64,000 bases of DNA, taken from the NCBI RefSeq assembly GCF_006345805.1, contig NW_021833065.1, forward strand, positions 434,001 to 498,000, in the 5' to 3' direction. Both the position numbers and the translations under genes were made by a program. Positions 1 to 64,000 of this stretch are shown one piece after another. The notes beneath the pieces were generated by a model. It did not search any database, was not told the DNA's origin, and saw only the letters and a program-made list of their open reading frames with translations. How positions within the stretch are numbered: the first letter of the stretch is position 1; each line of letters starts with the position of its first letter. Origin of the DNA: Octopus sinensis (taxonomy: Eukaryota).

Positions 1-419
1 GAAGTTCAACAAAAATTAGTCAAATAAAATAATGACTAAAAATGCTTGTGTCCTCAAAAACCATCTACACCCCATATATATCTTTATTGAAGTCAACCAT
101 TACATTGTCACACATGATTGGAGATTTCAAAAAAATAATTTTATGCTTGAAACAACCAGCTAAATAGGGGTGGTAAAATCAGAATATCATTAATGTTGAT
201 CAAAGGAAAAGATATAAAGAAATTTTTTTATATAATCAGAATAACCTCAAAACAGCGGGGGAAACTGCTTAAAGTTTACTGCATGTAATAATTGTGAAAT
301 CTTGTGGAGGATCAACCATTTATATTAATTTATTATGATAGAGCATTATTTACATAAAATTATTACAGATACTACTTTGTATTATACTCCCACAGATACA
401 CGGTAAACTGATTTCCTCA

Positions 420-920
420 AATGTCCCAGTCCAGTGGCTCTCTAGAAGTAGTAGATAACTTTTGCTACCTAGGTGACCTAATTAACAATGGGTGGAAGTT
501 GTACAGAAAGTGTAATTTCAAGAATAAGATGGAGAAAGTTCAGGGAGCTTTTACCTCTCTTTGAGTGAATGGAAGATGGTATGGTGCATGTATACCATCT
601 TCCATTCCATTAAGGTGGCAAGCTGGCAGAAACGTTAGCACGCTGGGCGAAATGCATAGCCGTATTTCGTCCGTCATTACGTTGTGAGTTCAAATTCCAC
701 CGAGGTCGACTTTGCCTTTCATCCTTTCGGGGTCGATAAATTGGGTACCAGTTACGTACTGGGGTCGATGTAATCGACTTAATACCTATGTTTAGCCCCT
801 TGTAGGTAATAAAGAAATAGGTATGATGCATGTATACAAACTGCAATGCTGCATGATAGTGAGACATGGTCCCTGAATACGGAGGACCTGCAAAAGTTGG
901 GGAGGAATGAAGCTGGTGTA
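420..920 (+). mobile_element. Degenerate RTE-clade LINE RT fragment, interrupted by a SINE
   Basis: ctagaagtagtagataacttttgctacctaggtgacc and gcaatgctgcatgatagtgagacatgg match the LEIVDSFHYLGD and AMLHGRETW segments of the RTE copy at 13972-14757. Confidence 0.7.
613..820 (+). mobile_element. tRNA-derived SINE (family A; central gtcgactttgcctttcatcctttcggggtcgataaa domain)
   Basis: A-box-like agctggcagaa and B-box-like gagttcaaattcc; the same sequence recurs about 10 times in the window. Confidence 0.85.
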
Positions 921-1033
921 CCTTTCAAATCCAGGCTACTATGTCTCCTTCACCATAGAAAGCTCTGATGACATCACTGCCAATCCAAATCTTCGCTGCC
1001 ATCATATATTAAGGGGTCAATGATATCTGTATA

Positions 1034-2408
1034 TGGTTGCCGAAATAGCTTGTCATGTGTGGCAAATGAAAAGAGGTTCACCTCGCGATAGGGGTTGTGT
1101 TAGAAATCAGAGGTGCTGAAGTGGAGGATGTGGCCTGGCTTCGAAAAGCAGACAAATACGACCACATCAATATCACTGAGTTGGGCGCAGTGCTGAAGGG
1201 AGTGAATATAGATTTGAAATGGGGGCTGTACTCCATTGAAATCCTGATGGATTCGGTCACCGTGCTTGGCTGGGTAGGGTTGGTGATCACTGACAAGAAG
1301 AGGGTGTGAACCAAAGGGGCTGCAGAAATGTTAGTGAAGTGCTACCTAGGGTTTCTAGGAGAGCTGATTGGTGAGTTCGGCCTGAAGCTGAATGTGGTCT
1401 TTGTACCTTCTGAGAGAAACAAGACAGACGTTCTAACCAGAGTAAAAATGGCCTGGTTAGGGGAGCCAGAAGAATCGAAGCAAGGGGTAGCTGCAGTGTG
1501 TCAGTTAAATGACACTTGACACCAATGTTACCAGACAGAGCATCCAAAAGGTGGTCAGGAACTGCAATAGGTGTCAATCCATCGACCCTGCTCCAGGTGT
1601 GCATGAGCAGGGAAACATTTCAGTAGAGCACAACTGGAAACAACTAGCAGCGGATGTAACACACTACCGGAAGGGGGCGTGTCTTTCAATGGTCAACTGT
1701 GGGCCGGGCTGGATGGCCATTTGGAGGGAATTGAGGGCAGGCACTGCGGACAAGATGGCATGTATTCTAAACAAGGTATTCTTAGAGCAGGGCCCTGCGG
1801 ATGAATTGCTGGTGGACAACAGCACAGCGTTTTGTTTGGAGGTGCTGAAGGAGATGCTTGACAGGTGGAAAGTGCACTGCTTTTTCAGAGCAGAATACAG
1901 ACTAAGTGGAAATGGGATTGTGGAGAGACATCATTGAATGATCAAGGCCAAGGTGGAAAAGGGGACATATCTCACCGCTGGAAGCAGTTTTCTTGTACAA
2001 CATGAACCAGGGTAGGCCGAAAGAGTCCGTACAACATAGAGCGATATTCAAATATGAATAGCAGTATCTGATTAAACCATTGAGATGCCCTGTAGAAGAA
2101 AGAGGGCCCGTCTTTGTGGAGGTAGGAGATGAAGTCTAGGTCAAGCCACCAAAGGCACACTGCACAACTCAGTGGAACAGAGGAATAGCAACGGTTGTCA
2201 ATTCCAAAAACATTTCTGTGGATGGAGTGCCACATCATGTCTTAGATGTTTGTAGGATTGTTGCTTCATCAGATGATGATTCTGGGGAAGAGGAAGGGAA
2301 TGAGGTTCCCAGTTTAAGAAGATCATAATGTGCAAGTTACTCACCTGAGTGGGTGGTAGATTTCGACATGGAGTGAAGTAAGGAGGTGATCTTTGAGATC
2401 AGGGGGCA
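1034..2408 (+). pseudogene. Decayed Ty3/Gypsy LTR retrotransposon pol (RNase H + integrase)
   Basis: Broken ORFs 1097-1937: INITELGAVLKGVN..DSVTV (RNase H-like), VVRNCNRCQS (integrase Zn-finger half), LAADVTHY / LLVDNSTAF / SGNGIVERHH (DDE core); stops and frameshifts; purine tract agggggca just before the LTR. Confidence 0.8.
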
Positions 2409-2695
2409 TGTGGGGATGAACCAGAAGAAGAGGATCATGATGTCAATGGTCAAGGGACTGGCCGGAAGAAGAAGCGCAAGAGGGGGAGTGGGGGGGAGAG
2501 GCAAGGCTCAGCCTCTTCTTGCCAGGTAGAGGCATCGTGAATGGACGTCAAGGAATTCACTCCCGGGTTGGTCAGATAGCAACTGCTTATACTGGATGAC
2601 AGAGGAAGGACAGAATCGCCGGAGAGATTACTACTAGACAGGCAAAGACAGGAGAGGAAGGTAGGTGAGCCTCTTTTCATTTCCCATGCACGACA
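2409..2695 (+). mobile_element. 3' LTR of the Gypsy relic
   Basis: Starts TGTGG directly after the purine tract and ends CGACA, where an RTE-tail sequence resumes. Confidence 0.55.
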
Positions 2696-2812
2696 GAAAC
2701 CAAACCAAAACAGACTATGGAACCTGGTGCAGCCCCTAGCCTTGCCAGTTCCTATCAAACGGTCCAACAAATGCCAGTATGGAAAATGGATGTTAAATGT
2801 TGATGATGATGA
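2696..2812 (+). mobile_element. RTE LINE 3' tail fragment
   Basis: ggaacctggtgcag...ccaac..atgccagtatggaaa..gttaaa followed by a (gat)n tail; family shared across the window. Confidence 0.7.
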
Positions 2813-3268
2813 TTCACTTAATCATCATACACCCCAATGTCACTAAAGAATACGATCCCTTTAAGATGGTAAGTTTGCGTTTATTGTCAAAGAATATATC
2901 ATTATGGCATATAACTGTCAGAATGTTACCGTTGGTTTCACACCGAATCTTACAGTAACATTTTAACCAGTAATATACTGACAAAATAAACTATACTCAC
3001 TCTTTTGCTGATATTTATAATACTGTAATTTCTAGCCAATGGACAATTAATTGATTTTTATAAATGTATACACACAGAGAAGCATTTCCGAAAAATCTTG
3101 TCGTAACGTGAAGCTTATTTTCTGTTAACTTACAAGTCAACGAGGGACACGTTTCACCCTATGAAATTCAACGTTATACCAATGATTTAAGGAATGCAAC
3201 ATTTCCGTATTGTGGAGATGCAAGCAAATGTATTTGTGAGCGTGCGCTGAATTGGTATCGAGCTCAAG

Positions 3269-3416
3269 CAATCTTGGGCAAACTGCGGCCAGCGGGACTT
3301 TCTAAATGGCAAGCCGAAACTAGAAATTACCTTGAATTTCTTCTAGTAATGCGGCCCGCCTGATGAGGAGCTCAATCTTATGCTGCATACTTTTCGAAAA
3401 AGGCTGTTCACGCCTG
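3269..3416. mobile_element. Degenerate hAT-like MITE
   Basis: ca..ttgggcaaactgcggcc...gcggcccg...aaggctgttcacgcctg ends resemble hAT-type CAG..GGGCAA/TTGCCC..CTG termini. Confidence 0.4.
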
Positions 3417-4489
3417 ATCTAAAGCAAAGTAATCTCTGAGTAACACACCCACAGAGAATTGGCTGTGTCCATTCTAGGAAAAGTACTCCCAAATGTTTGA
3501 CGCAGTGGGGCTCAACTATGAAGCGATCTACGAATCGAAATTAAAATATCTAAATTTTTGTCTGACTACAATAGGCAAAGCATTAATATTTTGAAAAGTC
3601 TCAACATAAATCTCACCACACCCGGAGGGCTACGAAGGTCACGGGTACTACACCTTTCCAAAAAAAAAAAGGGTGACCCATAAAATTTACATAGAATATA
3701 AGAAAAACTCAAGTAATGTCAGAAGTTAATAACGTAAAAATAATACACGGCAAGAATATTTTTCCAGCAAGATACGAATGGATAATATTGCAAACAACAG
3801 ACACAGTAGTTTTGTACTTACATTTTGTTTGTCTTTACTGATAGCGGCGTGCCTCAAGTAATGATCACTTCTCACCCTTCATCTCCTCAGAATAAATTAA
3901 GTAGAGCGATTTAAATGGGGCCCATCAATGTAGTCAATTCATTGGATTGCTCAAAATTATGACTACTATTATCAACATAAATAATGAATAAAAACAATGT
4001 GTTATAGTTTCGCAGTTGACTGATCGTCGCATGGTTTCGATTTTAAAACAAGGTCAATTCAACTAACATGTGTAAGTAAACATCAGCGGTGTTCAAGGAA
4101 ACTATTCCCGTTTGATTTCTATTTCGCCCTTATATAATTTTTTTTGGCGCAACATGTGGAACTCGCGGCAGTGTGTTGTACGATTTCGTTTTTGTGCTAC
4201 AATTCACATAGAATATAAGAAAAACTAGTTTTATAATTATTTACTTGGTTTGTTCCGGTATTACTAAAATGTTTCAAGAGAGATACCGACCTAAAAGTTG
4301 ATTGAAATTATTCAGCACACGTAATAATCATGATTAGTGGTATTAAAATATATAAATGACTTTCACGCGCCTTTGTTTATCTGATAGCAAGAAATTTACG
4401 ATAACCCTCCTCGTGTTTAGGTTTATAATAGATTAAGCGATAATTTTTGTGAAATCAAACAACTAGCATTCAAATGTAAAAGAGTCAAC

Positions 4490-4693
4490 GAATCTTTTCA
4501 TTTTCGTCGCCTGTTTTTTCAAATTTTTCCTACTGAACCAAACAATTTGAAACTTCGTATACTGGTAGAATGTGTCAAAAGTAAACTTAATTGTAAACCA
4601 GAATGAAAACGGAATTGTACCAGTACACGAAGCTTCAAATTATTTAGTTAACTAGAAAGATCTGACGTCCAGGCGACGAAAATGAAAAGATCC
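4490..4693. mobile_element. MITE with 24-bp TIRs and 8-bp TSD (Merlin-like)
   Basis: TIRs gaatcttttcattttcgtcgcctg / caggcgacgaaaatgaaaagatcc; TSD GAGTCAAC at 4482-4489 and 4694-4701. Confidence 0.85.
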
Positions 4694-5224
4694 GAGTCAA
4701 CAAATAAGAAAGTAGCATTTTAGAGTTGGTCTTATATTTTTATTTGGTTTTAATGTTTCTTTGCATTTTAATTACAGTAAGTCAAAAGAAGTACAGTTGC
4801 CATGAATATGTGTGAGATCAATGCAGTCCACATTCATTTTGAATTGCTGTGAGTCGACGTCAGCTGGAAAGCGTAGATTCCGAAAAGATGTAGCTAAATG
4901 CGCTGGTTTTGATTTATAGCAGGATATTTCTAAGTTCTGAAATTTACAATAGTTAAATAGAATAAACTTAATGACCTGCAATTACTGATCTTGGCGGGAC
5001 GAAGTTCAATCTCTGAATGGCACATCACCACCATCTCTCTATTGCTCTCTCTTCTCCCTCCCCCTTCTCTCCTTTTCTTTCTCTCTGACTGGGTAAACAT
5101 GTATCTCCTCCACAAGACACCTGTTTCTGTCCTGTTACACTCTAACCTCCTATCACCTGGCACAAGGCCACCTCCCCCAATTCTCCTATTCTCAATGGAT
5201 TTTTGTCTTGCAACTTATTTGGTG

Positions 5225-5484
5225 TCCCCGCCAGTGCTGGTGTCACGTAAAGAGCATCCATTCCACACTGTAAAGTGGTTGGCATTTTGGAAGGGCATCC
5301 AGCTGTAAAAACCATGCCTGTGCTGGTGTCACGTAAGGCGGTTGGTGTTAGGAAGCTCATTGAGACATAAAAACTTGCCAAAGCAGACAATGAAACCTGG
5401 TGCAGTCTTCTGGCTTACTAGCTTCTGTCAAACCATCCAACCCATGCTAGCATGGAAAGTAGACGTTAAAGGATGATGATGATT
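5225..5484 (+). mobile_element. RTE LINE 3' UTR/tail fragment
   Basis: ggaagggcatccagctgt...ccaacccatgctagcatggaaagtagacgttaaa followed by (gat)n. Confidence 0.75.
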
Positions 5485-6029
5485 CATTCAACTGATCCTT
5501 CACAAAAATTTGTGACCTTGTGCTTAACGTTACATTTTCGTTATTCTACATTAAAATCCTTCCATGTAGAATCAACTTCAGATGTAAATTATTACTTCAT
5601 TTGTCTCAGATTTTTCTGGTTAATAATATCCTTGTTGAGAACGGTATCTCTTAAATAAAACTGTATAGTTTCCAAACATCTGAAGCCCATCATTTGTGGC
5701 TTACATTAAGGAAGTATAACTACATACAGCTTATAATTTGTTTTTCAAAAGTACATATCAACACCACTCTATAAATAGAACTGGATCTCCAGAGAAGACC
5801 TGTCATCAAATAAATGTGGAACCTATCCTCATAAGTAACACAACAAAAGATTACTCTATTTGGTGGCAAGATACCAAGACCATGTACTTTCAAATGATAT
5901 ACTTACAGAGTTCCAAATAGGGATTATCAATAACTGCAGGTTCTTCCTCCCAACCACTTGTCTCAAAAGACCTGTAAAAGGCCTTTGAATTTATTTTCTT
6001 AAACATTTCTCATAATAACAATAATTACA

Positions 6030-8250
6030 TACTGAATCTTATGAATGCCTATGGATTCATGCCACATAGGTTAATTGAGAAGGCTCTGAACAGACACCAT
6101 GTCCCAAACAGGTTTAGAGATCTAATTCTGGACTATTACAACAGCTTCAGTCTGATAGTCATTGCTACTTCTACAACAGTGGCACAACTTGGAGAAAGGC
6201 ATTATCACTCAATGTACCATTTCAGCGACCCTTTTGGTGCTTGCAATGAACATGTTGATAAAGTCAGCAGATGTACAGAGTTGAGGGTCATTCACCATGT
6301 CTGGTGTTCAACAGCCTTCTGTTTGAGCCTTTATGGCTGACCTAACTATGACATCAATCAAAAGGTGCAGGAGGATCCTGAAGAGCTTTGAAGAGTTGAC
6401 CTGGACACGCATGAGTTTCAAGCCAGTCAAGTCGAAAAATCTTGTGCTGAAGAAAGGCAGAGTTAGAAGAATGTTCAGCTTCACAGACAATAGCATTCAG
6501 ATAATATCACCCCAAAAACAAGTGAAGAACCTAGAAAAAGTGTTTAACAGCAACGTTAAAGACACATCATCTATGTGTGAAACCAACAAGGTATTGGAAG
6601 CCTTTTAGCTATCCACAATGGATGTGTAGGAATACGACCGTATGTGAGGAAGTTGGTGACATAGGTAAGTCACACGGTCACATCCCTAACAAAATAAGAT
6701 AAGCCATAAATACAATTTATACAATACAGTGCCAACAGAATATAAATGAGTGATGACAAGCCGTTCCACTGTTTGAGGGAAGATAAGATTTTATTTGTGC
6801 TAGCAAGTGTTGTGTATGTGTGCATGCAACAAGTGTTTGTGTCTGTGTGTTCGTGTGTGTGATAGATACAGATAAGGTGAATGCGTATGACACAGAAATA
6901 CAGAGCATAGAGTTAATGATGGAATTTGGATTACAGTTCATAAGGTACATGATATGCAAGAGTTCTCTAACAAGATGTTGTGTCTCGGGCGGAGACCGGT
7001 TGGGCGAATATTGTCATGCCACGGTTGTGGTCTCAATCGCCGAGCTGGTTCTCTTAATATAGAATTCTTCAGATTGACTGTTTTACTTGGTGAAAGGATT
7101 CACTCTAACAGCGTGGGTCTGTGAAGTTGGTGTGTACATATCTGAAGTGGATGATGGTAATGGCGACAGTGGTAGAGACGACTTGAAGTTGGTACAATGA
7201 TGGTGACGACGGCGGCGGAGATAGAAGACGTTCTGCTGCAGGTGTACATTAGCGTCATTGTAGCTGAAGCAGGAACATGGCTGGTCGTCTGTTGCTGGAA
7301 CTGGAACATGTTGAGTAGCTCTGTGGTCAGTGACTAGACCTCAAAAGGTCTGGAGCCGAAAGACCAAGTATACTGAGAACAATCCCTTATATACAAGAAA
7401 GATGGCTCAACAGAGCCTAGGAAAAAGGGTGTCACGAGACCTTAACCAAAGGCCGTGATTGGTTGGCTTTGGACAGTGGCGCGAAATAAGTAGAGACAAA
7501 TCGCGCCACATGTCAACCAATCAGATCAGTGGACACAACAGGAAAAACCCAGACAAAGATGGCTGTAATCTCAAATGAGATCATTCCTGCCGTGTCTTTC
7601 AAACAGTGAGGATAACAGATGCATTAGATCTTCCTGGTAAGTTTATGATCTAGATTTTCCAACATGGCATCCATCCATGGATTCTTTGGCAACTCTTTGT
7701 ACATTAGGTCCCAATATCTGCAGTGAGGAGAGTTAGTGGGTTTCTGCAGAAATGGCTAGGAGTTCCTCAGTGCCTGAGCATCACTGCCCTGAACAAGTTG
7801 AAGCTCCTCAATAACCTGAGAGAAGAATTCAAAATGACCCATGCTGGGGAGATGTTGCAATACCTAGACCCCTGCTACCATAAAGTCTGTCAGGTATTGA
7901 GTTCAGAACAGGATGGAAATGGAGGCTGTCTTGACTGTTTTGCTTTCAGTTTTTCATATGAGGGCTCAATTTCTTAACTGTGAGCTTGCAGTGATTGCCT
8001 TTGTTGCAAAAAGAATAGTGGAATATACCTTTCGCAAACCACCAGACATCCACCATAAACTTTTGGGAATAGCAGTTGCTTTGGAAAATGTTCTGGAGAC
8101 TCGTCTGCAGCTAACTATTGTCAAACAATTTCTGTTTCTCGTCAAAAGTAATGACACAGTGCAAAAAATACTTTTACTGTGGACCAGCAGAGGTGCCTGG
8201 TGCTACTCAGGTATTGTATGGAAGCAATACCATGCAGTAATGTACTGATT
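6030..8250 (+). pseudogene. Decayed Hero (R2-group) non-LTR retrotransposon RT, split by a solo LTR
   Basis: NAYGFMPHRLIEKALNRHHVP..LILDYYNSFSL, RMSFKPVKSKNLVLKKG, resuming as LDLPGKF..FQHGI..ILW at ~7625 and LETRLQ at ~8095; motifs recalled as typical of Hero-clade RT/RLE ORFs. Confidence 0.7.
6625..7617 (-). mobile_element. Solo LTR (993 bp), probably Gypsy-type
   Basis: TGT...ACA ends; 4-bp TSD GATG at 6621-6624 and 7618-7621; the host LINE frame rejoins when it is removed; minus-strand TATA (~7386-7392), CCAAT (~7457) and AATAAA (~6789). Confidence 0.85.
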
Positions 8251-9475
8251 GTAGTGTATATAAACTAACAAAATAGGAATCATTTCCATTAAAGTAGGAG
8301 TAACAGTAAAAGTTTTTTTGTCACTTCAAAGCCTCAGGGCAACAAATATTCTTGGTTTTGCTCTGTGGAACTATGATTGAAGAGGCCATCAGGGTTTCTG
8401 ACTCTTGAAGTCCCACGATGAAGCTGATCATGTGAAAAGACAGGTTTTTCAATTGGTCTGTTTATTTACCAAGTTCAGTCTAGCAACTTTCAAAAATTGT
8501 CCCTAGAGATGGTCATAACAAGAAACTGAAGCTTTTTAAGAAATTCAAGCTGTGAAATCAGTTGATTTCGCAGTTAACCAGGAAATGAAACAATTGTATC
8601 CATCCTATTTTCCTGAGATGATTTGATAGTGACTTTTGTGCCATTCCAAAGGATTAAGATCTAGACTATGGTCTAATGGAAATTCTGTTATTTTTTTTTT
8701 ACCAGGTCTAGTTAGCTACCATGCAGTTGTCTCATTTGTTGGTTCATAAATGTACACATACATAAGACAGTAGAGTGTAGTTTAAAGGAGATATGGGTGA
8801 TATTTGTAGTAGGATGAAATAACTTGTACAGGCTCCCACGTTAGTGTATACAAAAATATGTACATACATAAGTCAGTAGGATATGACAAGAGGATTATCT
8901 GGTAACTGTTTCAAGCAGACCAAGCTACCACAGTAGCCTCTCTTATTGGCTTATACAGTTTTCTAAAAAAAAATTTTAATGCAACAAAATTGCCTTCCAA
9001 CTAAAGTTTTTTAAAAAATATTTTGTTTGTTTCCTCAGTATTTGAATGTATATGTCATATAAATTATATTGGGAAATGTGTAGAAGATTGTGGCATAATA
9101 ACCAAAAAATGAGGAATGTATAAAAAATATCATTGTTTACTTGAAATACCCAAAGGAAAACAAAACGAAAACAAAATTTAGTATTTAATCGGAAGTACAT
9201 GTCGTCTGGTTTGGTTACGGTGTTAGGTCAAAACAATAGACAAAATAAATCAATCAGCAAAAGACCAGTATTTATTTAGGTATACCCAACTTTTTTAAAA
9301 AAGAAATTGAGCCTTATCAAAGAACTTAAATAAATGCTAATAAACAAAGTAAAGAAGATAATGCTGGCGAGAAATTCTATACTAATCAATGTAAATCTCT
9401 TGGATAACACGGGGAACACTTTGACATATGACACCGCTTTACTAAACCCACAACATTTGATTCAACGACGAGAAA

Positions 9476-9600
9476 ATGTCTACGACAGGTATAGAGGTAC
9501 GACGTCCGTATCCCAGTGTTGCTACCATATGGGTAGCCGAACTTTTAGCTGCAGCAAACAAGAAAGTGGATGATGTAGAAAACAGAAAAACTTACGAAAG
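9476..9600 (+). CDS. Lysine-rich uncharacterised protein, exon 1 of 6 (286 aa total)
   Basis: aaaATG start; MSTTGIEVRRPYPSVATIWVAELLAAANKKVDDVENRKTYE; donor AG|gtaatt; phase 2 joins exon 2 in frame. Confidence 0.75.
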
Positions 9601-10251
9601 GTAATTTGTTAAAGATCATCTAAAAATCTTGCCATGTGTTGCGATGAGCTATGATTTTCATTACTTTTTTTATTTGCGCACTTTCGATTTTTACGTTCAA
9701 TATATATGTTAATTTTTTGTTATTTTCATCTAATGATTTTTTATATTTTCCATTGAAAATCGACATGCAGTTTATAATTGTTTTGCTGTTTGTCATATCA
9801 TACTTATCACTCGTGATCAAGTTGACAAAGTAACAAATATAACCATGTGGAAATAAAATATCTCTTCTTTACAAACTTTTTGTTTTTCGTTTAAAGCAAT
9901 GATTAATTTTTATGAAGTGAAAGTAAAGTCAATGAAGTAAATCTAACAAACAGTTTTAAAAATTTAACAATGGAAATAATGTTATGAAGATTACGTGAAA
10001 AAGGTTTAATCTAATTTTACGATCTTCGCTTGGAAAATGGAATAATAACATTCGGAATTCTTCGTCTTTCAGCTGAATATTTTTACGTTTTAACATCTCG
10101 ATTGCTTTAGTAGATGGTAATAACTCAGAAACAGCGATCAAAATAGAGTTAAATTTTTAAATATTGATATCTGCTGTTTAAACCTTTACTTTGATGAAGA
10201 ATTTACTGCATATTTCATATTATTTACATTAATAAATATCATCATTTGCAG

Positions 10252-10370
10252 TATCAATAAAATGTTTGGTAAAAGTCCTTCAAACCATGAAGCAGTGCCA
10301 ATGAGCCTTGAAGACAAATTTACCCACAAAATAATTAAACATAAAAGAAAACTTGAACAAAAGGAAAAGG
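10252..10370 (+). CDS. Lysine-rich protein exon 2
   Basis: ttgcag acceptor; SINKMFGKSPSNHEAVPMSLEDKFTHKIIKHKRKLEQKEK; G|gtaagt donor. Confidence 0.85.
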
Positions 10371-11274
10371 GTAAGTAATATCATTTTGTATCACACAGAT
10401 TGACTGGATAAAGTTCTGTTAACCTCTCAGGCTGGAGGCTCATAATGTCCTGTCACATCCTGGTTGGTAGTTAATTCTAAATGGTTAGAAATAGTTATTG
10501 AATCTGAGTAGATTTAAGATAAATTCATCAGTGTCATTTTGAAAGTCAGCTGTGTTGTTCTTAACATTCACCGACGAATAAATAATCAATATCTTCTTAT
10601 TCAACAGTTGTTAACAGATGTTCTTGCAAATCACTGACTTGTTGGTGTACAACAGAACCCATTACCCTTCTGTAGTTTAATCCAAGGCCATCTCTTCCAA
10701 ACTAGATTTATGCGATATAAATTTAACAATGTAAGCTAGTGAAATACTTGTCTTATATTATGCTCTTACAGACTGCATCTCATGGTACCCGTATAAAGTT
10801 GGATTATTGAACCAGTGATATTGTCTTGGCCATGGCTAATGCACACTGCTTGCGATGAGAACCTTTGATCTAACAGTTGGTGGTCTAGCAGCATGGCCAG
10901 TGTACATTAAAATTATTTATAACACACATATTTTATAAAGATCAAATGTCATTGATTTTCACAAATAATTGAAAAGTTATCATACTATTGCATATTGCAT
11001 ATTCTCTTTAATAACAACTTCACTTCAGTTATTTAAACATGACTAACAAAACCAAGTTTTCATGCGATTGAAGAGAAAAATACTCTGGAGTAGATTCATA
11101 TGGCCTTCTCTTAGCCCACAATACTGCAAAATAAAGAAACTCTTGTTCAATTTTAGATATTCAGTCTATTTGGTTGGTGAGATAGTTGACACTAGCTGAT
11201 TGCTGCATCTTCTTCATATTCCAGTAGAAAATTATCTCTTGTTACTTCTGTCATAGACAATATGAGGACTGATT

Positions 11275-11468
11275 GTAATGCCGGTGGCACGTAAAAAGCA
11301 CCGACTACACTCTCGGAGTGGTTGGTGTTAGGAAGGGCATCCAACTGTAGAAACTCTGCCAGATCAAGATTGGAGCCTGGTGCAGCCATCTGGTTCGCCA
11401 GCCCTCAGTCAAAATCGTCCAACCCATGCTAGCATGGAAAGCGGACGTTAAACGATGATGATGATGAT
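11275..11468 (+). mobile_element. 5'-truncated RTE LINE tail insertion with 18-bp TSD
   Basis: TSD acaatatgaggactgatt at 11257-11274 and 11469-11486; (atg)n tail. Confidence 0.85.
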
Positions 11469-12839
11469 ACAATATGAGGACTGATTTTATTTATTAAATT
11501 ATCTAAACAAAGAGAAAAAAAAACAAACTTGCAAGTGACTTTGATATGGGAGCTTCCTGGAAAATAAGCTGACTCTGTACAGATCAAAAATATGAAAAAT
11601 AAAATGACAAAGCTTTGGAAAGAGTTAACAGTAGCTATCAGGAATGTGGCACAAGTAAATCTAAAAACCTAACAATGTAATAGTTTCAATGATAATAGTA
11701 ATAATAAATGACTTGCAGGATCTGTGATTATTTCACAGAATTAATGATAAGCCTATTGGGTTATTTCTGAAAACTTTATCCAAAAAACCTGAAAGCTTAG
11801 CCTGTGTTGTGTCGGTATGGAAAGATAGTCACTCATCTACTACTCATTGAAAAATGAAAGAAACTGAAATACAATGATTACTTGATGCACTTTATATACT
11901 TTATGCAAAATTTTATAGACTTAATACACAACACTCATAAAATAAGTATTCACTCTTATTTTTTCATTTTTCCAGTAAACCAAAAAAATATCCCATACAT
12001 ATGATATAACCTTTAGTTAAATTGCATATATCTGCATGTAAATAAGCAGGAATATTTCACAGAATTGCATTTATGCGCATGCATTAAGTGATAGGTGATA
12101 TAAAAAACTTAGTTAAATTTTTTAAAAAATACACTTTTCACGATCCAATCACCACTGCCATCTCCACCACTATCATCTCCCCCCCTCTCTCTCTCTGCTT
12201 TTCTTTAACATCACCCCTCTGCTAAAATTATATTTTTAACTCTACTCCTCTATATGATTACTACCTTCAACTAACTTTTTTAATCATGTAATAAATATTG
12301 TTCCCCTACTTTACATTGGATGCTTCTCTCTCCCTCTTTTTCTGTCTCACTTTTCACCTTATCCTCTTTTTCTTTCATGTAAAAGTGTTACAATTACATT
12401 CCCTCTACCTCACACTTCTTTCTCTCTCTTTTCCTCTAATCATGTGAAAGTGTTTCTGATGGGCTAAGTAATGGAATGACAAGCAGAATTATAAGATTTT
12501 TCTCATATTAGCATAAAGTGAAACATCTGGAAGAGATTGGTAAAGATTCTTGAATCATTTTCAGTTCATGCCATCCATTTATTTTATCAAGTGTAGAATG
12601 ATAAAAAGCAAAGTTGTTCCCTGAAGGATTTGAATGCCATGCTGATAATAATGACAATGATAGTAATTATTTTGTTGAAGTTAGTCTTTTATAATTGAAC
12701 GTGATATACTCCTACTGGTTAGCATGAAATTCTTTCTTGTTTATTCACGCAAAAAAGAAAAGGAATATTTCTCATTAAAATATATACAATTGTTTAGAAA
12801 GAAAATCTTAAATGGTTACTTTGTCATTTGTTTTGTCAG

Positions 12840-13083
12840 AAGTTGAAAATGCTGCTAAGAAAAGAAAGAAAAAAGCTGATACTATATCAAATAGTCTCAG
12901 CAAAACAGAGTTAATTGCAAAGAAGAAAAAAACACCAAATATTGTTAATGGAACCAAGTCAAAGAGCGAGACAAATTCAGTGAATACAGTGGAGAACATC
13001 AAATTGAGACTTGAGAAAGATACTTTATCACGGTCAGCAAGAAAAAAGCTTCGACGGAAATTAAAAGGATTACTGAATAAAAG
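12840..13083 (+). CDS. Lysine-rich protein exon 3
   Basis: ttttgtcag acceptor; EVENAAKKRKKK...SRSARKKLRRKLKGLLNK; AG|gtaata donor. Confidence 0.85.
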
Positions 13084-13340
13084 GTAATAACATCTTATAT
13101 TCTGTTAAAGATTTTGCAGGGTGATTTTTAGGATCTCTTGTGACGGAAAATGCACTTTTAGGTGATTTCTCATAGGTTTATTCTACACCCATAGGAGCAC
13201 TCATTTGTATACTGTGCTCCTATTGTCTGCCACAGAGTTTTATCTACTTATTGTGCATGCTTGTTGACAGGTAGGTAGACTACATGATATATATATTCAG
13301 TGTTTTTTACTGGAAACTATCTTTTTATATATATATATAT

Positions 13341-15215
13341 CATCATCATCATCGTTTAGCGTCCGCTTTCCATGCTAGCATGGGTTGGACGGTTCAACTG
13401 GGATCTGGGAAGCCAGAAGGCTGCACCAGGCTCAGTCTGCTCTGGCAATGTTTCTACGCCTGGATGCCCTTCCTAACGCCAACCACTCCGTGAGTGTAGT
13501 GGGTGCTTTTTACATGCCACCTGCACAGGTGTCAGACGAGGTTGGCAAATGGCCACAATCGGATGGTGCTTTTTAGTGCCACCAGCACGGGGGCCAGGCG
13601 AGGCTGGCAACGGCCACGAACGGATGGTGCTTTTTACGTGCCACCGGCACGAGGCCAGTCGGGGCAGCGCTGGCAACGGCCACGTTTGGATGATTCTCTT
13701 ACGTGCCACCGGCACTGGTATCACAGCTGCAATTTCCATTGATGTTGATCAATTTCAATTCCGATTCTCACTTGCCTCAACAAGTCTTCACAAGTAGAGT
13801 TTTGTGTCCCAAGAAGGAAAGGTATGCATAAGTGGACTGGCTACATCCTATGTAGAGGCCACGGGTTATGATCTCACTTGTCCTGCCGGGTCTTCTCACG
13901 CACAGCATACTTCCAAAGGTCTCGGTCTCTAGTCATTTCCTCAGTGAGACCTAAAGTTCGAAGGTCGTGCTTCACCAGGTTTTCCTGGGTCTGCCTCTTC
14001 CACAGGTTCCCTCAACCGCTAGGGTGTTGCACTTTTTCATACAACTATCTTCATCCATTCTCGCCACATGACCATACCAGCGCAAACATCTCTCTTGCAC
14101 ACCACAACTGATGCTTCTTAGGTCTAGCTTTTCTCTCAAGGTACTTACACTCTGTCGAGTATGAACACTGACATTACACATCCATTGGAGCATACTGGCT
14201 TCATTTCTTGCGAGCTTACGCATATCCTCAGCAGTCACCCATGTTTCCCTGCCATGTAGCATGGCTGTTCGTACACACGCATCATACAGTCTGCCTTTTA
14301 CTCTGAGCGAGAGGCCTTTTGTCACCAGCAGAGGTAAGAGCTCTCTGAACTTTGCCCAAGCTATTCTTACTCTAGCAGTTACACTTTCAGCACACCCGCC
14401 CCCGCTATTGACTTGGTCACCTAGGTAATGGAAGCTATCAACTATTTCTAGTTTTTCTCCATAGAATGTGGCAGAATTTGGTCTCAGAGCATTTTCAGTG
14501 TTTATTACTCCTGAGCATCTGCCACATACAAAAACTATCTTCCTAGTTAGCCTTCCTTTGACATTGCTGCACCTCTTATGTGTCCATAGCTTACACTTGG
14601 TGCATCTTATAGAGTTTCTACCTACACCTTTTCTATAGATCAAGCAGGGCCATCTACCTGAAGGCGTTTGTGATTTGTCTACCTTCCTACTTATTAGGAC
14701 TTTGGTTTTAGCTAGAGTGACTCTAAGGCCCTTCGATTCTAATCCTTGCTTCCACACCTGAAACTTCTCCTCCAGTTCTGATAGTGACTCAGCAATTAGA
14801 GCAAGGTCATCAGCATAGAGGAGCTCTTAGGGGAATCCTGTCTTGAATTCCTCCGTTATTGCCTGGAGGACTATGATAAATAGGAGGGGCTGAGGACTGA
14901 GCCTAGGTGGACCCCTACCTCTACCCGGAATTCTTCACTGTACTTGCAGAACATTGGCAAATTTTTTCTTATCTGCTTCCCCTCTGGCTAGATAGACCTG
15001 TCTCCTAGCTTCCCTTTTGGCAGTCTGATACAATTCCCTGCTACCACCATTCTTCCAGTCCTTCCAAGCCTGTCTCTTTTCTCTAATAGCCCTGTCTACA
15101 ACATTGTTCCACCACCACGTTACCTTGGGACGAGAGGGGACTTTGCACCAGCCACAGATCTGGTCAGTGGCTCTCAGCAGGTTGTCCCTTAGAAACGTCC
15201 AGTTGTCTTCTATAT
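13341..15215 (-). mobile_element. RTE-clade LINE 3' part (RT C-terminal half, Cys-rich insert, 3' UTR), internally deleted
   Basis: LLYADDL at ~14800-14825; ORF 13972-14757 GLRVTLAKTK..FHYLGD..RLYDACVRTAMLHG..LRWYGHVARM..GRGRPRKTW; (cat)n tail at 13341. Confidence 0.9.
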
Positions 15216-15334
15216 ATTGAGGAACTTTCTATCAATATATTTGGTTAAACCCAGTTGGCATCTGAATTGTTTTTAACAATCCCTTATGAGGATATTACTT
15301 CCCCTAATGAAGGTCATAGCCTAACTAATTAGGG

Positions 15335-15690
15335 AGAGAGTCAGCCTAGATGAGATGCAGTTTGGGTTCATGCCAGGGAAAAGCACTACTGACGCTATAT
15401 TTCTGGTAAGACAGCTGCAGGAGAAATACCTAGCCAAAGATAAACCTCTGTACCTGGCTTTCATTGCCATAGAGAAAGCCTTTGTCAGGGTCCCCCGATG
15501 CCTTATCTGGTGGGCAATGAGGAAACTAGGGATAGATGAATGGTTAGTGAGAGCTGTGCAAACCATGTACAGGGGTGCTGTCAATAAGGTGAGGGTTGGC
15601 AATGAGTACAGTGAAGAATTCCAAGTAGAGGTAGGGTCCACCAAGGATCAGCTCTCAGCCCCCTCTTATTCATCATAGTCCACTAGGTAA
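15335..15690 (+). mobile_element. RTE LINE RT fragment (opposite orientation)
   Basis: QFGFMPGKSTTDAIFLVRQLQEKYLAKDKPLYLAF..EKAF.RVPR. Confidence 0.85.
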
Positions 15691-15798
15691 ATTTGTCTTC
15701 AAGGCTCATTGTATTTTTCTATTGATAATAGGCTGAGCCTTTGTGATATAATAGATCATCCTTCTTTTTCTAATAAATTTTTTATCTGCAATGGCTGA

Positions 15799-16070
15799 TT
15801 AGGTTTGTCCACAAGTAGCATCAATGCTAACAGACCAGACACACGTATTCTTTAGCTTGTAAGGGGTTAGTCCTGACCTGGAGATGATTGATCTTGCAGT
15901 GTTCAAAGCTGCCTTAATTCTATGTAGTACTTTGCCTCTCTGACAGGATAAGTGCTTTTTCCATTTGTCAATGAAAACATCACATACTTTCAGATTGCAT
16001 TTCAAAATGTCCTTATACCTTTTATGCTGACCTCCTTGGCTCTTCCATTCAAGCAATACATCTCATTCAC
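15799..16070 (-). mobile_element. Old RTE/BovB-type LINE 3' fragment
   Basis: GGQHKRYKDILKCNLK motif typical of RTE ORF C-termini. Confidence 0.55.
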
Positions 16071-16715
16071 CAGAGCTTACCCTTCATGAAGAGAGCTTTG
16101 ATCTTTTCAATTTTGTATAACTCAAATATAGTTAAGTACCTTGTCCTATGAGACAGCACAAATTTTCCAAAGCATCTTAAATGGAACTAATCTTTTTTTT
16201 TTCTCTATTTTCGTATGTTGGCAGTATTATGTTCAAGTCTCACTACTATATTGCAGCATGGTTAGAACTGTCTATATACTCTGGTCTTCATGCTAAGACA
16301 GATTCCATGAACTAACCAGTTTGCAGTGCATTCTTCTGAAGGTGATGCTTGCTTTCCCTCAGCACTGTAATTGTTTATTATGCAGGCATCAGAGAATGCT
16401 GCTCCTATTTTGTAGTCATTTTTTTATGCAATGATCCTAGTTGTTTTCAGGGACTATAGTAAAACAATCATGATCGAATTCAAGAAAGAGAACTGTCTTC
16501 ACCTTCAAACACCTCAAAACTTGATGAAAGTCTTATTTCTGCTTGTGTATAAGCTCCATAATACTGATGGCCTACTCAGAGCAACCATTTGCTATGGTCT
16601 CACCACCAAAATTAAGACAGAAGTTATATTTTACAGTTTATTTGGAGTAATGACTTAACTCATATCCTGCTTGACAGGCTACTTGCACATGGCTTGCAGA
16701 GTTCTCTCTCTTTTT

Positions 16716-17124
16716 CTTTTACTCTTTTTATTTGTTTCAGTCATTTGACTGCGGCCATGCTGGAGCACCGCCTTTAATCGTGCAAATCGACCCCGGGACT
16801 TATTCTTTGTAAGCCCAGTACTTATTCTATCGGTCTCTTTTGCCGAACCGCTAGGTGACGGGGACGTAAACACACCAGCATCAGTTGTCAAGCAATGCTA
16901 GGGGGACAAACACAGACACACAAACATATACACACACTTACATATATATATATACATATATACGACAGGCTTCTTTCAGTTTCCGTCTACCAAATCCACT
17001 CACAAGGCTTTGGTAGGCCTGAGGCTATAGCAGAAGACACTTGCCCAAGATGCCACGCAGTGGGACTGAACCCGGAACCATGTGGTTGGTTAGCAAGCTA
17101 CTTACCACACAACCACTCCTGCGC
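16716..17124 (-). mobile_element. tRNA-derived SINE (family B, CORE-like body, internal CA/TA tract)
   Basis: Minus-strand head gcgcaggagtgg.tgtgtggtaag..ccgggttcagtcccac; nearly identical copy at 43982-44370. Confidence 0.85.
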
Positions 17125-17396
17125 TTTCATTTGTTTCTTCCTCATTTGGCATGGTTTTTACAGCTGGATGCTATTTCTAACACTAATGTGCATTTTATGC
17201 CACCAGCAGTACAGAACTTGGTTATGGCCGGACTTTAAGATACTTTCTCTTCTGTATCTGTTTATATTCAGAGACAGGTTTCTTGTGTGCAGCTTGCAGA
17301 ACCTCTCTTTTGATCTCTCTGACATTGAGAGGCTTACCTATTATTTTCCAAAATGATACACTGATCTTTTTTTATTTCATTTACATCTATTTACAG

Positions 17397-17607
17397 CAAT
17401 GACTCTGCCCAATGTAGTGAGGAAGGAGAAAGGGAAAATAAAACTTCAAATAACTTAATCGTGGAAAAAGTAAAAGAAACTGTAAATAATTATCATAAAG
17501 CTGCTTCCTCAACTCCAAAAATGAATGGACATCATATCGAAGTAGATAAGACTACAAACACAGTTAACAAAAACGGCAAATCTAATATACACATTCATAA
17601 TAAAAAG
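17397..17607 (+). CDS. Lysine-rich protein exon 4
   Basis: tttacag acceptor; SNDSAQCSEEGERENK...NIHIHNKK; AAG|gtaagg donor. Confidence 0.85.
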
Positions 17608-18356
17608 GTAAGGAGTGAAATACATGATTCAAAATTCTTTTCTTCAAATTGTGTAATGTGTAAAGTGAAGGGTTTTCTTATAATAGTAACTTTCCCTATA
17701 AAGATTTGATTCCATAGAATAGTTTGACTTTATTAAGGTGGTTCTTTTAATATAAAAGAAGGTAGGGTGGTGATTTAAATTTAGTTTTGCTTGTATGTTT
17801 TGTTCATTACATTACTTAAGGTGTTCTTCCCTTGGATAGAATTCAGGTTTTTTGAGTGTCCACTGGTGCTCTTAATAAAATGCTCTCCTTGCTTACAATG
17901 ATGTGTTATGCTTCATCACAATACCTACTCTGTTATTTACTGAACATAGAAACCTAAAGGTAAAACAGATGCCTGGGAGTAACATCTACCCTCTTCATTC
18001 TGATACCCTGGAACCACTGAAGATGAGGAAACATCTTGTCACAGCTTACTGCAACAGAGAAGCTATAAACTGTTTTTTTAGCTAGCAGTCCAACATCTTC
18101 ACAATATGAGCACATTAACTCTCACTGTATTTCATAATGTAATTCCATTTTTTTTTGTCTTTTAACAGAAATATAACCACCATCTCAGTATTCTTTTGTC
18201 CCAAATAAACTGAACTTCTTTTCATCTGAAAGTATAAAAGCATATGTTCATGATTTTGTAAAAAGAAAACAAAGATTCATTTGATTATATATTGTACTGG
18301 CATCAAAAGTAAAATTGGTGAGGAGGTGGCATTATACTATAGTGTAACATATATAT

Positions 18357-18571
18357 TCTTTTCTACTCTAGGCACAAGGCCTGAAATTTTTGGGGAGAGG
18401 GGCCAGTCGATTAGATTGATCCCAGTATGCAACTGGTACTTAATTTATCAACCCTGAAAGGATGAAAGGCAAAGTCAACCATGGCAAAATTTGAACTCAG
18501 AACGTACAGACAGACGAAATACTGCTAAGTATTTCGCCCAATGTGCTAACGTTTCTGCCAGCTCGCCACCT
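18357..18571 (-). mobile_element. SINE family A with TSD
   Basis: Reverse complement of 613-820; TSD tagtgtaacatatatat on both sides. Confidence 0.85.
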
Positions 18572-18589
18572 TAGTGTAACATATATATA

Positions 18590-18912
18590 TTACTGAGAAT
18601 ATGTAGGGGGAAATTAGGATAAACACAAGCTTAGTTATTGTTTATTCATGTTTCAGTGTTAAAGTCAGTATAGCTTCACCATTAGGGAGCAAGTTATATT
18701 TTGTGTGTACAGTTAGATGCATGACAACTACGAGTTAGAGCTCCACATAGATTATCATTATCTCATACAGTACTAGTTGTACATCTAACTGTAAACACAA
18801 CATATAACTTGCTCCCAAATAATGGAGCTCTGCTGACTTCAACACTGAAACATGGATAAACACTACCTAGGCTTGTGTTTATCTTAATTTTCTTCTACAT
18901 ATGCTCTGTATA
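18590..18912. repeat. Foldback element with ~140-bp imperfect inverted arms
   Basis: gataaacacaagc..catgtttcagtgtt..gggagcaagttatat..acagttagatg mirrored by catctaactgt..atataacttgctccc..aacactgaaacatg..gcttgtgtttatc; partial third copy at ~18965-19040. Confidence 0.8.
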
Positions 18913-19969
18913 TTACAACTAGTAACACTACTAAGTACACTGGTAGACTAAGCACCATACTAGAAGTTGACTGGATAATGATAATCAACTTGGAATACTC
19001 ACTCTTATGATAGTGTTTGCACATCTAACTGTACATATGTATTACTGATTTTTAGGTACAAAAAAGTGGGGGCCCATACTGATGTCCATTTCTGAAATTA
19101 GAATCAGTAATATATATATATATATATATATATATTGTTTTGATAAATAAATAAATCAACATTCTAATATCCTAAAGCTGATAAACCAACTAATGTGTTT
19201 CTCCATTTTCTTATTTGTAATATATATATATAAGCAATTATACCTGTTCCTCTTCAAAAATTAAGTTTGAGCTTAAAAGAAAGAATATTGAGAGAAACAA
19301 TGTTGGTTTGTGTCAATGCCCTTAGAAAGTAATTTAGAAATATTGTGCTAATGGCTGTATAGTCAAGCAGTTTGCCTTGCAGCCACAATTTGGAGTTCAA
19401 TTTCTCTGCATGGCACTTTGAGCAAATGTTTTCTGTCATAGTTTTGCATCACCCAAAGTCCTATGGATGAAATTTGGTTGAAGGAAACCATGCAGAAGCC
19501 TGCTGTGTATATATATATATATATCAGTAAGATATGGCAAAAATTAGTGCACAAAATGAAAATACCATGTAGCATTTTAACTCAGCTCTGTAATGTCCCT
19601 TTATGTCTTCTGCCTTTGCCTCTAAGCTTCCTCCAAGGACAAAATAAATATCAAAGTATTAGGATTGATGTGATTGACCGAAAAACCTTTGAAGGCAGTG
19701 CCTCAGCACGTCCACAACATAATAACTGAAGCCAATAAAAAAAATTTCATTTCCAATTGAAATGATGTCTCCATCTTCATTATATTACAATATATGAGAG
19801 AATAAAATGAAAAAGGGTAAATTAGTATCAAGGGGAAGCTGGTATATCCCAGCTTTCTTCATTTCAGAATTCTTCTTTCAGATTCGACAAAGCAGGTGCC
19901 AGAAGAAAAATTGCTTTTTGCCTTGTGAAAAGAAATCACTATATGTCTCCCCAAATTTAACTTTTTCAG

Positions 19970-20086
19970 CAAAATTGCTTACAAACACAGACAAAACAAG
20001 AGGCTTCAGCTGTTATATTAAAAAAGAAAAAAAAGAAGCGAAGTAAACAGAAAAATCTTAAGAAAGACAACAGACCAGATCATTTG
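19970..20086 (+). CDS. Lysine-rich protein exon 5
   Basis: ctttttcag acceptor; QNCLQTQTKQEASAVILKKKKKKRSKQKNLKKDNRPDHL; TTG|gtaagc donor. Confidence 0.8.
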
Positions 20087-20939
20087 GTAAGCAGTATTGT
20101 ATATTCAATTAAATCTTTTTATATGACTAAGACTTATTTATACTGAAACTGATACATCCCAATGGTAATATTGTAAATATATTTTTGTATAATGATGAGT
20201 TTCAATTTCATTGTTTCTTTCATTGTAAAAATTTACTACAAATCAAGAAAATATAACACCCCACCTCTTACTTCCCTTGAATAGTAATGCAATTCAAACC
20301 CTCAAAGTCACTCTGAATGTTAAGCCAAGGGTCTCCACTGGTAAATGCACATCTTCAACATGATGATTGGCCTTCCTCTTCAGAGCCAGTAAATATTTCA
20401 GCCCCCAACAACTTACCTTCTAAAAAGCTCAGTTGAGATGGGCATGTACCACTACAAACATCCATCATAGATAGCACATAGCATTAAAAAAAAACAAAAA
20501 ACAAGCCATCTGACGAATTGGCTCATCGATGTGCTGTCTCCTCTTTCTACCACTACCATAGTGTCTTTTATTATTCGGAGTCCACTAGTCTGGAGCCACC
20601 CCACTCATGAGCTCTTAATTCACTTACCATCTAATGCATACCAGCATGGAATGTTAACATTAAATGATGGTGGTGACTGTTTCCCCACACTCTGCCAACC
20701 ACTAATCCTAGTCCTTTCCTCCCTGCAACCATCAAATGCATGTCTCATCAGTTTCCATAGGCCTGCAAAGACTATATGTCAGACCTTATTTCTTTAGATG
20801 GGACCCACCTCCCCCCATCTGTTTCATATTTTTATTATATTTACAATAGTGAATATTTCCACATTTATATGTATCATAAAGTCATTCGTTATCATCATTT
20901 AACATCTACTTTTGCATGGAGGCTATAGAAGCAGAATTT

Positions 20940-21075
20940 AAGGCGGCGAGCTGGCAGAAATGTTAGCATGCCGGGCGAAATGCAAGTACCAGTTATGCAC
21001 TGGGGTTGATGTAATTGACTTAATCCCTTTGTCTGTCCCCTCTGTGTTTAGCCCCTTGTGGGTAGTAAAGAAATA
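20940..21075 (+). mobile_element. Internally deleted SINE family A
   Basis: Head joined directly to the aagtaccagtt tail; TSD tatagaagcagaattt. Confidence 0.75.
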
Positions 21076-21951
21076 TATAGAAGCAGAATTTTCTACACTG
21101 ATAGCCATTATGATTTCATACCTTGGTACAAGGCCACAAATTTGTTGAGGAATTTTGTAGCCAGTTGAATTAATCTGGAGTACTTTTAGTGGAGTCTACT
21201 CTGTTGCAAGCATTCAGGACTGGTCTCTGGTTTGAGGATGGCTTCTGCCTTCCCACCAGTCTTGGAGGCCATGTAAAGGGTCACAGGCAATGCCTTCCCT
21301 CCAAACTATAAAAGTTACAAATCAAAACTACATAGTGTATCCCAGATTACATTATCCAATGTGTCTTTCTCCTTTCTGTAGGATGTGCTTTGAGGAAAAT
21401 TTGGCTTGTTATTTCTAGCAGGTTGAGCAGTCATGTAGAAAGTTACCTGTTGCAATACAAGTTGCAGGATCAAGTGTTTTTACAGCACAAATACATTCTC
21501 CTAATATTAACTACTTAGTTACAAAGTGGGAGTGGCATCTAATTATCAGTTGGTTAGACTGAGGCATAATATTCTTGGCTAAAGTGCATAACAATAGATG
21601 TAGCAAAGTCTGAACTCATGACTTTGCAGTTATAATCCTAACGTAAATAAGTACCTGTTCATCAACAGGATTGTTGATGTGTGATACCAGGTTTTCCATG
21701 CTACCATACAAAGTTTCTTCATGCATCTTGTCTTGGGTAAGTTGGTTGGTAAAGTCCAAGCCTTACTTGATATATTATCACTCGTGCCATTCTTCTATCA
21801 TTCTTGATTTGTTTGAATTACTTGTTAAAACCAGTCTGGCTATCACTTCTGATACCCAGATAATTACTTAAACCAATTGTGCATAAATAAACTCTTGGTG
21901 TGTGTGTGCTTGTATATATATAATACATTTTAATTTTTTTCTTTTATATAG

Positions 21952-21996
21952 AAACCTTCCACCAACCAAGTCAAGAGTCTCAATCAAAAAGTTTGA
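21952..21996 (+). CDS. Lysine-rich protein exon 6 (terminal)
   Basis: Pyrimidine tract + tag acceptor; KPSTNQVKSLNQKV*; AATAAA 26 nt downstream. Confidence 0.8.
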   Translation, partial: KPSTNQVKSLNQKV

Positions 21997-22021
21997 AAAC
22001 TATAAATTGTATTATATTTTT

Positions 22022-22027
22022 AATAAA
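22022..22027 (+). promoter_or_regulatory. Polyadenylation signal of the plus-strand gene
   Basis: AATAAA after the stop codon, followed by a T-rich downstream tract. Confidence 0.6.
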
Positions 22028-23329
22028 AAGTAAAATATTTTTAAATAATCTGAATCTTGTTTTTTTTTTTTTTCTTTTTCAATATCAGTAAAGTCTCTTT
22101 TCATTTCCAGCATGAAAAAATTAAGGACAATGTCAATGCAACAACCAATCACCAAAGCCATTTAATATAGTATAACATTAAAAAAACTCATAACCAGGCA
22201 ATTATTAATACTGTAAGATATTTTTTGGAGAAGACTGTTCATCCCAAGTGTCTTGCCTATATTCAGTCATTTCAAATCTACTATACTTAAAACTAGTCAG
22301 TTTTCCCCTCTGTCTGGTGAATGTAACAATTGCTTTAGTTTTCCTTTCCAACAAAAATGTCTTATGATCAAAAAACAACACTTGACTAAAGGATGAAGAA
22401 AAAAAAGTTTCTATCCTATGGGGATTTTCAGAAAAAGTGAGAATAACAAAGATAAAGGGTTATACAAGGAAAGGGCATTTAATTAGGTTGAAAAATGCTA
22501 GAGGGTTAAGTTGTTTCCCAAGTATTTCCTTTTAACCCTTTCACTGCAAAATTAAATTTCATAGTTATTCCAGTAATTATGTTAAATATCTACAAAAAAT
22601 AGAATTGCTATTTTCTGCAAGTTACATTGCCACTCAATAAACTTGCCATTAAGGATAATGAAAGTTTGAGTGGATATATATCTGATTTCTGCAGAAAGAA
22701 GGTTAACGGGGAGATGACAGAAATGTTTGATATAACACCATAAAACACTTCAAAATACATTGTTTAGTAGCTTTTCTCCATTCCTAAAATTCACCTACCT
22801 TATTTTGGCATTCAATGTTGTCAGCTTCTAAGCTTGTACAAAGCTCCCTATGCTTTTTATATATGCCTCTGCTGACAGACACGGTTTTCTAAATATTCAT
22901 TGTTATCATATTGTCTGCTTTTTAGGCTTGAATGTGCTTGATGAAAAGTAGTTTTCTAACAAGTTAGGAAAAAATATCCATCAATTGCCATTTCTAACCT
23001 CATTCTTCATAAATACCAGCTGCAGGTATGTAATAAACAGCAAACAAACAAAATCTTTTGTACTCACCACTTCTAACCAATAAACCAGACTATTAACAAA
23101 TAAGTAGATGCCATCATCATTGTTTTAACATCCAGTTTTCCATGCATGCATGGGTTAGTTTACTGAAGCAGAATTTCTACAACCAGATGCCCTTCCTGTC
23201 TCTAGCCCTCACCTGTTTCCAAATAAGGTAATATTGCCCTATGATCAGACATGTTTTCACAGAATATTGTAAGATTGTAAATGACACAGCTTGTATGACC
23301 ATAACATTCATTCACAACTATCATGTGAT

Positions 23330-23502
23330 GTCAAAGCACACACATACATGAGACAAGCTTCTTTCAGTTTCTATCACCCAAATCCACTCAAAGGGCTTTG
23401 GTTGGTCCAGGGCTATAGCTCCCAAGGTTCCATGCAGTAAAACAAACCCCAAACCACGTGGTTGAGGAACAAACTTCTTAACCATACAGCCACACCTGCA
23501 CC
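23330..23502 (-). mobile_element. Degenerate SINE family B
   Basis: gcttctttcagtttc..ccaaatccactca..ggctttg..ggctatag matches 16970-17120. Confidence 0.65.
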
Positions 23503-24215
23503 TAGATGCCAATATGCCTAATAATTAATGAAGCATTAATAAGCTAACATAAAATGTCACAGAAAAAAAAGCATCATTAATAACTAATAATTTTTGCATT
23601 TTTCCAGAAAATATAGGAAAAAAGCACAAATTAATTTTGCTTTTTTGATTGTCCTTGGTGAAATGTAACTTGCCCCTCACTATAAGTTACACAAGTGTTA
23701 GCAAAGCAAATACAAAGAAATGTGTATTTGTTGCTGTAGAAACAATTTTTTTTTCAAAAATTCATTCTGTATGAGTTTACACCAACTTAGTCATCGTTTA
23801 ACAACAGATCAGTCCTGGTCAAGTACACCTGTGATCAAAAGCATTCCAGTAATGATCCCTCGTCATCTTTTTGTGTAGTATCAAAGATTACATTGTTCAA
23901 TGTATCTTTAATATGGTTGGGTGTGAATCAAAGGAGATTTGTCTCCTGTTTCTAGCAGACTGAGCAACCATGTAGTTTAGTTTATCATGCAGATGATATC
24001 TTGGAATTTGTTGATAAAAGCCGTCTTACTATATCTCATTCTCTCCAATATTAACTTCATCTGTTAGTTTCATAAGTGAATTTTATTTTCTCACCTGTGT
24101 CTTTTAGCTTTCAAATCTGTTGGTTTGACTGAGTAGTAATAGTTGTGAGTTACTGACTTTAAAAATGAAGTGTTTACATAATATAACAGTCCCAAAACAA
24201 CAGTTATTACCCAAT

Positions 24216-24451
24216 TCAAGGAGAATAATTTAATTCAAACTGCTGGCTATCAGCACACACATTGGCATGCATTTCAATAACATCTCCTGGGAATAATTCT
24301 CCACAGAGTGGACAACTAACACAATCAGAGTCCATTTCTTCAAGATCCACTCCAATATCTGTATTAGATGTAGCAGTGTGGTCCCTTGAAGATGAAAACG
24401 AATTTTTTGGAGAGGTTTTGGTATGTCTGGTTTTACCCAGAGCAAAAGAAT
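24216..24451 (-). CDS. XNDC1N: XNDC1N-like protein exon 9 (terminal; UBZ4-type zinc finger)
   Basis: tttcaatag acceptor; DSFALGK...VSCPLCGELFPGDVIEMHANVCADSQQFELNYSP*; minus-strand AATAAA at 24082-24087. Confidence 0.8.
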
Positions 24452-26212
24452 CTATTGAAATAAAAGAAAAAAAAATATTTAAGAATAAATTAAACTTTGC
24501 TGCATAACATACTTTCAAAAAAGAAGTGTAAAAATTCTGTAAGCTTACATTATCTTTGTTCTGAAAACATGCACATATGTATGCCAATTTAGAGTAAGTG
24601 CCTTGCACAGTAAATTTGGAGCTGTTCTAACAATGTAGCTATTTTAGACTGAAACAGATCTTAATACTTTGTCATCATCATCATTGTTTAACATCTGCTT
24701 TCCATGCTGGCATGGGTTGGACAGTTTGCCAGGAGCCTGCATCAGACCTCTGTGTCTGTTTTTATGGCTAGATACCCTTCCTAACACCACCCACCCAGCA
24801 GAATGGACAGTGCTTTTTATGTGCACAAGCAAGGTCAGTTTTGGCATGGTTTTTACAGCTGAATGCTCTTGCAAATGCTAACCACTTTACAGTGTGGACT
24901 GGATGCTTTTTATGTGGCATCAGCACTCACATCATCAAAATTACTTAGTTTAAGGTGACTAGATTTATTCACAAAGATCCAACCTTTTATGATCTCTGAT
25001 AACTTCAATATTTCACAGGCATTCTCATAGGACCATGCCAAACTCCAATTTCACCATCTGTAGTAGAGTGCCAGTCTAGACTAGATGAATGTATGTTGTA
25101 CATCTGATGGTTTATCAATTACCAACATTGGAATTATACGTCATCTTGTACTTAGTGAAAAAGTTATCTCAACACAATAAATCAATGATTTTCATTGTAG
25201 AACCTCTACATATTCAGATGAAATCATATATTTCTTTGGAACAAATGACTGTAACTATTTCCAAAGTAATCGAAGACTATCTTTATATAGTAAGAAAGCT
25301 ATTCAATAACAATAGAAACCATAAATTCTCTAACTGGTATACTCATTTTTGCATGATATAAAGTATCTTTGCAATAGCCCAAAGGATAATGAAAATTTCT
25401 AACAAAGTATATAGCAACCACTAGAACTACATAAAATGTGGTTACTCGGAGACAGCTCTCATTTACTAAGATGTGAAATGCCCTTAGATATAAAAAAAAA
25501 AAAGCAACTTTTTTTTGAAACCCCAGGACAGTCTGAATAAGCAGACCTATGATCAAAGGCATTTCAACTTGACCATGCTGTCTTTCTGAGTACCAGGCAA
25601 AGTATTATCTAAAGTAGCCTTTCTTCTTTAAGAAAGAAGTTTGAATGTTAATTTCAGAATGTTGAGCAACCACATAAAAACTCCCTGAAAGGCTCTTAGA
25701 CTGTAAAGGGTTAGGGCTTGTTAAAATTAATGTAATTCTAAAGATAAAGTAATGATTAAAAAGTGTTTTGCATGGTGTCTGGAAAGTGAAATACAATTAA
25801 ATATATTTAAGATCCTCTCAAATTCATGAAATGAACACAACTAAAATTCAAATTACTTGATTCTAGTTTAGAAGTAGGTGGGTATAAAAAAAAGTATCAT
25901 CATCATAACTTGCTTTTCATGCTGACAGTCTGACAGGAGCTGGAGAGCCAGAGGACTACATTGAGCTCTACTGTCTGCTCTGGTATGATCTTCCTAATGC
26001 CAACCACTTTACAGTGTATTGAGTGCATTTTTTTTTGACACCAGCACACACACACAAAAAAAATATATATATATATATTACAAGATATGTTTCCCTAATA
26101 TTTCACAATAAATAAGCTCATCTTTTCATCAGTTGTTAAGCACTTTTTTTTAGAAACTTCACTTTTAAACATATTACTACTTTGAACATGCTGTGGTTTG
26201 GTTTGAACTTAC

Positions 26213-26701
26213 CCTTTTTAATAGTCATTGCTTCTAATTTACCAGATGATATTTCACTAGAATTTAAAAAGTTGGCATTTTGAAGCAAAGGTTCAAAATT
26301 ATTATCAGATGTATTTAAGTTCTGATTCTTAGTATTAATGGTCTTTGGTAAATCTTCAGGCATATCCATCACTAACTGAAAATCACCCAAGCCTTCTTGA
26401 GTTTCTTTTGTCTCAATTGAGTTTGTTGCTTTATGTTGCAAATTGGAAAAATTACTTTTTGATGTTGAAGCAGCTGAAGGCAATGGCATGTTATTGCTTG
26501 TTGTGTTATGGTTCCTGTGTTCAATTTTAAGCCTCTTGGACTGCTGTTCTTCCTCCTTTTGGTCAATTACCTTCTCCTTTTTATGTAAGTCCCTCAAAGA
26601 AAATACACTATTGATATGGTCAGTGACTTTGGTTGCATAAGTGCTCCGCTCTTCAACAGTCAATTTCCGCTTCTTCCTCTTTTCAAACTGGTGTCGTAGA
26701 T
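26213..26701 (-). CDS. XNDC1N: XNDC1N-like protein exon 8
   Basis: cctcag acceptor; DLRHQFEKRKKRKLTVEERSTY...EAMTIKK; G|gtaagt donor. Confidence 0.85.
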
Positions 26702-27914
26702 CTGAGGATACAAAAGAAGCATAAAGTAGCTTACCAATGAAGAGACACTAAATTATCATCATCAATAAAATATCAGTGATGGAAACACTGAAGTTATTCT
26801 GAAATTAAGCCATAATACAGATTTCTTTAGTTCAAGCACAATGTCTAAGATCTACATGAAAAGAGAAATGACAAGTAAATTGGTTACAATTGCTCTCAAA
26901 ACCACTTTATGAACTTGCCTTGTTAAGTACTTAGTCTTTGGTACTCACTAAATATTCAGTAACAAAAATAAAAAGCACTGAAGACTGTGAGAGTAGTGTT
27001 AGGATGTACAGGATAATAAACAACCTTGTTTTTGAGTCTAAGTAATTTCTTGTGAGTTTCTTACAATAAATTTAGCTCTTCTTGGTCATCATATAATGAA
27101 CACACGAAGCTATTTCACTGAACACTCAGTTTACATTCTTATGACAAAGTGATTATTAAATACACAATTATTTCTTGCAGTTCTCAGAAGAACCAAAGAA
27201 AAGTCAAAACTCACTAATACTGAATGAACAACATTGTTTCTTTGGGAAAGAAAACCTGAAAAACTTTCAGAGGTGAAGTGGGTCAAGGGTTGCATATACT
27301 GTGTTACTGTGTGATAAGTTGTTTATCATAATATATATTCTCACTGGTTAGTTGTGAGTTAGAAACTCACAGAATAACTACAAAAGTATTTAATTCCTCA
27401 TTATTCAGAGTATTATATGATAGTTCTTATAGTCATGATTCCATCTGATGAATAAAGACAAGGCAAGCAAAATGAGAGAGAATAAAAGATAGCAGAAGAA
27501 AGATAGATACAAATGTTCTATTGACTACAAGACAAGGGAATTTATTATGAAATTAAATATAAAATAATGTGTACATAACTTTTGTGTTTCTAATAGTTGG
27601 CTGCTACAAGAAATAATAATGTCCAGACCTTTGGCAATTTTCTGTGCTTGAAAAGACCCATCAAGCCAAGTTAAATCATGGCTGATGCCGGTGTCACATA
27701 AAAAGCACCCAGTACACTCGTGGGGTGGTTGGCATTAGGAAGGGCATCCAACCGTAGAAACCATGTCAAATCAGATCGGAACCTGGTGCAGCCCTCCATC
27801 TTACCAGTTTTGGTCAAACCATCTAACTCATGTCAGCATGGAAAGCAGACACTAAATATTGCTGATGATTATAAGCACAAATAAAACCTTCATAACAACC
27901 TAAAAAGTACTTAC

Positions 27915-27990
27915 CAGCTATGGTAACAGAATGTAATTGTTTCCTGTTAATTTTTAACTTTGATATAAATAAATCCATTTCTTCTTCTAT
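27915..27990 (-). CDS. XNDC1N: XNDC1N-like protein exon 7
   Basis: tttcag acceptor; IEEEMDLFISKLKINRKQLHSVTIA; G|gtaagt donor. Confidence 0.85.
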
Positions 27991-29519
27991 CTGAAATACA
28001 AGATGCGAAAAAGAAAATATGTTTAGAATGCACTAAAAAAAAGGATAAAACACAGGTAGTGCATTCATAGAAAACATTTTATATTTCTATGAATTACAGG
28101 TGACTAAATTGAGAGTGCTGGCTTATGACAATTCATTTCTTATTGGTGCAGTGCTAATGACCCATGGCTAATACATAACTCATGTTGGTTCAATTAAATG
28201 TAAATAGATTGTTGGTAATAACAAACTGAATCTGATTGAGCAGGTCTGTGATCAAAGATATTCTAATTGTAATCATCCTTTTTTCTTTAGTTATGGTGCA
28301 ACTCAGACTTCATTATCCTTTCCAATGAACCATCCTTTTTCAAGATAGCAAAATATGATCTGAGGAAAATTTGGTTGTTATTTTGAACTGGTTGAGCTAC
28401 AACATAAAAGCCACATAGTAGCTGAACTGTAAATAGGTGCTTTGCTAAAGTAAGCTCTTCACTAGAAGTAGCAACTGAACTTTCTGGTTTGCAATACTGA
28501 ATTCGAGTCAATGAAAAATAAAGTTTGAAGAGATAAACTAGAATCATGTCCCAAAGACTAACACTTCTCTTCAGGACCAGAAAATATTTCAGCATCCTAC
28601 AGTTGCTGATACTCAACAAGGCTGAAGTAAAGCTCAAAATAGAATACAGCTCCCACATCCAAGATAGTGCTGCTGCTATTACACACCAGCAACATAATTA
28701 ACAGGTTTAAAGCTTTCTAACATAGACACGATATCATAAATTTTGAGAGAAAATAGTTGATAAGCTGACCCCAGTCATCCATCATTTGATTGCAGTAACT
28801 GCATTCCTACCTTTTATAGCTTCCATAATTAAATGCAGTCCCATTTTAGTGATTAAGCCTGACTATCGGTGCAATTCAAAATCCCTAGGCAGAACTGAAC
28901 TTGTTAGATGCTGTAATAATTCCACCAATCCAGTCCTGGACTTATGTTTACTATGAAACAATGAAAAACAAAGTGAACTTAAATTCAGAGGGCAGGGAAA
29001 CTAGACCATTATCACAAAACATTTCTATCCAACACTTAAACTCTGCCAATTTACAACTTGAGTGCTTGACTGACAGTTATCAACTTCAGAAGGATGAGAA
29101 ACCATGTCGACTTTAACAGAATTTGAACTTAGAATAAATGGAAGTAACTGTTATATTTACAAGATACTGTTATTAATATTCAAACACATCTTAAAGTGGT
29201 GAGCTGGTAGAATTAGTAGCACGTCAGGCAAAATGCTTAGAGACATTACGTCTGTCTGTTCTGAGTTCAAATTCCACCAAAGTTGACTGTGCCACTTCCT
29301 TTCAGGGTCAATAAAATAAGTATCAGTTGAATACTAGGGTCAATGTAATTAACTCTTCCATCCCTGAAATTGCTGGTTTTGTGTTAAAATTTGAAACAAT
29401 ATCTAAATGTATCCAGTCAACATCTGGAAATAACGTCTAACTGGTCTGAGATACTGTTAGTGTCATTATATCTGATACTCTACTGATTTTGCTAGCAGTT
29501 AGCTTTACTCAACACATAC

Positions 29520-29736
29520 CGTTAAATTCTGTCTTTGAGCAGCTGTTTCTGAAAATAACACATTGTTTTTAGTTTTTCCATCAGATTTGTATCGAGTTTC
29601 AGGAGAATATTTCCCAACATTTTCTTTAGCAGCAAGCAACATTTGAGCAGTTCGAGATAATCCTTGTACCGACTCAGGCCCACCCTCTCCAGAGGATAAT
29701 TTCAATAATTGGGCTTTAAGTTTTTCATTTTCAGAT
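29520..29736 (-). CDS. XNDC1N: XNDC1N-like protein exon 6
   Basis: tttgcag acceptor; SENEKLKAQLLKLSSG..LSRTAQMLLAA..RQNLT; gtatgt donor. Confidence 0.85.
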
Positions 29737-30384
29737 CTGCAAAGAAAGAACAGATAAGTTTATGTTTCAAATAGAAGAAAATTTCAATTAGGCTTCTAAT
29801 TAGATAGCATATTTATATTGAGGCTAATAGACTGCTCAAACTATGTTGCTTATATTATTTCATGACGTTAGACAAGATACATTATCCATCATGCCCGAAT
29901 GACTATAACTTTCTCTCTTATTTCAGGATTAAGTAGGTATAGAGAGCATTCAGCTATAAAAATTTTTCCTCCACAAACAATAGGCAAATATTCTAATCTG
30001 TGAAGTTCACTATAGCCATGCTAGCATGAGAAAATGAATTTAAAACAGACAAATCCTTAATTTCTACCTGCACCAGAGAGGTTAACCCTAGCAGACAACT
30101 TCTCTAGTACCTCATCATCTTTGTTTCCATGCTGGCATAGGTTGGACGGTTTGACTGAGGGCTGGCTAGCCAAAAGGCTGCACCAGACTCCAATCTGATC
30201 TGGCAATGTTTCTAAAGCTGGATGCCCTTCCTAATGCCAACCACTCTGAGAGTGTAGTGATGTTCACTATTAAATTTTCTCAAAAATGCTACTCCAACAA
30301 TTCAAATAAATGTTTAAATTTGTACACCTACCCAACCCATTCTAATACAGAAAAGTTTGTAAAAAAATTTATAAAATAACTTAC

Positions 30385-30464
30385 ACAGAAGGCTGCTTGC
30401 TTTTGAAAAAATGCTGCTGAATCATTTCATTTGATATTTTCTTTGATATATCCTTTTCAACAGT
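30385..30464 (-). CDS. XNDC1N: XNDC1N-like protein exon 5
   Basis: ttcttcag acceptor; TVEKDISKKISNEMIQQHFFKSKQPS; gtaagt donor. Confidence 0.8.
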
Positions 30465-30542
30465 CTGAAGAATGAATTAAAATAAAAAGATCAATAACAA
30501 CCTATAGCTTTTTAGCTGCAAAATATCACTTAGATGATGACA

Positions 30543-30589
<47 letters not shown>

Positions 30590-30669
30590 ATAAATATTAG
30601 GGAATATATCCAAATTTACAGGGAAAAAAAATCAGATTTAGGATTAAATCCAATTTTATAGTAAAATAT

Positions 30670-32419
30670 TATAAAATATTATTTGAGACAAAACCACTAT
30701 TTTGCAAAACAAACAAGGAAAGACTTAATCAAAACATAAAATTTAATAAATAGTCAAAGAAACCGCCACTACAATCGTTTCTTGTCTTGATCGACAATCT
30801 TCAGGTGGACTTCCAATCTAAAAAATCAAAATTTTAAAATATAAAAATAATACTTTTAAATAATTAAAGTATAAATGAAAAAATATAAGTATATAATCCA
30901 TATATAACCTATATATAATCCATATCGAAAATATAGACTAATTACCACGAATTCCCTAAAAAAAACCATGATAAAAAAAAAACTCTTAAAAACATATAAC
31001 GATAAAATCTCCCTTTGCTAAACTCTATAACAACCTATAAAGTAAACCCCCTAACCTAAACATTCACACACAAATACACACACGTAAACCACAGACTCAC
31101 GACTTATACACATACCTATACTAACTTATAACCTCAATATACACCAAAACCCACTCCCTCCCCACACAGACAAATTAACACATACATCCCAAAACCTAAA
31201 TAACAACCCATATACACATTCACACACAAAACACCACTCACACGCAAAACACTCACACACAAAAGATACATATACTCCCTCACATATACGCCTATACATA
31301 CTCACTAAAACTCGACATATACAACAATACTTACACACCCACAAAAAACATTATATACATTTATAAGCTTTAACTCACCTTAGCATCTCTAACAAACAAC
31401 TTGCAGTAACCCAATCCCATTCTCTATACCTACCTCACTACTACACTATTCCATTCACATTCCAAGCAACGCTAGTCCACCACCCGGTTATTCACGTGGC
31501 AAAACGAACACCACTCAAAAATATGAATGAAACAATGTAAAAAAATAACCAACACCTAAAATAGACAAAATACCACGAATTACCTAAAAAAAACCATGAT
31601 AAACCAAAACTCATAAAAGCATATAACGATAAAATCTCCCTTTGCTAAACCCTATAACAAACTTATATAGCAATCCCCCTAACCTAAACATTCACACACA
31701 AAAAACCCACACGTAAACCACAGACCCAAAACTTATACACAAACCTATACTAACTTATAAACCTCAATATACACCAAAAACCACTCCCTCCCCACACAGA
31801 CAATTAACACATACATCCCAAATCCTAAATAACAAACCCAAATACACATTCACACACAAAACACCACACACACAAAACACACATACACAACAGATACATA
31901 TGCTCCCTCACATATACGCATATACATACTCACTAAAACTCGATATATACAACAATATTTAACCCACACTCATACAGATAAATAAATTAATTATACAATT
32001 AAAAACTCACAACCAATCTCATATACATAAACACTCTTATGAAGACAACAATAAATACATCGTAATTAACCAGAATATCAAAAATAACATTATGACATAA
32101 GGATAAATCAAATACATACTTACAATTCAGTTACAAATTATGAAGTGAAATTAGATTTTTAGCCGTTAAAAAACCAAACAAAATTACGTTACCATGGAAA
32201 TAACTAATGTAAAAAAAGAATACGCGCCATAGAAAGTAAACGTCATTCATAGTATGAATGGAGAAATATAATAAATGGAACTAAAAACTATTTCCACGTA
32301 GCAAACCAACGCTACTTAAAAAAATTTATTATGAATGGATTCTTTAAAACTATCATGAAAATCAATTATATACATTTATGAGCTTTAGCTCACCCTAGCA
32401 ACTCTAACAAACAACTTAC
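30670..32419. repeat. Left arm of the ~1.75-kb inverted repeat
   Basis: Reverse complement of 36070-37818 along its whole length, with scattered single-base differences. Confidence 0.95.
30766..30808 (-). ncRNA. Minimal type-I hammerhead ribozyme
   Basis: Minus strand reads CCAC-CUGAAGA-UUGUC-gaucaa-GACAA-GAAA-C-gauu-G-UA-GUGG: intact core with stems I, II and III. Confidence 0.85.
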
Positions 32420-33606
32420 AGTAACCCATACTCAATGCCTACCTCATTACCACCCTAATCCATTCACAATTCCAAACAACTCTAGTCCACCACACGGTAC
32501 AATTCCCACTCTAACTACCCATTCACAATTTCAACGACGTTCCCTTCAACAACTCTACATATAAGCCTCAACATATACACCGGAGATACACTTACACATC
32601 CGTGCGGATGGGTGAGAGTATACATTAAGTGTAGTGATGGGGCTCCCATTTCTAAACACATTTGTACCTGTGTGGTAGTCTCCATGTGTATATTCACGCA
32701 CGGGTATAAATACAGGGGGTACACGCTCACTTCATTTACGTGTACCCCTCACATGTACATATGCATACAATTTTGGCTCGATATATGCAACAATGTAATC
32801 GCGCCCGTATGTGTGAGCATTCACTGGTTGTGCAATTCACCCATCTGGGTGTGATTGTGTGTAAACTTATCACTGTGGAGGTCGAGCTTGATACGTATAT
32901 ATTAGTGTGTATTAGGGGTTGTACGTACTAATTATGTTCATGTGCTTCACTCACTTGAGTCCATGTATGGAAGAATATATTGGGATTACTATGTAGGTGT
33001 AAATAGGGTATGGGGGAGTTTTGTCATTGTATGGGTGTGGGTTTCATTTGTGATGGTGGTTAGGGATGTATGTGTTAATTTATCCATGTGGGGCTGGAGT
33101 GGCCGTTAGGTGCATATGCTGAGGCTCACATGCAAACCCAAGTACAACGAATGAAGTGGGCACTTATAATTGTTATGGTGTGTACTTTATTATAAAAGAC
33201 AATACCCAAATAAAATCTTCAATTCAACCTACAAATAAAAAACAAAAAACAAAGGGATCTTAAACATTCACACATACATACAAAACTCAATAAAAACACC
33301 ACTAAATAACACCCAAAACATATAATATATCCTCAAAATACATAAACAAATGCAAATAAAAATACATAATAAAATAAAATAAATAAAAATAAAAATAAAA
33401 ATAAAAATAAAAATAAAAAATCTAATATAAATTATTAAAGTTTTAACGTACCATAAACTGCTAAATTAATATACATTAAAAATGAACTAATTAAAACAAA
33501 GAAATATCAATAAAGACTAACTATAATTAAATCCTAGACAACATAACCAAAAATATAACATCTAAACTAATTTAAACTAAAATAACCTAAAAGGGAACTA
33601 TTATTG

Positions 33607-36069
33607 CTATTTATCATGAAACTTATTATATAAGTAAAGTAACTTGTGTCTACATTTTATTTTGCGCTCCTCCCCAGTATTAAGTAAATTATCATACTTA
33701 TAAAATAAAATTTCTTTAAACTCATTAGAGCATAAATAACAACAATTAGCTCCTATATTATATGATTTAGTTTTACAAATAATTTCCCATATTAAACTAT
33801 AATTAATATTTAGTGATTTAAGACTCCAAATATACTTACTAAGTCCGGTTGAGTTGATTAAGTTTTTATTTTAAAAGAATTCATATGTTGTGCATTCTTA
33901 GTTTTATTTTTGAGGAAGTAGAACCTATATAAACCGCTTATTGTAATTATTATTCTTAAAGTTATTATCATGTAATGTAACTATACATTTATACACTACA
34001 TCTCGTTAATATCACAATTATTATTTAATATACAATTAGATTTATCTCTACATGTACAATTAATATAAGTCTTATCATTATTAATATTATTATCAAATAA
34101 TTTCTTTTTATAAAAATTATTCAGTTTATATTTATTAAATGAAGAAATAATGTTACCAACATTATTAGTGGTAGAGTAACCAACTCCAAAATTATTAAAA
34201 GAGAAAATGTTTCTATATTTACGATTATCTCTAATAAATAGTTCTATAACATCTAAAATCTCTTTAATAATATTCGTTTTAACTTGATCTCCATAAGGAA
34301 CTATTAACCAAATTTTATTCTTATTAACCTTATTATTATTATCATTATTATAAATATATTTATAATTCTTTATTTTATTAAAATTATTATCAGAATTATA
34401 TCTATGTACAGCATTTAAGGAATTATTAATATTATTAAATTTATCATATAATTATTATAATAATTATTAATTTATTTTTATTTATATTATTCTTATTTAT
34501 ATTATTATTATTATATTTATTATTATTATTATTCTTATTTATATTTTTATCATTTTTATTATTTTTTTTATAATATCTATTATTTTTACCACTAAACGTA
34601 ACAAAATTATAATTATTATTAGAAGTATCTCGAAAATTATCATTTAAATCATTATCGCTAATATTATAAAATTTAATATTCTTATTATAACCTGCCCCTC
34701 TAAGGGCCTCATTATAATAATTAGCATGTTTATTAAAAATCTCTATATCATAAGAGAGTAATGAAATACGTTTACTTATATTATTAATCAACGATTTTTT
34801 AATAGAAAATGGGTGATTACTATTAACATTTATATATCTAAGGTTCTCATTAAGTTTATGATATGGTTGTGTTTTACCTGTAATAAGATTAAAATTAACA
34901 TCTAAATAATTAACATTATAATTCTCCTTATATATAGTAATACGTAAACCATATCTTTTAAAAAGAAACTATATAGTTTTTTCTTATATACTTCTAGATT
35001 CCTATTAGTACAATTCTTTGTAACTAGTAGAAGATCGTCTCTATATAAACCACCCTCTATCTTAAGATTTTCTAATTGGAGTTCAGATAAAAGAAAAATA
35101 CCTACTAAATCAGTAGCCTGTGCAGAATCTGGTGCTCCCATAGGTATATCAAAACAATCTCTAGTATCATTCCTAGCCCATAATTTATTTTTATATTTAA
35201 TTAGCGATTTCCTAGCCAATTTAATTACATTAACTTCTTCCCGTGACATGCCCACTTTATTCATTGCGAAAATAAGCGCTTTATTAAACACAATTTCATT
35301 AATAGAAGAATAATAATTATCTATATCTATTTGAATAAATTTATAACGATTTTTATCTTTAATATTATTAAACCATTTCAATGTATTATTATTACTAAAC
35401 CATAATTTTAAATAATTAAGTTTATTTAACTTATCAATATATTTATCTAAAATAAATTTACTTAATTTACCTAGGTCCGATTTACATGGGCAAATTAATC
35501 TAACTTTAGGGTCTGAATAAAAATTATCTTTATGGTCTTTAAGAGTAATTCTGGGGTGCAGAGGTACATAAGGTTCAGTTTTATTATCCAACTCATATTT
35601 TAACATTACTACTTTAGAGGCCTTATTAATATTATAAAGAATATCATCTGGAACAATTTTATATTTTTTAATTATTTCTTTCCCTAAAAGTTTATCATAT
35701 AATTTAACATCTAATTTATATAAGTTCCTTGTTTTATCAGATTGTACTATAATACTATCCATATTTCTCATATCTTTAATTTTAATTGCTAAATTCCTTA
35801 AATATTCATTATTTCTATTTGGGTATTTATGGAATTCAATATTTTTTACCACCTTCCATATACTATCTTCAAGTAATTGTAATTCTTTATTAAATGGAGG
35901 TTCCTTTCTAGATTTAATTTAGAGGTATAATTATCATTCCTACTATCAATATCATTAATAATAAAAATTATAGTAAAAAGCTTTCCATTTAATTCTAGAA
36001 ATAAAATCTTTAACATTATTAACAAGTTTCAAGATAAATTCCTTTCTAGAAGGAATAGGAATATCTTTC
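33607..36069 (-). pseudogene. PLE reverse transcriptase / GIY-YIG endonuclease ORF, frameshifted and 5'-clipped
   Basis: KDIPIPSRKEF..RIKWKA; SDKTRNLY; TLKDHKDNF..RLICP; DIDNYYSSI; PMGAPDSA; LYRDD; NYLDV; SNHP; CTCRDKSNC linker; VVY..YIGST; LSKYIWSLK; CYLC; KCRH; stop at 33607-33609. Confidence 0.9.
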
Positions 36070-37808
36070 GTAAGTTGTTTGTTAGAGTTGCTAGGGTGAG
36101 CTAAAGCTCATAAATGTATATAATTGATTTTTCATGATAGTTTTTAAAGAATCCATCATAAAAATTTTTTTAAGTACGTTGGTTTGCTACGTGGAAATAG
36201 TTTTTAGTTCCATTTATTATATTTCTCCATTCATACTATGAATGACGTTTACTTTCTATGGCGCGTTTCTTTTTTTACATTAGTTATTTCCATGGTAACG
36301 TAATTTTGTTTGGTTTTTTAACGGCTAAAAATCTAATTTCACTTCATAATTTTAACTGAATTGTAAGTATGTATTTGATTTATCCTTATGTCATAATGTT
36401 ATTTTTGATATTCTGGTTAATTACGATGTATTTATTGTTGTCTTCATAAGAGTGTTTATGTATATGAGATTGGTTGTGAGTTTTTAATTGTATAATTAAT
36501 TTATTTATCTGTATGAGTGTGGGTGTAAATATTGTTGTATATATCGAGTTTTAGTGTGTATGTATATGCGTATATGTGAGGGAGCATATGTATCTGTTGT
36601 GTATGTGTGTTTTGTGTGTGTGTGTGTTTGTGTGTGAATGTGTATTTGGGTTTGTTATTTAGGATTTGGGATGTATGTGTTAATTTGTCTGTGTGGGAGG
36701 GAGTGGTTTTTGGTGTATATTGAGGTTTATAAGTTAGTATAGGTTTGTGTATAAGTTTTGGGTCTGTGGTTTACGTGTGGGTTTTTTGTGTGTGAATGTT
36801 TAGGTTAGGGGGATTGCTATATAAGTTTGTTATAGGGTTTAGCAAAGGGAGATTTTATCGTTATATGCTTTTATGAGTTTTGGTTTATCATGGTTTTTTT
36901 TAGGTAATTCGTGGTATTTTGTCTATTTTAGGTGTTGGTTATTTTTTTACATTGTTTCATTCATATTTTTTGAGTGGTGTTCGTTTTGCCACGTGAATAA
37001 CCGGGTGGTGGACTAGCGTTGCTTGGAATGTGAATGGAATAGTGTAGTAGTGAGGTAGGTATAGAGAATGGGATTGGGTTACTGCAAGTTGTTTGTTAGA
37101 GATGCTAAGGTGAGTTAAAGCTCATAAATGTATATAATGTTTTTTGTGGGTGTGTAAGTATTGTTGTATATGTCGAGTTTAGTGAGTATGTATAGGCGTA
37201 TATGTGAGGGAGTATATGTATCTTTTGTGTGTGAGTGTTTTGCGTGTGAGTGTGTGTTTTGTGTGTGAATGTGTATATGGGTTTGTTATTTAGGTTTTGG
37301 GATGTATGTGTTAATTTGTCTGTGTGGGAGGGAGTGGGTTTTGGTGTATATTGAGGTTTATAAGTTAGTATAGGTATGTGTATAAGTCGTGAGTCTGTGG
37401 TTTACGTGTGTGTATTTGTGTGTGAATGTTTAGGTTAGGGGTTTACTTTATAGGTTTGTTATAGAGTTTAGCAAAGGGAGATTTTATCGTTATATGTTTT
37501 TAAGAGTTTTGTTTTATCATGGTTTTTTTTAGGGAATTCGTGGTAATTAGTCTATATTTTCGATATGGATTATATATAGGTTATATATGGATTATATACT
37601 TATATTTTTTCATTTATACTTTAATTATTTAAAAGTATTATTTTTATATTTTAAAATTTTGATTTTTTAGATTGGAAGTCCACCTGAAGATTGTCGATCA
37701 AGACAAGAAACGATTGTAGTGGCGGTTTCTTTGACTATTTATTAAATTTTATGTTTTGATTAAGTCTTTCCTTGTTTGTTTTGCAAAATAGTGGTTTTGT
37801 CTCAAATA

Positions 37809-37818
<10 letters not shown>
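36070..37818. repeat. Right arm of the ~1.75-kb inverted repeat (inverted pLTR)
   Basis: Starts gtaagttgtttgttagag (revcomp of 32402-32419) and ends ctcaaataatattttata (revcomp of 30670-30687). Confidence 0.95.
37680..37722 (+). ncRNA. Minimal type-I hammerhead ribozyme (inverted-arm copy)
   Basis: ccac ctgaaga ttgtc gatcaa gacaa gaaa c gatt g ta gtgg; predicted cleavage after GUA (A37718). Confidence 0.85.
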
Positions 37819-37853
<35 letters not shown>

Positions 37854-38050
37854 ATATATATATAATCATCATTTAATGTTTTCCATACTGGCATGGGTTA
37901 TATATATATATATATATATATATTTATAAGTATAAAAGTTTTGTTATGTAATTTACTGAGATTTGAACAACTGTTACTTTCAGTTTTAATAAAACTGTTA
38001 TATTAATTTTAATTAACCAAGAATGGTGAACTCTAAAAAAATATTCTTAC

Positions 38051-38199
38051 TTGTTTAGGTGACTGTGATGAAGAATCTACATGTTTACTTTTTATTCTGA
38101 TGAAAGAGAGACCAAACTGGACATTTTTACGATAAATCTGTCGACAAATCACATGAATACGATCCCAAACGCCATTAGAAGCTGCAGGACAAAAATCCT
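38051..38199 (-). CDS. XNDC1N: XNDC1N-like protein exon 4
   Basis: ttttgtag acceptor; KDFCPAASNGVWDRIHVICRQIYRKNVQFGLSFIRIKS (cf. WDR..C.QP..FGL.F of XRCC1-N domains); gtaaga donor. Confidence 0.9.
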
Positions 38200-39013
38200 C
38201 TACAAAATAAAAAAATACAATAGGTAATATTGTATAATATAACAAGCTGGATATCAAAAACTTACATAGCATGGAAAATAGGTTATAATAGCTTTTTAAA
38301 TTAAAGGTTATCAAGTAACTGAATTATTTACCAACATCATAATCATTTTAGGTCTGCTTTGGCATGGGTCACAGTCTGAATCAGTTCTTATCCAAAGCTA
38401 CTGCCCTCCTAGATGCTCTCCTATATTCTAATTCTTTTGGCATGGTTTCTCAGTGGGTGTCCTTACTAGCATCAACTACTTTACAGAGTGTACTGAGAGT
38501 GTTTTATTCTGGAATCAGCACTTGCAGGGTTACTGAGTATCCTGCAAGGTCAAAGAGTCCCGAGTCCTATTATCTTCATTTGTTCGAGAATGAAGAGGGT
38601 GAATGGAAGAGGAGATAACAGAAGATGAACTATACAGACTAAAAGAAGAGGGGACATGAAGAAAACAGAGTGACTAGGGTGAGGTGGTGAGGAGGGAGTA
38701 ATGGAAAAGACACAATAACAAGAAATATAGGAGAGAAACAGTGATGTCAGCTACATGCTTAATAGTAAGAAAAACAGTGATGAATGTCAATTATGAGTGA
38801 CTTGTGGGGAGGTGTGATGACTGTCAGTAGAGAAAGATAATGGTGCGGTGTATCACATACAGAAGTGATGCAAGCTTTCATTACACAGGAATCATGAGTG
38901 AGAGAAATAGGAAGTGATAAAGATGGTAGTAGTATGGAAAGATCCAATACCATCCCACTTTGCACAGGCAGCCTGGTAGAGTGAATAGGAGAGAGGCTGA
39001 ATGTTAGAAAGAT

Positions 39014-39247
39014 GAGGCAGCGAGCTGGCAGAAACGTTAGCACACCGGGCGAAATGCTTAGCAGTATTTCATCTACCGCTACGTTCCGAGTTCAAATTCT
39101 GCCGAGGTCGACTTTACCTTTCATCCTTTCAAGGTCGATAAATTAAGTACCAGTTATGCACTGGGGTTGATATAATCGACTTAATCCGTTTGTCTGTCCT
39201 TATTTGTCCCTTCTGTGTTTAACCCCTTGCGGGTAGTAAAGAAATAG
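39014..39247 (+). mobile_element. SINE family A with TSD
   Basis: Full copy; TSD aatgttaga(a/g)agatg. Confidence 0.85.
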
Positions 39248-40897
39248 AATGTTAGAGAGATGAGTGTTGAAGAGGCAGCAGATGGAGGCTTAACAAGGAA
39301 GATAATAGATGAGGGACTATGTACATGCATCACACATTCTGGTTTCCACACCTATCACCATATAAGCTTGTATTATTTCCAGCAAAGTGATCAAGGAAGA
39401 AATAATTGGGATGTATTGATTGAAACTATCTATAACTATTCTATTTCTTCATTTAAGAATGCTTGTTCAAATATCTCCAACAACTGGATGTATCCACAAT
39501 TTATGAACCTAAACTTCATTGATAATTTTATTTTAATATTTTTTTTTGATGATATCTCATGAAGATCAAATAACCCAGTTTATACCGTTAAGCTCAAAAC
39601 TAGGCTACATGTAATATAGTAAAAAGCTCATTAATGCAATATTTACAATATTCTTATTACAATGTTATTAGAAACATGTATTAGTCTTAAATAGCTTACA
39701 TACCACATTCCTAATATCTAGAATAGTTTCTGTTTACTAAGATGAGTCAAATATTTCCTGGTCTTGATTGACACAAAGTAACATTTTTAATTATACTCTT
39801 GAGAAAGATATAAACATTACAATATTGCATTTCGCCTTCCTAAAATATATACCCTTTGGTAAAAATATAACAGGGCTTTTATGTGCTTGCCCGGTTAAAA
39901 ACAGCAGCCAATTCTCTCTCAAAGCATACTCTACTACATTAAAAAAAAAAGATTTTGACCCACTAGGGTACAATCACCATCATCATAGTTTAACGTCCGC
40001 TTTCCATGCTGGCATGGGTTGGACAGCTTGACTGAGAACTGGTAAGCCAGGAGGCTGCACCCAGCTCCTATCTTATCTGGCTAGGTTTCTACGGCTGGAT
40101 ATGTGCCACCAGCATGGGACCAGTCAGGCAGCACTAGCAAAAATATAAAACTGGGCTCATGCACTTGGCTAGAATACTGTACTGTTAGTAGTAGAAAGAT
40201 TTCTAGAAAAAAACACCTGATCCAACAATAAAAACACATTCCACTTACACTTTATATGGTTAAATGAATGTAAAACAGTAAAAATAAAAAAATATACTTA
40301 ATCCTATTCCACACACAAAAAAACTGGTAGTAATGCAAAGAATACAAGCATGCAATTAGAATTTAGTATTTTGCCTAAAATTATTCAAATGTTGCAACTA
40401 TTTTTTTTTTTACCAAAGCTTTAATGCATTTTACTGTGCTATTCTGAGTAATTTTGGCAAATTTTTACATTTGAATTGTTAGAACACACAAATAGTTTCA
40501 ATGTGAAGCAAATACAAAGTTATGTAGCACAAAATATGAATAGGTTATCAGTAATGTGAAAATTGTAACTTCACAGTTATAGCTCAATTAGAATGACAAT
40601 TTTTTTTGACTAAGTCAATTTTGCAACAATGCTATTTCTTTTGACTCTGAAAATATTTATATTCAATTCAACAAAATTTGAAATCAGAGCACTGAAGCAC
40701 AGAAGACAACAATGAAGCACCAAATCTTGAATATCAGCTGGGTAAAATCTAGAATATAAGGAAACATGACAGCAACAATTTGTCTACAACCAAAGTGACA
40801 ACACCATTTTCTCTCTTCTTTGCTCAAAGAAAAGACAAGGCATGAAATGTTAGATCCCTTACTCTTCACAGCAATTAAAAGTCAAATTTTTACTTAC

Positions 40898-41053
40898 TAG
40901 TACTGAACATAGATGTGTGATCTACATTACGACCAAGTTGAACATCAGAGAGTGTCATTAAATTGATGTTTCTTATTAATGGCTCAAACTGCCGACTCTG
41001 AGGCCAATCAGATTTTCCAACACGGATTTCTATATTGGAGCACATATGTGAAC
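40898..41053 (-). CDS. XNDC1N: XNDC1N-like protein exon 3
   Basis: ccttag acceptor; GSHMCSNIEIRVGKSDWPQSRQFEPLIRNINLMTLSDVQLGRNVDHTSMFST; gtaagt donor. Confidence 0.9.
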
Positions 41054-41178
41054 CTAAGGATTAGAAAGAAAAGCAGTGAAAGGAGCTTTGCATATAATTC
41101 AATGAAGGAAAATAATAGTAACTCTCGTTTTTGGATTTGATTTGCAAGATTCTTTATGTGAGTTCGTGTGTTGAAGCA

Positions 41179-41442
41179 TATTCTGTTGTGTCTGGGGGGA
41201 GTCATTCTCTTTTGGTGCCTTATAATTTAACACACTCAACGGTAAAATTTCCACTTATTTCTTTTTTATTTTTCTAAAATTTTTGTTGCATCTTGCAACC
41301 TTTTCAATAGTTTTGAAAAGGTTGCAAGACGCAACAAAAATTTTAGAAAAATAAATAAAGAAATAAGTGGAAATTTTACCAGTGAGTGTGTTAAATTATA
41401 AGGCACCAAAAGAGAATGACTCCCCCCAGACACAACAGAATA
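41179..41442. repeat. Near-perfect palindrome, ~130-bp arms, 5-nt spacer
   Basis: Arms 41179-41307 and 41313-41442 around tagtt. Confidence 0.9.
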
Positions 41443-41939
41443 CTAACACTTATATCTGTGTAAGTGGGTAGAAAACAGATAATAGCAATTGTAATAACAT
41501 TAGGTATAAAAGAACAATAAGATATTGAAATATAACTTAGGAAATATTTAATTAGCATTGATATTTGAAATTAAACACTTATTTTCAAAATTTTAAGAAT
41601 GAGAGCAAACATTTTGGATTCTTGTGTAATGGAATTACCATCTATTAAAGATACAGAGATAAGTATGCAAGATGGAAGTGCATATTGTCAGTCATTATAT
41701 TCGTTATCTCTTTGCATTTATTCAGTTTGAGCTGGTTGTTAATTTTTGGCTTGTGTTAGCTTTTCATCAAAATAGCCCTTTTTTACATCCAACAAAGATG
41801 CATTGAGGCAGAAGACCAGGTTATCCATACCCCACAATTCTGAGAAGTACAGGAAATCAACAGACAGATAGCATCCATTACCAGTTGTTTTCAGAGAGGC
41901 CTAATATATCTATGGACATTACTCTCATGTTTCTTCAAT

Positions 41940-42385
41940 CATCATCATTTAACGTCCGCTTTCCATGCTAGCATGGGTTGGACGGTTCAACTGGGGTCTG
42001 GCAAGCCCGAAGGCTGCACCAGGCCAGTCAGATCTGGCAGTGTTTCTACAGCTGGATGCCCTTCCTAACGCCAATCACTCCGAGAGTGTAGTGGGTGATT
42101 TTATGTGCCACCGACACAGGTGCCAGACGAGGCTGGCAGACGGCCATGCTCGGATGGTGTTTTTTATGTGCCACCGACACAGGTGCCAGACGAGGCTGGC
42201 AGACGGCCACGCTCGGATGGTGTTTTTTATGTGCCACCGACACAGGTGCCAGACGAGGCTGGCAGACGGCCACGCTCGGATGGTGTTTTTTATGTGCCAC
42301 CGACACAGGTGCCAGACGAGGCTGGCGAACAGCCACGATTGGATGGTGTTTGTTACGTGCCCACAGCACGGAGGCCAGTCGATGT
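41940..42385 (-). mobile_element. RTE 3' UTR copy with a 4 x 63-bp tandem array (42103-42354)
   Basis: (cat)n tail; unit atgtgccaccgacacaggtgccagacgaggctggcagacggccacgctcggatggtgtttttt starts at 42103, 42166, 42229, 42292. Confidence 0.9.
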
Positions 42386-43055
42386 AACAAAAAATAAAAA
42401 TCATGTTAAGTGTCATTTTAAATTTACACTAATATAGGAAATTTAATAGAACATATGATTCTGTACAGTTGTGTTAGGAGCATAACTTGAGTATGTTATG
42501 CAAGGATAAAAACATAATGTGGAACAAAATTTTGATAGAAAGATATAATGAAAATAAATGAATGACAATGCATGTGAGAAAATAAAGGGAATGAAAAAAA
42601 TGTGTTAATACAGAATTAAGGCTATAAGGGAAATATTTTTATCAAGATGCACATTCTGTTACAAATGATTAGTAGAGATGCAAATACAGGAAGCACTGTC
42701 CTAGTTTTATTGTTGAACTTATGCCAACATGGACATTCAGTGATGAAGATGAATGTTATTATAATTAATTCTTCCAGCAATTGGTGTGAAAAAAATTAAT
42801 TTTTTTTAGAGACCTTTTAATTTTTACACAGTACATACAATCTATTTTCAGAGTTGATCTGTTGTCAGAAAGGTAAACCAGCTTTAAGAGCCAAGTTTCC
42901 ACTATTTGAATGAAGATAAAGGGATGAAGTGAAGAGAGCAGATTTTTCTAAATTATATTCTGTACTCAAGTTGTTCCCATTGATTGAAATAGATAGAACT
43001 ATTCAGTTAAAATAGGTAAAAAAAAAATGATTGTCAGAACCAAAAATAGTCTCAC

Positions 43056-43194
43056 CAATATCTAAATACGATATCACAGATGCTTGATCCAACTGAAATA
43101 CTCCTTCCATTATTCCAGTTCTATCTTTGGGATTAGACAGCCATTTTTTGAAACATCCATCCTTTAGAAGGTTTTGCACGGAATGGGTTTCATC
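43056..43194 (-). CDS. XNDC1N: XNDC1N-like protein exon 2
   Basis: ctgcag acceptor; DETHSVQNLLKDGCFKKWLSNPKDRTGIMEGVFQLDQASVISYLDI; G|gtgaga donor. Confidence 0.9.
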
Positions 43195-43981
43195 CTGCAG
43201 AAATTGAAGAAAACAATACTATTTATATACCTTATTTTACCTTCTAATTTTTTCCTAGCATTCAGATGATTTCACCAGAACTACACCTATGTTTATTTCT
43301 TTTGTTATATTCAGGAAGCTTGCATCTAGAAAGCTTTTTATGGTTATTTCAAATTTTCGTAAGACAGCTATTTCTTTTCCAAAGTTGATGATATTGCTTA
43401 TCTTTTTCTTTCATTCCAGTAATCCTGAGAACAAACTCAGTAATTTATTAATATTTTCTCAAAAGAATCTTATGAATTCTGTATAATGATTTCATATTTT
43501 ATCTTTAAAGGATTGCAAAAGATATGACCATTGCTCCTTTACTGCAGACTAAATATAATCAAACAAAATGTGCATATTATTAAGAGATCCTGAGGTCTCA
43601 TTAAAGAATGACAACTGGTTCATTTAATCTCCATCCCATCCAAAAAAAAAAAGTTTTCATAGGTCTAAGTGATAATCTCACCATATGTATTAAAAAGAAT
43701 GTACTTTAATTATGGTACAAAATGAAAGCCAAAACCACATTCTTGTATATGATTCAAATACAAATGTATGATTTCTTAGTTACTTTTTCCAATTTCAATT
43801 TAATTTTCTCAAAGAATGCATCCTTTTTAATTTATATTTCTTTTCGACTTTTCTTTTATGGTATCAACAAGTCTACTATGCCTGTGCCTTGAGCCACTCA
43901 TTTCATCACAATATCACTTATTCAATAGGAAAGCAACAATCCAAATCACTTTAAAAGCCTATGGTAATTGTCCATAGTATT

Positions 43982-44370
43982 ACTCTTTTACTTGTTTCAG
44001 TCATTTGACTGCGGCCATGCTGGAGCACCGCCTTTAGTCGAGCAAATCAACCCCGGGACTTATTCTTTGTAAGCCCAGTACTTATTCTATCGGTCTCTTT
44101 TTTTGCCGAACCGCTAAGTAACGGGGACGTAAACACACCAGCATCGGTTGTCAAGCAATGCTAGGGGGACAAACACACACACACACATATATATATATAC
44201 ATATATACGACAGGCTTCTTTCAGTTTCCGTCTACCAAATCCACTCGCAAGGCATTGGTCGGCCCGGGGCTATAGCAGAAGACACTTGCCCAAGATGCCA
44301 CGCAGTGGGACTGAACCCGGAACCATGTGGTTGGTTAGCAAGCTACTTACCACACAGCCACTCCTGCGCC
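43982..44370 (-). mobile_element. SINE family B
   Basis: Near-identical to 16716-17124. Confidence 0.85.
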
Positions 44371-45434
44371 TATCCTAAGAAATTTTCAATAAATTATAGA
44401 GTGATATTAATAAATATGTGGTATTTGTAATTTTATAAATAAATAAATAAAAATTGACCTGCTCGCTTAGCCAGCGGTGTGGCGTCATTTGAAGGCTAAA
44501 ACAATGCGAAGCGCATTGTGACTAGCGATGTGTAGCAACATCTGATAGCCTGGTCAGTCACGGTGACGGTGATAAATATAATTAGAAATTCAATGGTCAA
44601 TTAGATGACAGAAAGTCTCTTGTTTGATTTTACCGAAGATGTAATGCTTTAGAACTATTGATTCATCAACCTATACTTGGGCTTACTGATCAATGAACTT
44701 ATTGTATACATTGCTCTGGTGCGCTACAACTCGTCAGAAAAAGTAACCAAAACTGCATGAACAGAACATAGAATATGCACAGGAAGTGAACAGTGAAATA
44801 AGTATTTAAAAAAAAGGGGTTTGAAGGGTTTGACAGTTAAAAAAACATGTAAGTACTTCCTTGTTTACGTATTTTAGTTAACGGACCATTCTTTCCTTAT
44901 CGTTATTACGGTTCTTAAATTACATTTCTACTCAATATATTCCAAAGTGGCAAATATTTTAAAGCAATCAATTAAAAGAATTTAAGGCGATCTTTCGTCT
45001 CTAGTGGACCTTTCCGTCGATTTCCGTAATTTTTTTTTTTTTTTTACATATGGGCTTGCGGGAACTTTTGAAGTAATATACATACATATATACATACACC
45101 GAGTAAAAAATTTCAGTTATCTCTTTCTTTCACGCATTACTCTGTCTCTTCACACACACTAACGAATTTAAATTATTAAAGTGTGAATAATTCATTTAAA
45201 CAACAAAATAAACATTCTTTCGACATTTAAGATACCAATATCGAAAGAATGCCATAAAATAACTTTAATACCAAATTATCAAACATGTTAAACAGTTTGA
45301 CGGAAACACTTCTATCAAAATATACACTTATTCAGATATTAATTAATAAACTTTTATAAACAGAAATTAATATATATCTCATTAAAATTCACAACAGAAT
45401 ACAGTACATATAAAATAACTTTATATGCTCATAC

Positions 45435-45482
45435 CTGAGAAGTAAAACTCACAACATACTTCAAAGCGACATGTCGCGCCAT
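45435..45482 (-). CDS. XNDC1N: XNDC1N-like protein exon 1 of 9 (529 aa total)
   Basis: MARHVALKYVVSFTSQ|gtatga, matching the VVSFSSQD start of XRCC1-N/XNDC1N domains; all nine exons join in phase (1590 nt). Confidence 0.9.
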
Positions 45483-45779
45483 ATTTAATTTTGGCGCTAG
45501 TGTAGGGAGCGGTTTGTACGATAATTTGCATTTTTTCTCAGAGGGAGCCTTCATTGCTTGAATTACTAAAGGAAATATCAGGACAGCTTTAATTCTCTGA
45601 AACGAAAGTTTTCGGAATGATAAAACGATATATTCTGGCATATTTTATTTTAGAATAAAGACCAGGGTTTTACTCTTTATTCTAAGCGCACAATTTTATA
45701 GATTGATTTATATGGGACCTAATTTAACCGCAACAGACTAGCATAAATACAATTATGCAACCAACTGTTGCATAATTTC

Positions 45780-45885
45780 CCAGAAGACAAATTTTAGATG
45801 GTGTAGATTACGATGTAATTACATCTGGTGTCCCACAGGGATTTGTGCTTGGTATGTTGTTACATGTTGCATATATTAGTGATCA
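45780..45885 (+). mobile_element. CR1/L2-type RT fragment
   Basis: tctggtgtcccacagggatttgtgcttggt = SGVPQGFVLG, followed by YISD. Confidence 0.6.
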
Positions 45886-46064
45886 AATAGTGGGCAGTAC
45901 AGGCAACGAAAAACTGCAAGTGTTCTTATCAATGTTTTGGAGGTTGAAAAGCTTGTTTCTTCTCGTATTCACCAGTTAAAGTAATATGAATATTCCTATT
46001 CTGAGGATGACAGAGAAAGAACAGGGAGCTATAGTGGCGTTGAACATCTGAAAAGAAATACGAA

Positions 46065-46546
46065 AGCGGCTAACCGGCTTCCGTGCCAGTGGCACTTAAA
46101 GGGCACCATTCGAGCATGATCGTTACCAGCGTCGCCCTACTGGCACTTGTACCCGTGCTAGTAGGGTGTCAAGAGCACCATCTGAGCGTGATCGTTGCCA
46201 GAGCAGCCAACTGGCTTCCGTGCCAGTGGCACGTAAAAGGGCACCATTCGAACGTGATCATTACCAAAGTCGCCTTACTGGCACCTGTGCTGGTGGCATG
46301 TGTAAAAGATTTCGAGCGAGGTCGTTGCCAGTACCGCCTGACTGGCCCCCGTGTCGGTGGCACGTAAAAAGCACCCACTACACTCTCGGAGTGGTTGGCG
46401 TTAGGAAGGGCATCCAGCTGTAGAAACTCTGCCGAATCAAGATTGGAGCCTGGTGCAACCATCTGGTTCGCCAGCCCTCAGTCAAAATCGTCCAACCCAT
46501 GCTAGCATGGAAAGCGGACGTTAAACGAGGATGATGATGATGATGA
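46065..46546 (+). mobile_element. RTE 3' UTR copy with diverged ~60-bp repeats
   Basis: Repeated tggcacgtaaaag(g)gcacc units; (gat)n tail. Confidence 0.85.
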
Positions 46547-47431
46547 TATAATTTAACAGTTTGTATGCGATAATAGTAATGAAGTTATTATATACAGTGC
46601 TCAGGTGCACTACAACTCACCAGAAAAAGTAACCAAAACTGCATGAACAGTAGATAAAATATGCGCAGGAAGTGAATAGGGAAAATTTTTTTTTTTGCAA
46701 AAGAGAAGAAACGGGGATGGAGGTTATTAAGTGTACTGTTGGCAAATTTCAGAAAACATGAATGTTTTGAAGTAATGACAGTTGCTATTGTTTTGTGATT
46801 TTTAGCAGCTAGCTAGTTTCAACTGTCATGACCATCATCCTTGTCAGTGTCATCTACTGGTCTTGACTGCTGCAACCATTGCTCACTAGTGGTTAAATGC
46901 ACTATATATATAGCTGATATCTTTCAAAAAAGAGGGCACCAAAAAGTGAAATTGTTAATGATATTCTGCTCTGCCAGAGATTTGAGTGGTCAGTTCTTTG
47001 TTGTCATCATCAATTATTGAGCAAATTGCAATTGTGTTGTTTAGTTACATTTGCATTTTGATACAGTGGTCTGGGGTTCAATTCTTAGGTAGTGAGTTGT
47101 TGTTTGGGACTCTACCAAATATTTCCTTTATAGGAATCTTTTGCTAGTGAAATGAATGGTAATGGTGAATTGCAAAATTAAAAAGATTCTGGAAATGCAG
47201 AGGTAAAGTGTGTGCTGCAATATGCATTAGAAGGGATGACTGCAAGACTAAGAATGCTGGTTAAATTGCATAGATGGGTAGCAGGTGATCTAGCTGGAAA
47301 GAGCTGGAGTACTAACAGAAGATGTTTCCTATGTACAGTGCAGTCCTGTCTGATATGTGAAATACTGAAGTGCAAAAATCCACATAGCTCATAATGTGCA
47401 AAATATCATTGTAGTTGAATATTAGACCAGA

Positions 47432-48243
47432 ATCATCATCATCATCATTGTTTAATGTCCGCTTTCCATGCTAGCATGGGTTGAATGATTTGACTGAGGA
47501 CTGGCGAACCAGATGGCTGCACCAGACTCCAATCTTGATCTGGTAGAGTTTCTACAGCTGGATGCCCTTTCTAACGCCAACCACTCCGAGAATGTAGTGA
47601 ATGCTTTTACGTGCCACCAGCATGAGGGCCAGTCAAGCGGTACTGGCAACGGCCACACTCAAATGGTTTTTTTTACGTGCCACCTGCACAGAAGCCAGTC
47701 CAGTGGCACTGGCAACGACCTCGATCGAATGTTTTTCACATGCCACTGGCACAAGTGCCAGTAAGACAACGCTGATAATAGTCATGCTTGAATGGTGCTT
47801 TTTACGTACCACTGGCATGGAAGCCAGATAGCCACTCTGGCAATGATCACATTCGGATGGTGCTCTTAGCGCTCCACTAGCACAGATGCCAGTCATCGAA
47901 TTTGATTTCGATTTCGGTTTCACTCGCCTCAACAGGTCTTCGCAAGCAGAGTTTAGGGTCCAATGAAGGAAAGGTACATATAAGTGGGCTGGTTACACCC
48001 CTGGCATAGACCACGAGGTTATGGTCTCATTTGGCTTGCCAGGTGTTCTCAAGCACAGCATATTTCCAAAAGTCTCAGTCATTGCCTCGGTGAGGCCTAA
48101 TGTTCGCAGGTCATGCTTCACCACTTCATCCCAGGTCTTCCTGGGTTTACCTCTTCCACAGATTCCCTCAACCACTAGGGTGTGACACTTTTTCACACAG
48201 CTATCCTCATCCATTCTTGCTACATGACCATACCAGCGCAGTC
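47432..48243 (-). mobile_element. RTE LINE 3' end (RT C-terminus + UTR)
   Basis: MDEDSCVKKCHTLVVEGICGRGKPRKTWDEVV; (cat)n tail. Confidence 0.85.
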
Positions 48244-48884
48244 ATAATTGTAAAAATATTAGGAAAGAAGACCTGATTTGAGAATACATGCATGTATGTG
48301 AGTCAGTTTTATGTAGCCAGGTTGTAGAAGGGCTGTTGTTTGAGCCAATTTTTAGCAGTCAATGCTGACCAATTCTTTTTAAGATGAACAACAAGGAGAA
48401 CAAGATGAAGAAGAACATGCCAACTGGTTGTGTTGGTGGGTACTGATCATGTTGCAGGTGGAGTACTGGCATCTGAGTTGTGTTGTTGAAATTGCTTATT
48501 GTGCTGGGAAACAGCACAGTGGTTTTGAGACACAGTCACTTGCATGTCAACAAGAATGGTTGTAGTTCAGGTGAGGCTATGATGACAGTAAAATATCAAT
48601 GAAGGAGAAAAGATTCTCAGAGGCAGTTCAGCCATACATTGGTGGTTCATTGGAAGTTAAAAAGCTTGGCTAAAATACTCATTCCTTCTCAGGGCTACCA
48701 ATTTCAGTGATATGAATATTTCTATTCTGGTGACAATAGAAAAAGAATAGGAAGCTGTAGTGGAAATAAATAACTGAAGAAATAGGGAAGCTCAATTTAA
48801 ATAGTTTTCAACACTTTGCATAAGATCTTATGTTAGTAATGACAGTAGCAATTGTCTTGATAGTCTAGCAGGTAGCTAGTTTAA

Positions 48885-49095
48885 CCCTTTAACATTCAGA
48901 TTACTGTCAAATTTTATGCTTATTTATTCACATTCTTTTGAATTAATCATGCATTACCTTGTAGTTTTGATGTGCTTCTTTATTTTTAGAATGGCAGATA
49001 TTGTAGGATATGTGTGAGAGGCCAGATCTGGCCAGTTTGAACATAAAACAGATAGAATATTTGGGCCAGATACGGTCAGTTTAACTGCTACAAGG
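48885..49095. mobile_element. piggyBac-type MITE
   Basis: TTAA|ccctttaaca ... tgctacaagg|TTAA; absent from the paralogous segment at ~46820. Confidence 0.7.
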
Positions 49096-49384
49096 TTAAG
49101 CTGTCATAACTATCATCATCATCCACTAGTCCTGAGTACTGCAGCCTCTATCTGCTAGTGGATAATTGCACTGTGTATATAGCTGATGTCTTTCAAAGAA
49201 GGCACCAAAAATTGAAATTGTTAATGACATTCTGTTCTACCAGATTTGAGTGGTCAGTTCTTTGCTGACATCATCAATCATTGAGCAAATTGTGATTGTA
49301 TTTAGTTATTTATGCATTTCAATAGTGATCTGGGTTCAATTCCTAGGAAGTGAGTTATTGTTGAGGACTGTGGCAAATAATTCT

Positions 49385-50260
49385 GCATCACATACATTAA
49401 TGAGATGGATGCCAGCTTGATGCATGTTACTGTATTAAAATACACAGATGACATTACATTGTACCTTGAGATAAAAAGATCAGATTCTATACACTAAAGA
49501 TATTTCTGGCAATATTGGACACTATGTAGCTATGGATTGCTGACTGTAGACAAGTGCACTATTATACATTTTGGGAGGGAAGAACTGGAGTTTGCCTACT
49601 CTCTCCACGACAGACCTTAAGTTTGCTAATGAACATGACCTAGGCATTATTGTCAACAATGATTTGTGTTGGAAAAACCACATTTACAGTTTGCATCTCC
49701 AATTTGGAACCTCCATCTTGGCCAGAAAATTGATTTGGTATGGTAGCTGTCTAGAAACCTGAATGTATTGTTTTTATGTGCATTAATACACTAAAGTTTT
49801 GATTCTAGTAGATGAATTGGTAAAAGCCCATAAAATTATCCACCATCATTCCAACTTTGGCCACCTTTTAGAATTCAATACCCCTAAAACTCATGAACAT
49901 AATTACAAATGTTTAAAAAATCAACAAAGCACCAATGGACTTCTAGAAACATTGTCACACAATTATTGAAGCATGGAATAAGTTACAAATATCAGTTATT
50001 AGCTGTCAGGAACTATCCTTCAAAAATTCCATGCTTCCTAAAATTTGCTAATATATCTATGCACCCTTTCCTCTTTACAACTCTTTTAATGTTCACTTTT
50101 CTGCATTTTCCTGTGTATTGTGCATGTAGTTCTAGCTTTCATTGCTGTCTTTCTTTACTAGACTTCTGTCTATTTCCTGTCCCCTCTTTTAATCTTTTAT
50201 TGATGAGTTGTGGTGCACCTTAGAACTGTATACAATAAGCTCATCATTATTATTATTATT
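49385..50260 (+). mobile_element. Decayed CR1-type LINE 3' region
   Basis: YINEM..KYTDD, DLGIIVNNDLCW; 3' UTR gttgtggtgcacc followed by an (att)n tail. Confidence 0.7.
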
Positions 50261-50261
50261 A

Positions 50262-51085
50262 AGAAGGAAGCAAGCTGGCAGAATCATTAGCATACTGGAC
50301 AAAATTCTTAGTAGCATTTTGTCTGCCTTTATATTCTGCTAAGGTCAACTTTGCCTTTATCTTTACAGGGTTGATAAAATAAGTACCACTTGAGCATTGG
50401 GGTCGATGTAATAAACGTCCCCACCACTCAGGATTGCTGGCCTGTGCCAAAATAAAGGATTATTATTATTAAGGTGTTGAGGTGGCGGTATCAGTATGTT
50501 GGACGAAATGCTTAGCAGCATTTCTTCTGACACATTACACTGAGTTCAAATTTCAATAAGATCAACTTTGCCTTTCATAACTCTGCCAGTCAATTAGTAG
50601 GGTCAATGTAATCAATTGATCCTTCCCACTAGTCTTGTGCCAAAATTTCAAATTTACTAAGGCTGAGCTGGTAGAATTGTTAGCATGTACAAAATGCTTG
50701 GTGACATCTTTTTCACTTCATTACATTCTGAGTTCAAATTCTGCTGAGGTTGACTCTGCCTTTCATCCTTTCGAAGTCAATAAAATAAGTATCAGTCAAG
50801 TAGTGGGGTCAATGTAATCAAGTTCACCCTCAACCCAAATTTCAGGCTTTAAGCCTATAGTAGAAATAATTATTATCATTATAAGGTAGTGAACTGGCAG
50901 AATCATTAGCATAGACAAAATGCTGGTGATATTTCTTCCAGCTCTTTATGTTCTGAGTTTAAATTCTGCCGAGACCAACTTTGGTTTTCATTCTTTACAA
51001 GCCAATAAAATAAATACCAGTCAAGTATTAGAGTTGATTACATTGACTTGCCTGCTCCCCTCAAAACTGCTGGCTTCTGCCAAAA
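50262..51085. mobile_element. Cluster of four SINE family A copies (one minus, three tandem plus)
   Basis: Heads at ~50471, ~50659 and ~50883, each followed by gagtt(c/t)aaatt and the central domain; minus copy at 50262-50455. Confidence 0.75.
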
Positions 51086-53086
51086 TTATTACTATAATCG
51101 TATTGTATACTCTTGAAAATTTCATTTAAAAATATGAATTTTTAAGAAAGTTATGAGGAAACAAAATGAAGAGAGCACTGCTCATTGACTTTGTTTCCTC
51201 AAGGAAAAAAAAAAGTTTCATATTTTATCAAGATAATTATAATGCATCTCTGGAAAATTGCATTAAAAACTATGCATTTAACAAAGTTTAGTCGGGAAAT
51301 GATCCACCAAGAAAAATGTTTTTCTCAATTTTCCGTTCCCCAAAATCAGTCTACATTGTCTAAAATGTATCTTTGGAAACTTTTATTAAAAAATATGCAG
51401 TTTTAAGAAATTATGGGGAAACAAAGTCCAGGGGTGGGAACACACACTTCTGTAGTAATGCCATAGATAATATTGAGTATACCATATGGAATTTCTATGT
51501 ACTCATAGTAATTATGGTCATTTCCCTAATAGCAACAGATTCCTGTATTCTTTTACTAGAGCTCAATCTCTGCTAAGTTTACTCTGAGACTTCTTGATTC
51601 TAGGTTTTGTTTTCATGTCTGGAATTTCTTTAAATCTTTGTCTCTGCTATAACAAGCAACCAGTCTTAAAATTCTTAGTTATGGCTTAAATAAATAAATA
51701 AATAAGAGGATGGGAATCAAACCATAGACATCTATGTACATATTAAGTTCCTCACTGAACTCATTGCCAGTTCTCACTTTAACTGACTGCATCTCTGTAC
51801 ATAGCTTGCACTACTCTCACAAGCCATTAATCCACTATTTTCTTATTGACTACCAGATTTCAGATAAATAAATACTAGGTAGAGATGCTTACTCTTAGAG
51901 ACAAGCTGCTCTTGCAGTTGTCTTGCTCTGAAGTAAAGTTCGTTGTGTTTGCAAAATCTAGAGGAATATTATAGAGAAAATAATAATAAATGGCTGCTGT
52001 TGATTGGTTGAAAATTGTAGTGGTATGTGTGTCTAGCAAAGAGTTTGAAGGACTAAGCAACAATAATATTAATTTCAATGTTGAAGGTGATATACTACAA
52101 ATATAAGGCTCTTTTTCAAAAGGGAAGAGAATATAGGTGGAGTGAATTGTTCATAATATTATACTTGTTTTTACTTTATAAATCATGGAAAAATGAAAGG
52201 CAGAATTTGAACTCAGAATCTAGAAGATATAGAATAATATCAGGTATTTAGTTTTTTTATTTCTGCTAACTTACTATCCCACATAGTATGACATTGTTGC
52301 AAGTTGCGCAATTAACTGCAGTCAGCAGGTTCTTTAGAGCAGTTTGGAAAATTAAAGTGTGGAAGCATGACATGGAAAATTTAAACCAGTATAGTTGAAA
52401 TTGAAGAGGGAATGTTATTAGCAATTTTTTCACTATAATGAACTTATTGTATGGTGTTCAGGAGTAATACAACTCATCAGAAAAAGTAACCAAACCTCCA
52501 TGAACGGTGCATAGAATATGCACAGGAAGGGAACATTGAATAAGCTTACAAAAAAAAATAAAATAAATAAATTGATGAATAAATCAGGTAACACAGAAAA
52601 AATTGACAGTGTATTTGATTATTGTCCTAAAGCCTATTTTGTTTGCTTCTAGTTGAAGAGTGGACAACAGTGTGATCCCAAATTTTATCTCAAAATTATT
52701 GTTATTTATGTTATCTGCCTGGAAATGATGAGATATTTTGTCCAATAGTTCATTACCTTATTGATTTAAGAGCAATGATGTCTAAACATACAAAATAACA
52801 AAACTGAACAAGTTTTAAAACAAACCAAACATTGAAAAATAACTTTATTCCAATACAGAAATTACAAAAATCATAACTTGGTTTCCTTCTCATTTTCATA
52901 GCAAAGTAGTTTATTATAAAATACATTTTTCATCATTGGAAGAAAACTTTAGAAAAATTTTGAAAGGGAATGTGTTCAAAATAGTTTGATTAACATTTTT
53001 TGCCCTGATAATAGAATTTATGTGATAACATCTTTCTGCTGTTATCTATTCTTTAATTAGAGATAAAAGCATGCTATTGTTGAAAT

Positions 53087-53170
53087 CTATTCTTTAAGAA
53101 CAGGTGGAACATAGTCATCCTTCACAGCAGCAGTTAAAGATTCTGCATACAGGTCAAGACGCTGGGTCAT
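53087..53170 (-). CDS. UPB1: Beta-ureidopropionase terminal exon
   Basis: MTQRLDLYAESLTAAVKDDYVPPVLKE*; minus-strand AATAAA at 52844-52849. Confidence 0.92.
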   Translation of the reverse strand: MTQRLDLYAESLTAAVKDDYVPPVLKE

Positions 53171-53273
53171 CTATTAAAAAAAAAGAACATGTTATTTGAT
53201 TATCACATTGTTTACTATGTAGGTGGCTTTACATTACTTTTATATATTTCTTTGTGTAAATATATCAAATGAC

Positions 53274-53274
<1 letters not shown>

Positions 53275-53331
<57 letters not shown>

Positions 53332-53335
53332 AGGG
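53275..53335. repeat. (GA)n microsatellite
   Basis: Direct read. Confidence 0.95.
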
Positions 53336-53890
53336 AGCACTAATTACATTTTAAGGTATGATAATACATCATAGATATCAGTAAAACACACCTGCAAGGT
53401 ATCGTGTTTTTAAAAGTAAATAACAGATATTTATACAATTTTACTATGGTGTATAAGAGGCAGCTTAATTTAAAACAAATTAAGTAAGATGAAATAATTG
53501 GTTAGGTTTATGCTAATACTAAAATAAGCAACAAAAATTTCAACATAACTTAGTTATAATAATGTAAGTATTTTATAAATAAATATCCCCACCAATGCTA
53601 TCATGGAAGGCAAATGTTAAATGACAATGATGATGATATAGGTAGTAGAAATATATTTTAATACTTTTAAGGTATCAAAACATAAGATCATTGGGTTAAA
53701 AAGCAAAAACCTGGTAGAATGGATGATGTGTATAAAATTATAGTTCAGTCATAAAAGTTTTCTATTATACATAATTAAATGTCAAATCGGGAATCGATCA
53801 ATTAATAATACTAATGATGATATATGATATGTGAAAAAAAATGAGAGGTAAAATATATGGAAAGAAATTAAAAGCAAAAACTTAACTTAC

Positions 53891-53977
53891 TCGAAAACCC
53901 CAAATATCTTTTACTTGGCGGCAGAGATTAAGGTCTACTTCAGATATCAGCAAACCATCTCTGTTACGGCTAAGACC
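53891..53977 (-). CDS. UPB1: Beta-ureidopropionase exon
   Basis: [29 protein letters not shown]; cag / gtaagt. Confidence 0.95.
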
Positions 53978-54280
53978 CTGACATGGAAAAGAATGAATTG
54001 AATTAGATGAAAGAATTTAGTTCAATAAAAATACAAAGAGAAAGTGTTCTAATGTGAAGCCTTTCTTAATTGGATATGAATCAGCAATGAGATTTATCAG
54101 TTTGTTGAATTTGAAATATTTATGACTAAGAAATTTATTGACACTATACAATGAGTACATCACCATGCAACAGAGATGGATAATATGAATTTAATTATGC
54201 AATGGTTGATCAATGTTTGCATATTACTGTTGACAATGCAGATATTTAGTTATACCCTTCTCTGTTTGGAGTGCAAATAT

Positions 54281-54465
54281 CTATTTCTTTACTACCCACA
54301 AGGGGCTAAACACAGAGAGGACAAGGACAGACAAATGGATTAAGTCGACTATATCGACCCCAGTGCGTAACTGGTACTTATTTAATCGACCCCGAAAGGA
54401 TGAAAGGCAAAGTCGACCTTGGCAGAATTTGAAACGTGCTAACGTTTCTGCCAGCTCGTCGCCTT
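54281..54465 (-). mobile_element. SINE family A (internal deletion)
   Basis: Reverse complement of 39014-39247 lacking the post-A-box segment. Confidence 0.8.
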
Positions 54466-55154
54466 TATCATTAGGACTGACTTACTTTTACTGTAATGTA
54501 CTAAATAAGAATAAAATGTAAATAAATAGAATTGGTTCTTAGTTAAGCCATTACACATTACTTATTTCGATATCTATAATTTCATCAGCAGCCAGGGAAA
54601 CAAATGGGTCCTGGCAGGTTGACATGTTACATGAGAATATCATCTCTGGTGATGATCTAACAATTCCTGTCACAAGTCTACAGGCTCATTAAGCAATAGC
54701 ATATAAGTGGCTGAGAGTGCAACACTCCCCATTGTAGGGGACACCAGTCCATCATAGGGTTAACTTCCAGCTATTGCTGGTACTCATTTTCGGTTGAGTG
54801 AGCTGGAGTAACATGAAATGAAGTGTTTTGCTCAAGAATATAATGTGCTGCTTGGTCTGGGAATTGAAACCAAAACCATACAATTACGAATTCAACACCT
54901 TAACCACTAGGCCATTGAAACATCAGGTGATACAAAATAACTTCAATCTAATATTCAAATCAAATCTATCTGTCTTATACAGTGACCACTGTAAAACATT
55001 TTCCATAAACCTGCATTCACAAACAATAGCCGCATCAGATATTTTGGCCTTAAAGCAAGGTGCTATCCCTTTAAATAAAACAAATTTATATATTTTTCAT
55101 TCAGAACAAATTTCAGTAATCAAATAATCAAAAATTATAGCAAAAATGATTGGG

Positions 55155-56127
55155 CTGTACAGGCCCTATGCAGAGATGCCATTAGCAGGGTGAGGATTGG
55201 CAATGAGTATAGTGAAGAATACCGGGTAGAAGTAGGGGCCCACCAAGAATCAGCCCTCAGCCTCCTCTTATTCATCATAGTCCTCTAGGCAATAACAGGG
55301 GAATTCAAGACAGGTTGCCCCTGGGAACTCCTCTATGCTGATGATATGGCCCTCATAGCAGAATTACTACCAGAACTAAAGAAATTTCAGGTGTGGAAGC
55401 AAGGTTTAGAATCGAAGGGCCTTAAAGTCAACGTTGCAAAGACCAAAGTTCTAGTAAATAGGAAGGCAGACACATCATTGGTATGGTCATGTACTGCAGA
55501 TGGACAAGGAGAGCTGTATGAAGAAGTACTACTCTCAAACAGTAGAAGGAGTCCGGGGTAGAGGGAGACCCAGGAAGACATGAGATGAGGTGGTTAAGCA
55601 TAACTTTCAAACATTGGGCCTCATGGAGGCAATGACAAAACACCAAGACCTCTGGAGGTATGCTGTGCCTGAGAAGACACGGCAAATAAAGTGAGTTCAC
55701 AGATTTAACCTACACCAGTGTTGCATAACCAGCCCACTCAAAAGTGCCTTGGACCACAGGGCCAGCAAATAAAGTGAGTCCACAGCTGCAACCTACACCA
55801 ATGTCGCATAACCAACCCACTCAAAAGTACCTTGGATCGTAGGGTGACATGCCATGCTTGAGGAGACTGATTGAGTCAAGTACATCAACATCAGCAATAT
55901 CAAAATCAAATCAAATGGAAATTGTAGTTGTGAACCCTGCGCTGGTAGCATGTAAAAAGCACCCACTACACATTCAGAGTGGTTGGCATTAGGAAGGGCA
56001 TCCAGCTATAGAAACACTGCCAGATCAGATTGGGGCCTGGTGCAGCCTTCTGACTTCCCAGACCCCAGTCGAACCGTCCAACCCATGCCAGCATGGAAAA
56101 CAGATGTTAAACAATGATGATGATGAT
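55155..56127 (+). mobile_element. RTE LINE 3' part with internal deletion
   Basis: ELLYADDMAL..WKQGLESKGLKVNVAKTK; GRGRPRKT; (gat)n tail. Confidence 0.85.
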
Positions 56128-56227
56128 ATTTTTATACAATGATTATAGTGTCAAATACAGTCTATCTCGTTAATTTATTAACAGACTGATTATTATCTGT
56201 CATCAATAGCAATCAAATATAACTTAC

Positions 56228-56268
56228 TGGAGTTCGGCTTCCATCAGGAGCTGCAATATAACTAGATC
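56228..56268 (-). CDS. UPB1: Beta-ureidopropionase exon (41 nt)
   Basis: GSSYIAAPDGSRTP; ttttcag / gtaagt. Confidence 0.93.
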
Positions 56269-56860
56269 CTGAAAAAAAAAAATGCATATAAAACTTTTAT
56301 TTCTTTAAGCAATAACAGTAGAAAAAGTATTATCCATGGGTGAACTTTTGCTGAATAGAGACAAAGATCATAATATTCTTCTTAGCACATATACATACTC
56401 AATTTGAGACATATTATAGTAAATGTCTCAACTTAAAATTTTGTGTATGTATACAGACATACAATATGCTTCTCTTTATTTTTCAGATGATATTATGGAA
56501 GTATTCAGTATATCCTAGTAATGAAAATGTTTAGAGACTGGTGTATGTTTGCTGTAACTAGCATTCCAAACACATACTTAAGCGGTTCTATACAGCCATA
56601 CTGAAACAGAATAATAAATGAGCCATATTTACCCTATATTCCGAGGGTTAATCATTCATTAATGAAAATATCAGATTAATGTTAAGAAATGAAATAATTG
56701 ATCAGTACATTTCCCGAGATAAATACACACTGAAAAATATATGGATATAAATCTTTTGTTTTATCTGTATGTTTCACTTATTTCCCATTTTATGACAAAA
56801 AGCGTTCTATATTTTTAGTATTCTTTTAAACACTAAACTTGTGTTGAAATAATAACTTAC

Positions 56861-56887
56861 CATAAAAGTGCCCAAAATCCTTATGTG
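56861..56887 (-). CDS. UPB1: Beta-ureidopropionase microexon (27 nt)
   Basis: AHKDFGHFY(G); ttttcag / gtaagt; fills the conserved gap exactly. Confidence 0.92.
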
Positions 56888-56924
56888 CTGAAAAAGACAA
56901 AAATGAGTAATAGACAAAATTACA

Positions 56925-57150
56925 ACGAATTTAACGTCTGCTTTCCATGCTAGCATGGATTGGATGATTGACTGAGGGCTAGCGAACCAGATGACTGCAC
57001 CAGGCTTCAATCTTGATCTGGCAGAGTTTCTACAGCTGGATGCCCTTCCTAACACCAACCACTCCGAGAGTGTAGTGGGTGCTTTTACGTGCCACCGGCA
57101 CGGGGCCAGTCAGGCGGTACTGGCAACGACCTCACTTGAATCTTTAACAC
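56925..57150 (-). mobile_element. RTE tail copy
   Basis: tttaacgtctgctttccatgctagcatgg...ctggatgcccttcctaac. Confidence 0.8.
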
Positions 57151-57947
57151 ATGCCATTAACTTTTACTTTTTCCATGCAGTTGATATTCATTACTAAGAT
57201 TGTAACTAATATTGATTTCATAATTAATTAATACTGGTTTCAATTTTTGGAATAAGGCCAGCAAGTCCGGGTAGGGGCGGTTGATCAATTATATTGATCC
57301 TAGCACTCAACAAGTACTTATGTTATTGATCCTGAAAGGAAGGAAGGCAAAGTCAACCGTGGTAGATTTGAACTCAGGATGTAAAGAGAGACAAAATGCT
57401 GCAAAATATTTTATCCAGTATGCTGATGGTTCTGCCAGCTTGCCACCTTATATTAATTTCATAATTATTAATATTGATTTCAAATATAGGCATAAGGCCA
57501 GAAAATAGGCAGAGATAGATTAATTCAAGTACTTATTTTGAAGACCCAGCAATGTTGAAAGGTGAAGTCAACATCAGCGAGATTTGAATACGAGTAAAGT
57601 GAAAGTCAAATACTACAAGGCATTCTGTCCAATACTCTATTGACAGCCATTTACTACACCACCAAGTCGCACAAGCATGGAGAAACAGACATAAAATAAC
57701 GATGATGATAACTATAAAAAAACAATAAAGACCAATAAATAATTTAGAAATCCACAGTGATTTTTCATTAAAGTTTTAATTTCAATTGATTTAGATTTTC
57801 CACTCATTATATTAACTAGTCATTCATTATGCAAAAGGTACCTATGTGTAATTTTTCCAAGATCATTATTTAAATTAAACCCTCTCGGGAGAATTTTAGG
57901 AAAAGAGAACTAATGATAAAGATAAACAGAGGGGAAGAAAATGAGTT

Positions 57948-57984
<37 letters not shown>

Positions 57985-58174
57985 TGAGGAATGATGAAGT
58001 TCTACAAATGAGATAGAAAGAGAAATTTATGGGTTTGATATGGACAGTGATAAGGTTAGAATAAAATAGAAGACTATTATTCTAATATAACAGCAAACCA
58101 CATGAAAGAGAAATGATAAGGATTTCTAATATATATATAAGGCTATGTAAACTGGAGTGAAAATAAGAAAGATA

Positions 58175-58710
58175 ATCAAAATCAATTCGATGACTGGCAT
58201 CCGTGCTAGTGGGATGCAAAGAGCACCATACGAGTGTGATCGTTGACAGAGCGGCTAACCGGCTTCCATGCCAGTGGCACATAAAAGGGCACCATTCGAG
58301 TATGATCGTTACTAGTGTCACCTTACTGGCACTTGTGCCTGTGCTAGTAGGGTGCCAAGGGCACCTTCCAAGCGTGATCGTTGCCAGAGCAGCCAACTGG
58401 CTTCTGTACCCGTGGCACGTAAAAGGGCACCATTTGAGCATGATCGTTACCAATGTTGCTTCACTGGCACGTGTAAGAAGATTCGAGCAAGGTCATTGCC
58501 AGTACCGCCTGACTGGCCCTCGTGCTGGTGGCATGTAAAAAGCACCCACTACACTCTTGGAGTGTATCCAGCTGAAGGGCATCCAGCTGTAGAAACTCTG
58601 CCAGATCAAGATTGGAGCCTGGTGCAGCCATCTGGTTCACCAGCCCCCAGTCAAAATCGTCCAACCCATGCTAGCTTGGAAAGCGGATATTAAACGATGA
58701 TGATGATGAT
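58175..58710 (+). mobile_element. RTE 3' UTR copy with repeat array
   Basis: Same units as 46065-46546; (gat)n tail. Confidence 0.85.
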
Positions 58711-59496
58711 GTATAGTCAATTATAGACTAACACTATTCTAGATTGTACCTAATTCATACATGTACACAGACAAAGATAAACATAACTAAACATCATATT
58801 TTGTCCAGTTCCCAACTGATTCAACCATCCACTTCTCTTTAATAATCAATATAACAATAGTTGTTGGGACCATTGCCAGTGTTGCAGATATCCATTTTCA
58901 TCCTAGCATGGGTTAGAATAGATCTACAATGTAACAGCTCATTATATGATTTAATCTCATGTCATCTTACAATGCCTAATGTTTGCAGCTGGGATTCAAC
59001 TCCTTGAGTAATTTGAAGGTTATTTCTATCATAGATATCTTCTTTTATTACTTCAAAGAACTTTGTCAATCATTATATAGTATTCATTCACATTACATAT
59101 TTATACTAACAGTTATCTCTCTTGCTTATATCTATTGCTGCCTCTGTTGGCCAAATGCTTTTCGAATGACTTGTGTCCAGCATTTCTCCTGAATTAAAAT
59201 TGCAGATCCAATTGAAGAAAATATGCACAATTCTTACAACAGCTGGTTCTTACTCAAATAGTACCGAGGAACTGGGAGTGGCTTAATTTCTTTAAGTATT
59301 CAATATCTCAATTAATTAGCTTTTTTTTTACTGACTGTGTTCAAATGCAAGAAATTGATCCGAAGTACAATGCAGAACTATGGTTCGTCTGTTAATTTGT
59401 TCAATCAATTAATCAATCTAACATCATCTATTAGTATCTGTTCTCCATGCTGGCACGAGTTGGCTATTGAAGTGAAATGCTTAAGATATTAAATAC

Positions 59497-59539
59497 CTGG
59501 TTTGTGATCTCCTGATGTAAATTCATTTGGAAAGGTCTC
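59497..59539 (-). CDS. UPB1: Beta-ureidopropionase exon (43 nt)
   Basis: ETFPNEFTSGDHKP; ttgtag / gtattt. Confidence 0.93.
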
Positions 59540-60260
59540 CTACAAAACAAATAGAGAAATAGAAGTATATAGTAATTAAGTATTTTATGATATTGGAAAA
59601 CTGATCTATTAAAAAACACTTAAGATGCAAGGCTATGAAGTAATTGCTCTGGACTACTGGTCACATGACCATAAGTTTTCAAACTTACTTCAGACTTCAG
59701 CCAATATTGTGTCCCTAAACAAGGTGTAAACGACCGTGCTGGCACAGGTTAAATGAATATACACATGTGTGTGTGTGTGAATGTTGCTATTTCAGGGTTT
59801 TGCTTGCTGCCATCTAAGTGAAATAGTGATGTGATGTTTATATTCCTTGATATTGCCCTACAATATCAAAGGCAAGCAGAATATACAAAGTCCTTTACTT
59901 GAAAAATATCAAGGATTGCTGACACAAAAGACATCTGACCATAAAATGCTCCCTCAAATAGTCCCCCATTCAATCCATGGCAGCCTAGAATAGACATTAA
60001 ATGAACAAATATATAAGATGTTGTTCTACTGCATGCAGCATCTCCACATGATCTGGTTCCTATTCCTAACAGCTATGAGAAGTGAGGGATTTCGAATTAT
60101 CCAAATACACAGCAAAGTGTTTGGAATGAATAAGAAGTCAAAAAGTATTTGAACAATCTAACTGTAGCATCTGAGGCAAAAATATAGCAACTTTACTTAA
60201 ATAAACAATTGAGAGAATTAAAGTTATGACGCACTGAAAAAAAAAATAGTTCACACTTAC

Positions 60261-60342
60261 TGTTCCAACTCGGTTAACAGCACAAGTAAAATAACTGTTT
60301 GCTATGGCTGCATTTCGAGCTTCAATAGGCCACAATGGTTCA
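60261..60342 (-). CDS. UPB1: Beta-ureidopropionase exon
   Basis: [28 protein letters not shown]; ttgtag / gtaagt. Confidence 0.95.
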
Positions 60343-60611
60343 CTACAATTGAAAAATTAAAATAAAATAAAAGGAAATACAATATAATGTATGAGCGTGA
60401 TAATCTAGAAGAGCGGTAACTCTGAATGAGAACTAAAATGGTGATGACTCATTCAAAAGCATCCCAATATGGAAAAGCAAACATACAAAAATGAAATGAT
60501 GATGACTTTGAACAGTTATTTTTATTCATCTTAAAGAAGTTAGTTTTCATTACTTCTATAGCTTTTCTTGCATTTGGGAAGATCAAAATATTTAGATGAA
60601 GTTTGTGCAGT

Positions 60612-61000
60612 TAATCATCTTACAAACAATAACTCTGAGCACCTTTTCAAACTTCACCTGTCTAACACCCGTGAACATGTTTACAAAGTCAGAAAACAGC
60701 ACAGCTCCCATGACTTTCAGAAACATTTTTTCACGCTGAGAGTTGCTGAAGCATGGAACAAACTGCCGGCATCAGTTGTTAGTTGTCGGAGCACAGCATC
60801 CTTCAAAACTTCCATGCTTTCTGAGATTTGCCAACACTACACCTGATTTTCTCCCCTCCATACACACGCAAGCATGTATCTGACTCATACACTGTTCACT
60901 TCCCAGACATTTGTACATTACTGCATATGCTTTATACGCACTTTTGACAAGTTGTGGTGCACCTGAGCACTGTATACAATAATTTCATTATTATTATTAT
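60612..61000 (+). mobile_element. CR1-type LINE 3' end
   Basis: TREHVYKV..KHFFTLRVAEAWNKLP..SFK; (att)n tail. Confidence 0.85.
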
Positions 61001-61937
61001 AATGTTAAATTTGACTTGTAAGATAATATCTAAAGTAAAGACAAACACGAGGGTGTCCAATATTTCAAGAATATATGGACAGGGTTAGATGATTTTCTAA
61101 TGGATACATTTAAGTGTAATGTTTAAAAAAAAAAAAGTACTAATGCAAATTATATATTTTAAATAAAAATGTTAATAAACTCAACAGTACCATAAATACT
61201 CTCAGGTTTTGACTAAAGAAAGAAGACAGCATCAAAGCATTAGTGTTAAAGTCGGCATATTTAATGCAGTAAACTAACAAGAAATAATTATTTGGTGAGG
61301 AAAAAAAACAAAAACAAAACTCCAAAACAATATAAGTTAATGGCTAATATTTCGTTTTTAGATTTGCTTTGCAAGATTCTTTATATGAGTTCATGTGTTG
61401 AATGGCTATTTTGGCAAATATGGGGAAACTCTGGAGAAGTTTCAGTTTTTAAACAATATCCAGTCATGGGGCCACTGGTTCAGAAATACTAGCCACTCTC
61501 TTAGACACTATTATTCCTAAGTCTACTCTGACTCAGTGTAGTAGCATCTTTTAGGGTCCCAGCTATGGGTTAAATAGCATGTAACCACCCAAGACAAGGT
61601 ACACTGAAATCATGGATGCAGCATGATGGATTTGAACTATTTCAACAAATGAATTTTACTGAATCAGTAGTGAATATCACTACATGTTGAGTGGATAAGC
61701 AGACAACAAATTGTCAAAAGCCAGGATCGACTGGTTCAGTTAGAGAACTACTGCTAACATTTGTAGTTGTGACATGTGCAGATGAAATATTTCAGCTAGT
61801 GGAAAACCAATGTGACTAAAACCCAAGCCAGACGTTCATACCACACTATTCAATTGGGATATCTGATGTGGAGGAGTTGCATTGGTCCAGGTAATTGCCC
61901 ATTGAAGATGAGGATAACCTATCTGCAAAGCTTAGAG

Positions 61938-62151
61938 TTCCTTTCTTCTATAGGCACAAGGCCTAAAATTTTGGGGGAGGGGCCAGTCAATTGCATCGAC
62001 CTCAGTACTCAACAGGTACTTATTTCATCGACCCCGAAAGGATGAAGGGCAAAGTCAACCCTGGCGGATTTTGAACTCAGAATTTAGTGACAGGCGAAAT
62101 ACTGCTAAGCATTCCGTCCAGCATGCTAACAGCTTTGCCAGCTTGCAGCCT
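61938..62151 (-). mobile_element. SINE family A
   Basis: Matches 18357-18571. Confidence 0.8.
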
Positions 62152-62353
62152 TAGCAAAGTTATCTCTCATATTTACCAGAGTAATAAAAACATTAGCCAT
62201 TGATCAATAATTTGTTTGCATCACTGCCTAATTATTTTTAGCTGGCTTTTTAATGATCCCTGTGTTGAATATATTACTCCTAACTTAATGATTGTTTTTC
62301 TTACAGAATTGTTTCTCTCAGTAAAAAATAACAATAACTATATATGACATTAA

Positions 62354-62553
62354 CCCTTTCGTTACTGTATTTATTTTGAGATGCTCTGTATTTCTTTCAA
62401 TTACTTTAAATATAACAAAGAATTTAGTAAAATAACTGAGTTATCATTCAGCTAATGTTAGGAACATAAATTGTGACTAAGGTTTGGTGGAAGATTTTAA
62501 TTCAAAACTTATGAAAACAAGACATTTGTACTCAGAGCCAGGTAATGAAAGGG
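62354..62553. mobile_element. piggyBac-type MITE (200 bp)
   Basis: TTAA|ccctttcgttac ... gtaatgaaaggg|TTAA. Confidence 0.8.
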
Positions 62554-62621
62554 TTAAGGAGATGATATAGAAAAGCAAAAATTGTATTTATTACTGAGAA
62601 AGTCAACAAATAAAAACTCAC

Positions 62622-62736
62622 CTCAGTGATCCAACTGTGGCAGATGGATTAAAAACTATTTCAGCTCCATTTACACCATACATCATCCAATTCTGAGGGT
62701 GGTGGCGACCATAGCAAATATTCACAGCAATTTTAC
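62622..62736 (-). CDS. UPB1: Beta-ureidopropionase exon with catalytic Cys (upstream exons not found in this window)
   Basis: [38 protein letters not shown]; ICYGRHHP is the UPB1 nitrilase-family signature. Confidence 0.96.
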
Positions 62737-64000
62737 CTTACAATCCCAAAACAAAAAAAGGCTATAAATATTATATTTATAGTGGTATGATAAAATACAA
62801 TGAGACTACAATGTAAAGCAGTAGCTGATAGGAGTGGCATTCAACCATAAAACCATGCAATAAAGAAACATGATACATAACAACTTGGTGGACTACACCA
62901 GGTAGGAAGACTTGCCTAACAGATACCAGGGGCAAAATGTTGATATATGAAGGACAGAGGTTTATCACAGTTTTGTAGTAGCAGATCACAGGGGAGGTAC
63001 TAGAAATATGCTTTGAAGTAGTATATGTAAGGCAAATAAAAAAATATCTCACTTGTCAATGTTACAATGTTCCCGCTGCGTCCATTACAATATGAACAGT
63101 ACAAAATAGATCTTAGCAGGATTTATACCTAATGCCAACCACTTCCACTATGAAATAGAAGTGCTATATATTTTTAGATGGGTTGATTTAAGATAACGAG
63201 CTGTTTTACCTATGAATAAAGCATAATGCTACTTGCAAAGTATAAAGGGCTTTGAACCTATAGTAGGTGAAGGTCACTTTTCACATTATTTTAAGGCAGT
63301 GCTGGTAAGCTAAATAGATAGGGCTCACAGTAGGAATGGAGCTAGCTGTGAACCATGTAACTAGTTTCTTTTGTAGTCAATTTGATATTTATTATAGAAA
63401 CTTATGAGAGGTGGACAGCATTCAAACTAGTTACAATACAGATTGTAAAAACATAAAAATTGATTGCTCTAGTTTAAAACTAGGAAAAACAAACAGAATC
63501 TATATTGATAAACCCATCACTTATAACTTAATTATAAGTGTTATCTCTATACATAAGTCCCAACTCAAGCTACATAAAAGCCGTAGTGAAATATATATAT
63601 ATATATAACAAGACGCTTAACGGACATGTAGAATATGCATGTGTGTTGAAGCTAAGTTTGTGTTCTTTTTTACCGCCATAAAAACCATTTCATAATTGCA
63701 GAAATAAAAGTGAAAGAAGTGAAGAAAAAGAAAATATTTAATACATTGGTATATTTATGTACATTTAATATTTACAGTACATTTAGAAGTAAGGCAATTT
63801 GTCATAGAGAGTCACGACCAACGAACACTAGCATAAGTGTCGTGAAGTCTAGTGATAACCAAAAATCACTAGTGTGAGTGTGGCGGAGTTTAGTAAAAAC
63901 CAACGATCACTGATTAATTTCCCCAAAATCAGAGTTTTTTTAACTGCTCATACCTGAATTCTAAGAACCATATTTCGTGAAAGAATTCTCTTTGACAAAA

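Follow-up and report, generated by a model that had tools for sequence, protein, structure and literature searches.

Mirror-image hammerhead motifs in an octopus intron belong to the two inverted arms of one Penelope-like insertion

The insertion and its surroundings

The window analysed here is a stretch of 64,000 nt of the Octopus sinensis genome (contig NW_021833065.1, positions 434,001 to 498,000). A host gene on its minus strand carries an XRCC1_N domain, detected by Pfam at 43006-43218 (E 3.8e-7) and 38036-38323 (E 7.4e-9), and its protein matches an XRCC1_N cluster of the protein atlas at 0.94. The preliminary description had called this gene XNDC1N-like and counted the exon following the insertion as exon 5; the minus-strand XRCC1_N-domain gene stands, whereas its name and the exon number are plausible and come without a named match. 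Most of one intron of this gene consists of a Penelope-like element (PLE) and an inverted arm that repeats its terminal repeat (pLTR) sequence. The features are as follows.

29520 to 29736, minus strand: next host exon, from contigs
30385 to 30464, minus strand: host exon 3' of the intron, from a contig; the acceptor AG ends at 30465
30586 to 37818, no strand assigned: whole insertion, a 5'-truncated PLE of Hydra type by its motifs plus an inverted 3' arm, lying in (TA)n and making up 7,233 nt of a host intron of 7,586 nt
30586 to 30669, minus strand: one-sided tail of about 80 nt, missing from the inverted arm by locus comparison
30766 to 30808, minus strand: minimal type-I hammerhead in sense orientation for both the element and the host pre-mRNA; predicted cut 30770/30769
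30818 to 32123, minus strand: pLTR intron of 1,306 nt with GT-AG ends, kept in the window copy and precisely missing in at least 703 genomic copies
32124 to 32146, minus strand: putative transcription start (32146, Inr-like TCACTT) and 23-nt first exon of the pLTR, from the 5' ends of spliced genomic copies
33607 to 36069, minus strand: open reading frame (ORF) for reverse transcriptase (RT) followed at the C-terminal end by a GIY-YIG domain, with stops, frameshifts and a missing start; E 9.6e-54 to relative P0001
36070 to 37818, plus strand: inverted arm, a copy of 32419-30670 without tail; mirrored start 36341, donor 36363, acceptor 37670
37680 to 37722, plus strand: mirror hammerhead, antisense in the host pre-mRNA
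38051 to 38199, minus strand: host exon 5' of the intron (XRCC1_N domain), from Pfam and a contig; donor GT at 38050

Over 1,765 nt the two arms (30666-32419 against 37823-36070) are 98.6% identical, with 3 substitutions and 22 one-base indels. The two hammerhead motifs are therefore one sequence copied twice, lying at the ends of a single young 5'-truncated PLE of 7.2 kb with inverted arms of 1.75 kb. As regards a target-site duplication, both ends of the insertion run into (TA)n, which contigs did not bridge, and no empty allele was seen; because both ends merge into (TA)n, those listed above are approximate. The mirror pair had been presented as something special. When the first 100 listed copies of the 43-nt motif were searched for opposite-strand neighbours within 15 kb, all 26 pairs had the orientation seen in the window (18 of them less than 150 nt apart), and the pair is the usual inverted-pLTR insertion. 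It is extremely improbable that the mirror arm is an assembly artefact, namely a palindromic long-read chimera. Most differences between the arms are one-base indels, a typical long-read error, and the 36069/36070 junction is bridged by none of the 32 pieces listed from four DNA-type runs over 35960-36180, with 149 more pieces outside that list. Against this, the unique flanks carry consecutive host exons in the right order, the tail is present on one side only, the arms also differ by substitutions, the polarity is shared by all pairs examined and the structure is the published norm for PLEs.

The ORF, although broken in the window copy, is the single RT plus GIY-YIG frame of an endonuclease-bearing PLE. 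Copies of the family form tandems that account for the pLTRs, and the window copy has an inverted arm and a one-sided tail. Its broken translation holds KWK, DKT, YRDD, CxCx5C, YIG, CxxC and CxH motifs, with an Asn-rich stretch near 34450-34620. Pieces of it align along the full-length relatives P0001, P0003 and P0009 (tblastn, E to 1e-71); five ORF pieces from the window gave no RT or GIY-YIG match in Pfam, and several relatives have a precomputed PF00078 assignment. The nearest of 20 long stretches compared differs by 2 substitutions in 2,469 nt. At L112-L115, L119-L121 and L125 the element is present as tandem units of about 5.6 kb. In these natural tandem copies the ORF starts about 16 codons earlier than in the window copy, and the tail continues for 91 nt, through the ORF start, to the equivalent of 36069. 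In the pLTR, the first exon is followed by a GTAAGT donor, and the intron contains an internal direct repeat with copies about 630 nt apart.

After the RT, the marks of the Hydra clade appear in order as QSDKTRNLY, CTCRDKSNC, CYLC and CRH, and no CCHH motif was seen by eye in the broken translation. The insertion lies in (TA)n, as do 20 of 20 further loci. Together with the C-terminal endonuclease, these marks place the element with the Hydra clade, a placement by motifs rather than by a tree. According to the parts of Craig et al. 2021 (PMC8557442) that treat this clade, its members, including Penelope-13_HM and Hydra-1_Obim, share the order RT then GIY-YIG, the DKT, CxCx5C linker, CxxC and CxH motifs, the (TA)n target and a 3' hammerhead with a 4-bp stem I and a self-complementary helix III. 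Several features differ from those given there. The N-terminal site reads RIKWKA, with K for the R of RWK (IKWKI in relative P0011, MRWKA in others). The tail measures about 80 nt instead of 30-40, the hammerhead sequence is not that of Hydra-1_Obim, the one octopus Hydra family listed, and the copies are nearly identical and number in the thousands. Hydra elements are described in the same source as "generally shorter than 3 kb", a tendency and not a strict criterion; the unit here reaches about 5.6 kb, with an ORF region of about 2.5 kb, because of a 1.46-kb spacer and the 1.3-kb pLTR intron. No intron is noted in the Hydra section and table of that paper.

Two other assignments were rejected. 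Naiads differ in carrying their endonuclease at the N-terminus and no canonical hammerhead. Non-LTR retrozymes consist of head-to-tail tandem short non-coding units with a hammerhead in each (bioRxiv 2026.07.22.740005), whereas here short copies are either single or paired head to head (as in 18 of 18 close pairs) and tandem neighbours are mostly whole ORF-bearing units.

The hammerhead motifs and the host RNA

The identity of the two 43-nt motifs (30766-30808 on the minus strand and 37680-37722 on the plus strand), reported in the preliminary description, was verified, as were the parts named in it: stem I CCAC/GTGG, the core CUGAAGA...GAAA, stem II TTGTC/GACAA, helix III AC-GATT-GT and the GUA triplet, with the predicted cut of the minus copy between 30770 and 30769. 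Its recognition as a minimal type-I hammerhead within the pLTR of a PLE was also upheld. With Rfam models, the window gave no match that reached the gathering score, and 37400-37900 gave no hammerhead even at E<=10. Such models miss minimal motifs, and the result therefore does not speak against a hammerhead. The exact 43-mer has 1,607 copies genome-wide and the reversed control none, and the motif is thus not due to chance.

Folding predictions make this a dimer-dependent motif. The minimum free energy co-fold of two 43-mers is a double-hammerhead dimer (-21.4 kcal/mol), in line with the dimer design suggested earlier, and the computed probability of the full monomer fold is 0.02 for the bare motif and at most 0.004 in context. 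Helix III is self-complementary in all of the first 100 of 2,495 copies, 69 with a GATT and 31 with an AATT loop, and its 8-bp self-duplex has a computed energy of -5.8 or -6.4 kcal/mol, respectively. As the two loops differ by a single change, at a CpG, they are weak as covariation. A by-eye comparison of stem II, tgtc/gaca here and tgcc/ggca in the Hydra-clade table, indicates a paired change; among its own copies the family is too young to vary. Published PLE minimal hammerheads share the type-I motif, the short stem I, the palindromic helix III and the predicted dimer, and also occur as opposite-strand pairs and dispersed singles, with an intron end adjoining helix I; opposite-strand pairs and a lack of monomer cleavage were reported in PMC4209133. 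Here, stem II has 4-5 bp instead of 7-8 and the opposite-strand pairs are often merely 27-72 nt apart. The minus-copy hammerhead begins 9 nt past the acceptor of the element's intron, and splicing therefore leaves the motif unchanged.

The end of the minus copy lies 301 nt ahead of the host acceptor at 30465, matching the distance of about 300 nt given previously; this copy had been thought able to cut the host transcript. In its strongest form this would mean that cleavage of the host pre-mRNA by the sense hammerhead is frequent enough to reduce or control the XRCC1_N-domain gene, in the manner put forward for the intronic CPEB3 ribozyme. The core is intact, in sense orientation and close to the acceptor; RNA-type contigs of the family exist as possible trans partners; and there is a small excess of genomic copies starting at the cut site. 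A dimer is needed, however, and since only one hammerhead copy is sense in the pre-mRNA there is no partner in cis: the 37680-37722 copy is antisense there, and hence the complement of the other copy and not a ribozyme. This perfect antisense is transcribed 7 kb earlier, with computed duplex energies of -79 kcal/mol over 43 nt and -453 kcal/mol over 300 nt of arm, and the monomer fold in context is rare. Moreover, an RNA-type contig, whose animal may lack the insertion, joins 38199-38051 to 30464-30385 to 29736-29520, with the intron removed by splicing; a contig of the family (depth 73), which could be of either strand, spans the cut site. The insertion is young and its motif is identical to the 1,607 other genome copies, with no locus-specific tuning. 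PLE hammerheads either show no cleavage as monomers or require an element protein (PMC4209133, PMC11167929). According to these predictions, the sense hammerhead would stay folded in a long hairpin and would rarely cut host RNA; cleavage at this intron is unlikely, and a regulatory role very improbable. The CPEB3 ribozyme is a single-copy, conserved, monomer-active motif of the HDV type. The motif described here is instead a young repeat copy, predicted to be dimer-dependent and paired with its own antisense; the two have in common a self-cleaving type of motif in a host intron near the downstream exon, as far as the part of PMC10919898 on the CPEB3 intron goes.

Mirrored, spliced and unspliced copies in the genome

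Exactly one tail was present in 18 of 18 mirror loci picked for short gaps, and in 16 of 18 of a second set. The longer arm was the tail arm in 5 loci and the tailless arm in 7, and one locus (L035) is a palindrome without spacer in which both arms are complete. Many arm junctions show short microhomology; four rows, representing three loci, have the mirror junction within the hammerhead or at its cut, one of them at the cut site. Diagnostic bases were common to both arms in 29 of 30 loci, a result compatible both with the fold-back of one cDNA and with two cDNAs of common source. It is possible, but unlikely, that the inverted arm stems from a single cDNA (or an antisense RNA, PMC3846280) that folded back and primed itself, and not from two separately primed cDNAs. 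The arms share private as well as diagnostic bases in these 29 loci, compared with about 36% calculated for random subfamily pairing, and the microhomology agrees with such an origin. However, either arm may be the longer one, complete spacer-less palindromes exist, an antisense RNA template cannot yield copies that are spliced at a sense-strand GT-AG and end at the sense start, and both target strands were extended in vitro (PMC11167929).

We then considered the pLTR intron, the start site, cap and splicing of the family being deduced here from genomic DNA copies. The exact intron-less junction is present in at least 703 genomic copies, with the acceptor context kept in 692, and about half of the typed copies are spliced (about 700, against about 700 unspliced). 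Where loci reach the start site, 25 of 30 stop there, 16 of these 25 doing so after a G, the element having C at that position. Another 40 spliced loci gave 58 arms, none of which passes the start site; the four that reach it all follow a G, and arms end at 10-23 nt of exon 1, differing by locus. Three of the extra G residues are clearly untemplated (L139, L160 and L188); most others could derive from the partner arm. Conversely, 583 copies have sequence upstream of the start site, and among the first 100 of these 93 are unspliced. Spliced copies extending upstream of the start do occur (5 of 30 loci, in two clusters, and 7 of 100 rows), and splicing is therefore not strictly cap-limited. Taken as they stand in the DNA, spliced copies that run through an uncut hammerhead to one start point to a capped, spliced, sense RNA as template. 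Fifteen rows, 14 of them independent, end precisely at the cut site, compared with 2,072 copies in which the triplet A is in place. These 14 compare with 8 and 7 at the neighbouring positions (p 0.07, not significant) and mostly follow T or TT; being about twice as frequent as their neighbours, they suggest that some cut RNA may be copied.

The short intron-less copies might instead be a SINE- or MITE-like, non-autonomous derivative that arose by deletion and amplifies itself. Their large number and uniform size favour this, and according to the relevant part of PMC2377424 Penelope of D. virilis has an internal promoter, so that stubs could be transcribed. We consider this improbable, because the deletion is exactly GT...AG and is found in all three exon-1 subfamily variants, each of which occurs in spliced and in unspliced copies, as well as in long copies. 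Junctions also differ from locus to locus, unlike a fixed MITE, and the anole RT needs ORF sequence past the tail (PMC11167929), which the stubs lack.

A proposed route of insertion and its meaning

We propose, with good confidence, that both motifs are one terminal-repeat sequence of a young Hydra-motif PLE whose body and inverted arm were likely two cDNAs, primed from cut (TA)n and then linked head to head, and whose sense copy would be folded in a hairpin and rarely cut host RNA. In the scheme that we suggest for transcription, splicing, priming and hammerhead action, Pol II would start at 32146 in an upstream pLTR, the source being a tandem copy. Splicing would remove the pLTR intron next to the cap but mostly spare its counterpart in the downstream pLTR. 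The element protein would nick both (TA)n strands, and reverse transcription would begin just beyond a pLTR, at two sites separated by about 80 nt and corresponding to the arm end and the tail end. A start at the first pLTR would give palindromic stubs that are spliced, measure about 250 + 170 nt and halt at the capped end. A start at the downstream pLTR would give long intron-bearing copies such as that of the window, for which the two cDNAs would have halted after about 5.5 kb and 1.75 kb. The hammerhead would serve the element, likely in processing of the tandem precursor and possibly with the help of protein, and most templates would be copied uncut.

Several published systems resemble this scheme. 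For a PLE of the anole, extension of both strands, two RT starts, uncut RNA as substrate and a protein requirement for cleavage were described in vitro (PMC11167929). This PAc Poseidon element of Anolis (Frangieh et al. 2024) shares with ours the two RT starts bounding the tail, the AT-rich target and the uncut RNA template. It belongs to a different clade, the evidence there is from in vitro work whereas ours is genomic, and its hammerhead overlaps the ORF start, while here it lies more than 200 nt upstream. Inverted 5' copies, one-sided tails and the Hydra marks are described in the PLE sections of PMC8557442, where Penelope-13_HM has the same sense and antisense hammerhead pair through an inverted 5' copy. 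As given in the pertinent parts of the literature, Penelope of Drosophila virilis (Schostak et al. 2008, PMC2377424) and Chlamys-3_cRei share an Inr-like start, a short first exon and a spliceosomal pLTR intron, which long genomic copies keep as they do here, with intron lengths of 75 and 398 nt instead of 1,306. High identity in a recently active family is likewise found in D. virilis.

Whether the family may be read more broadly, as a natural 5'-RACE of Penelope retrotransposition, seems to us evenly balanced. The hundreds of palindromic stubs would then derive from capped, spliced, sense mRNA read through an uncut hammerhead, and downstream-pLTR copies would keep the intron. Intron retention in PLEs would reflect position-dependent splicing: if only the cap-proximal copy of the intron is removed, promoter-bearing daughters keep it. 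This reading would also exclude antisense self-priming for the family and make hammerhead cleavage largely dispensable for insertion in vivo.

The inverted-pair arrangement is already published for PLEs, and the new part is the family-wide division into spliced and unspliced classes. Our literature search found no published class of spliced PLE copies and no account of this family; Arkhipova 2003, Pyatkov 2004, Evgen'ev and Arkhipova 2005 and supplements outside that search may bear on the point. The relevant passages of PMC3846280, PMC8557442 and PMC4209133 state as open how PLEs keep introns despite passing through RNA, whether the template is sense or antisense, and what the hammerhead does. 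A young, near-identical family with a sharp putative start makes these questions countable in one genome. Mirror hammerheads of this kind mark an inverted-pLTR Penelope insertion and are not to be read as a host regulatory ribozyme. For the animal, a Hydra-type family has recently expanded to thousands of copies in the octopus genome, in a group with heavy A-to-I editing, and its insertions seed long perfect hairpins in introns.

The hammerhead motif and the element that carries it

The 43-nt hammerhead motif is not a chance occurrence, since its exact sequence is found 1,607 times in the 2.72-Gb genome and its reversed control not once; a 30-nt part of it, with the loop left free, has 2,495 genomic copies. 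The preliminary description holds for the motif itself: sequence comparison finds 30766-30808 (minus) and 37680-37722 (plus) identical, the core, stems and GUA triplet are as first given, the predicted cut falls between 30770 and 30769, and the distance of about 300 nt to the host acceptor (at 30465) is 301 nt from the motif end. The Rfam search it called for did not detect the motif. The computed probability of the full monomer fold is 0.023 for the motif alone, 0.004 in the spliced context and 0.0015 to 4e-6 in the unspliced context. When two copies are co-folded, the minimum-energy structure is a double hammerhead (-21.4 kcal/mol) with a predicted intermolecular helix III of 8 bp. Of the first 100 copies listed, 69 have GATT and 31 AATT as the helix III loop, both self-complementary; this would be weak evidence of covariation, because it is a single CpG-type change. 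Passages of PMC4209133 describe a Schistosoma monomer that did not cut and dimers that cut weakly, and passages of PMC11167929 an anole hammerhead that cut only with the element protein present and that was not required for insertion.

The two arms are 98.6% identical over 1,765 nt (30666-32419 against 37823-36070), with 3 substitutions and 22 one-base indels, and enclose one coding feature:

36069-33607, minus strand: broken RT-endonuclease ORF, between the two arms

Its pieces align along full-length relatives (E down to 1e-71); Pfam named none of the five pieces. C-terminal of the RT lie DKT, CxCx5C, YIG, CxxC and CxH, post-RT marks that passages of PMC8557442 include in the definition of the Hydra clade. 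By its motifs, the element appears to be a Penelope-like element (PLE) with Hydra-clade marks, although it has KWK in place of the RWK of the clade. Its hammerhead differs from that of the one octopus Hydra family in Craig's table. Both ends run into (TA)n; about 80 nt of additional tail sequence is present at only one of them. In natural tandem copies (unit about 5.6 kb) this tail continues into the ORF start. The window copy was dead on arrival, because it lacks both the ORF start and an upstream sense pLTR, the terminal repeat carrying the hammerhead. The family is young, since over 2,469 nt the window ORF and the nearest among 20 fetched long stretches differ by 2 substitutions; many of the frame breaks may be long-read errors, because every long copy compared shows 13-28 gap openings.

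The sole named protein match to the ORF is from Octopus bimaculoides, which makes an octopus the likely host. This gene model, P0017 (XP_014774057.1), fuses a family RT piece (65% identity over 30% of the query) to PF00685 sulfotransferase sequence and is likely a mis-annotation or an exonised fragment. An Asn-rich low-complexity stretch between RT and linker, 34450-34620 (-), resembles the N-rich inserts of Adineta Penelopes in passages of PMC3846280; the relative P0012 has one further along the linker. Elsewhere in the window are a tandem array of about 5-6 copies of a 63-nt unit (42036-42413), a LINE-type RT fragment at 13975-14826 (-) (Pfam RVT_1, E 1.7e-5, plus a weak PHD match) with related pieces near 47996-48241, and copies of a short interspersed repeat that is very abundant and has no relation to the element (30124-30259, 40001-40100 and 41960-42093).

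Mirrored pairs are the rule in this family: the first 100 exact copies listed include 26 opposite-strand neighbours no more than 15 kb apart, all with the window polarity, and 18 of these have a gap below 150 nt. The arrangement is already published for PLEs, in passages on inverted 5' copies and one-sided tails (PMC8557442), on opposite-strand hammerhead pairs in Schistosoma (PMC4209133) and on inverted pLTRs with palindromic junctions (PMC3846280); part of the PMC8557442 supplement gives Penelope-13_HM one sense and one antisense hammerhead, like the window element. The motif is real, and the element kind and mirror architecture are both known.

Spliced copies and the putative start site

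The 18 close mirror pairs fetched, chosen for short gaps, lack the sequence seen upstream of the window hammerhead. In those with enough sequence, except L041, the 23 nt of exon 1 (32146-32124) abut 30817; in the window, the same 23 nt are followed by GTAAGT, and 30817 comes after TTTTTTAG. What is missing from these pairs is exactly a 1,306-nt GT-AG intron. The spliced junction pattern occurs in at least 703 copies genome-wide, a lower bound because one exon variant falls outside it, and the retained acceptor in 692. Splicing was captured repeatedly, since all three exon-1 variants are present in both classes. All spliced cDNA copies pass through an intact hammerhead, and of the 583 copies with sequence upstream of the putative start, 93 of the first 100 are unspliced. 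Neither a large spliced PLE class nor this family turned up in our literature search; older papers and supplements may hold such a report. In the genomic copy L041 (444-515, between its two motifs), the join in both arms lies 9 nt before the usual acceptor, possibly an alternative 3' splice site.

Spliced arms extending to 32146 number 256. Of 30 fetched spliced loci reaching this position, 25 end at it and the other 5 (two clusters) continue upstream; in 40 further spliced loci, unselected for length, none of 58 arms extends beyond it. The end is preceded by G, where the element has C, in 16 of the 25 stopping loci and in all 4 exact ends of the further set. Extra G from cap copying is seen in LINE work. 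Here a cap origin is suggestive only, because the partner arm could also have provided most of these Gs; the G is clearly untemplated in only three loci (L139, L160 and L188). A pLTR start site with an intron is also found in Chlamys-3 and, in passages of PMC2377424, in D. virilis Penelope.

A direct duplication lies within the pLTR intron (30915-31369 and 31545-32007, spaced by about 630 nt, 87-90%). An older inverted copy of it, in the spacer that precedes the putative start site (32878-33124 against 31132-31376, 65%), is a trace of earlier inversion events. Some subfamilies have two or three start-site/exon-1 segments, at spacings of 830-1,020 nt (in the whole genome, G000, C1:78171088/78171916, C1:151012663-151014688 and others). 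The copies L112-L113 belong to a complex insertion in which an inversion is flanked on each side by two or more full units in tandem.

A proposed route of insertion

We propose that transcription would start in the pLTR of a tandem source copy, and that the cap-proximal intron would be spliced while the same intron in the downstream pLTR would mostly be kept. Reverse transcription would then have two starting points shortly beyond a pLTR, on both cut (TA)n strands, a two-site start shown in vitro for the anole element in passages of PMC11167929. Starting from the first pLTR would yield spliced palindromic stubs, and from a later one long intron-bearing copies such as the window element. In 29 of the 30 loci compared, both arms carry matching diagnostic bases and therefore come from a single source, a pattern that fold-back copying of one cDNA could give equally well. 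An origin from two cDNAs is nevertheless favoured, because there is one tail per mirror pair (18/18 in the short-gap set, 16/18 in a second), either arm may be the longer (5 against 7), and the copy L035 is a spacer-less palindrome. Passages of PMC3846280 propose an antisense RNA template for head-to-head palindromes and intron retention, and leave the matter undecided; GT-AG spliced copies cannot be obtained from such a template.

Of 23 candidates, 15 rows (14 independent) are copies that begin exactly at the predicted cut; the neighbouring positions give 8/22 and 7/12 (p 0.07), and 2,072 copies have the triplet A in place. Among these rows (L055-L076), T directly precedes the cut site in 12 of 15, often as TT to TTTT; such Ts could have been added without a template at the end of a cut RNA.

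The host transcript and meaning for the family

The host is a minus-strand gene with an XRCC1_N domain. The proposed XNDC1N-like identity fits better than XRCC1, because BRCT had no match in the downstream exons tested. A likely last exon, 24219-24626 (-), has a C2HC zinc-finger-like motif below the Pfam cut-off (E 0.03). One RNA-type contig joins exons 38199-38051, 30464-30385 and 29736-29520, so that the host intron is 38050-30465, 95% of it element; a family contig (depth 73) runs from the element acceptor on through the cut site. Both contigs are strand-less, and their source animal may or may not carry the insertion.

The preliminary description also held that the minus copy could cut the host transcript. 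The pre-mRNA contains a single sense hammerhead. Transcription reaches the perfect complement of this motif 7 kb before the motif itself, and arm pairing is possible over 1.6 kb before the sense motif emerges (computed duplexes, -79 kcal/mol for 43 nt and -453 kcal/mol for 300 nt). The motif therefore has no dimer partner in cis and a strong competitor. With a monomer fold of at most 0.004 in context, these models make meaningful cleavage of the host transcript very improbable.

The insertion supplies two outward-facing putative promoter/donor/acceptor sets, at 32146 (-) and 36341 (+); transcription from one promoter could run into the host exon downstream, and from the other, in antisense, into the upstream exon, and the host donor could splice to the element acceptor at 30818. 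Such element-host joints were absent among the RNA-type contig matches listed. One low-depth (3.85) RNA-type contig from sequencing run X19 has four A>G differences at 32770-32823, absent from the contigs of run X1, possibly A-to-I editing of the family transcript, or error.

The family with Hydra-clade motifs is new, and its spliced stubs make open questions of PLE replication testable.
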